This document shows positions 1 to 56,647 of a stretch of 56,647 bases of DNA, piece after piece. A program made the position numbers and the translations under genes. Below the pieces are notes generated by a model. It was not told the origin of the DNA. It searched no databases and worked only from the letters and a program-made list of their open reading frames with translations. The first letter of the stretch is position 1. Each line of letters opens with the position of its first letter. The DNA is from Candidatus Omnitrophota bacterium (GTDB lineage Bacteria > Omnitrophota > Gorgyraeia > JAHJTE01), in assembly GCA_040753675.1 (NCBI GenBank), contig JBFMEB010000011.1, forward strand, positions 1-56,647, given 5' to 3'.

Positions 1-120
1 TGCCTACAGCAGGCCGAACGGTAGCACGCGGGATACGGGAGCGCCGGCCCAGGCGCGGTGTCTAAAGTTCATTGAATTTTAAAGAACGAATAAAGCGTAT
101 TGTAAAGCCGAAGCATAAGG

Positions 121-171
121 TCATCCGTAGGTTTGCAGAAAGACCATTTGATTTTTCATTTTTTTCTTCAT
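121..171 (-). pseudogene. 5' fragment of miaB (copy C): MKKKMKNQMVFLQTYG-stop
   Basis: Hand translation matches the MiaB N-terminal motif [VI][YF][IL]xT[YF]G-CQMN up to the Gly. The Cys codon position is TGA, then unrelated sequence. Starts 17 bp after the upstream stop codon. Confidence 0.65.
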
Positions 172-187
172 AGGATGATACTTTTCC

Positions 188-877
188 TTACTCGTGTTGC
201 TTATTGTTTTTGCGAAAGGCAAGAAGAAAGATGACCGCGGTAAAGATTAAAATAACTAATGAAAGTTCCAGAATCTCATCAAAAAATTCGCTAAAACCGA
301 ACAGTTTTACGTCTTGCCAAATCTCTATTATAAAAATAGCTGTTATGGTTGCTATTAATGGTACCAATTCCTTTTTAAGCCAAGATAATTTTAACAAAAA
401 TATGTAGTTCTTAAAATCTGATAGCCCGCGGATATTAGGAAAGTATTTCGAAACTGACTTGCAATAATTTTTATAGTCTTCGCCAAATCGCTCTAACAAT
501 ATTTTTTCTTCTTTATTTACTTGAGGAATATAAATAGAAAAATAAATAATAAGAAATATTAGCAGTGTCCACAATCTAAGCAAGATTGCTATAACTCCAG
601 TTCCAATCAGCAGTGTTCCAAAATACATGGGATTTCTCATCAAAGAGTAAGGTCCATTTATAACAAGCCTACTGCCTCCGTGGGATGTTTCTTCTTTGTG
701 CCCCCTTGCCACAATGCGTAAAAGGAATCCAAATAAAACTGATAGTATTCCAACTATATCGAAAAATTCATCTGCGGGTCCTTCTTTCCAACTTGCGATT
801 GTAAATCTGGCAAACATAATAAATAAAAGTACCACAAGAAATATGAACATGCCCTGAATTCTAATTCTCTTCTTCAT
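188..877 (-). CDS. Isoprenylcysteine carboxyl methyltransferase (ICMT/PEMT) family membrane protein
   Basis: Motif LVINGPYSLMRNPMYFG...EEKILLERFGEDYKNY, plus several TM segments. Confidence 0.85.
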   Translation of the reverse strand: MKKRIRIQGMFIFLVVLLFIMFARFTIASWKEGPADEFFDIVGILSVLFGFLLRIVARGHKEETSHGGSRLVINGPYSLMRNPMYFGTLLIGTGVIAILLRLWTLLIFLIIYFSIYIPQVNKEEKILLERFGEDYKNYCKSVSKYFPNIRGLSDFKNYIFLLKLSWLKKELVPLIATITAIFIIEIWQDVKLFGFSEFFDEILELSLVILIFTAVIFLLAFRKNNKQHE

Positions 878-914
878 TTATTAACGCTTCCCCTTCCCAC
901 CCATGGTCCGTCTT

Positions 915-968
915 TTAGGTGTCCATCAGCCAGCCAAAGGTAGCAATGTAAATACGTTTGTTATTCAT
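915..968 (-). pseudogene. 5' fragment of miaB (copy B): MNNKRIYIATFGWLMDT-stop
   Basis: IYIATFG followed by TGG CTG ATG GAC, which is 3 substitutions from TGC CAG ATG AAC (CQMN). Starts 21 bp after the upstream stop codon. Confidence 0.7.
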
Positions 969-988
969 TGATATTAATCAAAAATCTT

Positions 989-2017
989 TCATTTATTTTT
1001 TAGAAAATTAGTTTTTATATAATCTGTTAGATATTGGCCGCAAACTTTTTGGCCTTTCTCCGTCCAATGATCATCATTTCTTTCCCACTTTCTACCTTCT
1101 GCGGCCCATGCCAATCTCGGTATCTCTTCAAGAAAATTAATATTATAATGGCGAAATATATTTTTAAAATGGCTAAAATACGGCTCGTCATCAAAAACAG
1201 GGAATGCAATAAGAGAGGCCCGTCCACACCTTTTTTTAATCATCCCCATTAATTCCGCAGTCGTGTCTACCGAGCGCTTAAATCCCTCTAAACGGTCTCC
1301 TTCGGATTGAACATATTCTTCTATAGTCCTTAGATAGCCCTTATTGTTTAATTCCACTAATATCCTATCAAAATGATATGATATAAAATAAGCTAAACGT
1401 GAATACGGAATAATGTAACCTCTGAAAAAAGGCCCCCTGGGGAAACGATACTTAATTTGCCCATTTTCGTAATACGGCCTTACCTTGTGATTATTATGAA
1501 TAAAACTTTTTCTCTCTAAGTCCCAATCGTTATTGATAAAGTCGTTACTGCATGTTTGTAACACTACCAAATCTGGTCTAATGTTATCAATATATTTATC
1601 TATCACCAAATACTCCTGTAATGTCCCATATCCTGACGCGCCATATACAAATAATTCTATGCCTAACTTCCTGCTAACAACATCATAATACATATCCTTC
1701 TTATCCAAATACTGAGCTGTAAAAGAATCTCCAATAAAGAATATCTTCATCTTTTTATCAGACTGCGAGTCACCCATGATTTTTGTACCTCCCCAACCTA
1801 ATAGGGGATCATAACGCCTAACACGTGTTTTAGCAAGAAACGGCACGTTATATCTGGATTGAAAATAAACTCTTAAAGTCATTTCGAGGGCACATAGTAA
1901 GATAAAAATAGACATTATCACTAAGAATAGAATATTAAAAAGAATTTTCCTCTTCCATTTAGACAAAGATGAAGATGGAACTATTTTTTGCTCACTATCG
2001 ACCTTATTCATAGTCAC
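989..2017 (-). CDS. SGNH/GDSL hydrolase family protein with N-terminal membrane anchor
   Basis: Block I FIGDSFT, GASGYGT, block III ND, and DDHW (DxxH-type). Confidence 0.85.
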   Translation of the reverse strand: MTMNKVDSEQKIVPSSSLSKWKRKILFNILFLVIMSIFILLCALEMTLRVYFQSRYNVPFLAKTRVRRYDPLLGWGGTKIMGDSQSDKKMKIFFIGDSFTAQYLDKKDMYYDVVSRKLGIELFVYGASGYGTLQEYLVIDKYIDNIRPDLVVLQTCSNDFINNDWDLERKSFIHNNHKVRPYYENGQIKYRFPRGPFFRGYIIPYSRLAYFISYHFDRILVELNNKGYLRTIEEYVQSEGDRLEGFKRSVDTTAELMGMIKKRCGRASLIAFPVFDDEPYFSHFKNIFRHYNINFLEEIPRLAWAAEGRKWERNDDHWTEKGQKVCGQYLTDYIKTNFLKNK

Positions 2018-2048
2018 CTATTCTATTCAATATTTCAAGTAGAATCGC

Positions 2049-2092
2049 TCAGCCAGAAGTCTTGATATAAACTGACTGATATTGGTTGTCAT
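2049..2092 (-). pseudogene. Degenerate 5' fragment of miaB (copy A): MTTNI/SVYIKTSG-stop
   Basis: GTT TAT ATC AAG ACT TCT GGC TGA (VYIKTSG-stop). The ATG at 2092 is one base out of frame and lies 10 bp after the upstream stop codon. Confidence 0.55.
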
Positions 2093-2101
2093 CTCTTGAA
2101 C

Positions 2102-3766
2102 CTATAAAAGCCTTATCAAATCTTTCTTCAATAACCACATAATATGAAATTTTGCTAAAGATAACTCCGCATGCGAAATATCGTTGGCATATTTTACTAA
2201 CTGATCAATCGTAGCATTTTTATTGTCAAAGAGAAAAAGCAATATAATATAAATCACCGGGAGCGAAATAACTTCTTGCAATTCCTCGGGTATTTTAAAG
2301 GGTAATTTCTTTAGCTTAAGAAATAAAAGACCATTTTTACTCATAGTAAGCCTAATTCTCCCATCTAGAACCCGAGTAGGATAATGGTGAAATGATTCGA
2401 AATATCTCCTTCCCGGATGCCAGCTTGGCTTCTTAGCTATTCTAACTGCATTAGCTAATTCATATAATTTCACCCACAATTTTTCATATGCAGGTATCAA
2501 GATTTTCCAATCATAGATATTTAAAGCATTATTTCTTGCATTACGTCCAAATCTTAAACGCAACGCCTTATTCCTAACTAAAATTGATAAATACTCTGCG
2601 AGTTTTCCGACATCAATGCAGAGAGATTGTGCTAAATAAAGATGATCTAACACCCAAGGACCTTGGGGGTGAACGGGACAGACAGGCAGCAGGTCTTGAA
2701 TATTACAATCTAACCAATAACTAGGTACCCGAAATCCCGTCTGGTTATGAATGACTGTATCTTTATGACCATCCCAATCCGACACAATTGTCGCTAACCC
2801 CGCGGCCATTGCTTCAAGGACAGTGATTCCAAAAGACTCTTGAATATTGTCACTAGGAGAAACAAAAATATCGGCTGCCTCGTACAACAGATATTTTTTA
2901 TCTAAGAAATTACGAAATATAAATTTTGTATTCTGGGCCAGCCCCATTTCCGCGGCAACACGTTTAAGTTTTTGTCCGTATTTATGTTGCACATCGGTCC
3001 CTGCCAATAATAAAATAATATTGCCTTTCTTTCTTATTATTTCTTTAAGGGCAACCAAGAGCGGATAAAGATCTGCTTTATCGTAAAGAGAGAAACGCCC
3101 AAAATAAAGAATTACGATTTTATTCTTATCTATCCCGAGTTCTCTTCTAGCTTTTAATTTATCGGATATATTGTAACTGCCGGCATCTATGCCAAAAGGC
3201 AAAAGATCCAGCCTGCCGGTATAATGGATTTCTGAAGAAAAATTTTTTAAAAAATATGTACCTAATATCCTGTTATATTGTTCTACCACTTTAAGAACAG
3301 AATGACTAGTGCAAATAATCGAGTCGAAAGGATAAACCCGAGCCGTAAAATTGTTAAAAAAATCCTGATTGAGTTTAAAATGATAACTTATACTTTCAAA
3401 GACAATACCGCATATGGGAAAATATTTTTTAGCATATTTAGAGCGAAGATAGACCAGTTTAGAAATATCAGAACTGCAAGTAAAAAAAACCGTATAATCT
3501 GTTTTGCTAAGATATTTGCCTAATTCCTTCATATTTACTATTTTTATTTTATCAAGGTCAATATTAAGAGTCAGAAGATTCCTCTTGATAATATCTTCGG
3601 ATCTCCTTGAATCAACAAAAAGGTGATATTCATCAAAACTGCCATACTTAAGCAAGCCTTTGTAAAAGCTGCGCGCTCCTACCCATGCACCATAGACCCA
3701 ACTATCATTACTAATGTCCCAGGCCATAGGAAATGAGCTTGGGTCAATAGTTCCAAATATTTTCAT
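2102..3766 (-). CDS. Glycosyltransferase family 4 (GT-B) with C-terminal extension
   Basis: LYFGR, ADIFVSPS, ESFGITVLEAMAAGL (E-x7-E motif). Confidence 0.9.
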   Translation of the reverse strand: MKIFGTIDPSSFPMAWDISNDSWVYGAWVGARSFYKGLLKYGSFDEYHLFVDSRRSEDIIKRNLLTLNIDLDKIKIVNMKELGKYLSKTDYTVFFTCSSDISKLVYLRSKYAKKYFPICGIVFESISYHFKLNQDFFNNFTARVYPFDSIICTSHSVLKVVEQYNRILGTYFLKNFSSEIHYTGRLDLLPFGIDAGSYNISDKLKARRELGIDKNKIVILYFGRFSLYDKADLYPLLVALKEIIRKKGNIILLLAGTDVQHKYGQKLKRVAAEMGLAQNTKFIFRNFLDKKYLLYEAADIFVSPSDNIQESFGITVLEAMAAGLATIVSDWDGHKDTVIHNQTGFRVPSYWLDCNIQDLLPVCPVHPQGPWVLDHLYLAQSLCIDVGKLAEYLSILVRNKALRLRFGRNARNNALNIYDWKILIPAYEKLWVKLYELANAVRIAKKPSWHPGRRYFESFHHYPTRVLDGRIRLTMSKNGLLFLKLKKLPFKIPEELQEVISLPVIYIILLFLFDNKNATIDQLVKYANDISHAELSLAKFHIMWLLKKDLIRLL

Positions 3767-3842
3767 CTCGCCCCCTAATTTCTAAATTCAATATGAATAG
3801 TCTCCGAGAATATGAACAGTTAAGAAACAAAAAGGCTTTTGC

Positions 3843-4625
3843 CTACCTCGGTCTAGCTATAACATAACCAATAGTATCATCATCTAAATAAATTTCTTCT
3901 ATTTTAAAACCAGATGCCTTTAGTTCCATCACTGCCTCATCCTTATTATAAAAATAATGGAGGAATTCATATTCGCCTTTTAATTCATCTCCAGCTTGAT
4001 AGCCAAGATTACCTAAGGTTAAATATCCTATTGCCTTTAATAATGATGTGCGATAGGTTGGCGTGAGTTCCTTTTTACTTAAGAAGGTAAGTATGAATAG
4101 TCCGTTGGGCTTTAGAATATCTCTCAATTTCTTTAAAAATTTTATTCTTAAGTTATACGTAGGGATAGAACTATATGTTCCAGAGAAGATGCCTGCATAA
4201 TCAAAGGAAAATTTAGGAAAAGAAATACGGCTTATATCTTGTGTTTCGAAAACCAAGTTAAGCCCTCTTTCCTTTGCGTTTCTTCTTGCAACATCTACCA
4301 TGCCTTCAATAAAGTCAACGCCTACAACTTCAAAACCAGCTTTAGCTAAAGCGATTGCCTCCCTGCCACCTCCACAGCCTAAAACTAAGAATTTACCGCC
4401 TATTATCTTGTATTTCTCTATTATCTTTTTTTCTTCAGGTAATAAAACAGGGACGGCATTCCCAAAATTCCTGATGTATTCATTTCTTGTATATTGCAAT
4501 TTATTACTTTCAATTAAATCTCGAGGAGTTAAGATAACTAAATATAATCTTCTTAGATAATATGAGACTTTAAGTAAAAATAAACCTATATACAATCTTA
4601 TGCGCATATATTTTAAAATTCTCAA
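3843..4625 (-). CDS. Class I SAM-dependent methyltransferase (start may be ATG at 4607)
   Basis: LVLGCGGGRE, VVGVD, SFD, LKPNG motifs. Confidence 0.9.
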   Translation of the reverse strand: MRILKYMRIRLYIGLFLLKVSYYLRRLYLVILTPRDLIESNKLQYTRNEYIRNFGNAVPVLLPEEKKIIEKYKIIGGKFLVLGCGGGREAIALAKAGFEVVGVDFIEGMVDVARRNAKERGLNLVFETQDISRISFPKFSFDYAGIFSGTYSSIPTYNLRIKFLKKLRDILKPNGLFILTFLSKKELTPTYRTSLLKAIGYLTLGNLGYQAGDELKGEYEFLHYFYNKDEAVMELKASGFKIEEIYLDDDTIGYVIARPR

Positions 4626-4632
4626 TTAATAT

Positions 4633-4641
4633 ATTATAGCA
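4633..4641 (-). promoter_or_regulatory. Extended -10 promoter (TGcTATAAT) reading leftward into the methyltransferase/GT4/SGNH/ICMT run
   Basis: Perfect TGnTATAAT just upstream of the methyltransferase gene. Confidence 0.55.
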
Positions 4642-4728
4642 GGAAATTGACTTTGGTAAGAAAAATTTTCTGTAAGAAAATGGACAGGGTAAAAAGAAAA
4701 AACCTAAGGAAGTGCTAAACTAAGCTTT

Positions 4729-5331
4729 TCAAAATAATGCCTGAAACTTTTCAATTTCTGCCTTAACATCGCACTTTGTTACTACCGCAGATATCGCGCA
4801 TAAGCCATCAGCTCCGGCATCAATGACTTTGCCTGCATTAAAAAGAGTTATCCCCCCAATTGCAATTATCGGGATTCTAATGTGTTTTCTTATTTGCCTT
4901 ATCAGCTCAACACCAGTAGGCCTTCCTGCATCTGCCTTTGTCTTTGTAGCAAAAATAGGAGATATGCTTATATAATCTGCCCCTAATCTTTGCGCTTTCA
5001 GCGCCTCGTCTATATTATGTGCGGTAACTCCAATTATTTTTTTCTTACCGAGTAGTTTACGGGCAACGGGAAACGGCACGTCGTCATTGCCGATATGCAC
5101 TCCGTCTGCATCAACTGCTAAAGCTATATCAATCCGGTCATTTATAAGAAAATTTATTTTTTTACAAATTTTTCTTAAACTTAGGGCCTCATTATACATC
5201 TCTATAGTGCTTCTGTTTTTTTCTCTGTATTGTACTACCTTCACATTCGCACTAAGCGCAGCTTTTACATCTCTGACATTGCCGACACGGCTTAGTTTAG
5301 AGTCAGTTATAAAATAGTAACCCCTTATCAT
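4729..5331 (-). CDS. thiE: Thiamine phosphate synthase
   Basis: QYREK, INDRIDIA..DGVHIG, IFATKTK, AIGGI; in a thiamine operon. Confidence 0.95.
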   Translation of the reverse strand: MIRGYYFITDSKLSRVGNVRDVKAALSANVKVVQYREKNRSTIEMYNEALSLRKICKKINFLINDRIDIALAVDADGVHIGNDDVPFPVARKLLGKKKIIGVTAHNIDEALKAQRLGADYISISPIFATKTKADAGRPTGVELIRQIRKHIRIPIIAIGGITLFNAGKVIDAGADGLCAISAVVTKCDVKAEIEKFQALF

Positions 5332-6131
5332 GTCTCTATTCTCTGCATATTATCAATGGTTTTCCTGTCTAAATTATAAATACAATCAAAGAGTCTTTCT
5401 TTAAATGCGCCTGGACCGGGTGAATCTTTAGCGGCACATTCTGCTGCAATGCCAAAACAAGCTAAGCCAGCTGCTGCTGCAACCGCCAAATCCTTATTGA
5501 CTGCTGCAAATGTGCCGATAACCGAGGTAGCCATACAGCCGGTACCGACGATATGAGTCATCATCTCATGACCGTTTTTCACGATATAGGTCTTATCTCT
5601 ATCACTAACAATATCTTCTTTGCCTGTCACCACCACGGTGCATTTGTACTTTAAAGTGAGCTTTTTTGCTAATTCTACCATATCCTTATTAACCGAAGTG
5701 GCATCTACTCCTTTTGTCTTAACGGCTTCGCCGGCAACGCGGGCAATTTCAGAAGTGTTTCCTTTTATAATATCTATTTTTACCTCATCCAATAACTCAA
5801 ACGATTTCTCATCCCGTAAGCTAGTTGCACCGGCTCCACAGACATCTAGGATAACCGGAATACCTTTCTGGTTAGCAGAAGCGGCTGCTATCTTCATTGC
5901 TTCTATAAAATCAACGCTAAGCGTGCCGATATTTAACACAAGAGCCGATGCTATTTTTGCCATTTGCGCTACTTCTTCTTTTGCATGAGCCATAACAGGA
6001 GAAGCGCCTAAAACTTTAACTACATTAGCGCAATCATAAATCGTAACCCAGTTAGTCAGATGATGGATAACCGGCTTCTCTTTTCTAATTTTTTCTAATA
6101 GACTATAAACATCGAGCTTAATTTCGTTCAT
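5328..6131 (-). CDS. thiM: Hydroxyethylthiazole kinase
   Basis: HHLTNWVT, GASPVMA, LNIGTL, GTGC. Start taken at ATG 6131 (MNEIK). Confidence 0.95.
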   Translation of the reverse strand: MNEIKLDVYSLLEKIRKEKPVIHHLTNWVTIYDCANVVKVLGASPVMAHAKEEVAQMAKIASALVLNIGTLSVDFIEAMKIAAASANQKGIPVILDVCGAGATSLRDEKSFELLDEVKIDIIKGNTSEIARVAGEAVKTKGVDATSVNKDMVELAKKLTLKYKCTVVVTGKEDIVSDRDKTYIVKNGHEMMTHIVGTGCMATSVIGTFAAVNKDLAVAAAAGLACFGIAAECAAKDSPGPGAFKERLFDCIYNLDRKTIDNMQRIET

Positions 6132-6153
6132 AACAAATAGTTTAGCCGAACTT

Positions 6154-6957
6154 TTACTTTTCTGCAACAGCCAATTCCAGAGAATGGTTCAAGATTGCTT
6201 CTTTAATCTGGCTTGCAACTTTCCTGCCTGAATAAAGCATTGCCCCAAAGGTTGGCCCCATCCTTGGCAGGCCATAAGCAGTAGATACCGACATCCCGGT
6301 AACAAATAATCCCGGATAAATCTGACCTGTCTTTTCCACAATTGCATCTTCTGAAGCATTTACATCCATCGGCCCAAATTCGCAAAGTTTTAAAATACCC
6401 CTTTTCTGTAGAGTCTTGCACACGCTTGCATCATGGCCAGTCGCATCTACCACTGCCTTTGCCTCTAAGGTAATTGGGTCAACGCAAGTTATAGCTCGGG
6501 GCAGGGCAGAAACCGGCGTCCAATTTATCACCGCACCTTCTACTCTGTTATTGCGCAAAAGACAATCATCAACCTTAGTCATATTAAGTATTTTTACCCC
6601 CGCATCAGCTGCTGCAGAAATAAGCTTAGAACAGGCATTCGGGCCGTCAGAAACAAAAAGCCCGTCTTCAACTTCTTTGTGGGGAATTCTTAATTCCTCT
6701 AAAATCTCTTGAGAGGGACTTCTGAATGTTAACGTATTCATTAGATATCCGCCAATCCAAAAACCTCCTCCTATATAATTATTGCTCTCTATAATTAGTG
6801 TTTTAAAACCCTCTCTACTTAGATCCCGGCCCGCCATGAGCCCGCTTGGCCCTGCACCGACAATAATAACGTCAGAAACAATATAATCCTCAAACCACTT
6901 GCTGAATTCGCCGACAATAGCTCTACTTATTTGTTGCTCACTTACCTTTGCAAACAT
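6154..6957 (-). CDS. thi4: Thi4-family thiazole synthase
   Basis: DVIIVGAGPSGL, GGGFWIGG, CVDP, DATGHD, PRMGPTFGAMLYSG. Confidence 0.93.
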   Translation of the reverse strand: MFAKVSEQQISRAIVGEFSKWFEDYIVSDVIIVGAGPSGLMAGRDLSREGFKTLIIESNNYIGGGFWIGGYLMNTLTFRSPSQEILEELRIPHKEVEDGLFVSDGPNACSKLISAAADAGVKILNMTKVDDCLLRNNRVEGAVINWTPVSALPRAITCVDPITLEAKAVVDATGHDASVCKTLQKRGILKLCEFGPMDVNASEDAIVEKTGQIYPGLFVTGMSVSTAYGLPRMGPTFGAMLYSGRKVASQIKEAILNHSLELAVAEK

Positions 6958-6973
6958 ACACCCTCCTTTAATG

Positions 6974-7057
6974 ACCCCTGCCGCTTTGATTCGCTTTGCT
7001 CATCAAAGCGAATCAGCAGGGGGAATTGAACCCTTGACATATTTTATGTCAAGGGTT
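6974..7057. repeat. Two strong hairpins in the thi4 leader
   Basis: TGATTCGCTTTG-ctcat-CAAAGCGAATCA (6987-7015) and AACCCTTGACATA-ttt-TATGTCAAGGGTT (7029-7057). Confidence 0.8.
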
Positions 7058-7132
7058 ATTTTCGCGCCTATAATTTATGTCACTATCGTTCCCTGCCTGC
7101 CGGCAGGCAGGCGTAAATTATGTCCTCAAATA
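7056..7132 (+). repeat. Copy of an interspersed hairpin element carrying a nested 20-bp perfect palindrome (7092-7111)
   Basis: ATAATTTATGtcactatcgttc[CCTGCCTGCCGGCAGGCAGG]CGTAAATTAT aligns with ATAACTTACGtcactaacgttcCGTAAGTTAT at 56483-56514 (minus strand). Confidence 0.75.
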
Positions 7133-7162
7133 AAAAACCCTTATGCCAGAAACATAAGGGTT
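7131..7162 (-). terminator. Intrinsic terminator, expression platform of the TPP riboswitch
   Basis: AACCCTTATG-tttctgg-CATAAGGGTT followed by a T-run on the minus strand. Confidence 0.85.
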
Positions 7163-7177
7163 AAATCAGCTAACTCT

Positions 7178-7320
7178 TTTTCCTACGCTGGCATTATCCA
7201 GTCCCGAATGTAGCTATAACAAGAAGCTATGCTTCGGGATGCCGGTACTGCGGCATCAGGTCTTAAGGGTCTTCTGCTTTTTAGCAGAACTCTCAGGCCG
7301 CGTTACGACCTCCCCTATTT
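7178..7320 (-). ncRNA. TPP riboswitch with a 53-nt insertion at 7202-7254
   Basis: AGGGG..CTGAGA..CCCTT..ACCTGAT[insert]CTGGATAATGCCAGCGTAGGA upstream of thi4-thiM-thiE. Confidence 0.9.
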
Positions 7321-7327
7321 TTATTTA

Positions 7328-7356
7328 ATATTAAATCAAACCGGTAATTTTGTCAA
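7328..7356 (-). promoter_or_regulatory. Sigma70-type promoter of the thi operon
   Basis: TTGACA-17 bp-TAATAT directly upstream of the aptamer. Confidence 0.7.
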
Positions 7357-7369
7357 CACGTATTTAAGA

Positions 7370-8650
7370 TTATTTAAAGCCGACTATATTAAAAAACAAT
7401 TGATCGGTGCTAATATGTTCTACTGCTCTAACCTCTTTTAACTTTTGAGGCATAAACAGAGCAACCGTTAATCTTAAAATACCTGATATCAAAAATAGAG
7501 TTAAAATTCTATATCCAAAAATATTTGGTAATTTATTCACAAGAAAACCGCCCAAAAGCGCCCCCAGACAAAGTGCCATGCCGTTAACCGCGCTAAAATA
7601 AGAAATACATCGGGTACGTTTCTCGGGCCTGACTGCATCAAAAATAAAATTAGATGCGCATAGATTAAAACCTGCCCAAGCAAAACCAGATAGGACTTGC
7701 GCAAAAATTAAAAAGATGGGGTTACGATTGACAATCCATAAAAGCGGAATTATTGCGATCAAGGGTGCGCAAAATTTCATAATCCTCAAGTTCCCCACCT
7801 TATCCCCTATTTTACCCCATCGGCCCATCATCGAATAAACAGTTAGGGTGGCGGTTACGCTAATAATGGTATAAAGCATATAACTAAAATGCAAGTCTTT
7901 TAGCATTAATACTGAAAAAAATGGTGAAGCCAAATTTACGCAAAAATTTAAGCTCGCTACGAATAAAACAAACTTGGCAAAATTACTTTCTTTTAAGCGC
8001 AACAAAAATTCAAAAAAATTAAAATAGTTTTCCCTGCGGTAGTCTAAAACCGGTTCATGCATTTTTTTTAAAAAATACCACGAAATTATTCTAAATATGA
8101 AGGCAAGTAAAAAAACAACCGTAAAGCCATAAAAAATATTCACTCTTTTCATCAAATGAAGGATAAGGCCGGCAATAAATGTTGCCATAACTACTATGAA
8201 TCCCAAGGTTTTATTTCTCCAACCAAAATATTGACCCCTTCTTCCCTGCTCAACCAAATCAGACATAAGACTAGCCCAGGCAGAATTAGCAAATGCCCCA
8301 AACGAACTAAACAAAATTACCGTTACGATAAAAATAATAGGTTTCTTTATTGCCAAAAAACCAATAAGTGCCATGGGCAGCAGCATAAGTGCTTGTAAAA
8401 ATATAGAAATGCTAAAAATTTTTTTTCGAGATTTTAATTTGTCGCTAAAGTCTGCGGCCTTCAGTTGAATTAAAGAAGCGAACAAATTAGGCAGAGAATT
8501 TAATATCCCTACTTCTTTTGCCGTAGCGCCTAATATGAGCAAAAAAGGCGTAAGATAATCCTGTGTAAACCCGAGCATGCCGCTGGCAAATATACCGTCT
8601 AAAAATGAAAACCTTAAACTTTTATTTATTCTTTCATCATTTGTATTCAT
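7370..8650 (-). CDS. MFS transporter
   Basis: About 12 TM segments; WASLMSDLV..RRGQYFG and WGKIGDKVG repeat motifs. Confidence 0.88.
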   Translation of the reverse strand: MNTNDERINKSLRFSFLDGIFASGMLGFTQDYLTPFLLILGATAKEVGILNSLPNLFASLIQLKAADFSDKLKSRKKIFSISIFLQALMLLPMALIGFLAIKKPIIFIVTVILFSSFGAFANSAWASLMSDLVEQGRRGQYFGWRNKTLGFIVVMATFIAGLILHLMKRVNIFYGFTVVFLLAFIFRIISWYFLKKMHEPVLDYRRENYFNFFEFLLRLKESNFAKFVLFVASLNFCVNLASPFFSVLMLKDLHFSYMLYTIISVTATLTVYSMMGRWGKIGDKVGNLRIMKFCAPLIAIIPLLWIVNRNPIFLIFAQVLSGFAWAGFNLCASNFIFDAVRPEKRTRCISYFSAVNGMALCLGALLGGFLVNKLPNIFGYRILTLFLISGILRLTVALFMPQKLKEVRAVEHISTDQLFFNIVGFK

Positions 8651-8734
8651 TTTTCTAAAATTATTATCAAACTTTTGATTTTAATAATTGGGGGGGTCTT
8701 AATAATAACCTGCGGAAAAAGAATTGGCCTTGTT

Positions 8735-9313
8735 TTAGTTAAAAAATTGCATTATGCCTTTTCGCACCATCATAATTGCAATTGCAGCTAAAAGAAGGCT
8801 GGTAACTTTTGAAAGCGCTTTTGAGCCGGATTCACCGATAAGCTTTATTAAATAATCTGAGAGAAAAAAGATTAGGCCGGCTATCAAAACATTTAAAACC
8901 ACCGATAATAAAGTTGCGTATAGACCATAAACTCCGATAATAATTAACGAAGTAGCCAGGACTGCCGGCCCTACTATTAAAGGCGTCCCTAACGGCACCG
9001 CACCTACTTCGGAAATAGGAATGCGGCGCTTCTTATTCGGATTTATAATATCTATTATAGCTATAGAAAATAATATCAGGCCACCAGCGATTAAAAAATC
9101 ACCCATGGAAATGCCTAATAATTTAAACACCGCTTTGCCTAAAAATATGAAGAATACCGCTAAGCATATAGCAGTTATCATTGACTGAAATATGATTTTT
9201 ATTTTTTCTTTCCGGCTGAGGCCCTGGGTAAAAGAAACAAATATCGGTAAAACCCCGATTGCATCCACGGCCACAAATATAGGTATAAATGCCAACAAGA
9301 GGCTTTTAATCAT
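8735..9313 (-). CDS. MarC family membrane protein
   Basis: VPLGTPLIVGP, IAGGLILF, LLLAAIAI. Confidence 0.9.
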   Translation of the reverse strand: MIKSLLLAFIPIFVAVDAIGVLPIFVSFTQGLSRKEKIKIIFQSMITAICLAVFFIFLGKAVFKLLGISMGDFLIAGGLILFSIAIIDIINPNKKRRIPISEVGAVPLGTPLIVGPAVLATSLIIIGVYGLYATLLSVVLNVLIAGLIFFLSDYLIKLIGESGSKALSKVTSLLLAAIAIMMVRKGIMQFFN

Positions 9314-10900
9314 TTAAGTAATCTGATAAACGCGGTAATCAACCTCGGGGAAAAGATTATATTGACTACGTCGGGAGTTAATCCAATTTATGTCAATTCT
9401 ATTTTGGTTTATCATATCATAGAGACCATTAAACACATCAATATGGTCTTTAATCCGCTGACAGGCATAATAACTAAATGTGTTTGTCTTCATCATAAAT
9501 GGCCAGTCGCTCGCTTGCGCCAAAAGCAACTCCCTGGCTAAATGATTTAAGGCTTCCTTAAGGTCACCTGAGGCAGCGGGAAATCTATTGGCAAGCTCTG
9601 ACATCCTTTCTACCATCATATGCAGATGCGGATAAATCCAGTCATTAGAGCCTTCCAGCCAAACCTCGCTATAACCTTTCCAACCCCAACTTGAAAACGA
9701 TGGGGTTATCACTTGAAACTTGTCATACAATTTAAGATATTCGATCGGTGTAATTAATTTAAAAACCTTCTGGTCGTAACGTACTTTTCTTATAACAAAA
9801 TCCATCCAATCAATACCTTCAAACCACCAATGACCGAATAATTCCGCATCATAAGGAGCAACAATAATCGGCTTTCTGCCAAGTTTAGCATGCAGATATT
9901 CAACCTGCCTCTCCCGGTTAAACATAAAGTTTCCGGCATGACTTGCCGCTGTGCCTCTCGCTATATCAGGATCATAGAGGTCTTTATCGTTGGTGCGGCC
10001 GGTAATCTTATGGTATTTTATACCTATATTCATCCTGCCGCCGTCGCCGTTTAAATATGGCCTTACATAATCATGATCTAAATCATAACCGATATCTCTA
10101 TAAAATTCTCTGTAGTTAAAGTCTCCTGGATAACCCTCAATAGCTGACCAGACTGCTTTTGAGCTTTCTATATCTCTCGAAAAAGCAGAAACCCCTGATT
10201 TGCAAAAATAGGGATTATATACTCCGAAACGAGGCCGCGGCTCGGCAAACAACACTCCATGAGTATCTAATATAAAAAATTTTATACCAAATTCATTCAA
10301 TATAGTATCGAGTCCTGGATAATAGCCGCATTCAGGAAGCCACATTCCCTTTGGCTTAGACCCAAAAACTCGTCTATAAGTATCAACAGCAATTTTTACC
10401 TGACCCCTTACTGCCTGGGGATACATCTGGAAGTTAGGCAGAAAACAATGTGTGCCAGCGCAAATCATCAGTTCAATCTTGCCGCTTGCATCAAATTTCT
10501 TAAATGCCTCTAGGAGTCGACAATGATATTTTTCAGAATAGATATAAAGAGATTCCTTAAAAATTTCATTATACATCCTTGCCAGACGATTAAGCCGGCC
10601 ATCATATTTTGTGCGTTCTATTTCTTTATAAGATAATTCTAAGAGCGCCTCAAGTTTCTTTTTATAGCGACTATTTAAAAGTTCGTCTTCCATCATTGCT
10701 ATTAAGGTAGGGCTTAGAGAAATGGTTAAGGCAAAATCAATTTTCTCATCAAGAAGGCGGTCAAGCATTTTTATGAGCGGGATATAAGTCTCAGTAATCC
10801 CTTCATAAAACCAGCTTTCTTCCAGAAATGAGGAGTGTTCTGGATGCCTTACAAAAGGAAGGTGCGCATGCAAGATAAATGATAGGTATCCTTTTTCCAT
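9314..10900 (-). CDS. GH57 1,4-alpha-glucan branching enzyme (DUF1957 type)
   Basis: LHAHLPFVRHP, ETYIP, GMWLPECGY, YDAELFGHWWFEG, ELLLAQASDWPF. Confidence 0.92.
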   Translation of the reverse strand: MEKGYLSFILHAHLPFVRHPEHSSFLEESWFYEGITETYIPLIKMLDRLLDEKIDFALTISLSPTLIAMMEDELLNSRYKKKLEALLELSYKEIERTKYDGRLNRLARMYNEIFKESLYIYSEKYHCRLLEAFKKFDASGKIELMICAGTHCFLPNFQMYPQAVRGQVKIAVDTYRRVFGSKPKGMWLPECGYYPGLDTILNEFGIKFFILDTHGVLFAEPRPRFGVYNPYFCKSGVSAFSRDIESSKAVWSAIEGYPGDFNYREFYRDIGYDLDHDYVRPYLNGDGGRMNIGIKYHKITGRTNDKDLYDPDIARGTAASHAGNFMFNRERQVEYLHAKLGRKPIIVAPYDAELFGHWWFEGIDWMDFVIRKVRYDQKVFKLITPIEYLKLYDKFQVITPSFSSWGWKGYSEVWLEGSNDWIYPHLHMMVERMSELANRFPAASGDLKEALNHLARELLLAQASDWPFMMKTNTFSYYACQRIKDHIDVFNGLYDMINQNRIDINWINSRRSQYNLFPEVDYRVYQIT

Positions 10901-10907
10901 AACTTTT

Positions 10908-11555
10908 TTATTTTTTCTGTAAAACGAAACTTCCTAAACTAATCAGGCCGCCAGAAGATATCCATTCTTTAAGTTGCCTTAAGAAAAGTTCTTTCATCTC
11001 CAGAGAGCTTTTCCCTACATCAAAACCGCCGGATGCCCCAAACAACCACCAATATTCTTCTTCAGAAAGCATCCAGGCTTCATCAAAAATATCAGACATT
11101 CCAAAACGGGGCGTATTGATAATATTAGAGGTAGCTAAAGCATAGAAATTGCCTTCTCGACTGAGCATTCCAATTTCTACGCACCAACGCCTGCCTGGAG
11201 CACCTACGTCGACATACCAATTCTTAGCCAAATCTTTAAGGGCTATGTCAAAAAAGCTGTTTTGCCTACCCGGCTTAAAATCAGGCATGCCTGTAATATC
11301 ATATATTCTCAAAACCGACTTTTCAAAATGTTCACCGTTATGCTCTATCGCTTCTCGGATTGCCTTTTCCTTCGCAGGTGTTATCTCCCAATAGGTAAAA
11401 ATCCACCAAGGGTCCCTAGTCATAGCAATAATTCTGTCTTTGCCGTATCTGTGAGGAAGCTCTATTTTTCTTGAGATATGCTCGGCTGTGAAAGGCACTT
11501 GAAATTTAACGCTCTCAACATTCATTTGTTCTTTTGATAAATTTTTCCCTTCCAT
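10908..11555 (-). CDS. DUF4912 domain protein
   Basis: ELP..YG..RI..MTRDPWWIFTYWE, LRIYD, WY, SN..TP; typical neighbour of GH57 branching enzymes. Confidence 0.85.
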   Translation of the reverse strand: MEGKNLSKEQMNVESVKFQVPFTAEHISRKIELPHRYGKDRIIAMTRDPWWIFTYWEITPAKEKAIREAIEHNGEHFEKSVLRIYDITGMPDFKPGRQNSFFDIALKDLAKNWYVDVGAPGRRWCVEIGMLSREGNFYALATSNIINTPRFGMSDIFDEAWMLSEEEYWWLFGASGGFDVGKSSLEMKELFLRQLKEWISSGGLISLGSFVLQKK

Positions 11556-11592
11556 AGCCAGTCCTCCTTTAGGCCCTTGAATAAAAACGGAC

Positions 11593-12885
11593 CTAACTCA
11601 AAAAAAGCTGGTCGCGAATCTTATTTGATGCATCTCTGGCAGCTATTACCTCGTGATAAAACTGTCTTAGAGTTTCTTCATCGACATCAGAGGCCTTAAT
11701 CGCCTTATAAGCATTTAAAACAACTTCTTCTTGCAGGCTAAGGCCTTTATTTATCATATTAACATCCCACATCCTGTCCTTATTCGCCCACCAAAATTGA
11801 CAGCTGTGTATAGCCCTATCCAAAAGTCCTCTGGCAATATTAAAAAATCGCTCAGTTTCTTCTGATTCGTCTTTTAATTCTTCTGCCGCATCAACTAAAT
11901 CAAAACATATTTTTATATGTTCCCACTGCAGGTTATGGATATCATTATCAACGCCTTGCCAAAGAGGATAAAAATTTCCCTTTAATATCTCTTCTTTTGT
12001 AGTGCTCCAAGAAGATGGTCGCGGCGGCTTTGAGGGTTTCGAAGGAAATTTATCCAGAAGCTCGCTTATGGTTACAACTTGGACCTGATTCTCTAAGCCT
12101 GATTCGAATATTTCTTTATGGCTTTCGGCAAGGTCTGTCCGCTGCTTAAGATTATCAAATTTAGCCACGCCGCTTATCAATTCATATACATCAGCTAAAA
12201 ATAGTTTTTCCCAATTCTGTATGTGATGGCCAAAGGTCTCCGCATCCATGGCAGTAATTACATATATATCATCTTTGTCTTCGCTTAAATCAATCAAATT
12301 TTTAATAAAGCCAGTGCTATCGATATCATAAAAGCTAATCCTGTTGCTTAAAATATCGTCGCGATAAAAAGTATTAATCTTAAGTTTGCCGAAATTAACA
12401 TTATAAACACAATCCAACGGCCATTTCTCAACACAAGAAACACCACTAATTAAAACCCAATCATAGCCAAGCGTGCTTAAAAGTTTGCCTAACTCGGTCG
12501 AATAACACATCTCTGGAGGGAAAAAACCTCGTGCCTTATATACGTCTTTAAAAAAATAGGAATTAGTTTTCTGGTTTAGCTCTATTTGCCGATGCATCTC
12601 TTTGGAAGGAATAAGAGGTAGGATGGCGTGATATTTGGCAGAATCTACAAATTCAACCTGATTTTTTTTTGCAAGTTCAGTTATGTCAGCGATAATATCG
12701 CTCTCCCCATGGTCATTTAACATCTCTGTTAATACCGCGCACATATTAATAGTAATCTTAGCATGGGGATGGCGCAATAACATCTTAAGCAATGGCCGAT
12801 AAGATTCATTACATACCTTTTTAAGTATTGCGTGTAATTGTGTCGGCGGTTGATAGAAATGTAGAAATGGCGCCCAGTATATCAT
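11593..12885 (-). CDS. GH57 family glycoside hydrolase (alpha-amylase/amylopullulanase-like)
   Basis: HFYQP, ESYRP, YHAILPL, GFFPPE, MDAETFGHH, SCQFWW. Confidence 0.88.
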   Translation of the reverse strand: MIYWAPFLHFYQPPTQLHAILKKVCNESYRPLLKMLLRHPHAKITINMCAVLTEMLNDHGESDIIADITELAKKNQVEFVDSAKYHAILPLIPSKEMHRQIELNQKTNSYFFKDVYKARGFFPPEMCYSTELGKLLSTLGYDWVLISGVSCVEKWPLDCVYNVNFGKLKINTFYRDDILSNRISFYDIDSTGFIKNLIDLSEDKDDIYVITAMDAETFGHHIQNWEKLFLADVYELISGVAKFDNLKQRTDLAESHKEIFESGLENQVQVVTISELLDKFPSKPSKPPRPSSWSTTKEEILKGNFYPLWQGVDNDIHNLQWEHIKICFDLVDAAEELKDESEETERFFNIARGLLDRAIHSCQFWWANKDRMWDVNMINKGLSLQEEVVLNAYKAIKASDVDEETLRQFYHEVIAARDASNKIRDQLFLS

Positions 12886-12923
12886 ACCTTAATTATAGGG
12901 ATATTTTAGAATTAGGAAAAGTG

Positions 12924-12956
12924 AAAATAAATAGGGCGCCACAATAGTGCCGCCCT
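12924..12956 (-). terminator. Probable intrinsic terminator after the DUF2934 gene
   Basis: AGGGCG...CGCCCT stem followed by a T-rich tract on the minus strand. Confidence 0.5.
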
Positions 12957-12995
12957 TGCTTAAACGGTTTTAGTGACAGCTAATAAGGAAAAGGC

Positions 12996-13181
12996 CTATC
13001 TTAACCTCATTTCTCTTCTAATCTGTCTTTCTGCTTCAAACCAATCTGACCAATCATTGCCATGAGAATAGCCGCGTTTTTCATAAAGCTCATACGCTCT
13101 TTTTGCAATTTTCGCCTGGAGGTCATTATTGCGGTTTGATTTAGACTTCAAAAATGAATCCTTTGCTTTTTTAAGCATCAT
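12996..13181 (-). CDS. DUF2934 domain protein
   Basis: IAKRAYELYEKRG..HG.D..DWFEAE signature; TTGACA-17-TAATAT promoter at about 13249-13277. Confidence 0.9.
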   Translation of the reverse strand: MMLKKAKDSFLKSKSNRNNDLQAKIAKRAYELYEKRGYSHGNDWSDWFEAERQIRREMRLR

Positions 13182-13319
13182 TTAACACCCCCTCTCTTTT
13201 TTTATTACAATTAAAAGTTTATTATTTTTAATAGGTTGCGGATTTTTTATATTACCATAATTTCCTGTTTCTGTCAATCTTAGTAAATAAATTTTGAGTT
13301 TAATCTACTTAACCTTGCT

Positions 13320-13766
13320 TCAAGTCTCTTTTGAATCTAACCAAATTGTGACCGGGCCATCATTTATTAGTTCTACTTGCATATGAGCCCCAAAATTGCC
13401 TGATTTTAGAATTACGGAGTTTCTGATTAAAGAAGAATTAAACTCTTCCCAAAGATGCTTTGCTTTTAGAGGTTCTGCGGATTGCTCAAAACCCGGACGA
13501 TTTCCTTTTAATGTATAAGCATAAAGAGTAAACTGTGGCACACTCAAAATTTCACCATTTACCTGCCTTACTGATAAATTCATCTTGCCAACTTCATCCT
13601 CAAAAATTCGCAAATTAAGAACCTTGTTAGAAAGATATTCTATGTCATCTTTAGTATCATCCTTTGAAATTCCCACAAAAAGCAATAGACCTTTTCGAAT
13701 TTCTGCACTCTTTCGGCCTTCAACAGATACTGAGGCACTTTTTACCCGTTGGGCTAATATTCTCAT
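13320..13766 (-). CDS. dtd: D-aminoacyl-tRNA deacylase
   Basis: QRV..ASV, LRIFED..GKMN, QFTL, FGAHMQVELINDGPVT. Confidence 0.95.
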   Translation of the reverse strand: MRILAQRVKSASVSVEGRKSAEIRKGLLLFVGISKDDTKDDIEYLSNKVLNLRIFEDEVGKMNLSVRQVNGEILSVPQFTLYAYTLKGNRPGFEQSAEPLKAKHLWEEFNSSLIRNSVILKSGNFGAHMQVELINDGPVTIWLDSKET

Positions 13767-13780
13767 AATAAAGGTGAGGA

Positions 13781-14110
13781 TTAAGAACGTATCATTGACA
13801 GCAACATCTTGAATCTCTTTTTGGCTTTGAGCGCATGAGGGATATTTGCAGGCATTATAATCATCTGATTAGCGCGAACCTTGTTTGACTTACCTCGAAT
13901 ATAAACCATCGCCTCGCCTTCTAAAATCTGCACAACTGCATCAAAAGGCGCAGTATGTTCACTTAAGCCCTGTCCAATATCAAAGGCAAAAAGGGTTAGA
14001 GTGCCGCATTTATTATTCAGCAATGTTTTACTGACTATTGACTCTTTAGAATAATCTATGAGAAGAACTAAATCTAAAACCTTTGCTTTCTCTAAATTAT
14101 TTTTTTTCAT
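13781..14110 (-). CDS. Cupin domain protein
   Basis: LFAFD.GQGLSEHTAPFDA, MPANIPHAL. Confidence 0.9.
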   Translation of the reverse strand: MKKNNLEKAKVLDLVLLIDYSKESIVSKTLLNNKCGTLTLFAFDIGQGLSEHTAPFDAVVQILEGEAMVYIRGKSNKVRANQMIIMPANIPHALKAKKRFKMLLSMIRS

Positions 14111-14120
14111 ATCTAATCTA

Positions 14121-15593
14121 TCAGAGAATAAATTCTTTCCTCTTGATTAATCTCTTATTCTTAATCTCTTCTTTTATATTTACGCTTATGCCTGGCTTTT
14201 TTAATTTAGCATACATATAATTTTTATAACTTTCCACTCCCGGCTGGTCAAAGGCGTTTACATTTAATAACTCCCCTTCAAAAGCCGTAGCCATCTGGAA
14301 GAAAAATAAAAGCTCACCCCAATTAAAGCCGCAAACCTGCGGCATAATGATAGTGCAATTTGGCCTTTTATTTAAAGTCAAAGACCATTCTGTTGCTTCT
14401 TGGGCAAGGTTTAAAAGCTGCCCAAACGACTTACCATAGAGAAAATCTTTTACTCCTACAATTTTAAGGTCGTCTTTGAAGTCTTCTGTTCTTATGAATG
14501 TTACTGTTTTATTATTTTCTCCCTCTACATTATTCTGCTGAATAGAATGTAAGTCTGTGGTTCCGCGACAGATAACCGGAGTCCTGCCAACATTGACAAT
14601 TCGGCTTAAATCTTTATCCCAAGTTTCGTAGCCAGAAGGATCTATTTTGATTTTCCTCTGATATTTTTTGCCTAAACTTTCTGCTAATAATTGCGCATAC
14701 CAGTCAGAAGTTGACTTTAATCTTTCTGAAAATGGCATTAGAACTGAAATCGTCTTTGATTTCTTTGTGTAGAGTATGTATTGCAGCGCTGCGTACATTA
14801 AAGCAGGATTTTTATAAATAGAATTTACCTTACAGCGACCAGCCATTGCCTTTGCACCGTCTAAAACGTCTTGAATAACTATGCCTATAATTGCCAAATG
14901 CAATAAGCCCATATTAAATTCAGAGTATCTTCCGCCGATGCCTTTAAGTAATGGCAAATTTCGAAAACTTTTTTTATCCTTACTTTGTTCTTCGTTTACC
15001 CTACGGCGCAAGTCTCCTGAAACAGGGTCGGTTACGGCAAAAATCTGATGACCGAATTTAGCTCCTACGCCCCTTTTAAGCCAAGTCTCAACCACCTGGA
15101 AACTTGCTTTTGTTTCTATCGTCTGGCCTGACTTCGAAATTACGATAACAGCTGTTTTTTTAGAATCTAAATTATTTAATAATACTTTTAAGGGCGCAGG
15201 ATCTATGTTATTGCCTTCAAAATAAACCTTGGGCCTTTCCATACGGACGGATTTGAATTCATTATAATAAGGCGAACTTAATGCATCCTGTGCTGCCTTA
15301 AGGCCAAGATAAGAGCCGCCTATACCTAAGAAAACAACATTTTCATAACTTTCAGCAATCTTTCTGCCTAAAACTTGTATAGCATTGATAGTCTTCTCAT
15401 CCTGATGGGGTAAAGTAACCCACTCTAAATCTACATTTAGCCTTGAAGCCGGCTCTTTTATAACTCTTTGTAAATGCTCTTGGCCTTTTTTAATTTTATT
15501 TGCTAATGTCTTTATGTCTTTTAGGCTAACCCCGTGTTTTGCACCTATATTAAACTCAAACAGATTATTAAAATCAAAACGAATATGTTGCAT
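14121..15593 (-). CDS. pgi: Glucose-6-phosphate isomerase
   Basis: GIGGSYLG, ISKSG.T.ET, GGRYS, QLLAESLGK, NAFDQPGVE. Confidence 0.95.
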   Translation of the reverse strand: MQHIRFDFNNLFEFNIGAKHGVSLKDIKTLANKIKKGQEHLQRVIKEPASRLNVDLEWVTLPHQDEKTINAIQVLGRKIAESYENVVFLGIGGSYLGLKAAQDALSSPYYNEFKSVRMERPKVYFEGNNIDPAPLKVLLNNLDSKKTAVIVISKSGQTIETKASFQVVETWLKRGVGAKFGHQIFAVTDPVSGDLRRRVNEEQSKDKKSFRNLPLLKGIGGRYSEFNMGLLHLAIIGIVIQDVLDGAKAMAGRCKVNSIYKNPALMYAALQYILYTKKSKTISVLMPFSERLKSTSDWYAQLLAESLGKKYQRKIKIDPSGYETWDKDLSRIVNVGRTPVICRGTTDLHSIQQNNVEGENNKTVTFIRTEDFKDDLKIVGVKDFLYGKSFGQLLNLAQEATEWSLTLNKRPNCTIIMPQVCGFNWGELLFFFQMATAFEGELLNVNAFDQPGVESYKNYMYAKLKKPGISVNIKEEIKNKRLIKRKEFIL

Positions 15594-15613
15594 AACAACT
15601 CCTGGTTAATTAT

Positions 15614-16759
15614 TTAGGTCTTAACTAACAATTCTTTTGCTTTAGTTTCTATGGAATTCAAAATAGACTCAAATGATTTTTGAAATGCCGCGATGCCATC
15701 AGAGAGCAATCTTTTGCATATCTGGTCTATATCAATATTAAACTCTTTTAATTCAGTAATTACTGCTAAAGAATTTGTTGTATCAGATGTTAACGCCTCA
15801 TTTACAATACCATGATCGATAAATGCCTCTATAGTATTTTCCGGCAATGTATTAATAGTGGAGCGGGAAATCAATTCTGTTACATATTTTATATCTTGAT
15901 AAGCAGGATTTTTAGTGCTGGTAGAGGCCCAGACTATTCTTTGTAGAGTGACGCCTTTTTCTTTTAATTTTTTGAAAACATCATTAGAAAAAATTTCTAA
16001 ATGTTTAGCAAAAATTAAATGCGAGTTGCTAACTGCAGCTTTACCTAACAATGATTTTAATTTTGCTTGTTTTTTAATATCTGTCTCTTTTTTTATTAAT
16101 TCGTTGAGGTTCTCATCAACAGAAGTGTCAAGCCGGCTTACAAAAACACTGGCAACTGAATGGGTGCTTCTAACCAATTCTGGTTTATTATGCGCCAAAT
16201 CAGTCATGCCTTTTAAAAATGCCTCTGCGGCCCTTTCATATTGAGATTTAGAAAATATTAAAGTTGCATTTACATTAATTCCCTCGGATAAGAGCTGCTC
16301 TATAACTATAAAGCCCTCATCAGTCGCCGGCACCTTAATCATAAGATTAGGCCGATTAACCGCAGTGAATAACCTTCGTGCTTCAGCAATAGATTTCTTC
16401 ACATCCTTTGCTAATCTAGGGTCTATCTCTAAACTTACAAAACCATCCCATCCACCAGACCTTTTATAAATATCAGTAAACAAATCTGCAGCCTGCCGGA
16501 CATCTTGGATGCTGAGATTATCGTAAATTTTAAAAACAGAAAAATTAGATGTCTTTAATTCGCTTATTTTTTTATCATAATCAGAGCTAAAACTGATGGC
16601 CTTATCAAAAATACTTGGGTTAGACGTAAGGCCGCGTACTCCTCGGCGTATCAATTCATCTAGTTTTGCGCTTTTTAATAGAGACTGACTAATGTTATCA
16701 AGCCAAATGCTCTGGCCAAAATCCGCCAACTCTTCAAGTTTTGTTTTGGGCATATTCAT
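15614..16759 (-). CDS. tal: Transaldolase (long type)
   Basis: GQSIWLD, GLTSNPSIF, MIKVPAT, NVNATLIFS, ASVFVSR, WASTSTK. Confidence 0.95.
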   Translation of the reverse strand: MNMPKTKLEELADFGQSIWLDNISQSLLKSAKLDELIRRGVRGLTSNPSIFDKAISFSSDYDKKISELKTSNFSVFKIYDNLSIQDVRQAADLFTDIYKRSGGWDGFVSLEIDPRLAKDVKKSIAEARRLFTAVNRPNLMIKVPATDEGFIVIEQLLSEGINVNATLIFSKSQYERAAEAFLKGMTDLAHNKPELVRSTHSVASVFVSRLDTSVDENLNELIKKETDIKKQAKLKSLLGKAAVSNSHLIFAKHLEIFSNDVFKKLKEKGVTLQRIVWASTSTKNPAYQDIKYVTELISRSTINTLPENTIEAFIDHGIVNEALTSDTTNSLAVITELKEFNIDIDQICKRLLSDGIAAFQKSFESILNSIETKAKELLVKT

Positions 16760-16763
16760 CCAC

Positions 16764-18464
16764 CTATTCTTTGAACATATTTGTTATGGGCATTCTGCGG
16801 TCTCTGCCGAATGCCTTAGGAGTAATTTTAACCCCAACCGCGTATTGCCTTCTTTTATATTCGCTTTTATCAATCATGGAAGCGGTTCTTTTTACTAAAT
16901 TTTTATTAAACCCTCTTTTAATTATATCAGATATGGACTTATCCTTCTCAATGTAAAGATCTATTATTGCATCAAGCGTTGAATATGCAGGTAAAGTATC
17001 CTGGTCAGTCTGATTCCTTTTCAACTCTGCACTAGGGGCCCTTTTAAAAATGCTTTCCGGGATAACTTCTTCTATTTTATTCCTAAATCTTGCTAATTTA
17101 TAAACAAGTGTTTTAGGAACGTCCTTCAAGATTGCAAAGCCTCCAGCAGTATCACCATAAAGCGTACAATATCCAGTAGAAAGCTCGCTTTTGTTTCCAG
17201 TGGTAACAACAAGAGAGCCGAATTTATTAGAAAAAGCCATGAGTATATTCCCACGGATTCTTGCCTGGATATTCTCTTCTGCTATATTAGATTTTGTCTT
17301 AGCAAATGGCTTACGCAAAGAGGCTAAATATTCTTTATATAAACTATCTATAGGAATAATGTGTAATTTTATACCGAGATTGTCTGCTATTTTTTTTGCA
17401 TCAGACTTGGTCCCTTCTGATGAATACATCGAAGGCATAGAGATTGCTACCACATTATCTCTATCTAAGGCATCAACTGCAATTGTAACTACTAACGCAG
17501 AATCTATGCCTCCGCTTAAACCCAACACTACTTGTCTAAAGCCGTTCTTACCACAATAGTCCTTTAAACCCAAAACTAAAGCAGCGTAAATTTCCTCCAA
17601 TCTTCCTAACGTCTTCTCTTTGCGGGAAAAAAAAGTATTTGGCTTATCGTTAATTTTAGCTCGGATATTTACATATTCAAGCGGAAGATTTTTTCTAAAA
17701 GACCTGGTAGCCGAAGTAAGAGACGCAATATCAATATCCACTGTTAATAAATCTTCTTGGAATTGTTTTGCCTGTGCAATCAATTTTCCTTTTGCATCAA
17801 AAACCATGCTGGCACCATCAAAAACAAGCTCATCCTGGCCACCCACAAGATTGCAATAAGCTATAAAACACCTATTCTCTTTTGCTCTTTTGCTTAATAA
17901 GTTCTGGCGCAATGCTAATTTTTGGGCAAAATATGGAGAAGAAGAAATATTTATAATAATTTTAGCCTTGCCTGCTTGACTCTGAATTTGCGCTGGTCCT
18001 TTTTCTTGCCAAATATCTTCACAGATATTTACTCCTATCTTTAAGCCCTTGGAAAATTCCAAAACTAAAGCCTTATCTCCTGGTTTAAAATAACGCATTT
18101 CATCAAATACGCCGTAATTTGGCAAGTGCATCTTTTTATAAACACCTATAAGCTTTTTTTGATAAATAATCGCAGCAGCATTGAAAAGTTTATATTTATA
18201 AAAATAAGGAAAACCCACGATAGCAAATATGGAGTCTGTCGCTTTTATAACTTCTTCTAAGTACTGCCTATTAGTCTGGATAAATTTTGGCCTTAATAAC
18301 AAGTCTTCGGGGGGATATCCAGAAAGAGCCAGTTCCGGAAAAACAATCAAATCTGATTTGAAAGTTTTAGCCTTATTTATACAGTTTATAATCTTCTGGC
18401 AATTGCCATTGATATCTCCGACAGCGCTGTTTATTTGCGCTAATGTTATTCGTAGAGTTTTCAT
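16764..18464 (-). CDS. nadE: Glutamine-dependent NAD+ synthetase
   Basis: Nitrilase domain (FPEL, ICED) plus LGLSGGIDS, ENIQARIR, TGNKSE. Start set at the ATG overlapping the nth stop (TAATG). Confidence 0.95.
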   Translation of the reverse strand: MKTLRITLAQINSAVGDINGNCQKIINCINKAKTFKSDLIVFPELALSGYPPEDLLLRPKFIQTNRQYLEEVIKATDSIFAIVGFPYFYKYKLFNAAAIIYQKKLIGVYKKMHLPNYGVFDEMRYFKPGDKALVLEFSKGLKIGVNICEDIWQEKGPAQIQSQAGKAKIIINISSSPYFAQKLALRQNLLSKRAKENRCFIAYCNLVGGQDELVFDGASMVFDAKGKLIAQAKQFQEDLLTVDIDIASLTSATRSFRKNLPLEYVNIRAKINDKPNTFFSRKEKTLGRLEEIYAALVLGLKDYCGKNGFRQVVLGLSGGIDSALVVTIAVDALDRDNVVAISMPSMYSSEGTKSDAKKIADNLGIKLHIIPIDSLYKEYLASLRKPFAKTKSNIAEENIQARIRGNILMAFSNKFGSLVVTTGNKSELSTGYCTLYGDTAGGFAILKDVPKTLVYKLARFRNKIEEVIPESIFKRAPSAELKRNQTDQDTLPAYSTLDAIIDLYIEKDKSISDIIKRGFNKNLVKRTASMIDKSEYKRRQYAVGVKITPKAFGRDRRMPITNMFKE

Positions 18465-19132
18465 TATAAAGTTAATTCCGGATAGAAAGTTTTCGCTGAG
18501 GGACAAAATCTGTTTATAACGCAATTTGGACAATTTGGCTTACGCGCCTGGCAAATTGCCCGGCCGTGGTCAACCAGTAAGTAATTGAAATCTAGCCAGT
18601 ATTTTTTTTCTACTATGCGCATTAAATCCTGCTCGATTTTTTCAGGATCATTCTCTTTGCTAAATCCCAGCCTCTGTGAAAGCCGCTTAACGTGTGTATC
18701 AACAGCTATGCCTTGCGCCTTTTTAAATGCGCTTGATAATACTATATTTGCTGTCTTTCTTGCCACCCCCGGCAGACTAATAAGGCTCTCCATTTCATCA
18801 GGAACTTTGCCAGAGAAATCCTTCACCATTTTTTTAGCCAAAGCTATGATATTTTTTGCCTTGTTTTTATAAAAGCCGGCTGAATAAATCTCTTTTTCTA
18901 AGGTCTCCTGTTTTGCCTTAGCAAAATCTAAAGAAGTTTTATATTTTTTAAAAAGCCCAGGGGTGATTTTATTTACCCTTTCATCAGTGCATTGGGCTGA
19001 AAGAATAGTGGCAATTAAAATTTGTAATGGCGTTTTAAAGGTAAGCGCAGTTCGACTCCGAGAGTAAGTTTTGCGTAAAATTTCAATAATCTTATTAACT
19101 CTTTCTCCCTGTTTCAGTAAACTCAAGGACAT
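18464..19132 (-). CDS. nth: Endonuclease III
   Basis: ILSAQCTD, HhH LPGVARKTA, VDTHV, C-x6-C-x2-C-x5-C. Confidence 0.95.
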   Translation of the reverse strand: MSLSLLKQGERVNKIIEILRKTYSRSRTALTFKTPLQILIATILSAQCTDERVNKITPGLFKKYKTSLDFAKAKQETLEKEIYSAGFYKNKAKNIIALAKKMVKDFSGKVPDEMESLISLPGVARKTANIVLSSAFKKAQGIAVDTHVKRLSQRLGFSKENDPEKIEQDLMRIVEKKYWLDFNYLLVDHGRAICQARKPNCPNCVINRFCPSAKTFYPELTL

Positions 19133-19134
19133 TT

Positions 19135-20139
19135 TTAAAAAACTCCGTCAATGGTTGATTTGCAGGTAGGGCATTTCCCTTCCTGTAGCAGGACTTTAGT
19201 TATACTTAAGCCCTGCCTTTCTATCAAAAGTCCCTTACAATTATAGCAATAAGTATTATTACCTTCAAATACATTTCCCATATAAACATACCGTAAGCCA
19301 GCGGCCTCTCCTATGCTTTTCGCCAATCTCAATGTCTGGATTGGCGTAGGCTTATTATCTGTAATTTTATAATCAGGATGAAATCGGCTTACATGCCACG
19401 GAATTTCAATTCCCACTGATGCAATAAACTCAGCTATTTTTTTTAGCTCGTCTTCTGAATCATTCAGCCCCGGCACTATTAGAGTAGTAATCTCAACCCA
19501 AATATCAAATTTTCTCATAAGTCGGATTGAATCTAATACAGGAGCCAAGCGAGCTCCACAAATTTTTTTGTAAAAATCTTCACTAAAACTTTTTAGATCT
19601 ACATTAGCAGCATCAAGAAACGGATAAACTGTTTCTAAGGCCTCTTTGGTCATATAACCATTTGTCACAAAGTTATTATATATGCCTTGTTTCTTAGCTA
19701 TCTGTGAGGTATCAAAGGCGTATTCAAAAAATATAGTTGGTTCAGTGTAAGTATAAGATATGCTTTTAGAGCCTGAACTTTTTGCCTGTCTTACAACTTC
19801 CTCAGGGATTAATTCATAACCGAGAGAGCCATTTTTCTTTTTATTTGCCTGAGATATCTGCCAATTTTGACAAAATCCGCATCTAAAATTACAGCCAACT
19901 GTGGCTATTGAAAAAGAAGTTGAGCCGGGGAAGAAATGATAAAGCGGTTTTTTTTCAATCGGGTCAATTGCAGCAGCAATCGCCTCAGCGTAAACAAGTG
20001 TTTTTAAACTACCTGCCTCATTTTTCCTTACTGCACATATGCCAAACTGCGATGGTGAAATCTTGCAATGATGAGAACATAAGAAACAATGCACTCTATC
20101 AGCTTCTAATCTTTCATAAAGCATTGCTTCTTTTATCAT
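19135..20139 (-). CDS. amrS: AmmeMemoRadiSam system radical SAM enzyme
   Basis: DPIEKKPLYHF.PG, GCNFRCGFCQNWQISQ, C-terminal CxxC pairs. Confidence 0.92.
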   Translation of the reverse strand: MIKEAMLYERLEADRVHCFLCSHHCKISPSQFGICAVRKNEAGSLKTLVYAEAIAAAIDPIEKKPLYHFFPGSTSFSIATVGCNFRCGFCQNWQISQANKKKNGSLGYELIPEEVVRQAKSSGSKSISYTYTEPTIFFEYAFDTSQIAKKQGIYNNFVTNGYMTKEALETVYPFLDAANVDLKSFSEDFYKKICGARLAPVLDSIRLMRKFDIWVEITTLIVPGLNDSEDELKKIAEFIASVGIEIPWHVSRFHPDYKITDNKPTPIQTLRLAKSIGEAAGLRYVYMGNVFEGNNTYCYNCKGLLIERQGLSITKVLLQEGKCPTCKSTIDGVF

Positions 20140-20141
20140 GG

Positions 20142-20741
20142 CTAACGTTTTAATAATCTTTGTATTTTTTCAAGGATAATTGTTTTTACTCCAACTAAAG
20201 CCATCTCTTTAATTGCAATTTCAGAATCACCCTTCTCAACATTTACCCCTTTGACTGCGTCAATGAGTAGTTTTACTTTAAAGCCAAATTTTACAGCATC
20301 CAATACTGAAGATTTTACGCAATAGTCAGTAGCCAATCCTCCCACGAAAAGTTCTTCTATACCTAAGATCTTAAGTAAATTTAAAAAAGCTGTGCCATTA
20401 GAGTCTTGCCCCTGAAAAGCAGAATAGTTTTCTTCTTCTGGGTCCATTCCTTTAGATATAACTATCGCCTGCTGCGGCAATTTTAATTTTGGATGGAAGT
20501 TGGCACCTTTAGTGTCCGCTATGCAATGTGCCGGCCATCTGCCGCCGAACTGCTTGAAATGTTTGGTCTTTTTAGGATGCCAATCGCGTGAGGCAAAAAT
20601 AGGCAGGTTGTGCTTGGAAAAAATATTTATATACTGGTTAAGAACAGGAATTATCTTATCGCCTTCCGGCACGGCTAAAGCGCCGGCCGGACAAAAATCA
20701 TTTTGCACATCTACTATTAGGAGTGCTTTTTTTAATTTCAT
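20142..20741 (-). CDS. pncA: Nicotinamidase
   Basis: VDVQNDF, RDWHP, WPAHC, GLATDYCV. Confidence 0.93.
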   Translation of the reverse strand: MKLKKALLIVDVQNDFCPAGALAVPEGDKIIPVLNQYINIFSKHNLPIFASRDWHPKKTKHFKQFGGRWPAHCIADTKGANFHPKLKLPQQAIVISKGMDPEEENYSAFQGQDSNGTAFLNLLKILGIEELFVGGLATDYCVKSSVLDAVKFGFKVKLLIDAVKGVNVEKGDSEIAIKEMALVGVKTIILEKIQRLLKR

Positions 20742-20743
20742 TG

Positions 20744-21829
20744 TTACTGCCCAGAACTAACTGGTGCAGCATTCTGGATTGGGAAAGTCTTTTCTGGTTG
20801 GCTCTCTTTAGGAGTTTCGCTTATGCCTAATGCCTGGCTTATCTTAAGTTTATCTGTCCCTGACAAAAAATAATCTAATACTGCTTTGGTAAGCCCAGGA
20901 TCTAAATTCATCATTTGTTCTCTTACCTGATGATTCTCCTGTAATTTTCTTCCGGTTAAAACAATAAACAATAGGACATTCTGAGGTTGTTGGGGGTCGG
21001 TTGTTAAATACAAATAGGGGTTAGAAACAGTTCCTCTTAAAGATATGAGAATTTGGATATTGTCAATATTTGCATTGCCTTGAAATTCAAAAACCGGCTC
21101 TTTATAATCTGGAGAAAATAAAATCCTGCTTTCTTTTAAATTTATATTCACATCTTTAACCGCCAATGAGCCGCTCTGAAAAATAAGCGCTCCCTGCATA
21201 GCAGGTTGTTTGTTTATCTTTTTAACATTAATAGCAAAAGAACCAGGGCAATTAGTAAAGGTTAGATCTTTGTAAGAAAGCCTTTCTACTTCAAAGGCAC
21301 CCCTTAATTGCGGCTTGGTGAAAGAGCCTTTAACGTAACTATCGATATTAGTTATTGCACCTGATAAATCTTTTAATCTTTTATCCTTAGAAAATATTTT
21401 TAGGATATCTTCGGCATCGACTCTTTTGGAGTATACATTAACATCGAGGTTCACCTTCTTATAAGAGGCAAATAAGACTATAGGCTCTGAATACGGCATT
21501 ATAAGACGGCAATTTTCTATATCTAAATTTATTGAGTCGAATTTAAATGGCCTCAGAGACAGTTCAAGCCTTTGAATTTTAAGACTGCTCCCTCTTGGTA
21601 ACCACGCTATATCATTAATGCTAATGTCAGTTAATTTAAGGCCCTTCGAGAAAGTGCCCTCGATATGGCTGATGGTCACTTTGTTTATATCTATATATTT
21701 AGAAAGTATGAGCCGAGCCAGAAATATAGAGCCAACAGTAGTAAAAAGAAAATAATAACCAGCCAGAATCATTATTATTAAACATGTTATACTGACTCTG
21801 GCTAAGGGACGAAATGTCTTTCCTAACAT
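20744..21829 (-). CDS. Short TamB/AsmA-like beta-rich envelope protein
   Basis: N-terminal TM anchor, IEGTF..GL.L, C-terminal LRGT...P.L.L.TDP..PQ..LL resembling TamB. Confidence 0.55.
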   Translation of the reverse strand: MLGKTFRPLARVSITCLIIMILAGYYFLFTTVGSIFLARLILSKYIDINKVTISHIEGTFSKGLKLTDISINDIAWLPRGSSLKIQRLELSLRPFKFDSINLDIENCRLIMPYSEPIVLFASYKKVNLDVNVYSKRVDAEDILKIFSKDKRLKDLSGAITNIDSYVKGSFTKPQLRGAFEVERLSYKDLTFTNCPGSFAINVKKINKQPAMQGALIFQSGSLAVKDVNINLKESRILFSPDYKEPVFEFQGNANIDNIQILISLRGTVSNPYLYLTTDPQQPQNVLLFIVLTGRKLQENHQVREQMMNLDPGLTKAVLDYFLSGTDKLKISQALGISETPKESQPEKTFPIQNAAPVSSGQ

Positions 21830-21833
21830 AAGA

Positions 21834-22445
21834 TTAATTTGGGTTTCGGCTATTAAAACGCTTTAAGTTTTTTAAATTCTGGACTAAAGTGCGAATTTTT
21901 ACATCCACTGACTCTAATTTTGGCCGAAGGACAAAAGCAATTAATGCCTGACCTAAAGCCGCGCTTAAAACATCAGTGCCAATATCTTTAATATCGAAAT
22001 TTCTCGGAGGAAAAAAAATCTGAAATACCTCATCTAATATAGCAAAAAGCATCAGAAATAAACTTGATATTACATAAAGCATCTGCGTTGATATATTATG
22101 GCGCAGCGCCCTGAAAAGTAAAAGGCTTAATATACCGTAGCCAACAAAATGCAATCTATCCCTACTTGCCTCTACCTGCTTTAGAAAATAAAGACTAATT
22201 ATAAAAATACTTACCAGCCATATATAAGAAGATATTGGTGGATAAGGCCTTCTTATTAGGAAGATAAAAAAAAATAAAAAGGTAGAAAAAATTAAAACAC
22301 TAATAATAAGATTTAACTTAATATTAACTGTGTTTTCACCAATATTTAATAGTAAAATATTCGAAAAAGGGATTATCGCCAGGACAAAAAAAGAAGAAAT
22401 TATCAACATCAACCAATCGACTTTCATCCCTAGGCTTCGGTACAT
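21834..22445 (-). CDS. VanZ-like family membrane protein
   Basis: DRLHFVGYGIL, DEVFQ.F.P.R.FDIKDI..D. Confidence 0.8.
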   Translation of the reverse strand: MYRSLGMKVDWLMLIISSFFVLAIIPFSNILLLNIGENTVNIKLNLIISVLIFSTFLFFFIFLIRRPYPPISSYIWLVSIFIISLYFLKQVEASRDRLHFVGYGILSLLLFRALRHNISTQMLYVISSLFLMLFAILDEVFQIFFPPRNFDIKDIGTDVLSAALGQALIAFVLRPKLESVDVKIRTLVQNLKNLKRFNSRNPN

Positions 22446-22447
22446 AA

Positions 22448-23590
22448 TTAATTATGGCTGCTTTTTAGGCTATTTAAGAGGACAGTGATTTTCAACTGAT
22501 CTAAAGAAAAAGGCTTAACCAGGTAGTCAGATGCCCCTGACTGTATTGCTTGTTTTAAGATGAATTCGTCCTTAACGCCGCTAAGCATTACAACTCTTAT
22601 ATTGGGAAAATTTTTTTTAATTTGGCCTAAAATTTCAAGGCCGTCAGTGCCTGGCATCACTATATCTAAAAGCACAAGATTGGGATTAATCTTCTCTATC
22701 TCCTTTAATACCTCTTTGGGCTGGCTTATGCTGTATGAGCGGTAACCTTCTTGAGATAAAAATTTTTCTATATATTCACAGGTATCTGGTTCATCATCTA
22801 CGATAAGTATGCAGGGTTTCTCTTCTTTAATCTCTAACTTTTGTCCTTTGCTTGCCTTAGAAAGCATTGAGCAAATAATAGCCAGCAGGCTGTTTGCGTC
22901 AAATGAAGTCGGCAAGTACTGACAGGCGCCAATTTCATTAATCTTAAGCTTTAACTCCTCCTCTAGTTTAGACTCAGTCGTAATTATTAAAGGAAGGGTT
23001 GGATATTTAGTTCTTATTTGGTTGATAACTTTTGGTGTATCTGTTTTTAATACATCGGCTCTGAGTATCAGGAAATTAACGCTGGTATCAGCCAATTCTG
23101 AAGAATCCTGAAAACTTTTTATTATCTTTATATTATAGCCCTTTTTAGCAAAAAGCTCTACGATTGTTTTTATTTTTGTTTCATCGAATTGGAAAGCGAC
23201 CATAGAAACGGAACTGATTCTATTTAATTCTATCTGCGCTGCCCAGACCTCAATATTTCTCTTGAATAAATCTAAGTCCAGAGGCTTGAACATATAACTA
23301 ACTGCTCCCAGATGAAGCATTCTCTCTTGTGCAAATTTTTCTCTTACCGCCGAAATTACTATGACAATCGCTCCTTTATCAATACTTTTAATTTCTTTAA
23401 GGGTTTGGATTCCGTCCATTTCAGGCATCAAAATATCAAGAAGTATTAATTGGGGGTGCTCTCCTTTAATTTTTTCAAGTGCCTCTTGCCCAGAATAGGC
23501 GCAAATAGCCTCATAGCCTTCCTGGGAGAGGAGTTCTTTTAGAGAATCGCAAAAATCTTTCTCATCATCAACAATGAGCACTTTTACCAT
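22448..23590 (-). CDS. Receiver-only protein with three REC domains (middle one degenerate)
   Basis: Two canonical VDDE/LLDI.MP/KP domains flank a REC-like domain without the acidic pocket. Confidence 0.85.
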   Translation of the reverse strand: MVKVLIVDDEKDFCDSLKELLSQEGYEAICAYSGQEALEKIKGEHPQLILLDILMPEMDGIQTLKEIKSIDKGAIVIVISAVREKFAQERMLHLGAVSYMFKPLDLDLFKRNIEVWAAQIELNRISSVSMVAFQFDETKIKTIVELFAKKGYNIKIIKSFQDSSELADTSVNFLILRADVLKTDTPKVINQIRTKYPTLPLIITTESKLEEELKLKINEIGACQYLPTSFDANSLLAIICSMLSKASKGQKLEIKEEKPCILIVDDEPDTCEYIEKFLSQEGYRSYSISQPKEVLKEIEKINPNLVLLDIVMPGTDGLEILGQIKKNFPNIRVVMLSGVKDEFILKQAIQSGASDYLVKPFSLDQLKITVLLNSLKSSHN

Positions 23591-23606
23591 TTATATCCAC
23601 CCTTTT

Positions 23607-23981
23607 TTATTTAGTGGTCTTAAGGAAAAGGTAGAGCGAAATTGCGGTCTCCAGTGCTTTATAGCCGAGAGGTTTAGTAATATAATCTACTGCTCCTATC
23701 TCCAATGCTTTTTTGGCAGTTTCTATTTCGTCAACGCAAGTAACCATAATCACCGGTAAGTCTTTATTTATTTTTTTTATCTCTTCTAAGCATCTTAAGC
23801 CGTCCATTTCAGGCATCAAAATATCCAAGAGCACCAATTGTGGCCGGTCTTTAACTACCTTGGAAATTGCTTCTTTCGCGGTGTTAGCTGTGATTATATT
23901 ATAGCCACGTTTTGCCAGATAGTAACTATCAACTTCACAAACCCCTGGCTCATCATCAACAAGCAGAATCTTAGGTTTCAT
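23607..23981 (-). CDS. Single-domain response regulator
   Basis: LVDDE, LLDILMPEMDG, YITKP. Confidence 0.92.
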   Translation of the reverse strand: MKPKILLVDDEPGVCEVDSYYLAKRGYNIITANTAKEAISKVVKDRPQLVLLDILMPEMDGLRCLEEIKKINKDLPVIMVTCVDEIETAKKALEIGAVDYITKPLGYKALETAISLYLFLKTTK

Positions 23982-23998
23982 TTACTCCCCCTTTTAAC

Positions 23999-24029
23999 AA
24001 AAAAACCTATACTCCGAAAGCATAGGTTT
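23999..24029 (-). terminator. Intrinsic terminator, expression platform of the c-di-GMP-I riboswitch
   Basis: AAACCTATGC-tttcgga-GTATAGGTTT followed by a T-run. Confidence 0.85.
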
Positions 24030-24038
24030 ATTTTCTGT

Positions 24039-24210
24039 TTCGGCAACCAGACAATCTCACTAAAGTCTTATTACTACAGTGGATTCACGGCTTTGCCCAG
24101 TCTTCGCAAAATACTTATAGTATTTTGCTTCGCCTAGTCCGCCGAAGCCAAACGTCTTAAACATTTGGCGAAGGCGGAGCCCTATCCTTTCGAATAGTTT
24201 GCCCTTATCG
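24039..24210 (-). ncRNA. c-di-GMP-I (GEMM-I) riboswitch with an 82-nt insertion at 24097-24178
   Basis: CGATAAGGGCAAAC-TATTC-GAAA-GGATAG-GGC[insert]GCAAAGCC...GGTTGCCG. Removing the insert gives the canonical GGGCGCAAAGCC. Confidence 0.85.
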
Positions 24211-24237
24211 TCCTTAACGCATAATCTCCTATTATTA

Positions 24238-24266
24238 ATTATACCACAATAATAGTTGTATTTCAA
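24238..24266 (-). promoter_or_regulatory. Sigma70-type promoter upstream of the c-di-GMP-I riboswitch
   Basis: TTGAAA-17 bp-TATAAT with an extended TG. Confidence 0.75.
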
Positions 24267-24304
24267 TTAATCATAACTTATTTATTTACAATAAGTTAAG
24301 AATT

Positions 24305-25366
24305 TTAACTAGCCAATTTCAAGCGCGGGTTAGGGTTATATCTTCTTCCTACCTTTGCACAGGGTTTTTCGTTTACCATAACAATGTCTGCGGTAAAATC
24401 TATCTTTTCTCTAAACAATGCTGAGCCAACCCCAACTGCATCAAAAGGAACATTTAAGCTAATAAAGTTTTTAATCTTTTCTTCATCAAACCCGCTGGAA
24501 ACAATAATCTTAACAAAATTAAATCCATTTTTATCTAAGGCCTCTCTTGTCTTAAACACCAACTCAGGACAAACTCCGTAAGAATCCTTATCTGTGCCAA
24601 CCACTGAAACATCCCTAACATCTTGTGCCGTATCAAGCCTAACCCCCCACAATTTTTTGCCAAAAATTTTTGCTACTTTCAAGGAGGTGCCAATGCAATC
24701 ATCATCAAAATCAACTAAGACAACCCGTTGTATATTTTTATCAAGATACTTATCCAAAGATTGTGCTGCTTTTACGGTATCGCCGTTATACGCAGCAATA
24801 AGTCCATGTGGCACTGTTCCCAAACCCTCTTCGCCCCACCAGGCAGCTTGCGCGTCGGTTGAAACGCCTAAGGCTCCTGATATAAATGCAGCGTAGCCAT
24901 CGGTAGTTTGAACCCGATAATGGTCAAAACGAGCAGGGAAAAATAGAACTTTTTTATCGGCTGCTGCTTTTACAACCCTCTTAACCGCAGTTGCCACTGC
25001 TGTAGGCCTTGCTATCACACCTAAGTATACAGTCTCCAAGTGAGCAAAAGTGCTGTAATCGCCCTCTATGGTCATTACTGTCTCGCCTGCTTTTATTTCA
25101 TCGCCATCAAAAAGAGCTTTTATTATAAGCTCTTCGGGCCGGTCAGCACAAAGCTTCAAAATAGCTATTGCCTCATCTAAGCCGCAGACAATAGCATCTT
25201 TTCGAGAAAAGACCTGCATTAGGACTCGATTATGATTATTATCCTTTTTTAGTATTTCTTTTGTGCGGACGAAATATTTATCAGAATACCAGCCGCTTTT
25301 TATCTTTTCTACAGGAATGTCAAAAACGTTTATATCCAGCCGTGTTCCATGTTGCCATTTAACCAT
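24305..25366 (-). CDS. Nicotinate phosphoribosyltransferase (quinolinate PRTase-like type)
   Basis: SDKYF, LETVYLG, GTVPH, LVD, GVRLDT, SSGF, GVGS, DFTADIV; pncA and nadE lie downstream. Confidence 0.85.
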   Translation of the reverse strand: MVKWQHGTRLDINVFDIPVEKIKSGWYSDKYFVRTKEILKKDNNHNRVLMQVFSRKDAIVCGLDEAIAILKLCADRPEELIIKALFDGDEIKAGETVMTIEGDYSTFAHLETVYLGVIARPTAVATAVKRVVKAAADKKVLFFPARFDHYRVQTTDGYAAFISGALGVSTDAQAAWWGEEGLGTVPHGLIAAYNGDTVKAAQSLDKYLDKNIQRVVLVDFDDDCIGTSLKVAKIFGKKLWGVRLDTAQDVRDVSVVGTDKDSYGVCPELVFKTREALDKNGFNFVKIIVSSGFDEEKIKNFISLNVPFDAVGVGSALFREKIDFTADIVMVNEKPCAKVGRRYNPNPRLKLAS

Positions 25367-25377
25367 AAAAATTATCC

Positions 25378-26646
25378 TTAAATACTTCTTTCTGAAGGCG
25401 GGCTTTGCATATCCAGGTTACTAAAGACTTTCATAGCCACTTCAATAATTCGAGGATCGAAATCTTTTCCTTTACATCTTTCCAATTCTGCCAGAGCAGC
25501 GCTAAGGGGCATTGCCTTGCGATATGCCCTGTCAGAGGTCATAGCATCAAAAGCATCGGCAACCAGCATAATACGTGCTAAGAACGGAATCTCTTCGCCC
25601 TTTAGGCCTTGAGGATAACCGCTACCATCCCAATGCTCCTGATCTGACTTAACAATGGGTAAGATACCTTTAAGAGAAGTTATTTTACTGATTATTTTAA
25701 CCGCTAAATCCGGATGACTCTTAACAACCTTAAATTCATCTTCTGTTAACCGCGCTGGTTTATCCAGGATATTTTTAGGAATTCCTATTTTTCCTAAATC
25801 ATGAACCATGCCGGCAATACGTATCCTATCTATATCCTTTGATTCTAGGCCCAAACCCAAGGCGAGAAGAACTGCATAATTAGAAACTCTTATGCAATGG
25901 CTTTCGCTATAAGAATGTTTAATATCCAAAAGCTGCCCAAAGAAAAATAATATCTCTTCTATAGAATGTCTGCGTTGCCTTATAGCAAAAATTTTAAAAC
26001 TATCTATAGTCTTTTTTATTTCCTGGCTAAGTAAATCAAAATTATTAGCCGTATCTAAAGTTTTATCATCTAACGCCGACTTGACTCCTTTGAGGTAGAC
26101 TGGATTAAATTCTTTTCCGCTCTGCTCATCCAGATAATTGTATGCATCTTGTAATTGCAATTTTTTTGAATGGTTAAATTTAACGCTAAGGCTATCGGCA
26201 ATTCTTATGGTTTGAGATTCAGATGAAACCTCATTATTAGAGCGCCGTAAAGGATAACCTTTCCCATCAAAACGCTCATGATGAGCAATAACAATATCTG
26301 CCAATTTGCTCAAACTGGGGAAACTAGATATTATCTGCCCGGAAATTAAAGGATGAGACAAGACGTCTTTATCAGAAATCTCACAGTACAAGTCAGCTTT
26401 ATGTACCGTCTCATAGGGCATATCAAAAGTTCCGATATCGTGAACCAATCCAGATAAAAACAATTCTTCTACCTTATGAGGAACAATTTCATTAGCTATT
26501 TTTTTTGAAAGAAACGCCACTGCAAAGCTATGGCGCAACAAGTCGCTACCAGAAAGTTCAAGGATATCTGGTAAGGCTGATAAAAGCTCTAAAATACCTC
26601 TCTCGAGATAGGCCATAAACTCCTTACAGCCCTTCATAAAATTCAT
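25378..26646 (-). CDS. Tandem HD-GYP domain protein (putative cyclic dinucleotide phosphodiesterase)
   Basis: HDIG..HHERFDGKGYP and HDLGK..DQEHWDGSGYP..VADAFDAMTSDRAYR. Confidence 0.88.
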   Translation of the reverse strand: MNFMKGCKEFMAYLERGILELLSALPDILELSGSDLLRHSFAVAFLSKKIANEIVPHKVEELFLSGLVHDIGTFDMPYETVHKADLYCEISDKDVLSHPLISGQIISSFPSLSKLADIVIAHHERFDGKGYPLRRSNNEVSSESQTIRIADSLSVKFNHSKKLQLQDAYNYLDEQSGKEFNPVYLKGVKSALDDKTLDTANNFDLLSQEIKKTIDSFKIFAIRQRRHSIEEILFFFGQLLDIKHSYSESHCIRVSNYAVLLALGLGLESKDIDRIRIAGMVHDLGKIGIPKNILDKPARLTEDEFKVVKSHPDLAVKIISKITSLKGILPIVKSDQEHWDGSGYPQGLKGEEIPFLARIMLVADAFDAMTSDRAYRKAMPLSAALAELERCKGKDFDPRIIEVAMKVFSNLDMQSPPSERSI

Positions 26647-26657
26647 TACGGGCTGTT

Positions 26658-26744
26658 GATTACAGCGATTAAAAATTAAGATTACACAGATTAAATATTG
26701 CTATGAAACTATCTGTGTAATCTCTTTTATAAATCTGTGTAATC
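26658..26744. repeat. GATTACACAGAT-type inverted/direct repeat element
   Basis: Two forward units (26658, 26679) and two reverse-complement units (26711, 26732). Confidence 0.75.
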
Positions 26745-26772
26745 ATAGGCTGGAACGTATTTTGTGACAGCC

Positions 26773-27720
26773 TTAATTAGATTGCGCTAGATAACGAAAT
26801 GCACTCAATGCCGCCTTAGAGCCTTCACCGGCAGCTATAATAATCTGTTTTTCCGGTACGTCGGTAACATCGCCGGCTGCAAAAATACCCCTAATATTAG
26901 TTTCATTGCGGCTGTTTACTTTTATCTCGCCAAATTCGTTCTTCTCAATTCCTTTAGTGAATTCAGAGTTTGGTATAAGGCCGATTTCCACAAAAACCCC
27001 TTGTACATCGATAATTTGCTCCTCTGCGGTCTCTGCGGTTGCAATCTGCGGTCTCTGCGGTTGCAATTTCCTAATCTTGATAGCGTTCACCATCTTATCT
27101 CCCAATACTTGCTTAACCTGGCTATCATTTAAAATAGTTACGATATTGCTATCAGTAACTTTCTGACGCATTATCGAATCTCCGGCTAATTGGGAAGTAA
27201 TATTTATAATGTAGACGTGCTTTGCTATCTTTATTAACTGTAAGGCAGCGTCCAGCGCCGAATTACCCCCACCTATAACTGCTACAATCTTTTTAGAAAA
27301 TAAAGGCCCATCGCAGGTAGCGCAATAAGTCAGACCTTTATTTTTAAATTCCTTTTCTCCTGGAACATTTAATTCTTTGGAGCGTTTGCCAGATGCAATA
27401 ATTACCGTCTTAGATTTATATATTTCTTTTTCGCTCTTAACCACGCACAAATCATCTTCTTTGCTAACCCTAATTACCTTCTCTTCTTCTTTAAGTTGGA
27501 TATCGTATTTATGCAGGTGCTCTTCAAATTTCTTTACCAATTCCGGACCAGTTATAAATTGATAACCAGTGTAATTTTCAATGTCGCCGCTTATGCCTGC
27601 CTGGCCGCCAACATCTTGAGTCAAAACTAAAGTATCCAAGCGCTGACGGCTAGCATATACAGCAGCAGTTATTCCAGCAGGCCCTGCGCCGATAATTATA
27701 AGCTCAAATACTCGCGACAT
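26773..27720 (-). CDS. trxB: Thioredoxin-disulfide reductase (TrxB/AhpF C-terminal type) with an in-frame repeat insertion
   Basis: IIGAGPAG, YCATCDG, VIGGGNSA, GIFAAGDV. Confidence 0.88.
   Translation of the reverse strand: MSRVFELIIIGAGPAGITAAVYASRQRLDTLVLTQDVGGQAGISGDIENYTGYQFITGPELVKKFEEHLHKYDIQLKEEEKVIRVSKEDDLCVVKSEKEIYKSKTVIIASGKRSKELNVPGEKEFKNKGLTYCATCDGPLFSKKIVAVIGGGNSALDAALQLIKIAKHVYIINITSQLAGDSIMRQKVTDSNIVTILNDSQVKQVLGDKMVNAIKIRKLQPQRPQIATAETAEEQIIDVQGVFVEIGLIPNSEFTKGIEKNEFGEIKVNSRNETNIRGIFAAGDVTDVPEKQIIIAAGEGSKAALSAFRYLAQSN
27023..27066. repeat. Perfect 22-bp tandem duplication inside trxB
   Basis: TCTGCGGTCTCTGCGGTTGCAA x2. Confidence 0.95.
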
Positions 27721-27769
27721 ATTCCAAGCTTTAATAAAAGTGAATCAAAATTGACAATTAACAGGTGGG

Positions 27770-28009
27770 TTAAATTAATCCTAACGCCTTGGAAATCCTT
27801 TCTCTGTTAAACCCGACTATGATTTCACCGTCGATATCTAAAACCGGAACTCCCATCTGGCCGGATTTTTGCACCATTTCCTCAGCAGCCTGCTCATTAG
27901 TTGAGACATCTAAATTCTCAAATTCTATATTATTATCTGCTAAAAATTGCTTTAGCCGAATACAATAAGGGCACGTTGGCGTGCTGTAGACTATTACTCT
28001 CTTAGCCAT
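27770..28009 (-). CDS. Glutaredoxin-like protein (NrdH/YruB type)
   Basis: YSTPTCPYC, SGQMGVPV, IVGF. Confidence 0.92.
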   Translation of the reverse strand: MAKRVIVYSTPTCPYCIRLKQFLADNNIEFENLDVSTNEQAAEEMVQKSGQMGVPVLDIDGEIIVGFNRERISKALGLI

Positions 28010-28039
28010 TCTTTTTAAGCCTTGCTCAAAACTTCACTT

Positions 28040-28513
28040 CTATAACAAGTCTTCGAACTTCTCTTCGTGTGCTACTTCTTCAGCCAAAATATGGCAAACC
28101 AGCTGATAAGTAACGTGGTCTTTACCAATTGTCTTATTGGCTATCTTTTGATAAACATCAATTGCGCCTGCCTCAGCGTCTAATACAACCTTAATCATAT
28201 TCTTATAATCTGCTGTATCTTTGGGCGGCTTAGGATAAGGCGCATTTGCATTCTTCTCTAAATCAGAGATATTAAGAAGAGGCAGACCCCCTAATTCCTG
28301 TATTCTATTGGAAAGTTCTTCCTGGTGTTCCCATTCCTCCTTGGCAATCTCTTCGAAAAATTCTGACATATCTTCATAGCCCGCACCAGTAACAGTATTA
28401 GCCATATAGTTGTATGAATAGATTGCCAACCATTCGTCAGCATAAGCGCGATTTAAATCATTAATAAGGTCCTTAACATCAACCCCTGATATTTTAGTTC
28501 CTTCTTTTCCCAT
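28040..28513 (-). CDS. Ferritin-like protein (bacterioferritin/DpsL type)
   Basis: AYADEWLA, EEWEH, AEAGAI..Y, EEVAHE di-iron ligands. Confidence 0.88.
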   Translation of the reverse strand: MGKEGTKISGVDVKDLINDLNRAYADEWLAIYSYNYMANTVTGAGYEDMSEFFEEIAKEEWEHQEELSNRIQELGGLPLLNISDLEKNANAPYPKPPKDTADYKNMIKVVLDAEAGAIDVYQKIANKTIGKDHVTYQLVCHILAEEVAHEEKFEDLL

Positions 28514-28526
28514 ACAACACCTCCGA

Positions 28527-28762
28527 TTTTAATGAGCAGATGATTTATGGAGTCAAAATGACGACATAAATCATAGGCCATAAGGCCGTCTGCGAGTTAA
28601 ACCCAGCACTTATTTTACTGCCAGGCTTTAAGTTGAAATAAAATAAATTTTCTTCGAATAAAATCTTAATTTTTATTACCCAGCTTCTTAGTAAAATAAG
28701 TGCTGGGTAAATTCAGCCAGCAAACTTACGAATACCATTGTCTCATAAGGTTGGGCTTCATT
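28527..28762. mobile_element. Non-autonomous inverted-repeat element (19-bp perfect IRs at 28601-28619 and 28690-28708) with flanking hairpin modules
   Basis: ACCCAGCACTTATTTTACT / AGTAAAATAAGTGCTGGGT. The left 90 bp is homologous to 56469-56553. Confidence 0.65.
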
Positions 28763-28914
28763 TACTTTTTCCTCATCTGTTCACCACAACAGATAATATC
28801 GCAAGTATCAACACAGCCACAGGCATTATCGCTCGTAACAATTAAGCCGCACACATCACAAGTATACTTACTTTGCTTCTTTACGCTTTTCTTCCTGGCA
28901 CTTTTCTTTACCAT
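28762..28914 (-). CDS. Desulforedoxin-like small protein (50 aa, 7 Cys)
   Basis: Y.CDVCG..V...CCGEQM.K is the desulforedoxin pattern. Start moved to ATG 28914. Confidence 0.75.
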   Translation of the reverse strand: MVKKSARKKSVKKQSKYTCDVCGLIVTSDNACGCVDTCDIICCGEQMRKK

Positions 28915-28925
28915 ACCCACCCCCT

Positions 28926-28980
28926 GCCCGCCACAGTTCTTTGGCGGGCGAATTGAATCCGCCAATGCTTTGTGGCGGAT
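28926..28980. repeat. Pair of REP-like CCGCCA/TGGCGG hairpins
   Basis: GCCCGCCA..TGGCGGGC (28926-28949) and ATCCGCCA..TGGCGGAT (28957-28980). Confidence 0.7.
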
Positions 28981-28982
28981 AT

Positions 28983-29141
28983 TTAAATAGCTTCAAACAT
29001 ATCCTTGCCTACGCCGCATTCAGGACAGACCCACGTATCCGCTAACTCAGCAAAAGCAGTTCCTGGGTTTATGCCATTATCTGGATCTCCTTTTGCCGGA
29101 TCATAGATATAACCACAAACAGTACATCGATATTTCCCCAT
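28983..29141 (-). CDS. Rubredoxin (not in the ORF track, 52 aa)
   Basis: Hand translation: [52 protein letters not shown]. Confidence 0.97.
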
Positions 29142-29171
29142 TACACTCCCTCATGTTTTGATAGTTAATAT

Positions 29172-30368
29172 TTATTTAATTCTTTGGGCAAAATCTTTAC
29201 CCCAATTATAGCAATTTTCAAGCTCTTTGTCATCTGGGACATATTTAATTGACAAAGATGGCTGAGTAATTTCTAACGCTGCCTCTCTTAAAACATTTTC
29301 TATTTCTGCTATTGCTCCGCCTGCCCAGCCAAAAGAGCCAAATACGGCTACAAGTCTATTTTTGGCTTTAAAACCTTTTAATAGTTCCAGAAATGCTGCC
29401 AAGGTAGGCAGCATATCATTATCGTGCGTCGAAGAGCCGATGATAAAACCCTTGGCAGAAAACATCTCTTTTATAATCTCTGTCCTGTCACTCACAGCTA
29501 CATCAAATAGTTTAACTGAAATACCGCCATCACTTATGCCTTGGGCTATTTTTGCTGCCATCAATGCCGTAGCGCCCCACATAGTCTCATATACAACAAC
29601 AATCTTTTGTTTAGTTTCATTCTTAGACCAGGAAAGATAAGCATTAATAATTTTTTGGGGGTCTTTTCGCCAAATAATTCCGTGGCTAGGAGCAATCATC
29701 TTTATTGGCATATTCATTCTTTGCAATTCTTCTAACTTTTTTAAGATTATCGTAGACAACGGCCAAAGAATATTGGCATAATATTTTTCTGTTTCATCCA
29801 TAAGTATCCAATTATCAACCTCATCGTCAAAGCGTTCGCTGGTTGCATAATGCTGGCCAAAAGCATCGTTAGGCAAAAGTATCGCGTCTTCTATTACATA
29901 GGTAAACATACTATCCGGCCAATGAATCATCGGCGCTTCGATAAAGGATAAAGTTTTTTTACCTAATTTTAATTTATCCCCGGTTTTAACGACATTAAAA
30001 TCCCAATTTCCAAAATAGTGTTTAAGAAGCCCCTCCTTACACTTTGCCGAACAATGAACTATTGCCTTAGGGCAAAGTTTTAAAATAGTAGGCAACGCTC
30101 CTGAGTGGTCAGTCTCAACATGATTAGCAATAACATAGTCAATCTTTGCAGGATCAATAATCTGTTTAACCTTATCGGTCATTTCATTAGAAAAAGGCGC
30201 CATTACCGTGTCAACCAAGGCAATTTTTTCATCAACAATCAAATAGGCATTATAAGTAGTTCCGCGTAGAGTGCTGTAAGTATGTCCATGGAAATTACGT
30301 ATATTCCAGTCAATCGCGCCCACCCAGTAAATATTATCTGATATCTTAAGCGGTTTCATTACCATCAC
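29172..30368 (-). CDS. fprA: Flavodiiron protein (A-type flavoprotein)
   Basis: GTTYNAYL, NHVETDHSG, HWPDSM, DAFGQH, PSHG, plus a flavodoxin domain. Confidence 0.93.
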   Translation of the reverse strand: MMVMKPLKISDNIYWVGAIDWNIRNFHGHTYSTLRGTTYNAYLIVDEKIALVDTVMAPFSNEMTDKVKQIIDPAKIDYVIANHVETDHSGALPTILKLCPKAIVHCSAKCKEGLLKHYFGNWDFNVVKTGDKLKLGKKTLSFIEAPMIHWPDSMFTYVIEDAILLPNDAFGQHYATSERFDDEVDNWILMDETEKYYANILWPLSTIILKKLEELQRMNMPIKMIAPSHGIIWRKDPQKIINAYLSWSKNETKQKIVVVYETMWGATALMAAKIAQGISDGGISVKLFDVAVSDRTEIIKEMFSAKGFIIGSSTHDNDMLPTLAAFLELLKGFKAKNRLVAVFGSFGWAGGAIAEIENVLREAALEITQPSLSIKYVPDDKELENCYNWGKDFAQRIK

Positions 30369-30374
30369 CTCTTG

Positions 30375-31226
30375 TTAAATATGTTCCTCTAAGATTTTTT
30401 TGATATTAATATCTTTATCTATCAATGACTTTTCTGAAATAAAATTTTCATCAAAACAAGGCTTTTCTTTTTTATAAAAAACACCTAAGGCAATCGCCGC
30501 ATCAAGATTATAGTCCCATTCCCGGATTTTAGTCAGGGCTTTATTATAATCGCTTACATCATGATTAACAAGTTCATAAACTTTTTTAGAATAATAATCA
30601 TACATATTAAAATAGGTTACGCAGACTTGTAAAATGTCCAAAAGGGCAAAACCTCTATGCGCCAGAGACTCTTTAAAAATTTTTTTCAATAAATCTATGC
30701 CGTGCGTATACCCACGAGCAATAAATGTAGCGCCGCTGGCTAAAACAAGTTCCAGCGGATTAATTGCAGGTTCTTTGGTGCCGAACGGCGTTGAGCGACC
30801 CTTAAAACCCAAAGGCGAGGTAGGCGTATATTGGCCGGTAGTAAGGCCATATACGCGGTTATTATGAACTATCATCATAACATCTATATTCCTTTTTGCA
30901 GCAAATATTAAATGCTCTAAGCCCTCGCCGTAACAATCTCCGTCTCCGGCAAAGCCGATTACTTTTAACTTAGGATTGGCAATCTTTATGCCTTGGGCAA
31001 CGGGCAATACCCTGCCGTGTATAGAATAAAAACTATTCACATTTATATAGTCAACGATTTTTGCGTGACAGCCAATGCCTGAGACTAATACTACATTCTC
31101 TAGGCCAAAACCTTCTTGCGCTAACTCGCTTAAGACTGTCTTTATTGCAGTAAGAATTGCAAAATTTCCGCAACCCGGACACCACGTATTTACAGCATAA
31201 GTGCCTAAATCTTTTTTCTGGTTCAT
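30375..31226 (-). CDS. 2-oxoacid:ferredoxin oxidoreductase beta subunit
   Basis: WCPGCGN, SGIGC, HGR, GDGD..GEG, NN.VYGLTTGQ. Confidence 0.93.
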   Translation of the reverse strand: MNQKKDLGTYAVNTWCPGCGNFAILTAIKTVLSELAQEGFGLENVVLVSGIGCHAKIVDYINVNSFYSIHGRVLPVAQGIKIANPKLKVIGFAGDGDCYGEGLEHLIFAAKRNIDVMMIVHNNRVYGLTTGQYTPTSPLGFKGRSTPFGTKEPAINPLELVLASGATFIARGYTHGIDLLKKIFKESLAHRGFALLDILQVCVTYFNMYDYYSKKVYELVNHDVSDYNKALTKIREWDYNLDAAIALGVFYKKEKPCFDENFISEKSLIDKDINIKKILEEHI

Positions 31227-32896
31227 AGGATTTTTTTAAGTTGGTCCTCTAATTCCTCTAAGAAAAACGGCCTTCCGTCATATTTTAATATTCTTTCATT
31301 GACATTAAACCCGTGAAGTTTAACGACCTCGGCTAATTGGCCGCTAAAATTATTCTCAACACAAATTACTTTTTTAACGGACACTAAGCTTTGTGTAAAC
31401 TGTTCTACAGGAAAAGGCGAAAGCACAAGCGGCTGAATAACTTTTAAGCCTAAGTTCTGTGCTGCTTCTATGCATACACCTTTATTCGAACCCCAACAAA
31501 GAATTGCAGTATCCGCCTTCTTATTTGCGTATACCTTAACTACTTCTTCTCTCTCTAAATCTTTAAGCAAAAAAGTTTTTTTGCGCAGGCGTTTTTCCTG
31601 CATAAATTTTGTTATCTGTGCATCCTCGGTTGTTATGCCAAATTCATCGTGTTCGTAACTGTTGACCTTGATAATCTGGTCTTTTTGGGGAACAAAGGCA
31701 AGAGGTGAAACGCCGTTTTCAGCATTACGGTATCGACGGTAGGTGTCTTCTTTTGCGTCCCATAAAGGAACCTTTTGCTCTTCTAAAGAACCTGCTAAAT
31801 CTATCTGAATGCTAAACGTTCCTTCGCAAAGAGTTTTATCAACTAAAATTATTGACGGTATCTGATACTGCCAAGAAATATTAAGGGCAATACCAGCCCA
31901 AAAATATGCTTCTTCTGCATCTCCTGGCGCTACTAAAAACCTGCTAAATTCACCGTGGCCAGCTCTGTAAGCAAAATGCAAATCTGACTGGGCTGTATAA
32001 GTAGGCAGTCCTGTGCTTGGCCCGGTTCTTTGACCTAAGATAATTACAACTGGAAGTTCTGCCATTGCCGCTAAACTTAATGATTCAGTCATCAGGCAGA
32101 AGCCTCCGCCAGAAGTGCCAACCGCTACCCTTTTACCAGCATAGGCAAATCCTAACGCCATTAGAATAACGCCTATTTCGCTTTCCGGATGAATAACATC
32201 AATACCAAAATCATCTGCTACACCTGCAAGAAAATGCAAAAGATTTGACAAAGGCGTCATCGGATAAGCAACGTAAGCACCTAGCCCTGCCTTTAGGAGG
32301 CCACAACCAATAGCTTCATTTCCAGTAACTAAAGGTAAAATCTTATCGGAACATTTATCTATTTTTGTTACTTCTTTTATTACCTCGTAACCTCTGCGCG
32401 CTAACTTTATATTTAAATCCGTCTCTTTAGAAATGTTCTTTTTAAAAACAGTCTCTAAAATATTCCAATCTAATCCAATCGCCTTAGCAAAACAGCCGAT
32501 TATGCAGGAGTTGCGCATTACGTCGAGTGCCTTCTCTTCTTTTACGATTTTTTCCAGAGGGATTCCAAAGGATTTTTTCTCAGGAGGGATGGTATCTACC
32601 TTGACAAGATCAGAGTTGTAAATTACTAAACAATTATCAGTTAATTTATTGGTATGAAAAGTGATGCTATCTTGATTTAAGGCAAGAAGGAAATCTATTT
32701 TTTCTCGGCAAGTTGCTTTTTTTTCGCGGGAAGCACGAATAATTGAAAAGGTATGCCCGCCTCTGATAATGGAAGGATAATCGCGGTAAACATAAATACT
32801 GTAACCCAGCTGGTTCAATAGGCTGGCGATTATCGAGCCTGCCTTATCAATGCCATCTCCAGCTTTGCCGCCTATAAGCAGAGCAAAATCGTCCAT
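31223..32896 (-). CDS. 2-oxoacid:acceptor oxidoreductase alpha subunit (gamma-alpha fusion)
   Basis: GG.AGDGI, YPSIIRGGH, GNEA, YPMTP, TSGGGF.LM.E, GPSTGLPT. Confidence 0.93.
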   Translation of the reverse strand: MDDFALLIGGKAGDGIDKAGSIIASLLNQLGYSIYVYRDYPSIIRGGHTFSIIRASREKKATCREKIDFLLALNQDSITFHTNKLTDNCLVIYNSDLVKVDTIPPEKKSFGIPLEKIVKEEKALDVMRNSCIIGCFAKAIGLDWNILETVFKKNISKETDLNIKLARRGYEVIKEVTKIDKCSDKILPLVTGNEAIGCGLLKAGLGAYVAYPMTPLSNLLHFLAGVADDFGIDVIHPESEIGVILMALGFAYAGKRVAVGTSGGGFCLMTESLSLAAMAELPVVIILGQRTGPSTGLPTYTAQSDLHFAYRAGHGEFSRFLVAPGDAEEAYFWAGIALNISWQYQIPSIILVDKTLCEGTFSIQIDLAGSLEEQKVPLWDAKEDTYRRYRNAENGVSPLAFVPQKDQIIKVNSYEHDEFGITTEDAQITKFMQEKRLRKKTFLLKDLEREEVVKVYANKKADTAILCWGSNKGVCIEAAQNLGLKVIQPLVLSPFPVEQFTQSLVSVKKVICVENNFSGQLAEVVKLHGFNVNERILKYDGRPFFLEELEDQLKKIL

Positions 32897-32909
32897 ATTA
32901 ATCGCTTAT

Positions 32910-33404
32910 TCAGGCTTTGTTCAATAAATCTTGCAATAACAGTTTATGTTTTTCTTCTTCTCTAATAATCTTACTGATTTCCTGCTTTGAGGCTGAGCTG
33001 CCAACAAAATCTCTACACGAAGAATAAAACTTTATTGATTTATCCTCGATCGCTAAGCCAAATTCCAGCGCTTTCTTGGGTTTACTTATTATAGCTTTTA
33101 GCTCTTCGGAATTTTTGGCTATAAATATTCCATAATCCATTACCTTGAATAAATCATCTTCTTCGAATAAATCGCCCTTATCCTGCCTTAATGGGAAGAG
33201 GCAATTTTGAAAAAATTTAAGATGTTTTTTCTCTTCCTCTATGAGAAAATTTAATGTCTCTTTAGTTTGCTGGGAATCTGCTTTGGCAGCTAAACTTTTA
33301 TAAAAATCTATCCCATCCTGCTCAATCTTTGAGGCAATTTTATATGCCTCAATTTCATCGAAATCAACAATTGAAAGCTTGCCGTTTTTCTCTTCTATTT
33401 TCAT
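32910..33404 (-). CDS. Ferritin/rubrerythrin-family di-iron protein
   Basis: IEQDGIDFY..EEEKKH and IEDKSIKFY..EEEKH. Confidence 0.85.
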   Translation of the reverse strand: MKIEEKNGKLSIVDFDEIEAYKIASKIEQDGIDFYKSLAAKADSQQTKETLNFLIEEEKKHLKFFQNCLFPLRQDKGDLFEEDDLFKVMDYGIFIAKNSEELKAIISKPKKALEFGLAIEDKSIKFYSSCRDFVGSSASKQEISKIIREEEKHKLLLQDLLNKA

Positions 33405-33411
33405 AAATTTA

Positions 33412-33900
33412 TTACTTTTTTCTGTTGTTTATATCTTTCCTCAATTGTGACAGATAGACAACATGCTGTTTTTCTTCATTTATTAACGTCTGAACTATCT
33501 CTTTTTGGCTGGAATTCATATAGGAGAGCATTTCTAAGAAAAACAGGATTGCATCTTTCTCAAAGCCAATAGCAAAATCAATAGCAACTAAAGAGGATGT
33601 AACATTTTTACTAAAAGCCTGGGCTGAGACCTTATTATAAAGCAAATCATCAACCAAGCTTTGCATATAGGTTGCAAGTTCTCCTGGATAGGATTCTACT
33701 GGCTCTGTCTCTCTTATTTCATTCCTAATCTGGGTGAACTTTTTTATATGTTCTTCTTCCCAATCTCGCAATCTGCTAAAAAGTTTTTTCATCTCGCTAT
33801 CTTTAAAGCTACTTGCCACTAAGGCATAGAAGTCTCTGCGCTTTTTCTCTTTTTCTATGCCTAAATCAGCGATTTCTGCGGCATTGAAAATTTTCGGCAT
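33412..33900 (-). CDS. Ferritin/rubrerythrin-family di-iron protein
   Basis: EKKRRDFY..WEEEH and FEKDAILFF..EEKQH. Confidence 0.85.
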   Translation of the reverse strand: MPKIFNAAEIADLGIEKEKKRRDFYALVASSFKDSEMKKLFSRLRDWEEEHIKKFTQIRNEIRETEPVESYPGELATYMQSLVDDLLYNKVSAQAFSKNVTSSLVAIDFAIGFEKDAILFFLEMLSYMNSSQKEIVQTLINEEKQHVVYLSQLRKDINNRKK

Positions 33901-34027
33901 TAATGACTCCTTTGAAAATTTTAGGACGGATTTAAGTATTTAATAGTATTGAAGTTGCAGGAGTTTCATATTAGCACAGCAATAAATTTTCGTCAAGCAT
34001 TAGCTTTTACCTCTAAGAATTTAGCTG

Positions 34028-34056
34028 TCTGGGTAGCCTCGCAAAGGCTACCCAGA
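34028..34056. terminator. Hairpin after the Cys-rich small gene (probable terminator)
   Basis: TCTGGGTAGCCT-cgcaa-AGGCTACCCAGA, a 12-bp perfect stem. Confidence 0.65.
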
Positions 34057-34068
34057 TTTAAAACTCCT

Positions 34069-34245
34069 CTAGCGACAACATATGTCCTTAAAAGGCACCT
34101 CGCCAGCACAACAAGCTTCAATGCACTTTTTTAGATTCTCTCGTCTTAGTGCATCTTTTACCCCATCGCCGGTAATCTGAACTTGAAAACCATTTTTAAG
34201 TTCACTTACCTTAATCTCACATTTAATATCCTTAGTGCCACACAT
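34069..34245 (-). CDS. Small Cys-rich protein (not in the ORF track, 58 aa)
   Basis: AGGAGGTG RBS, then MCGTKDIKCEIKVSELKNGFQVQITGDGVKDALRRENLKKCIEACCAGEVPFKDICCR, then a hairpin. Confidence 0.8.
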   Translation of the reverse strand: MCGTKDIKCEIKVSELKNGFQVQITGDGVKDALRRENLKKCIEACCAGEVPFKDICCR

Positions 34246-34274
34246 ATTAAATCACCTCCTCTTTCGATTATTTG

Positions 34275-34300
34275 TTTAAGTGTACGCGCATATACTTAAA
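34275..34300. promoter_or_regulatory. Putative ArsR/SmtB operator (inverted repeat)
   Basis: TTTAAGTGTA-cgcgca-TATACTTAAA. Shares AGTATATGC with the site at 34628-34653. Confidence 0.6.
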
Positions 34301-34317
34301 TAATAAATAAAAAAATA

Positions 34318-34611
34318 TTATTTTCTTTTAAGCCTTGATAAACATCCACATGTGCATATACGGTTTATACGCTGCCTGGCTTTCTCTAACGCACCTTTGT
34401 TAAGTGAATAGTGAATAAAGTAACCCTTCCTTTCATCTTTAACTAACCCCACAGATTTTAAAATCCGCAGATGCTGAGAGACAGCTGAGGCGCTTATCTT
34501 TAAAGCACTGGCAAGAGAATTGACACACATTGAGCCATTTTTTAAATATTCAATTATCTCTATCCTTTTATCGACACAAAATATTTTAAAAAGCTCTGCA
34601 ACGTCTTTCAT
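34318..34611 (-). CDS. ArsR/SmtB family repressor with C-terminal CxCxC
   Basis: FK....KRIEI, MCV..LA, SAVSQHLRILK..GLV, CTCGC. Start set at ATG 34611. Confidence 0.9.
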   Translation of the reverse strand: MKDVAELFKIFCVDKRIEIIEYLKNGSMCVNSLASALKISASAVSQHLRILKSVGLVKDERKGYFIHYSLNKGALEKARQRINRICTCGCLSRLKRK

Positions 34612-34627
34612 GATGCGCCTCAATTTA

Positions 34628-34673
34628 TTTTAGTATATGCTTAAATACTACAACAAATTTATTACTTTGTCAA
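34628..34673 (-). promoter_or_regulatory. arsR promoter with overlapping imperfect inverted repeat (probable autoregulation)
   Basis: TTGACA-17 bp-TAGTAT; a TAGTAT..ATACTA dyad overlaps the -10. Confidence 0.6.
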
Positions 34674-34702
34674 GCCTTTTTTAAAAAGCTACTAAAAATA
34701 AA

Positions 34703-34813
34703 TCAATTAGGCTTATAAGCTCTAATGTTAGCGCAGATGGCAAGTTTATGACCTGTTCGGACATTGCGGCATTTAGAAATGGGTTCTATGTTCCTAAATC
34801 CTGTTTTCTCCAT
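34703..34813 (-). pseudogene. Possible remnant of a methyltransferase C-terminus (ArsM-like)
   Basis: MEKTGFRNIEPISKCRNVRTGHKLAICANIRAYKPN resembles the xGFxxIE...IxAxKP ending of ArsM-type enzymes. Confidence 0.3.
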
Positions 34814-34849
34814 AAGAGCTAGAAACTTAAAGTCTCCATATAGATATTT

Positions 34850-35035
34850 TTATTTTATTTCAAATTTTCTCAAAACCCACATCATTGGACACCAATTTGT
34901 AAATGCAGATTGAAAGAGATTAAAGCCTACAAAGGCAGTAAACCATAGCCACTTGGGACTTACAAAGTGCCCCAATATAAGACTAACCAAGACAAACAAT
35001 CCTGCAAAACCTCTTAAAGCTCGTTCCATAGTCAT
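34850..35035 (-). CDS. DUF2892 (YgaP-like) membrane protein
   Basis: ER.LR..AG, FVG.NLFQSAFTNWCPM. Confidence 0.88.
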   Translation of the reverse strand: MTMERALRGFAGLFVLVSLILGHFVSPKWLWFTAFVGFNLFQSAFTNWCPMMWVLRKFEIK

Positions 35036-35054
35036 GTCTACTACCTCCTTGTTT

Positions 35055-36404
35055 TTAGAAACTATGTCTTACCGTCACATAAATGTTGGTATCTTTTTTA
35101 TGTTGTCCGAATGTAGTATTATCTTCGGCTCCGGCAAAGATGTTCATGCCTATAACTCCAAGGAGATTATCAGTAAAGTTATAACTTACCTCTGGGATTA
35201 TAAAAAAATCCTCTTCATCCAGGCTATAAAATGTAAATAACGAGAGCTTCAACGTCTGATATTTAAGTAATTTTGTAAGCCTTAAAGTAAGATATTGATG
35301 AAGCTCGCTTATCTTCGCAAACGTAGGAGGCAGATTATCTTCGTATTGGCTGTATTGATGCATCAGTTCACTATAGTATTGAATTCCTACTGTAAAATCT
35401 TGGGGAAATGCCTTTTGATATCCGACAAGAAAGCGGGATTGTGAATTATTAATGCCTGGGTCTTTGCCGTTTCTATCATCTAAAGAGTCATAATAACCGT
35501 ATTCTGCGCTTACTACGCCTCCAAAGGCGCTTCTCTGCGCGCTTAGGCCATAGACGGCCAATTCTGGGTAGAATTGAGAGATAGTGGAAGGAGAATTAAA
35601 ATTATCTGCTTTCATTCCGGCTGTTCTAAAAAAGCCCTTGTAGGCATAGGCTCCAAACTCAAAATCTCCGATATTACGGTAAAGCCTTAAAGCATATTCC
35701 ATGTTCCCGAATTTTTCAAAGGCAGAATCTGGTTTTTCGAGTTCTCTATTTGGTATATTCGGATATGGGTCAAAGAAGTGGAACCTCCCAACTGAAGGTA
35801 AATCATCTGCCTGAAAATTTGGCATTATAACGGCTTCAGCAGAAACAATATCAGAATAAATATCCAGCTTTAGGCTATCCATTCCTATTTTTAAGTATTC
35901 TAATGGCCTACCAGAGTAAAGTGCCTCCCAGTCTTTAGGGAAAACATCGTTAATAAAAAGAAGATCTCCCACTCCCCAGGTGTATATCTGCCTGCCGACT
36001 CTTAAACCAAATTTGTCTTCCATAAAATCGAGATACCCTTCCCGGAAATCAAAGGTCCAATCTTCTTCTACCCAATCATGGTAAAAATCAGATTTTACAA
36101 ACATTCCTATTTTGCTTTTTTGTGGATAAAATGAGGCTTTAAGCTGCGCTCTTTCTTCGCCTAAAATTAGATTTCCCTGCTTTGCTCCCTGCGGGTTATC
36201 ATCGTTGGCTCTAACAGAATAATTTGTCTGCAGAAACCCATGTAGAGATAACTCTTCAGCAAAAGAGAAGGCAGGTAATAGAAAATGATAAATTACAGGC
36301 AGCAAGCACCAAATTCCAAATAAGCACCAATGACTAAAACCAAAATAAAAAATGTTTGGAATTTGGAATTTGGAATTTATTTGGAATTTATCTATCGTAT
36401 CCAT
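35055..36404 (-). CDS. Outer-membrane beta-barrel protein (DUF1302-like); true start uncertain
   Basis: REGYLD, LRVGRQ..TWG..D, terminal Phe; follows LolA-like and MMPL genes. Confidence 0.7.
   Translation of the reverse strand: MDTIDKFQINSKFQIPNIFYFGFSHWCLFGIWCLLPVIYHFLLPAFSFAEELSLHGFLQTNYSVRANDDNPQGAKQGNLILGEERAQLKASFYPQKSKIGMFVKSDFYHDWVEEDWTFDFREGYLDFMEDKFGLRVGRQIYTWGVGDLLFINDVFPKDWEALYSGRPLEYLKIGMDSLKLDIYSDIVSAEAVIMPNFQADDLPSVGRFHFFDPYPNIPNRELEKPDSAFEKFGNMEYALRLYRNIGDFEFGAYAYKGFFRTAGMKADNFNSPSTISQFYPELAVYGLSAQRSAFGGVVSAEYGYYDSLDDRNGKDPGINNSQSRFLVGYQKAFPQDFTVGIQYYSELMHQYSQYEDNLPPTFAKISELHQYLTLRLTKLLKYQTLKLSLFTFYSLDEEDFFIIPEVSYNFTDNLLGVIGMNIFAGAEDNTTFGQHKKDTNIYVTVRHSF
36308..36389. repeat. 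Heptamer-based (TTTGGAA/TTCCAAA) tandem and inverted repeat element
   Basis: TTTGGAA x3 plus TATTTGGAATTT, complementary to AAATTCCAAATA at 36311-36322. Confidence 0.75.
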
Positions 36405-37201
36405 TCTAAAGGCGGTCTCCTTAAATAACGCTCAGAAAAGACATCGTCTCCTATCCCTAAATTATATTCAACTTCTTGAAAGGTTGCTTCTGTGCGATGG
36501 CCGGTTTTTATATTTTTCATTACCCTTTTAGTCGCGGTTAATATGCCATTTATATCCTTTATCTCTTGCGCCTCAAATTGCCGGTAAAGCTCATTCTGTT
36601 TGTCGTAAAATTCTTCCTTTAAAGGCAAAAAATTCGTTTCATCAATCCATGATATTCTCTTTGTATACTCTGAGGCGCCAATAGGCATGCTTTCGATCAC
36701 AAAACAATTTTTGCCGTTTAGTGTTTCTTTTCTTAATAGGGTATGCTTATCCTCATCTGGCTTCCTGCCAGAGACATCTTCATAGGTAAAATCACTGCCC
36801 ACAAAGCTGGAGTATTTATCGTTAGCAGCGATTCTTTTGACCAAATTGATACTAGGTATGAATAACCAGCGGTCATCGTCTCTATCGGGGTATTTATAGA
36901 CCATAAAGGTGGTATCCTTTACATCGGAAGGCTTATGAAAGTACATAAAATATTTCTGATTCCCCCCTTCTCCAAGGTTCTTTCTTAACATAGTAAGCTC
37001 TCTTATCCTTTTTTGCCCATCTTTATTTATAAGCTCCATCAACACCTTTGCTTTCATATCATCGCCAGCGTAATAAAAAACAAACCTCGATTTAGCGATA
37101 ATGTCATCGGCGGATAATTCGCCTTTAGCAAAGGATACCTTCCCGGCGAAACTGGCAAAAATTAACAGACTAAGTACAAAAAGCATCTTAATCGTTCTCA
37201 T
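36392..37201 (-). CDS. Outer-membrane lipoprotein-sorting (LolA-like) protein
   Basis: Signal peptide; F..PSDVK.T.F, DDRWLFIP, SFVGSDFTYED. Confidence 0.85.
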   Translation of the reverse strand: MRTIKMLFVLSLLIFASFAGKVSFAKGELSADDIIAKSRFVFYYAGDDMKAKVLMELINKDGQKRIRELTMLRKNLGEGGNQKYFMYFHKPSDVKDTTFMVYKYPDRDDDRWLFIPSINLVKRIAANDKYSSFVGSDFTYEDVSGRKPDEDKHTLLRKETLNGKNCFVIESMPIGASEYTKRISWIDETNFLPLKEEFYDKQNELYRQFEAQEIKDINGILTATKRVMKNIKTGHRTEATFQEVEYNLGIGDDVFSERYLRRPPLEWIR

Positions 37202-39504
37202 TTTGAAACCTCCTTCTGGAACAATGAGTTACCCCATAATCTCATAATCGCTGGCAATAAAATTAAAGTAGCTAATGTGCTGAATACCATTAGAAGGGCA
37301 AAGAATGTCCCTACGGTTACATAGGGAGTAAGCGTAGAGGTTATTAAAGGCAAAAATCCTAAGGAGATGACAATGGCATTACCCATTATAGCCCTATACG
37401 GCTCACCAGCCATAAATGTGTTAGTGGCTTCTAAATCTTTAAATTCACGATATGCCGCCTTAAATCTCTGCAAATAGTGTATGGCAAAGTCAATGGCCAT
37501 CCCAAGGGCTAATGCACCGCAGACAGCAATAGGCATATCATAGTCCTTGCCCGCAAAACCCACAAGCCCATAGGAGGATACGATCGCAATAGTCAATGGC
37601 AGCATTGAAATAATGCCTAACCTCAAAGAACGAAATTCCAAGACCATAAGTAAAAATACGATAACAAAGCTTCCCAGCACTGCCTTAAGCATGCCCCAGA
37701 CCATAAGATTCTGCCAGACCTTATTTATATAGGTAAGGCCGGACCATCTAATAGTTATATCTTTAGGCGGAGCGTTTTCTTTCATAAAGTCGTAAGCAGA
37801 ATGCTCAACCTCACGCATCTGGGTGTTATCTCCGCCTTTCATCTGAATCCAGATATTTGCCTTTTGAGAACTGTAATCCAAGAAATTGTCAAGGTCGTTC
37901 GGATCTCCTGTCATAGAAAATAAGAAAAGATATTGGCCGATCTCCTGTTGGTTGTCAGGCACAGTGTTAAATGACTTATTTTCGTCATGCAGAACATAGT
38001 TTATCCTTTTCACAATATCCGCGACCGATGAAGTTTTGCCAACAATTTTTAGGCCTTCAAGGTGACTTTGCAATTTGTCTAGGTAAGACATTGCCTCTGG
38101 TCTTTTTATCACATCTTCTTTGTCTCCTTCTGCTGCTAAATAAGCCATATAGGTTCCGCCAAAAGATTTATTCATAACATCATCTGCGATTCTTATCTTG
38201 TGTTTCGGCTTAAACCATTTTACAGGATTGTCATTAATATGAATCTGGTAAATCCCTATGATACCAAGGACAAGAACCAGCGGAGAGGCTAGCAGAATAG
38301 CCTTACTTCTATGAAATGAAAATCTGCCGAATGCCTTAAGAATTTTGTCAAGGATAGAGGCCCTTTTTTGCCTTTTCTCTAAAAAGGCGGCCAGTTTCTC
38401 TTCGTTCATAAGCATGATAAAGGCGGGAACTATTGTATGAGTAAACAGCCACGCTGCCATTATGCCGAAAGCGACAAAAAGGCCAAACACTCTTACAGGG
38501 GGGATATCCGCCAAGGCTAATGAGCCAAAGCCCACAGCTGAAGTAATAGAAGTAAAAAACATAGGCCTATAGAGGTCCTTCATCGTGAGTATCAGTGTCT
38601 TTCTTTTATCTTTAATTAAAGGGTACCGGTCAAAAAAACCGCTCAAGATATGAATATCATCCAATAGGGCAATGGGCATAAGAAATATGGGGATCATCGA
38701 ACTCATAATATGGACGGTAAAACCCAAACCAATCAATAACCCCATTGTCCAGATGACGCTTAACATCGCATCGAGCATGGGCGGAATAACAGCTATACCC
38801 ATTCTGAAGATAAGAAATAGGAGTATCATTATAAAAAATCCTGCCAGAGGTGCGGTGATACCCATCTGGACAAACATCTCATGGCCAAAAGTATCTTCAG
38901 CAACCGGCAGTCCTGCTAAATAATACTTTTGTTCCGGGGCTAATTCTTTTTTAAGGATTTTCTCAACTTCTTTAGATATACGGTAACTTTGGTTTTTGCT
39001 CTCAATAGGGATGTAGATAGAGGTAGCTGTGCCGTCACGAGAGATAATCTTGTCTACAAAGAAGGGATTGCCGTAAAGCGCTTTTTTAAGATTTTCTATT
39101 TCTTCCTGGTTTTGGGGGACTTCCTCCATAAAGCGCTTTACTACCAAGGTGCCGCCTTCCGAAGTCACGTTATCCGAGGTGCGTAAGCTAACCACATCTT
39201 CAATAATTACGCCTTTAATCTTTAAGATATCATCGGTTACCTTGGCAATTCTTTTTAATGTATCTTGGTTAAAAATTCCTTTCTCATCAACTATGCCCAC
39301 TACCAAAAGGTCATGAATGCCGAATTCTTTTTTAACCTTATCATAGAAAATCCTATCAGCCTGCTTTTGCTCAAGCATATTCTCCGGGTCTGTATCTATC
39401 TTCATCTTGGGAAATTGTGCCGCAAAAAAGACTGTGATGATTAAAAACAGTGCTATGGTTGTTTTCGGAAATTTAGTGATTATTTCGGTTAATTTGCACA
39501 ACAT
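37198..39504 (-). CDS. MMPL/RND-family transporter
   Basis: Two repeats of 1 TM + large loop + 5 TM; DDIH and IDFAIH motifs, TSAVGF.SL. Confidence 0.9.
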   Translation of the reverse strand: MLCKLTEIITKFPKTTIALFLIITVFFAAQFPKMKIDTDPENMLEQKQADRIFYDKVKKEFGIHDLLVVGIVDEKGIFNQDTLKRIAKVTDDILKIKGVIIEDVVSLRTSDNVTSEGGTLVVKRFMEEVPQNQEEIENLKKALYGNPFFVDKIISRDGTATSIYIPIESKNQSYRISKEVEKILKKELAPEQKYYLAGLPVAEDTFGHEMFVQMGITAPLAGFFIMILLFLIFRMGIAVIPPMLDAMLSVIWTMGLLIGLGFTVHIMSSMIPIFLMPIALLDDIHILSGFFDRYPLIKDKRKTLILTMKDLYRPMFFTSITSAVGFGSLALADIPPVRVFGLFVAFGIMAAWLFTHTIVPAFIMLMNEEKLAAFLEKRQKRASILDKILKAFGRFSFHRSKAILLASPLVLVLGIIGIYQIHINDNPVKWFKPKHKIRIADDVMNKSFGGTYMAYLAAEGDKEDVIKRPEAMSYLDKLQSHLEGLKIVGKTSSVADIVKRINYVLHDENKSFNTVPDNQQEIGQYLFLFSMTGDPNDLDNFLDYSSQKANIWIQMKGGDNTQMREVEHSAYDFMKENAPPKDITIRWSGLTYINKVWQNLMVWGMLKAVLGSFVIVFLLMVLEFRSLRLGIISMLPLTIAIVSSYGLVGFAGKDYDMPIAVCGALALGMAIDFAIHYLQRFKAAYREFKDLEATNTFMAGEPYRAIMGNAIVISLGFLPLITSTLTPYVTVGTFFALLMVFSTLATLILLPAIMRLWGNSLFQKEVSK

Positions 39505-39837
39505 CTATTTTCCTCCCTTTAATAATTTCTCACCTTCGGCCAATTGTTCAAATAGAACTTGTCTTAAGATATCGCAGGCCTTGATCATCTTTGGATTGGC
39601 AACTTTGTAGTAGATATTTAAACCGGCTCTGCGGGTAGATACGATCCTGCGTTGGCGTAGGATACTTAGGTGTTGAGAAAGATTTGCCTTGGGTAATCTT
39701 AATTTATTCCTCAGCTCTTCAACTGACTTTTCTCCTTCACGCAGTAGATTCATAATCTTTAGTCGTGTGGGATTAGCCATACTCTTACAGACCTCGGCAT
39801 GCATCTGGAAAATTTTTTCTTGCGTAATTCTGTTCAT
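39505..39837 (-). CDS. ArsR/SmtB family repressor
   Basis: CKSMANPTRLKI, NLSQHLSILR, YY; two Cys. Confidence 0.9.
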   Translation of the reverse strand: MNRITQEKIFQMHAEVCKSMANPTRLKIMNLLREGEKSVEELRNKLRLPKANLSQHLSILRQRRIVSTRRAGLNIYYKVANPKMIKACDILRQVLFEQLAEGEKLLKGGK

Positions 39838-39865
39838 TCTCTATACTCCTTTTTATGATGGTTTC

Positions 39866-39917
39866 ATAGTTTATATATATCGCAACTATTATATTATCAA
39901 ATCTATTATACTGTCAA
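39866..39917 (-). promoter_or_regulatory. Promoter and probable operator of the arsR-MMPL operon
   Basis: TTGACA-18 bp-TATAAT, with an ATAGTT-N12-AACTAT dyad (39866-39889) abutting the -10. Confidence 0.6.
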
Positions 39918-40021
39918 GAGAAAAATTGAGGGTTATTAGGAATTGATGGGGATGGTCTGCCTGTATCTTTGGCTCAGTAATCTTACCGAAATCCTAGGAT
40001 TCTTGAAATTAAACACTAAAA

Positions 40022-41944
40022 CTAAATCAATTCAAGTTTTAGTTGTTCTATTTCTGCATCAATATCAACTATTCTCTTTTGTATTTCCTTAAGTCTGCGG
40101 CCATATTCTTTGACAGTCTCCTCATCCCTATAGATACGCGTATTAGACAGCGCCCTTGCCTTGGCATAACTTTCGAGGTTAAGGTTTTCCTTCTCCTGAA
40201 TAAGCCTGCTGATTTTACTATTGATAAGATTGTTGTGAGTTTTTTGCCTTTCCTGTTCTTGCTTACGTAACTTCTCTTCCTCTTTTGCTTTCTCTTTTTT
40301 TAGATCTATTTCTTTGTGCCTGGGCTTTAACTTCTCTTTGGGCTCGACTTTTAAGATTCCATCTTTGGCTCTCTTTTCAAGATAGTAGTCAAAATTCCCT
40401 GGGAATTTCGTTACGTTGCCGCTTTTTACCTGGAAAACTATATTAGCCAAAGAACGTACAAAATAAATATCATGGCTTATAAAACAAATTGTCCCCTGAT
40501 ATTGCAATAATGCCTTTAGTAACGCCTCTACTGCATCCACGTCAAGATGTGTTGTTGGCTCATCGAGAAGAAGAAAATTCGGAGGATTTATTAAAAGTTT
40601 AGCCAAGATAAGCCGGCTTTTTTCTCCACCTGAAAGAACTTTTACCTTTTTATCCGAATCATCACCCGTGAATAGAAATGCACCTAAAATTGTTCGCATT
40701 GCTTCTTCAGACATATTAGAACTGGCAGCAGTGTACGCCTCTTGTAGAACTGTATTGGCAGGATTTAATACGTCCATTCGTGTTTGCGAAAAATATCCTA
40801 TCTCTACATTATGACCTACAACGCGTGAACCGCTATCAATATCAATTACACCTGCTAAAATTTTTAAAAGCGTGCTTTTGCCTGCGCCATTTTCTCCTGT
40901 AAAAACGGCCTTTTCTCCCTGTTCTATTTCAAAATCAAAATCTTTGTAAACCTGTATATCTCCATATGATTTTGAAATTTTTTCTAAGCGGATAACTCGA
41001 TGGCCGCTCCTACGAGTAGGAGGAAAATTAAAATTCCTAATACTTTCTCGTGGATCAGGGGGGAGTAAAATTTGAGGCATTCTTTCTAAGGCAGTGCGTT
41101 TGGCCCTAACCGCAGCTGCCTTATTTGGCTGGGCGTGAAAACGGCTGATGAATTTTTCAAGTTGCTCGCGTTTCTTCTCGGTCTCTTTAAACTGTTTTAA
41201 AAGAAACTTATGTTTTTCTTCCTGGATTTGACGGAAATGCTCGTAGTTACCACGTACTTTAAAAATGGCTTTATTCTCTAAAACCAGCGTATAATTTGTT
41301 ACCTCATCTAAAAATGCCTTATCATGAGAAATCATAACAAACGTACCTTTAAAACCATCCAGAAAATCCTTAAGCCATAATGCTGCTTCCAGATCCAGGT
41401 AATTTGTCGGCTCATCTAACAATAAAAGGTCATGCTGATTAGTCAATAGCCGTGCTAATAAAGTGCGCATCTGCCATCCGCCGCTAAGTTGGCTTATGGG
41501 CTTATTAAAATCTTTTTCTTTAAAACCCAAACCCATCAATACTTTTTTTGCTTTATGCTCCAATTCAAAATAACCCAACACCTCTAACTCATGTAAAATT
41601 TCTCCATAACGGGCTGAACCTGCCTGGCTTTTAACTTCCAATTCTTCTTTTTCTTTTTTAAGGAGCATTATTGCTGTATCGCCCTCGACTAATTCTCTCA
41701 ATACGCTATGCTCTGATTTAAAATTAGATTCTTGAGGAAGGTAACCTATGCGTATACCACTATTAATATGAATCTCTCCGGAGGAAGGCTCAGCCTCTTT
41801 AAGAAGCATAGAAAAAAGAGTGCTCTTTCCCGAGCCATTTGGCCCAATAAGACCTATCTTCTCTTGCCTATTAATGGTTAAGGAAATATTCTCAAAGAGA
41901 GTTTTTTTGCCGTAGATTTTGGAAATATTGCTTATGGTTATCAC
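40022..41944 (-). CDS. ABC-F family ATP-binding protein
   Basis: Two ABC domains (GPNGSGKS/LSGGW/DEPT and GENGAGKS/LSGGE/DEPT), no TM, C-terminal coiled coil. Confidence 0.93.
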   Translation of the reverse strand: MITISNISKIYGKKTLFENISLTINRQEKIGLIGPNGSGKSTLFSMLLKEAEPSSGEIHINSGIRIGYLPQESNFKSEHSVLRELVEGDTAIMLLKKEKEELEVKSQAGSARYGEILHELEVLGYFELEHKAKKVLMGLGFKEKDFNKPISQLSGGWQMRTLLARLLTNQHDLLLLDEPTNYLDLEAALWLKDFLDGFKGTFVMISHDKAFLDEVTNYTLVLENKAIFKVRGNYEHFRQIQEEKHKFLLKQFKETEKKREQLEKFISRFHAQPNKAAAVRAKRTALERMPQILLPPDPRESIRNFNFPPTRRSGHRVIRLEKISKSYGDIQVYKDFDFEIEQGEKAVFTGENGAGKSTLLKILAGVIDIDSGSRVVGHNVEIGYFSQTRMDVLNPANTVLQEAYTAASSNMSEEAMRTILGAFLFTGDDSDKKVKVLSGGEKSRLILAKLLINPPNFLLLDEPTTHLDVDAVEALLKALLQYQGTICFISHDIYFVRSLANIVFQVKSGNVTKFPGNFDYYLEKRAKDGILKVEPKEKLKPRHKEIDLKKEKAKEEEKLRKQEQERQKTHNNLINSKISRLIQEKENLNLESYAKARALSNTRIYRDEETVKEYGRRLKEIQKRIVDIDAEIEQLKLELI

Positions 41945-41972
41945 GATTATTTAGAAATGTCTGCTTAAAATC

Positions 41973-42012
41973 AGCCCGTATGACTTCCTCCGTGAGGAAT
42001 TTCATACGGGCT
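41973..42012. terminator. Long hairpin after the repeat-protein gene (probable terminator)
   Basis: AGCCCGTATGA...TCATACGGGCT with an inner TTCCTC/GAGGAA stem. Confidence 0.65.
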
Positions 42013-42047
42013 AAAATGAAAATCAGAAAATATTTAATGCTGCTGGC

Positions 42048-42806
42048 TTATTTTCTTCGGCCAGCTCCTTTACCTGCGCCAATACCTTTTTTCATACCTT
42101 GAGCAGGGCCTTTATTGTGACCTTTTATATCATGGTGCCTATCGCGTATATCTTCCTTACGATCTCGTCGGTCCTCGCGCCTGTCCCAGCGGTCTTCTTT
42201 GCGGTCACGCACATCTTCGCGCCTGTCACGGATGTCTTCCCTGCGGTCGCGGACATCTTCTAATCTATCCCTTACTCCGCCGTGATGTCTGGCATCCCAT
42301 ACATCCTCACGTCTATCCAGAATGTCTTCTTCGCGGTCTCTAATATCCTCGCGCCTGTCCCAGCGGTCTTCTTTGCGGTCACGCACATCTTCGCGCCTGT
42401 CACGGATGTCTTCTATTTTGTCCTTTGCATGTGGAGGTAATGGCCTTGCTGCTTTCAAATCCTGTTTTAGTTCCCTGCGAGTTTCGTGTAACCCTTTAAT
42501 ATCTTCGCGCATCTGGCTAACATTTTCTTGGTGCATAGCTTTCAATTGTTCCCTTAATTCCCTGGCTCTCTCATGATCCCCTGCCTGTATTGCCTGGTGT
42601 ATTTCTTCTCTTAATGCTTGCTCTTCTTGGCGCGCATCTTTAGAGTTCTGTATAATATCTTGCCTCTTATCCTTGAGCGCTTTAATATCGCTTTTAATTT
42701 CATCTTTTGGAGTAGTTGAAGTTGATGCAGGCTCTTGAGCAAAACCTAGCGTTGAGAATATACAAAATATTACCAAGCAACCAACTACCAAATCTATTCT
42801 TCTCAT
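42048..42806 (-). CDS. Secreted highly charged protein with heptad E-D-x-R-D-R-R repeats
   Basis: Signal peptide ending GFA/QE, coiled-coil region, more than a dozen heptads. Confidence 0.8.
   Translation of the reverse strand: MRRIDLVVGCLVIFCIFSTLGFAQEPASTSTTPKDEIKSDIKALKDKRQDIIQNSKDARQEEQALREEIHQAIQAGDHERARELREQLKAMHQENVSQMREDIKGLHETRRELKQDLKAARPLPPHAKDKIEDIRDRREDVRDRKEDRWDRREDIRDREEDILDRREDVWDARHHGGVRDRLEDVRDRREDIRDRREDVRDRKEDRWDRREDRRDRKEDIRDRHHDIKGHNKGPAQGMKKGIGAGKGAGRRK
42172..42413. repeat. Perfect 68-bp direct repeat (42172-42239 and 42346-42413) within a 21-bp periodic coding region
   Basis: Compared base by base; offset 174 bp = 58 codons. Confidence 0.9.
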
Positions 42807-42896
42807 ATCTGCCTCATTTTTTATCTAGCTGTTATTGCCTTGCTAAAGATTAATTTTATAACACTAAATACTTAAAATCAAGACCAAAAGCAGCAC

Positions 42897-44138
42897 CTAT
42901 GAATTTAACAAAACTTCTCTTCTTAAAATAAAAAAGAACATTATAGCAATAACCTCTATGATAACCGCAAAGCTGATAAGTAGGGCTACAGAATAATCAT
43001 AGAGTAAGCCCATAAGCGAAGTACCTACAAATAAGGCCAAACCATAACCCGTATTAAAGACTCCATAACCCGTGCCTCTTTTCTTAAGCGAAGTAATATC
43101 AGCAATACTCGAGCGCATTATGGTCTCGTGCGCTCCCATTACCAGTCCCCAGATAAGCACACTTATAATTGCCAAAAAGGTACTTTGTAAAAATAAAAGC
43201 ACAGGTATCAAAAGAGACAATACCGGAATCACGATAAGGACAAATAACCCTCCTCTTCCGTTCTTGCTTTTAACCTTTAATCTATCGTAAATCTTTCCGA
43301 TTATTAATGCGGCAATTCCATCTACTGCCATAGCGATTGCGTAAAAGATAGGAATCTGGGCATCGGTAAAAATATTTCTCGCTTTGAAATGAAAGGCAAT
43401 TAAGACGAAATTCAAGAAGCCTACTGTTGTAATAAAACTAAAGATTACATATAACCAGAAAACTTTTGGCAGCTTTTCTGATTCTTTAGCTGTTTGTCGG
43501 GAAGTTTCGAGTTTCTCTGGCTGCGGCATGCGAATATAAGATAAAACCAAAACCGACATCATCAATATAAACGGAATCCAGAGAAATCTATAGCCAACCT
43601 GATAATTTGAAATATTTTCCCTGCTAGATTTAAGGATAAAAAATATTGCAGCAAATATCAGCGGCCCGGCAATCGCTCCGATCTGGTCCATTGCCTCATG
43701 CAAACCAAACCCAAAACCCGTGCCAACCTGTTTAGTGGCGTGCGAGAGAATTGCATCCCGGCTGGGGCTACGGATAGCTTTACCGATTCTCTCTGAAATA
43801 ATCAATAAGGCAACAACTTGCCAGGAGCTGGTTAAGGAAATCATAGGCACGCTTATTATCAGAAAATATCCGGCTAAGGTAAAAAACCAGTAAGCCTTAG
43901 TCTTATCCGATAAATATCCGGCAACTAAACGGATAAAATAACTAAAAAATTCTCCGATTCCGATAATTAAACCAACTGTTGCCGCATTTACGCCCAATAT
44001 ATTCAAATACTGGCCGTTAACGCTGCGGCTGGCCTCATAAACAATATCGCCAAAAAGGCTCACCAGGCCAAAAAGTATGATAAGCTGCAATGCCGCACTT
44101 CTTTTGTTATTAGGATTATTTTCCATGTCGTATCGCAC
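42897..44138 (-). CDS. MFS transporter (start probably MENN at 44126)
   Basis: [38 protein letters not shown]. Confidence 0.88.
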
Positions 44139-45162
44139 AACCTTTAATGCCGTGTTTTTCGTAATAGCGCTGATGATACTCTTCTGCCGGATAAAATTCG
44201 GTTGCCTGAGTAATTTCAGTCACAATTGGCTCTTTAAATTTTTTGGACTTTTCCAACCTTTCCTTTGAAAGCAAGGCAGCTTTTTTCTGCTGATTGTTAA
44301 TATAGAATATTGCCGAACGATATTGCGCGCCTACATCAGGCCCTTGCTTATTTAAGGTTGTCGGGTCATGAATATTCCAGAATACATCAACCAGTTGTTC
44401 ATAACTAATTTTAGAAGGCTGATATGTTACCTCCACTGCTTCTGCATGGCCGGTTTTGCCTGAACAAACATCTTCGTAAGTCGGATTTTTGAAATGGCCG
44501 CCGGTATATCCTACCGTGGTTGAGACCACGCCTTCTATTTTTCGAAACTCTGCTTCGACACCCCAAAAACAGCCTGCGGCAAAAATCGCCTTTTCTAATG
44601 TTTTGTCAGGTTTTGTGTTTGAAATTGCATCGCTTTTAGCAAATTTCAAAGCAACTGAATTTATGCAATAACGCTTTCCAGTTGGTGGCGGGCCGTCATC
44701 AAACACATGGCCTAAATGCGCCTCGCATCTAGCACAGAGCACTTCAATCCTATGCATTGAAAAACTATTGTCTTCTTTTAATCTTACGTTTAAATCTGAA
44801 ACCGGTTGCCAGAAACTTGGCCAGCCTGTACCTGATTCGAATTTCGTCTGGACGCTGAATAAATCAGTGCCACAGCAAACACACTGATATACGCCCTTTT
44901 CTTTAGGTAAGACACAAACACTAAACGCAGGCTCAGTGTCCTTAAGCCTAGTAATTTTAAATTGTTCCGGCGTAAGCATCTTTTTCCACTCTGCATCAGT
45001 TCTGACGATTCTTTCCATCAATTCGACTTTTCCTGTACTAGCGTTAAAAATAGGAATTTTATCTTCTGCTTCTGCGTTTAGTCCTTCCATATTTACTCCC
45101 ACTACAATAAATAAAATTAAAAAAAATTTTAATACTAATCTATCCAACCTTCCACCTATCAC
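44116..45162 (-). CDS. msrAB: Bifunctional methionine sulfoxide reductase MsrB-MsrA with N-terminal export/anchor segment
   Basis: [26 protein letters not shown] (MsrB); GCFWG, GHAEAV, YHQ.Y (MsrA). Confidence 0.93.
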
Positions 45163-45539
45163 TATTCTTTTAATAGCTTTTTTATCTCTTCGAAAAGAAC
45201 TTTAATATCTATTGGCTTTAGAATAAAAGAATTAGCCCCCAGTTTGAGGCAACGCTCGGTAATACTCCTGGGCTCTAATCTTTCTCCTGTCAGAAGTATT
45301 ATGGGTATATTTCTTGTAACAGTGTTTTCTTTCAAAAGCTCGCAGACCTCATAGCCATTCATATCCGGCATTAATATATCCAGAAGAATTAAATCAGGCA
45401 TTTCTTTTTTGCACACAGGTAAAACTTTTTTAGCCTCAGAAACAGTTACAGTTGAATAATTTTGCATCTGGAGCCGCTTCTTTATTGCCTCTAAAGCATC
45501 AACCTCATCATCAACAACTAATATCTTATTTTTTTTCAT
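45162..45539 (-). CDS. Single-domain response regulator
   Basis: [20 protein letters not shown]. Confidence 0.9.
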
Positions 45540-45561
45540 TTCAGACCTCTCTCTTATTTAG

Positions 45562-46707
45562 TTATACACCTTGAGATAACTTGTCACGTTTTAATTTTGA
45601 AAATGATTTCTTGTTATGTAATAAACTATAGAGAGCAGTTACTTTTGCACATTTCCTAAATCGTTGCTGCTTTATTATGGCACTTATTTGACCAGGCATT
45701 GAACTCGCCTTGGTATTTGGTCTTTTAGAATAATTGAAAAATTGGATAAACACGCCTTTAGAACTTAGCCATTCTACTAGTTTAAGGGTGTCTAGAAAAT
45801 CCCTCTTCGTCTCTGATGGAAAGCCAACTATGATATCTGTCTTTAATTCAAGTTTTGGATTCCATTCAATTATTTTTTCTATACAATATTTAAAATCATC
45901 CACAGTGTATGGCCTTTCCATTAATTGGATTATTCGATCACTGCCCGATTGCACCGGTATATTCATACGCAAAATTTTACCTGACCGGATTATATCTTCT
46001 AAAGACGGCAGCATTTCTTTTAACTTGTTAGGGGTAAAATGAGACAAGAAGAATTTACATTCACTGTGTTCTTGGTAAAGTTTATTAACTAGAAAGGCAA
46101 GAGATGTTGACAGATCTAGGCCATAGCTTCCGGCATCATTTGCTACTAAAACAAATTTTTTATAGCCCTTCTCGTAAGCTAAATGGTATTCCTTAAGTAT
46201 ATCTTCAATTGGCCTACTGCGGGGCCTTCCAAAAACAAATTTTACTGCACAATAAGTACACTTGCCGAAACAGCCCCAGCCTATCCTAAGATGATATACG
46301 TCTTTTCTCTCAATTCTTTTTAAGTTTTTGACAGGATATATATATTTTGTGATGCTAAACTGAGAACTCTTACTTAATAATTTTTCTAATTCACCCAGAG
46401 AATTCGCACTTATGGCAAGGCCTTTAAATATACGTTTAAGCCGGACTTTATTAATAGAAGGAAGACAACCTGATACAATTAACTGCGCATTTGGATTTTT
46501 TTCTTTTTCAGCTTTCTTAATATAATCTATTGAATTGTCTTCTGCTTGCTTTGAACAGGCACAGGTATATACAATAACGATATTAGATGACTCTATCTTT
46601 CTCGCTAATCTCCAGCCATTATTGTTTAAATAAGTCTTAATTAAAGTTAAATCTGTAAAACCTGGAGTACATCCGATATTTGTGTCTATCAAAAATGCTC
46701 TTTTCAT
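45562..46707 (-). CDS. MiaB/RimO-like radical SAM protein (UPF0004 + rSAM, no TRAM domain)
   Basis: GC..D and YTCA in the N-domain, SGCLP, CFGKCTYC, PVQSGSD, DIIVGFP.ET, YS.RP.T.A. Confidence 0.8.
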   Translation of the reverse strand: MKRAFLIDTNIGCTPGFTDLTLIKTYLNNNGWRLARKIESSNIVIVYTCACSKQAEDNSIDYIKKAEKEKNPNAQLIVSGCLPSINKVRLKRIFKGLAISANSLGELEKLLSKSSQFSITKYIYPVKNLKRIERKDVYHLRIGWGCFGKCTYCAVKFVFGRPRSRPIEDILKEYHLAYEKGYKKFVLVANDAGSYGLDLSTSLAFLVNKLYQEHSECKFFLSHFTPNKLKEMLPSLEDIIRSGKILRMNIPVQSGSDRIIQLMERPYTVDDFKYCIEKIIEWNPKLELKTDIIVGFPSETKRDFLDTLKLVEWLSSKGVFIQFFNYSKRPNTKASSMPGQISAIIKQQRFRKCAKVTALYSLLHNKKSFSKLKRDKLSQGV

Positions 46708-46758
46708 TTATTATTAAAATTCTTTATAGAAAGACTAAAATCAAACTTGCTGTTGGCT

Positions 46759-47151
46759 CTATTTAGCTCTAATTTCTTTTTTAAGCTTGCCGCTGATGTT
46801 GCAGTATGCTTCAAGGCTAATGGTATCGCCAACTTTTGCATCAGGAATAAGGTAACTGACAGTCTGTGTAGTATTATTGTCCTGCCTTGAAATTTTATGC
46901 TCAATTATCTTTTTAGTATTTAAATACACCTCAACCCTTTTGATAAAATGATTTAGAGGATTATTAACCTGATGGCGGATAACAGCATTTATCATTTTGG
47001 TTTTAGAATTAAAAGTTATAGCAATATCAGATGGTGGATGGGCATAAGCCTCGGACTGAAAAATTTCTTCTAAAATAAATGGACTTACACCAACGCCTAA
47101 TGTAACTACGCAAGCCCTTTTTAAAAACTGTTTACGTGTAATTTTTTCCAT
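46759..47151 (-). CDS. Exported (TAT-like signal) superoxide-reductase/desulfoferrodoxin-like protein
   Basis: TRKQFLK signal, AYA/HPP, RH, HFI, AYCNISG. Confidence 0.6.
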   Translation of the reverse strand: MEKITRKQFLKRACVVTLGVGVSPFILEEIFQSEAYAHPPSDIAITFNSKTKMINAVIRHQVNNPLNHFIKRVEVYLNTKKIIEHKISRQDNNTTQTVSYLIPDAKVGDTISLEAYCNISGKLKKEIRAK

Positions 47152-47159
47152 AGCTCACC

Positions 47160-47903
47160 TCACTTCTTAATACTCAATTTTTCCAAAATGGGTACGCTAA
47201 GATTGAATACAAGTAGGGCAAAAATTTCAACATCGAATCTAACACCAACATTGCTTAAAATAAAAATAAGACCAGCTACACCTGTGCCAAAAATAATCTT
47301 AGCTAAAGGTTTTATCGGAGTTGTTTTTGGCTCAATGAGCATAATAAAAATATAAAAATAACTCAAATAGCCAAAGATATTTATTAAAGGCACTTTCTGG
47401 ATAAAAGACTGGATTGCAAAAAGACCTAAAGAAACAGCAAAATAACTTATCAATAGTTCCATTTTTCTAATCTTTGCAATAAAATAAATTCCAAATGGCA
47501 CAAGGATATACCAAGCGTATGTGCCTTTCCACTGGGTTGATGCGCCAAAGAAAATAATACTTAAAAATATGCCAAATGCTGCGGGGTTGAATATATGTTT
47601 ATTTTTGAGCCTAATTAAATATTTAGAGCCAATTGCCAACACTGTTGCCGCGACAAATATCCACCAGATATTATCACTTGCAAGAACAAAACCGACAATT
47701 AGGCCAGAGATAATACAACTTTCAGTTATCGAAAACTTTTTTTCTTTTAAATAATTTAGGCTCGACTCTATGATTATCGCAGAAATAACTGCAGCAGAAC
47801 AGCTTAATAAAAATTTAACATCTTTATCTATAATTGAAAGATAAATTCCAAAACCTGATAAGAAAAATATTAGTTGAGTTTTTATTGAGGCAAGTTTACT
47901 CAT
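47160..47903 (-). CDS. Stand-alone NqrB/RnfD-like membrane protein
   Basis: LAIGSKY...KHIFNPAAFG and FIMLIEPKTTP. Confidence 0.8.
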   Translation of the reverse strand: MSKLASIKTQLIFFLSGFGIYLSIIDKDVKFLLSCSAAVISAIIIESSLNYLKEKKFSITESCIISGLIVGFVLASDNIWWIFVAATVLAIGSKYLIRLKNKHIFNPAAFGIFLSIIFFGASTQWKGTYAWYILVPFGIYFIAKIRKMELLISYFAVSLGLFAIQSFIQKVPLINIFGYLSYFYIFIMLIEPKTTPIKPLAKIIFGTGVAGLIFILSNVGVRFDVEIFALLVFNLSVPILEKLSIKK

Positions 47904-49018
47904 TTAAGAATTACGTTGGCTAAATATCCAAGCATCACAATCTGCGGCACAGTTATAATCGGCATCCACAAGGCAGTGCGCCTTCCTACGTTAGACCATA
48001 AAAGGCCTATTTCAGTATAATCTGTTGCAACCCCAGCCATTAAAAATACAAAGCTGTTTCCCAGGGCGCCGGTCTGGCGATATATCTCAAAAGCAAGAGG
48101 CGATGAGCCTTCAGAACAAACTTCGATTATCGTAGCCAAAATTAATGTTACAAATAACCCCAGCAAAGTCGGGCCCATAAATTTATGGAAGAAATTCATC
48201 GGGATATATGCACCAGCAATACTGGCAATGAACATACCCAATATAATCCACCAGAGGACCATATCAGAAAGGACTAAGGCTCCATTAATAATGCCCTTTA
48301 AATCAGAAAACAAATTATTAAAACTAAATTTATATTTTTTTAACTCTTTCCTAAAATGTCCAAGAATAGAAAAGTCTTCTGAGACCTCTACTGTATTTTT
48401 GTTCTTTTCAATAAGGCCTTTCTTATCAAGGAGCATAAAAATAAAACCAGTATTAATCGCAACTATTATTGCTGCAAGAATAATCAACAAACCTTTTAAG
48501 CCGAAAAACCCAATGAGCATAACTGTGATTGTAAAATTAGCCCAGGGGCTTGCCAAGAGAAAACTTACCACAGCCGGATTTGAAGCACCTTTTTTATGTA
48601 GTTGCATTGAGAGCGCTAAGATGCCATGACTGCAGGCACTCATTAAAAAGCCTAAGAATACTGCATTAAATATTGTCTTTGGGCTTTTACGCGCAAGAAT
48701 TTTGGATATATATTCCTGCGGCACATAATAATCAATTACTCCGCCTAAAAACAGGCCTAAGCCAACTGCCCACCAGATTAATTTTATATATTCTAACAAT
48801 GCCTTACGAAATGGAATAAAAACAGGAATAAAAAATGAAAGAATTATTAGCGAGATTGGAATAATACAGACAATGAATAATCTATTTTTAAAAAGAGGTT
48901 GTTTTAAAAATTTATCTTTGCAATGAGTGCTGCAGAAAAAATAAAAAACGCCATCTTTATTCACTTTGATGGCGTTTTCTTCATCAACCTGCATTCCGCA
49001 AATAGGATCTTTGCTCAT
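47900..49018 (-). CDS. YHS domain fused to a DUF318/ArsP-type permease
   Basis: KDPICGM..FFCS.HC, then ACSHG..FLLASP and VCSEG..P..FLMAG. Confidence 0.85.
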   Translation of the reverse strand: MSKDPICGMQVDEENAIKVNKDGVFYFFCSTHCKDKFLKQPLFKNRLFIVCIIPISLIILSFFIPVFIPFRKALLEYIKLIWWAVGLGLFLGGVIDYYVPQEYISKILARKSPKTIFNAVFLGFLMSACSHGILALSMQLHKKGASNPAVVSFLLASPWANFTITVMLIGFFGLKGLLIILAAIIVAINTGFIFMLLDKKGLIEKNKNTVEVSEDFSILGHFRKELKKYKFSFNNLFSDLKGIINGALVLSDMVLWWIILGMFIASIAGAYIPMNFFHKFMGPTLLGLFVTLILATIIEVCSEGSSPLAFEIYRQTGALGNSFVFLMAGVATDYTEIGLLWSNVGRRTALWMPIITVPQIVMLGYLANVILK

Positions 49019-49021
49019 AAC

Positions 49022-49717
49022 CTAATCTCCAACGTCTGCCTCGACTCTTACAAAAACTTCAGGGTAAATCGGATCATCAGTAGTAACCTGCACCTCCCTG
49101 ATTAATTTGCCTATTCCTACTGAACTATGAAGCAAATCGATTATAATATCTAATTGCGCGCTCTCTTGCGGTTTTAATTTGACCTGCCAACCCTTAGGTG
49201 CGCCGCTAATATTAAAAGTATGGCTTTTAATTTTATTCGCTGTCAATGAAACGCTAACACAAGAGCATAGTGATTTAACATTCTTAATGGCAAGAGGAGC
49301 AGTGCCTTTATTTATCACTTTGAATGTTTTGCTGATAATAATCTGCTTTTTGCTTACTTTGCCAAAGTCAAAAACTATTGGCTCTATTGAAACTTCAGGC
49401 CGTTTATCCCCTGCTTCTTTTAGCAATCTTTTCTCGACATCTGATTTTACCTTCTCATCTATGATTACTTTCAATGTGAATTTCTTGGCTATTTTATAAA
49501 AAATTTCATCTTTTCCTAAGCCTGCTTCTAAAAGTCCTTCGATATATGCCTTCATCTGTTTTGCCTCAGGACAGGTGCATGTTTCAAATGACTCTTTACA
49601 AGGACAACATTTAAGTTTGGAATAAATATCTGATTTAATATCACTAAAAGCATTACTTACAAAAAGAATACCTATAAAAATAAGAATAAACGCGATCTTT
49701 TTATTAACCTTAACCAT
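49022..49717 (-). CDS. Exported protein: CcmH-like Cys domain + DUF1573 Ig-like domain
   Basis: Signal peptide; LKCCPC...CTC..A..MK.YI..LL..G...DEI; FDFG.V...F.V.N.G..PL.I..V.S.CSC. Confidence 0.7.
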   Translation of the reverse strand: MVKVNKKIAFILIFIGILFVSNAFSDIKSDIYSKLKCCPCKESFETCTCPEAKQMKAYIEGLLEAGLGKDEIFYKIAKKFTLKVIIDEKVKSDVEKRLLKEAGDKRPEVSIEPIVFDFGKVSKKQIIISKTFKVINKGTAPLAIKNVKSLCSCVSVSLTANKIKSHTFNISGAPKGWQVKLKPQESAQLDIIIDLLHSSVGIGKLIREVQVTTDDPIYPEVFVRVEADVGD

Positions 49718-49732
49718 TATTTACCTCCAAAT

Positions 49733-50698
49733 TTATTGATAACTAGACAATTGTTTAATGCGTTTAAGCATATTCGGATGAGTGCTCATTATCTCAAGAA
49801 GCCTCTCGCCAAAATTAATGTTTACACTTTTAGAACGCAAATACTGTAATTCTTGGGCATCAATCGTACCTGACTTGTCTAAGTCTAATTGCCGTAATTC
49901 TTTTATTTCATTTATTGCCTGAGATGGGTCATTTACAAAAAATGCCTTCAGGCCTTCCACTTCTTTCATTTCGTCTTTATCGATTCGCGCTGAGCCGTAA
50001 ACAAGTTTATATAAAGCGCTTGCCAAATTTTTAGGTGCGCAACCTAATGATACTGCGCCACGGTCAGCAAAATACTCTCTTATCCTTGAGGCATAAAGCA
50101 CAAGAAGGTTTGTAATAAAGTAAAAAAACATTGCTGTAATTCCGATAAGCGCGGCATTGCCAGCGCCTTGTCTGCGACGGCCTCCTCCGTAATACAGGGT
50201 AGACACAGCAATACGATAAAGCAATATGGGAATTACTGAAAGCAAGGTAATAGTAAGCACGTCGCTGTTTTTTAGGTGAGTTATCTCATGTCCTAAGACA
50301 GCGCGCAATTCATCTTCGCTTAACAAATCCATAATTCCTCTGGTAACGCAGATGCGGCCGTCTGTTTTCCAGCGGCCAAAGGCAAAGGCATTGGGAATAT
50401 TGATATCAGCAATGCCTACCTTAGGCATTGGTATATTTGCATGCGTGCTTAAATTCCTGACCATAGAATATAGGTTTGGCTGTTCCCTTTCAGAGACATA
50501 TCTTACCCTCATACTCCACTCAATAAGTTTTGGACCAACCATATACTGAATTAACATCATAAATAACGACAACCATAAATAGAACCAAAAACCTCCAACA
50601 CCCAAAGACGTTCCTACAGTTACCACAACCCCATAGACAATGCTAAACAAAATAATCACCAAAAACCACATCCTCAATTTTAACCAGACTAATGACAT
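49733..50698 (-). CDS. htpX: Zinc metalloprotease HtpX
   Basis: PNAFAFG, AVLGHEITH, SRIREYFAD, STHP...KRI. Confidence 0.93.
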   Translation of the reverse strand: MSLVWLKLRMWFLVIILFSIVYGVVVTVGTSLGVGGFWFYLWLSLFMMLIQYMVGPKLIEWSMRVRYVSEREQPNLYSMVRNLSTHANIPMPKVGIADINIPNAFAFGRWKTDGRICVTRGIMDLLSEDELRAVLGHEITHLKNSDVLTITLLSVIPILLYRIAVSTLYYGGGRRRQGAGNAALIGITAMFFYFITNLLVLYASRIREYFADRGAVSLGCAPKNLASALYKLVYGSARIDKDEMKEVEGLKAFFVNDPSQAINEIKELRQLDLDKSGTIDAQELQYLRSKSVNINFGERLLEIMSTHPNMLKRIKQLSSYQ

Positions 50699-50813
50699 AT
50701 TAATTACCCCCTGTTTTTTTAATCTATTAGATTCATTTTATCGCATTCTATACTAAGATGCAAAATTAAAAATGCAAGTTTATTTTTCATTTATCACTCT
50801 GCTTATCTGTTAA

Positions 50814-51713
50814 TTAGGAAATTATTATCGCTCTCTTAAATACTTCTACTACGCCTGGGTCAAACTGAGTGCCTGAACATTTCTCCAATTCTTCAAGGGC
50901 AGCTCTAAAGCTCAATCTGTTTCTATAGGGCCTGTCACTTGTCATAGCGTCAAAGGCATCAGCAACAGCTAATATCCCGGCAATCAGACGAGCATTGCAT
51001 AAAGTCTCTTCTAAAGAATCGACTCTCTCGTCAAATCTTCTATGATGATAAAGAATAATTGGCAAAATAGGAGATAAGAAATCCAATCTGGAAAGAATTT
51101 TCTGGCTATGCTCTGGATGCCTGCGCATTATTAGCCACTCGTCCTCTTCGAGCGGCTCCTTTTTATGTAATATTCTATCTGGCACTGCGAGTTTTCCTAT
51201 ATCATGCAATAAAGCAGCTTGTTCTAAGTAATTTATTTCAGTCTCTGAGAGAAACATCTCTTTGGCTATTAAACAAGCGTATTTAGCTACTCTTTCTGAA
51301 TGGCCTTGAGTATAAGTATCTCTAGCGTCTGTTGCCTCTGCTAAGGCTTTTAACGTAGAAATATAAGTTTCTTTTAGTTTCTTTACATATCGCCTTTGTC
51401 TGTCGGCAAGTAAACCTACGATAATACTTGGAACTGAAACAAGCAATACTTCAGAAATCTCATGCTTAGTTAAAACTCCATCTGCCAACATAGATAATAT
51501 TATCGGAAAAATAATAAGACTAAGCCAAATAACCCCATTGTGCAGTCCTTGATAATAGCACTTGATGAGCATCAAAATCATCAAAGAGATTACGATGATA
51601 TGCAGATAAAACATATTCTTATAAAATAAAAATAGACTTATGCCTCCTAACAAAAATAGAATATCCAAAACTAAATTTTTAGTTTTATCTCTTACTGTCG
51701 AGATTACTTTCAT
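50814..51713 (-). CDS. Membrane-anchored HD-GYP-like protein lacking the GYP loop
   Basis: YTQGHSERV, LHDIGK, YHHRRFD (no G-Y-P), VADAFDAMTSDRPYR. Confidence 0.85.
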   Translation of the reverse strand: MKVISTVRDKTKNLVLDILFLLGGISLFLFYKNMFYLHIIVISLMILMLIKCYYQGLHNGVIWLSLIIFPIILSMLADGVLTKHEISEVLLVSVPSIIVGLLADRQRRYVKKLKETYISTLKALAEATDARDTYTQGHSERVAKYACLIAKEMFLSETEINYLEQAALLHDIGKLAVPDRILHKKEPLEEDEWLIMRRHPEHSQKILSRLDFLSPILPIILYHHRRFDERVDSLEETLCNARLIAGILAVADAFDAMTSDRPYRNRLSFRAALEELEKCSGTQFDPGVVEVFKRAIIIS

Positions 51714-51719
51714 TTTTCT

Positions 51720-53564
51720 CTAATATAAATATGAGTTTAAAACATACTGCTGAACCATGCGGTGAGTGTTAAAAAAAGAACCATTCATAGCAATTGCATG
51801 GCGCATTATATTAATCCAATTTTCCTTATTCGAATAAAATGTGGGAACTATTGTAAATTCTAACTTGTCATATAAGAAACTTGCATCCTGCTGGTCGTTA
51901 CTTTCTACATCGGCAGAAGAACCTACTGCCCATCCAGTAATCCCTTCAATACATCCTTCAATCCACCAGCCATCTAAAATGCTTAAGGAAGGCACTCCAT
52001 TATGAGCAGCTTTCATACCAGAAGTTCCTGAGGCCTCTTGTGGTTTACGCGGACTGTTAAGCCATAGATCAACGCCGCAAATGAGCATCTTTGCCAATTC
52101 CATATCGTAATCTTGGAGGTAGACAATTTTAATCTGATCTTTTAGTGCGCCGGATGCCGCAATTACTCTCTTTATCACCTCTTTGCCTGGCAAATCTTTT
52201 GGGTGCGCTTTTCCAGAAAATATAAATTGTAATCTGCCTGCATCCTTGGAAATTTTAATTAATCTATTCATATCAGAAAATACCAGATCTGCGCGTTTGT
52301 AGGTAGCAGCCCTGCGGGCAAAGCCTATTGTCAAAGACCAATCATCCATGCCAGCGCCTGTTTTTTTATTAACATAATTGATGAGCCTATTCTTTACTTT
52401 CTCGTGTGCCTTCCATATTTCATCTTTTGGAATACCCAAGGCATAACGTAAACTAAATGGGTCATTACTCCAGCCTGGGATATATTTATCATAAAGTTTT
52501 TTAAAACTATCGCAGACCCATGTCAAAGAGTGCACACCATTAGTAATAGATTCTATTGAGTAGCCAGGGAACATTGATTGTGAAACCTCACCGTGCTTCT
52601 TTGCTACACCATTTACATATTTACTTAGGTTTAAAGCAAGCAATGTCATATTCAACCGTTCTTCGCCGCCTAACATCTTTAAAACATCTAAAGGCAGGAA
52701 TCCTCTTAATGCATTATTTACCAAATCATAAGGAAACTGGTCGTGGCCTGCTGGCACAGGTGTATGCGTGGTAAATACACAATGCTCCCGGACTGCCTCA
52801 AAATCCCACACTGGTTCTTTGCTTCTTTTTAGCTCACTTAATAATTCAAGAGTCAAAAAAGCAGCATGTCCTTCATTCATATGATACTTTTTTATTCCTG
52901 TAAACCCAAGAGCTTTGAGCATCCGCACTCCGCCTATTCCTAAGATAATCTCTTGAAGTAATCTATACCATTGGTCTCCTCCATAGAGATAATCATTAAG
53001 TCCTCTATCATATTCACTATTCTCTTTTAAGTCAGTATCTAAGAATATAATCGGCACAGTATGGCCAGTTATGCCTAAATAATCGTATTGCCAGGCACTG
53101 ATACTTACAATTCTATCCTCTATTTGCACCTTAACTTTATTTGGAAGAGGTTTTAAGAAATCTTTTGGATTCCATTGGACGGGAAATTCCTGCTGATTTC
53201 CTGCGTCATCTAATTTTTGACTAAAATAGCCCTTTTCATAAAGAATAGTAACTGCAACCATAGGCACTTTAAGGTCAGCACAAGACTTTATAGTATCTCC
53301 TGCCAAAACTCCAAGGCCGCCGCTGTAAGTAGGGATACGCGAATCAATCCCTATCTCCATTGAAAAATAAGCAATCTTTCTCTCTTTCTCTTCTTCTTTT
53401 AAACTGACAGGAGATTGTTTTTGTTTTAAATATTTTTCTGGCGAATTCTGGAAAACATTTTTACAAAGAACAGAGCAAAAATAAAATACTTCACCTTTAT
53501 AGTCATATTTAAACTCTTCCTTTGCAATCATTCCACAAACAGGGTCTTTATGCATTTTTCTCAA
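51720..53564 (-). CDS. glgP: Alpha-glucan phosphorylase (GT35) with an N-terminal YHS domain
   Basis: [27 protein letters not shown]...[12 protein letters not shown]; N-terminal KDPVCGM..YFCS..C. Confidence 0.92.
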
Positions 53565-54276
53565 TCAGTTACCTCTGCCTCAACCCTAACAGTCATTTCT
53601 GGATAAAGTGGGTCATTGCTGACTATGAAGGCATCTCTAATTAATTTCCCTATTCTGACATGTGGGCTAGCCAAATCTACCATTAATTCTAAATCTGCGC
53701 TTTCCCCTGGTTTAATCTCTTCCTGCCAATCTTTCGGAGAACCTTCAGTGCCAAAATATGGGCTCTTAACTTTATTTAGCCTTAACGAAACAGTGGCACA
53801 AGGACAAGATGTTTTTATGCTCTTGATAATTAATGGCGAGTTGCCATTGTTAGACAATTTAAAAATTTTACTAATTTTCCCCTGTTTTTTACTTACCTTG
53901 GCAAAATCAAAAGAAGTAGAGTCTAAATTAAGCTTAGGTTGTTTCTCGCCAGATTCTTTAATTAATCTTTTCTCTATGTCTGCTTTGATTTGTTTGTCCA
54001 TTATCGCTTTAAGGGTAAACTTTTTAGCCACCTTATAGAAAATCTCATCGCGCGCAATACTGGCTTCTAAAAGTGCGTCGATATATGCCTTCATCTCTCT
54101 AGATTTGGGACAGTTGCATTTATCAACGGTCATGTCTTTACAAGTAATGCAGACAATCTTGGAATAAATATCAGCTTTTAAATCATCTTTATTTTGAGCA
54201 AAACTAATTTGTAAAAAAATATTAAGCAAATAAATAATAAAATAACAACGAAATGGATTTTATGGTAAATATTCAT
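53561..54276 (-). CDS. CcmH-like + DUF1573 paralog; signal peptide out of frame at a T7 tract (54213-54219)
   Basis: Mature part parallels 49022-49717. The ATG at 54276 (AGGAG RBS) joins the main ORF only if the tract is T8. Confidence 0.75.
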
Positions 54277-54301
54277 CTTAGTAAACTCCTTTTACTTAAA
54301 A

Positions 54302-54478
54302 CTAATCATACTCGATGTTCGGCTTTGATTCATTTGAATAATCGGATGGCATAGACTCGAATACTTCGCTAGAGAGCGGACAACACACCAGATAATCTTT
54401 GTCCTTATATTTCAATATCTTATAAGCCTTGCCTTTCTCTATCAACTTACTACAAACTGAACATTTACTTTTACTCAT
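54302..54478 (-). CDS. Small TRASH/YHS-like protein (not in the ORF track, 58 aa)
   Basis: AGGAGG RBS; MSKSKCSVCSKLIEKGKAYKILKYKDKDYLVCCPLSSEVFESMPSDYSNESKPNIEYD. Confidence 0.8.
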   Translation of the reverse strand: MSKSKCSVCSKLIEKGKAYKILKYKDKDYLVCCPLSSEVFESMPSDYSNESKPNIEYD

Positions 54479-54491
54479 TTAACCTCCTGTT

Positions 54492-55730
54492 CTAAAAAGA
54501 TTTTTCAACAGGATATCCGGCATTCTCCCATGCACCGTATCCATCTTCAAAGACCTTGATGTTGCCTTGCTTATAACCTTTCTTGATTAATATTCTACCA
54601 GCGCTTCTACTTGCCTCACAACTTCCTCCATCCCAAGTGCCCTCACAGTATAACACAATCTCTTTATCCTGAGGAATTTCTATAAATCTTGCCTCTATCT
54701 CTGAAAGTGGGATGCCTAATGCTCCCTTTACATGTCCACGTTTATAATCTTCGTTCTCTCGTACATCCACCCAGACTATGTCCTTAAACAAAAGATAATA
54801 ATTCTCATAGGCTTCTTCCAAATGTATAATAGCTGGTTCTTCACTCGGCAGTAATTTAGGCCCTCTTACTAAAGGCAGATTTTCCTTTTCCCACAAAGAT
54901 ATCCCGTCTAAGTTATAGGCATTGTAACCCGCCTCTCTTAATTTCTTAGCTACATAACTGCTTCTGTGCCCTGCGCCACAGTAAGTAACTACCATTGCTT
55001 TTTTATCTATCCCTTGTAATTTTTTAAGCACATCCTGATCTTGTTTATCAAACTTGCTCTTAGGAAACCAGATTGCATTAGGAATATGTTTACCTTTATA
55101 TTCATTTTCTTCTCTTACATCTAAAACAACAACCTTCTCTTTCTTTTGAAGACGAGAATACAATTCTTTTGAAGTTATTTTAGGTGGAGGCTGAACTTCC
55201 TGTGCACTGATAACTCTGTTTTGTTTCTTTAGGGTTTCTTTTGGTTTTATATCTGCATCAAAATCTACATATACTGAAACTGTTTTAAAATGTTGCTTGG
55301 GGTCATTCGACTCAATATAAACATCGCGTTTTATTTTTCCTTGCGCCTTTATTTCTTTAAGGTCAAGATTAACTACAAGTTCTGTGGCCTCACCAGCATA
55401 TAATTTTTTATGTGTTGTACTTGCAGTGGTGCAACCGCAAGACGTAGTAATATGTTTAATCTCTAGCGTTTCTTTTCCCAGATTTTTTACATTAAATTTA
55501 TGCGTCAAGACTTGGGCTTTAGTTACTCTGCCAAAATCCCAAGATTCTGGTGTAATCTCTATTTTAGGTGCCTTAATGATTTCTCTTTCTTCTGCATGTT
55601 TTTTGTGTGCACCCATAGTTGAACAACCATGTGGCATCATAGGTAAAAAAAAGCAAAAAGCCGCAATCCCTGTTATATAGCTTCTAAAGCTAATTTGCGA
55701 CTTAATAATCTTATTCACAGCCATTATCAA
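54492..55730 (-). CDS. Exported (possibly lipoprotein) DUF1573 + two rhodanese domains
   Basis: WDFG..TSCGCT; LDVRE..EY...HIPNA..YCGAGHRS; VDVRE..GHVKGA..YCEG...GY.AW. Confidence 0.85.
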   Translation of the reverse strand: MIMAVNKIIKSQISFRSYITGIAAFCFFLPMMPHGCSTMGAHKKHAEEREIIKAPKIEITPESWDFGRVTKAQVLTHKFNVKNLGKETLEIKHITTSCGCTTASTTHKKLYAGEATELVVNLDLKEIKAQGKIKRDVYIESNDPKQHFKTVSVYVDFDADIKPKETLKKQNRVISAQEVQPPPKITSKELYSRLQKKEKVVVLDVREENEYKGKHIPNAIWFPKSKFDKQDQDVLKKLQGIDKKAMVVTYCGAGHRSSYVAKKLREAGYNAYNLDGISLWEKENLPLVRGPKLLPSEEPAIIHLEEAYENYYLLFKDIVWVDVRENEDYKRGHVKGALGIPLSEIEARFIEIPQDKEIVLYCEGTWDGGSCEASRSAGRILIKKGYKQGNIKVFEDGYGAWENAGYPVEKSF

Positions 55731-56077
55731 TGATGATGCATCTGACTTGGCATCTCAGATTCTTCGCTAACTTTGCCTGATTTTGCTTTTAATTCTTCCT
55801 CTACCTTTTTGATATATTTTTCTGGGTCTTTTTTAAACTCCTCGATGCACATCGGGCAGCATAAATTATAAATTTTTCCCTTGTATTCATAGGTGGCTTT
55901 TGTCTCTGGCTTTATCTTCTCTCCAGAAACCGGACAAATCTGATTGCCAACGTCCACTGGTTGTGAAACCTCGGAGGCTGCTTCTATACTGCTTGTTGTT
56001 TCTTGGGCTTTAACTAACTGGTTGTTTAACAAAAGTGCTAAACTTGCCAAACCTAAAACTAAAAATATCCTTCTCAT
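55727..56077 (-). CDS. Exported YHS domain protein with a His-rich tail
   Basis: AGGAGG RBS before MRRIF; CPVSGE..YKGKIYNLCCPMC..F.KDPEKY; MHHH. Confidence 0.88.
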   Translation of the reverse strand: MRRIFLVLGLASLALLLNNQLVKAQETTSSIEAASEVSQPVDVGNQICPVSGEKIKPETKATYEYKGKIYNLCCPMCIEEFKKDPEKYIKKVEEELKAKSGKVSEESEMPSQMHHH

Positions 56078-56127
56078 TTGTTTTCCTCCTTTTTTGTTTT
56101 GATGCATTAAAACCAAATTGGTTTCGT

Positions 56128-56454
56128 TTAAATTTTCTTTATGTCCTTAGTGAGAAAATAACTCAGGATAGTCCTGATGATAACAATTGCCCCTAAAATC
56201 CCTAAGCCCTGCCAGGTTGGCGTAATGATTGTCTTTATAATGTCGCTGGCAATAAAAAACTCTAAAGCCAAAACCAGGTAACTGCCTAAGGTTATGCGTA
56301 TAGCTTCATTACATTTTACACAGTCCTCCTTTCTTAAAAATTCTTTCTTCAAAAAGGCGAGCAAGGAAATAATAATTCCCCAGATAGTAATCAATGCGCC
56401 GATGATGTTCAGGGCAAAACCAACCGCATTGATGAGATTATGAAACATATCCAT
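56128..56454 (-). CDS. DUF1622 family membrane protein
   Basis: LG.YL.LALEF.IASDIIKT..PT...L..LGAIV.IRT.LSYFL. Confidence 0.9.
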   Translation of the reverse strand: MDMFHNLINAVGFALNIIGALITIWGIIISLLAFLKKEFLRKEDCVKCNEAIRITLGSYLVLALEFFIASDIIKTIITPTWQGLGILGAIVIIRTILSYFLTKDIKKI

Positions 56455-56468
56455 AATCTAATCCTCCC

Positions 56469-56553
56469 TTTTTAATGAGCAGATAACTTACGGAACGTTA
56501 GTGACGTAAGTTATAGCGAAGCGTCTGCGAATTAAACCCAGCACTAATTTTAC
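56469..56553. repeat. Hairpin module plus terminal inverted repeat, homologous to 28527-28619
   Basis: TTTAATGAGCAGAT...GTCTGCGA.TTAAACCCAGCACT.ATTTTAC is shared, with compensatory changes in the stem. Confidence 0.85.
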
Positions 56554-56647
56554 AGCTCAAGCGACCTCTTAAGTCTGTTTTTAAGATGGGCTCTTGCTTG
56601 CCCATAGTGTTTTAATTTTCTTTCTCTATCTCTGGCGTCTAATTCAG
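56550..56647 (-). CDS. 3' end of a small GIY-YIG nuclease family gene (truncated by the window edge)
   Basis: ELDARDRERKLKHYGQARAHLKNRLKRSLEL-stop matches the A..RE..LK C-terminal helix of small GIY-YIG proteins. The N-terminal motif is not visible. Confidence 0.65.
   Translation of the reverse strand, partial: ELDARDRERKLKHYGQARAHLKNRLKRSLEL

What the first reader, a model, noticed from the sequence alone, without database searches (positions are those of the whole stretch)
121..2092. Candidate integron-like cassette array built by repeated integration into the 5' end of miaB
Seen: three consecutive intergenic gaps each hold a short frame starting 10-21 bp after the upstream stop codon. They read MKKKMKNQMVFLQTYG-stop (121-171), MNNKRIYIATFGWLMDT-stop (915-968) and MTTNI/SVYIKTSG-stop (2049-2092, one-base frameshift). 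All three leave the consensus at the same position, after GG(C/A)-TG. They differ from each other in DNA sequence, so they are not a recent local duplication. Established: MiaB begins [VI][YF]IxT[FY]GCQMN, and that Cys binds the auxiliary Fe-S cluster. Elements that integrate in a gene's 5' end often carry a replacement 5' end. Inference: each unit is one cargo gene plus a replacement miaB start, inserted at the Gly-Cys codons. Each insertion restores miaB and strands the previous start. The rightmost copy is the most decayed, which fits growth toward an intact miaB left of the window. I do not know of a described cassette-capture system using miaB as its site.
Basis: partly seen in the sequence, partly recalled or inferred. 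Interest (0 to 1): 0.9.

Follow-up and report, generated by a model that had tools for sequence, protein, structure and literature searches.

The report
Stacked mobile islands at miaB start
Three leftover beginnings of the tRNA-modification gene miaB mark where mobile gene islands, probably moved by a large serine recombinase, inserted one after another into the gene's start, each bringing a fresh start with it.

Summary
Three MiaB N-terminal fragments lie on the minus strand at 121-171, 915-968 and 2049-2092. The protein motif has only 10 six-frame hits in the 1.78-Mb genome, and 5 of them belong to this system.

The window is the start of contig C11. Its first 127 bases, the assembler's overlap length, equal the start of contig C44. 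C44 carries a large serine recombinase (LSR) directly upstream of an intact miaB, followed by miaA.

Eight of nine LSR loci with at least 44% identity in related genomes also abut the miaB start. Record titles of matching loci read Candidatus Omnitrophota.

The promoter plus first 23 codons of miaB is a mobile module. It is nearly identical across families up to GGNTG, after which the gene body diverges (51% protein identity overall).

Relatives hold similar arrays with variable cargo: restriction-modification, toxin-antitoxin, trehalose and ABC-transporter genes. Two conserved left-end modules recur. X' (about 330 nt) follows fragment 1. Y' follows fragment 2.

Open points:
- No recombination was observed directly.
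- The C11-C44 link is inferred.
- Fragment 3 has no outside support.
- An inverted attP-like site is unexplained.

The parts
1..121 (-). First 121 nt of X', the conserved left-end module (about 330 nt in relatives) of the element that follows fragment 1. The contig ends here because X' is a repeat in the assembly graph.
   Evidence: Identical to C44 1-121. The shared prefix is exactly 127 nt. It is 94% identical to X' of L040 over 78 nt. The same module follows miaB fragments in G034, G024, L031, L033, L040, L059, L060 and G059. GC is 0.53 against 0.38 for the genome. No Rfam family matches.
121..171 (-). Fragment 1: stranded miaB 5' end, MKKKMKNQMVFLQTYG-stop, joined to X' at TG (122-123). 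An attL-type junction.
   Evidence: A homologous ..FLQTYG-stop fragment exists in G002, a genome of the same family.
188..877 (-). Cargo gene of unit 2: membrane methyltransferase-like protein, 229 aa.
   Evidence: Pfam PEMT PF04191, E 2.6e-08, 34.7 bits against a cut-off of 25.
878..930 (-). Y' arm: conserved left-end module of unit 2, directly after the TG of fragment 2.
   Evidence: GCTGATGGACACCTAAAAGACGGAC.. aligns with the arms that follow miaB fragments in L059, G059:C62 and L060. Found in 2 of 201 class genomes, the window's own included.
915..968 (-). Fragment 2: stranded miaB 5' end, MNNKRIYIATFG, then W-L-M-D-T-stop read from the Y' arm. TG at 931-932.
   Evidence: The fragment MNNNRFYIITYGC in G002 is similar.
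989..2017 (-). Cargo gene of unit 1: GDSL/SGNH-like hydrolase, 342 aa.
   Evidence: Pfam Lipase_GDSL PF00657, 29 bits against a cut-off of 23.6. Homologues (45% identity or less) occur in 11 of 201 class genomes, at other places.
2018..2049 (-). Right arm after fragment 3. Unique to this genome.
   Evidence: Pattern search with up to 3 mismatches: 1 of 201 genomes, the window's own.
2049..2092 (-). Fragment 3: the most decayed miaB 5' end, MTTNI / SVYIKTSG-stop, with a one-base frameshift and Ser for Phe/Tyr. TG at 2050-2051.
2102..3766 (-). Glycosyltransferase family 1 gene, 554 aa, upstream of fragment 3. Either host flank or older cargo; undecided.
   Evidence: Pfam Glycos_transf_1, E 1.7e-27. 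No miaB-like fragment lies in the next two gaps.

Best explanation
The three short frames are stranded 5' ends of miaB, left by successive site-specific insertions into the Gly-Cys codons (..TTYGGN-TG-..) of the gene.

Each inserted unit has three parts: a left-end arm (X', Y' or another type), cargo, and at its right end a replacement miaB start. The replacement start sometimes comes with a promoter. When a unit inserts, its own start is fused to the miaB body and keeps the gene working. The previous start is left behind, fused to the unit's left arm. Because the new junction again looks like the original target, the next unit can insert at the same place. An array then grows towards miaB.

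The enzyme is most likely the large serine recombinase (LSR) that sits directly upstream of miaB on contig C44. Some units carry this LSR. Others carry no recombinase and would have to be moved in trans.

The inferred order in this genome is: thiM-thiE-MT-GT - frag3 | SGNH - frag2 | Y'-PEMT - frag1 | X' - (unbinned segment E) - inverted X'|R' - HhH-GPD, protease, LSR - R | miaB - SPOR - miaA - hflX.

Shown: the fragments, the shared junction point, the LSR-miaB adjacency in many genomes, the mobile 5' module, the variable cargo, and the recurrent arms. Inferred: that the LSR catalyses the events, the 2-bp TG crossover, the C11-C44 linkage, and the order of events.
For: (a) The motif is rare and clustered.

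(b) C11 and C44 share exactly 127 nt at their ends. In both, X' is fused to a miaB fragment at GGATG|ACC.

(c) C44 holds an LSR with Resolvase, Recombinase and Zn_ribbon_recom domains (E 5.8e-44, 3.4e-21, 6.4e-10). It ends in the start of an intact MiaB (TIGR01574, 390.7 bits against a cut-off of 355.3), followed by miaA and hflX. No tyrosine recombinase lies on C11 or C44.

(d) In 41 related genomes, 25 have an LSR match. Of the 9 loci with at least 44% identity, 8 abut the miaB start: G022, G024, G034, G030, G001, G037, G027 and G009:C4. One, G009:C6, does not.

(e) The R module (about 86 nt upstream plus 23 codons) is nearly identical in G000, G022, G027, G034, L040 and L033 up to GGNTG, and similarity then drops. 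MiaB of G000 and G022 is 51% identical overall but 22 of 23 in the first residues.

(f) Complete architectures, host flank - f|X' - cargo - ... - LSR - R|miaB, are read through in G034 and G024.

(g) Direct tandem arrays occur:
- In L040, f|X' - AlwI-type restriction-modification genes - R|X'.
- In G032, three fragments lie within 3.3 kb with single-gene units.
- G023:C39 holds Fic genes between fragments.
- G002 holds three fragments.
- G059 has f|Y' - cargo - f|X', the same module order as the window.

(h) The same cassette occurs at the same kind of junction in two families. A methyltransferase that is 85% identical follows a fragment and a similar arm in G001 and G032. A DsrE gene that is 83% identical occurs in an LSR element (L033) and in the G002 array.

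(i) The strict DNA pattern clusters on one contig in 8 of 41 genomes; 6 of these were read.
Against: - No recombination event was observed. No sequencing run could be listed, so no circular junction, empty site or coverage data were seen.
- The segment between C11 and C44 is not in the bin; the linkage rests on graph logic.
- The arm of fragment 3 is unique.
- In the 7 other genomes' loci fetched with SGNH homologues, no miaB fragment flanks the gene.
- G002 and G032 have arrays but no close LSR. G002 has no LSR match at E 1e-10. The best match in G032 has E 2.3e-29 and 32% identity. The two genomes are 92% and 97% complete.
- One of the nine close LSR loci is not at miaB.
- In G000, G024, G034, L033 and L060, and truncated in G022, a second R|X' site stands inverted upstream of the LSR unit. 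Simple conservative integration does not produce this.
- Homologous fragment types stand in opposite order in G000 and G002, so units have been reshuffled as well as stacked.
Confidence: 0.8

Rival explanations
1. A resident capture platform in the strict integron sense. One chromosomal LSR next to miaB captures small recombinase-less, promoterless cassettes (arm + gene + miaB start) and expresses them from the stranded miaB starts. The cassettes are not decayed selfish islands.
For: - Single-gene units stand only 9-20 nt from the next miaB start in the window, and G032 has single-gene units too.
- L040 holds a recombinase-less unit, X'-RM-R.
- Cargo is co-oriented with the upstream fragment in G024, G034, L031 and L040.
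- The same methyltransferase cassette occurs in two families.
Against: - Many units are large and carry their own LSR, primase or other mobile-element genes.
- Arrays exist in genomes without a close LSR.
- No free cassette circles were seen.
- No expression data were obtained.
Confidence: 0.25
2. A programmed inversion switch. The LSR flips the segment between the inverted R' and R copies, or the segment between the inverted X' copies, to swap promoters or 5' ends of miaB or to control cargo. The fragments would be parts of the switch rather than scars.
For: - Perfect inverted repeats R'/R flank the LSR unit: 157 nt at 100% in G000 and 178 nt at 100% in G024.
- Inverted X' pairs 4-8 kb apart occur in G034, G008, G121 and G055.
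- The R|X' module stands in either orientation after the same restriction-modification cargo in L040 and L060.
Against: - With identical R copies, an inversion changes no junction.
- Fragments 2 and 3 and the arrays in G032, G002, G023 and G059 are all direct, not inverted.
- In all 5 loci that show both the LSR and R', the LSR points towards miaB (G000, G024, G034, L033, L060).
- The LSR of G034 carries 2 stop codons, yet the architecture persists.
Confidence: 0.08
3. The small units with Y' or other arms, including units 1 and 2 of the window, were inserted by a different recombinase that has not been identified. The LSR would serve only the R/X' elements.
For: - Arms fall into distinct types: X', Y', and an ACCGATGG..GATGAT type.
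- G002 and G032 lack a close LSR.
- More distant LSR clades (44-52% identity) also sit at miaB without X' or R' repeats within about 10 kb.
Against: - L060 shows LSR - R|Y', so an R/X'-clade element is joined directly to a Y' arm.
- All arm types break at the same TG and share an inner NCNRWTGG motif that resembles the miaB body.
- No other recombinase gene was seen inside the arrays that were read.
Confidence: 0.15
4. Chance open frames, or remnants of duplicated miaB genes truncated by ordinary deletions.
For: The frames are short (14-17 codons). Fragment 3 is frameshifted and has no outside support.
Against: Five of the genome's 10 motif hits belong to this system, three of them within 2.1 kb, in gaps and on the gene strand. 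All break at the same TG. The same break point with conserved arms is found in many other genomes.
Confidence: 0.02

Closest known systems
Staphylococcal cassette chromosome (SCC) elements with Ccr large serine recombinases at rlmH/orfX (biology recalled; the family match is)
   Same: - A large serine recombinase. The best NCBIfam matches of the C44 protein are CcrB (238 bits) and CcrC (185 bits), both far below their equivalog cut-offs of 900.
- One fixed site inside a conserved RNA-modification gene.
- The target is regenerated, so elements stack into composite arrays that include recombinase-less units with variable cargo.
   Different: - The site is at the 5' end and needs a replacement start codon, sometimes with a promoter, instead of the 3' end.
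- A different phylum; record titles of matching loci say Candidatus Omnitrophota.
- A conserved 330-nt X' module.
- An inverted attP-like site inside the element.
- Not a Ccr equivalog by score.
dusA-associated integrase islands (PMC4482086; abstract and passages read)
   Same: Islands and prophages insert in the 5' end of a tRNA-modification gene and replace that 5' end with island-borne sequence. The displaced 5' end remains at the far border.
   Different: The enzyme there is a tyrosine integrase. The target is dusA, in Proteobacteria. The passages read do not describe arrays of several displaced starts. The same paper lists rimO, a MiaB-like gene, of Polaromonas as a target, but not miaB.
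Integrons (recalled)
   Same: Arrays of small, often single-gene units of variable content next to a recombinase gene at a fixed site. New units enter at the end nearest the site.
   Different: There is no IntI tyrosine recombinase and no attC hairpin sites. Here each unit must rebuild an essential-looking host gene start. Units can be large and self-mobile.
tRNA/tmRNA-gene islands with regenerated target and displaced fragment (Islander; PMC4383910, abstract as listed)
   Same: Insertion splits the target. The island restores it, and the displaced fragment marks the island's end.
   Different: The target here is a protein-coding 5' end and the enzyme a serine recombinase. The restored part includes the translation start.

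Membership tests
Large serine recombinase / serine integrase | N-terminal resolvase catalytic domain with the catalytic serine motif | tested here: met
   PF00239, E 5.8e-44, residues 3-151. The sequence reads ..AIYIRVSTEDQ... The identity of the catalytic serine is recalled, not tested.
Large serine recombinase / serine integrase | C-terminal Recombinase domain and zinc beta-ribbon domain | tested here: met
   PF07508, E 3.4e-21, and PF13408, E 6.4e-10.
Large serine recombinase / serine integrase | Short att sites with a 2-bp crossover; attP x attB gives attL and attR | tested here: inconclusive
   All junctions break at a shared TG, and the right arms share the motif NCNRWTGG. No cleavage or exchange was observed. 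attL and attP, and likewise attR and attB, are nearly alike here, which is unusual.
SCC Ccr recombinases (CcrA/B/C equivalogs) | Score above the NCBIfam equivalog cut-off | tested here: not met
   CcrB 238.3 bits against a cut-off of 900; CcrC 185.3 against 900.
Integron | IntI-type tyrosine recombinase next to the array | tested here: not met
   PF00589 has 4 hits in the genome, none on C11 or C44. The adjacent recombinase is a serine recombinase.
Integron | attC recombination sites at cassette ends | not tested
   No attC model was run. Unit ends are instead miaB 5' fragments plus X'/Y' arms.
MiaB (target gene on C44) | Equivalog score, with UPF0004 and radical SAM domains | tested here: met
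   TIGR01574, 390.7 bits against a cut-off of 355.3. PF00919 and PF04055 match. miaA lies two genes downstream. The C-terminal TRAM part of the profile (positions 373-437) is not matched.
5'-end-replacing genomic islands (dusA type) | The island supplies a new 5' end and the old 5' end is left at the far border | tested here: met
   The R module is conserved across families up to the junction while the gene body diverges. Displaced starts lie at the far border in G034, G024, L031 and L040.
5'-end-replacing genomic islands (dusA type) | DusA-associated tyrosine integrase | tested here: not met
   The recombinase is an LSR.

The most novel reading that the evidence does not exclude
Omnitrophota carry an SCC-like or integron-like gene-capture platform built on the start of miaB. 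A serine recombinase parked in front of miaB takes in self-mobile islands and recombinase-less cassettes. Each is tagged with a conserved arm (X', Y' and others) and a spare miaB start. The stranded miaB starts then act as promoters and ribosome sites for the captured cargo. The 330-nt X' module is a structured RNA or an insulator that belongs to the system. The inverted R|X' site lets the composite element enter or flip in either orientation.
Probability: 0.3. Interest if true: 0.8.

Novelty: new variant of a known kind. Interest (0 to 1): 0.62.

Why it matters
The locus shows how a mobile element can use the start of a conserved gene as its landing site without killing the gene, by carrying a spare promoter and first codons. 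It also shows that such a site can regenerate after each insertion and so collect a stack of cargo.

It defines a hotspot for defence and accessory genes in an uncultivated phylum: restriction-modification, HEPN/nucleotidyltransferase, AbiE, Fic, trehalose synthesis and ABC transport. The markers are simple: miaB-start fragments plus X' or Y' arms.

It also offers a family of serine recombinases with a well-defined natural target and many natural att variants. Such a family is the kind of material used to study site choice and directionality. Four full-text searches found no paper that links miaB with a serine recombinase or an integration site.

Tried and rejected
- RNA families. X was first suspected to be the end of a group II intron, an insertion sequence or an RNA gene. 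Rfam gave nothing at gathering level for the window. It gave nothing better than E 1.3 for bases 1-200, and nothing in X' for L019 and L020.
- Viral origin. The X' 19-mer has 0 matches in viral contigs.
- Reads. No run of the kind asked for was listed.
- The script machine was lost. All later work used the fixed tools, so no tree or systematic junction logo was made.
- Back-to-back pattern pairs in G003, G029, G023:C77 and G028 were considered as 'empty' elements. The pair read, in G003, is the natural palindrome CCNAAAGTC-TTTAT-CNGGACTTTCGG inside the miaB codons PKVFIRTFG. The other three pairs have the same spacing and were taken to be the same; they were not read.
- A palindromic attP (R|R') and a transposon with X' terminal repeats were considered for the inverted site. 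Both predict the same top-strand dinucleotide at both junctions. TG and CA are seen instead, so both were dropped. This is inference.
- SGNH homologues elsewhere (11 of 201 genomes; the 7 loci fetched from other genomes examined) are not flanked by fragments.
- The arm of fragment 3 has no match outside the window's own genome (1 of 201).
- Of the 11 genome-contig hits to the 19-mer, four (Bacteroidales, Flavobacterium, Psychroserpens, Methylomirabilota) were not examined. About 4 chance hits are expected by my own estimate for 596 Gb.
- Metagenome loci L058 and L061 were not read.
- Clusters in G028, G030 and G023:C77 were fetched but not read.
Full report
**The observation**

On the minus strand of the window three short frames follow three consecutive genes:
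- MKKKMKNQMVFLQTYG-stop at 171->121.
- MNNKRIYIATFGWLMDT-stop at 968->915.
- MTTNI.. / ..SVYIKTSG-stop at 2092->2049, with a one-base shift.

The genes they follow are a family-1 glycosyltransferase (2102-3766), a GDSL/SGNH-like hydrolase (989-2017) and a PEMT/ICMT-like membrane protein (188-877).

A six-frame scan of the whole 1.78-Mb genome for [VILM][YFH][IVL].T[FYWS]G gave only 10 hits. Three are these frames. Two are on contig C44. Five lie inside long unrelated frames. The Pfam model of the MiaB N-terminal domain finds four full genes in the genome but not the fragments, which are too short.

**Where the window sits**

The window is contig C11 from its first base, so nothing lies to the left. 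Its first 127 bases are identical to the first 127 bases of contig C44, and many other contig ends overlap one another in the same way. This is the signature of a de Bruijn graph with k = 127: a repeat node leads into both contigs.

In both contigs the shared sequence, which I call X and whose minus-strand reading is X', is fused to a miaB 5' fragment at GGATG|ACCTTATGC.

C44 has the following layout:

| Position in C44 | Content |
|---|---|
| 1-121 | X |
| 122-278 | R', an exact inverted copy of 3661-3817 |
| 284-1114 | HhH-GPD gene |
| 1164-2171 | trypsin-like protease gene |
| 2200-3825 | large serine recombinase (Resolvase, Recombinase, Zn ribbon) |
| 3747-4940 | intact miaB, starting inside the end of the LSR frame |
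| downstream | SPOR/TPR gene, miaA, hflX |

MiaB passes the NCBIfam equivalog cut-off. The LSR's best named relatives are the SCC recombinases CcrB and CcrC, well below their cut-offs. No tyrosine recombinase lies on either contig.

**The same recombinase sits at the same place in relatives**

Among 41 related genomes (the window's own included), 25 have an LSR match at E 1e-10. Nine loci are at least 44% identical. In eight of them the LSR frame ends at or within about 40 nt of the miaB start motif: G022, G024, G034, G030, G001, G037, G027 and G009:C4. The ninth, G009:C6, lies next to a membrane protein gene. Record titles of loci that carry X' name Candidatus Omnitrophota.

**The miaB start is part of the mobile element**

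The R module comprises about 86 nt upstream plus the first 23 codons (MPNQEPKKSYKxFAPKVFIRTFG). An alignment shows it to be nearly identical in G000, G022, G027, G034, L040 and L033 up to GGNTG. Similarity collapses after that point. MiaB of G000 and G022 is 51% identical overall but 22 of 23 in the first residues. In G034, L040 and L033 the same module is fused to X', not to miaB.

**Whole elements read through**

In G034 the order is: host flank - r2'|X' - 4.1 kb (HEPN, nucleotidyltransferase and metallo-beta-lactamase-fold genes) - inverted X'|R' - nucleotidyltransferase, HEPN, LSR (2 stops) - r2|miaB.

In G024 the order is: host flank - MNRKFYIKTFG|X' - about 10.6 kb including an Eco57I-type enzyme - inverted X'|R' - 8.2 kb - LSR - R|miaB. 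R' and R are 178 nt and 100% complementary.

If the genome in hand has the same build, both C11 and C44 should stop inside X'. They do.

**Arrays and cassettes elsewhere**

| Source | Content |
|---|---|
| L040 | Direct tandem: f\|X' - AlwI-type restriction enzyme, two methylases, one more gene - R\|X', with no recombinase in the unit |
| G032 | Three fragments in 3.3 kb, separated by a methyltransferase gene and a 522-aa gene |
| G023:C39 | Two fragments before miaB, with Fic genes between |
| G002 (same family as the window) | DsrE - ..FLQTYG-stop fragment - B12/radical SAM gene - MNNNRFYIITYGC fragment - two genes - miaB - SPOR - miaA |
| G001 (same family) | A fragment ..KAYIKTFGW 42.6 kb upstream of its LSR-miaB junction; primase and other genes in between |

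The strict DNA pattern clusters on one contig in 8 of 41 genomes. I read six of them.

**Support for fragments 1 and 2 of the window**

Fragment 1 is fused to X'.

Fragment 2 is followed by GCTGATGGACACCTAAAAGACGGAC... The same arm, Y', follows miaB fragments in three other sources:
- A metagenome contig (L059), where the cargo is a trehalose-phosphate synthase and phosphatase operon.
- G059:C62, where the cargo is an AAA ATPase plus a toxin-antitoxin pair, followed by f|X' and an AbiE pair. This is the same Y'-then-X' order as in the window.
- L060, directly after an LSR-R module.

The inner motif of the arm (NCNRWTGG) mimics the miaB codons CQMN.

Cassette mobility has two direct supports. 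A methyltransferase that is 85% identical follows a fragment and a similar arm in G001 and G032, two different families. A DsrE gene that is 83% identical lies in an LSR element (L033) and in the G002 array.

**What is not supported or not explained**

- The arm of fragment 3 occurs nowhere else (1 of 201).
- SGNH homologues elsewhere are not flanked by fragments.
- G002 and G032 have arrays but no close LSR.
- The fragment types FLQTYG and MNN.R.YI stand in opposite order in G000 and G002, so the array is not a simple vertical record.
- In the R/X' clade a second R|X' site stands inverted between segment E and the LSR unit (G000, G024, G034, L033, L060; truncated in G022). After the same restriction-modification cargo, the module is direct in L040 and inverted in L060. 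Conservative serine recombination at an asymmetric TG does not create this, and I have no tested explanation.
- No read data could be obtained.

**X'**

Seven copies align over about 330 nt. RNAalifold predicts 57 pairs, and 17 of them show compensatory change in at least one sequence. Both strands of a full copy fold better than all 100 shuffles, with z = -2.6 (sense) and -5.3 (antisense). BLAST finds X' in 25 of 201 genomes of the class, several times as inverted pairs 4-8 kb apart. Its role is open: an RNA, a transcription stop after the stranded miaB start, or a protein-binding arm.

**Comparison with known systems and verdict**

The mechanism class is known: a site-specific recombinase, a regenerated target and displaced target fragments. 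The nearest parallels are SCC elements (LSR, RNA-modification gene, composite arrays; recalled) and the dusA islands, which replace the 5' end of a tRNA-modification gene using a tyrosine integrase (PMC4482086, passages read). That paper also names rimO as a target.

Four full-text searches found no paper that links miaB with a serine recombinase or an integration site.

I file this as a new variant of a known kind.

Noticed in passing
window 1-121; L019 13313-13650 and 17560-17895; L020 2535-2873; L029 12269-12610; L040 446-790 and 5986-6301; L060 2546-2880: X' is a conserved, GC-rich module of about 330 nt that always follows a miaB fragment. Its hairpins covary: 17 of 57 predicted pairs show compensatory change. 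It matches no Rfam family. It occurs in 25 of 201 genomes of the class. Its function and active strand are unknown.
   Followed up: partly
L006 (contig C44) 122-278 and 3661-3817; L020 2874-3051 and 11305-11482: Perfect inverted copies of the miaB promoter-plus-start module flank the LSR unit. The outer one is fused to an inverted X'. Simple integration does not predict this attP-like site in reverse orientation, yet it recurs in at least five sources.
   Followed up: partly
L006 254-278, 1117-1144, 3658-3685: A 25-28-nt piece of the distal end of the R module (it reads KNIKIAHK in the LSR frame) is repeated on both sides of the HhH-GPD gene. That gene therefore looks like a separately inserted unit inside the LSR element.
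   Followed up: no
L006 3747-4940: The MiaB here is 397 aa and matches only positions 1-372 of the 437-position TIGR01574 profile, so it seems to lack the C-terminal TRAM domain. The next gene (SPOR/TPR) overlaps its stop. MiaB frames of similar short length occur in G001 (385 aa) and G009 (393 aa).
   Followed up: no
L006 2077-3825: The LSR reading frame runs through the whole R module and 79 nt into miaB. The same overlap is seen in G001, G024 and G009. The true LSR stop, or a functional overlap, was not examined.
   Followed up: no
L044 2362-2393 and the equivalent miaB codons in other genomes: The codons for PKVFIRTFG form a 13-bp inverted repeat (CATCCRAAAGTC..GGACTTTCGGATG) just upstream of the break point. 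This could be part of the recombinase's binding site.
   Followed up: no
window 46423-46680 (minus strand): A fourth MiaB/RimO-family gene (UPF0004 domain, 59 bits, open frame 381 aa) lies in the window, far from the array. Its N-terminus reads ..AFLIDTNIGCTPG...
   Followed up: no
L033, L038, L039 (contigs of 2687-2688 nt): Three contigs of nearly equal length come from three different bins, two of them titled Planctomycetia/Planctomycetales. All three hold the X' 19-mer next to a miaB-start motif. In L033, the only one read, X|R' is followed by DsrE, ABC-transporter genes and the start of the LSR. This suggests mis-binning of a repeat-bounded piece.
   Followed up: no
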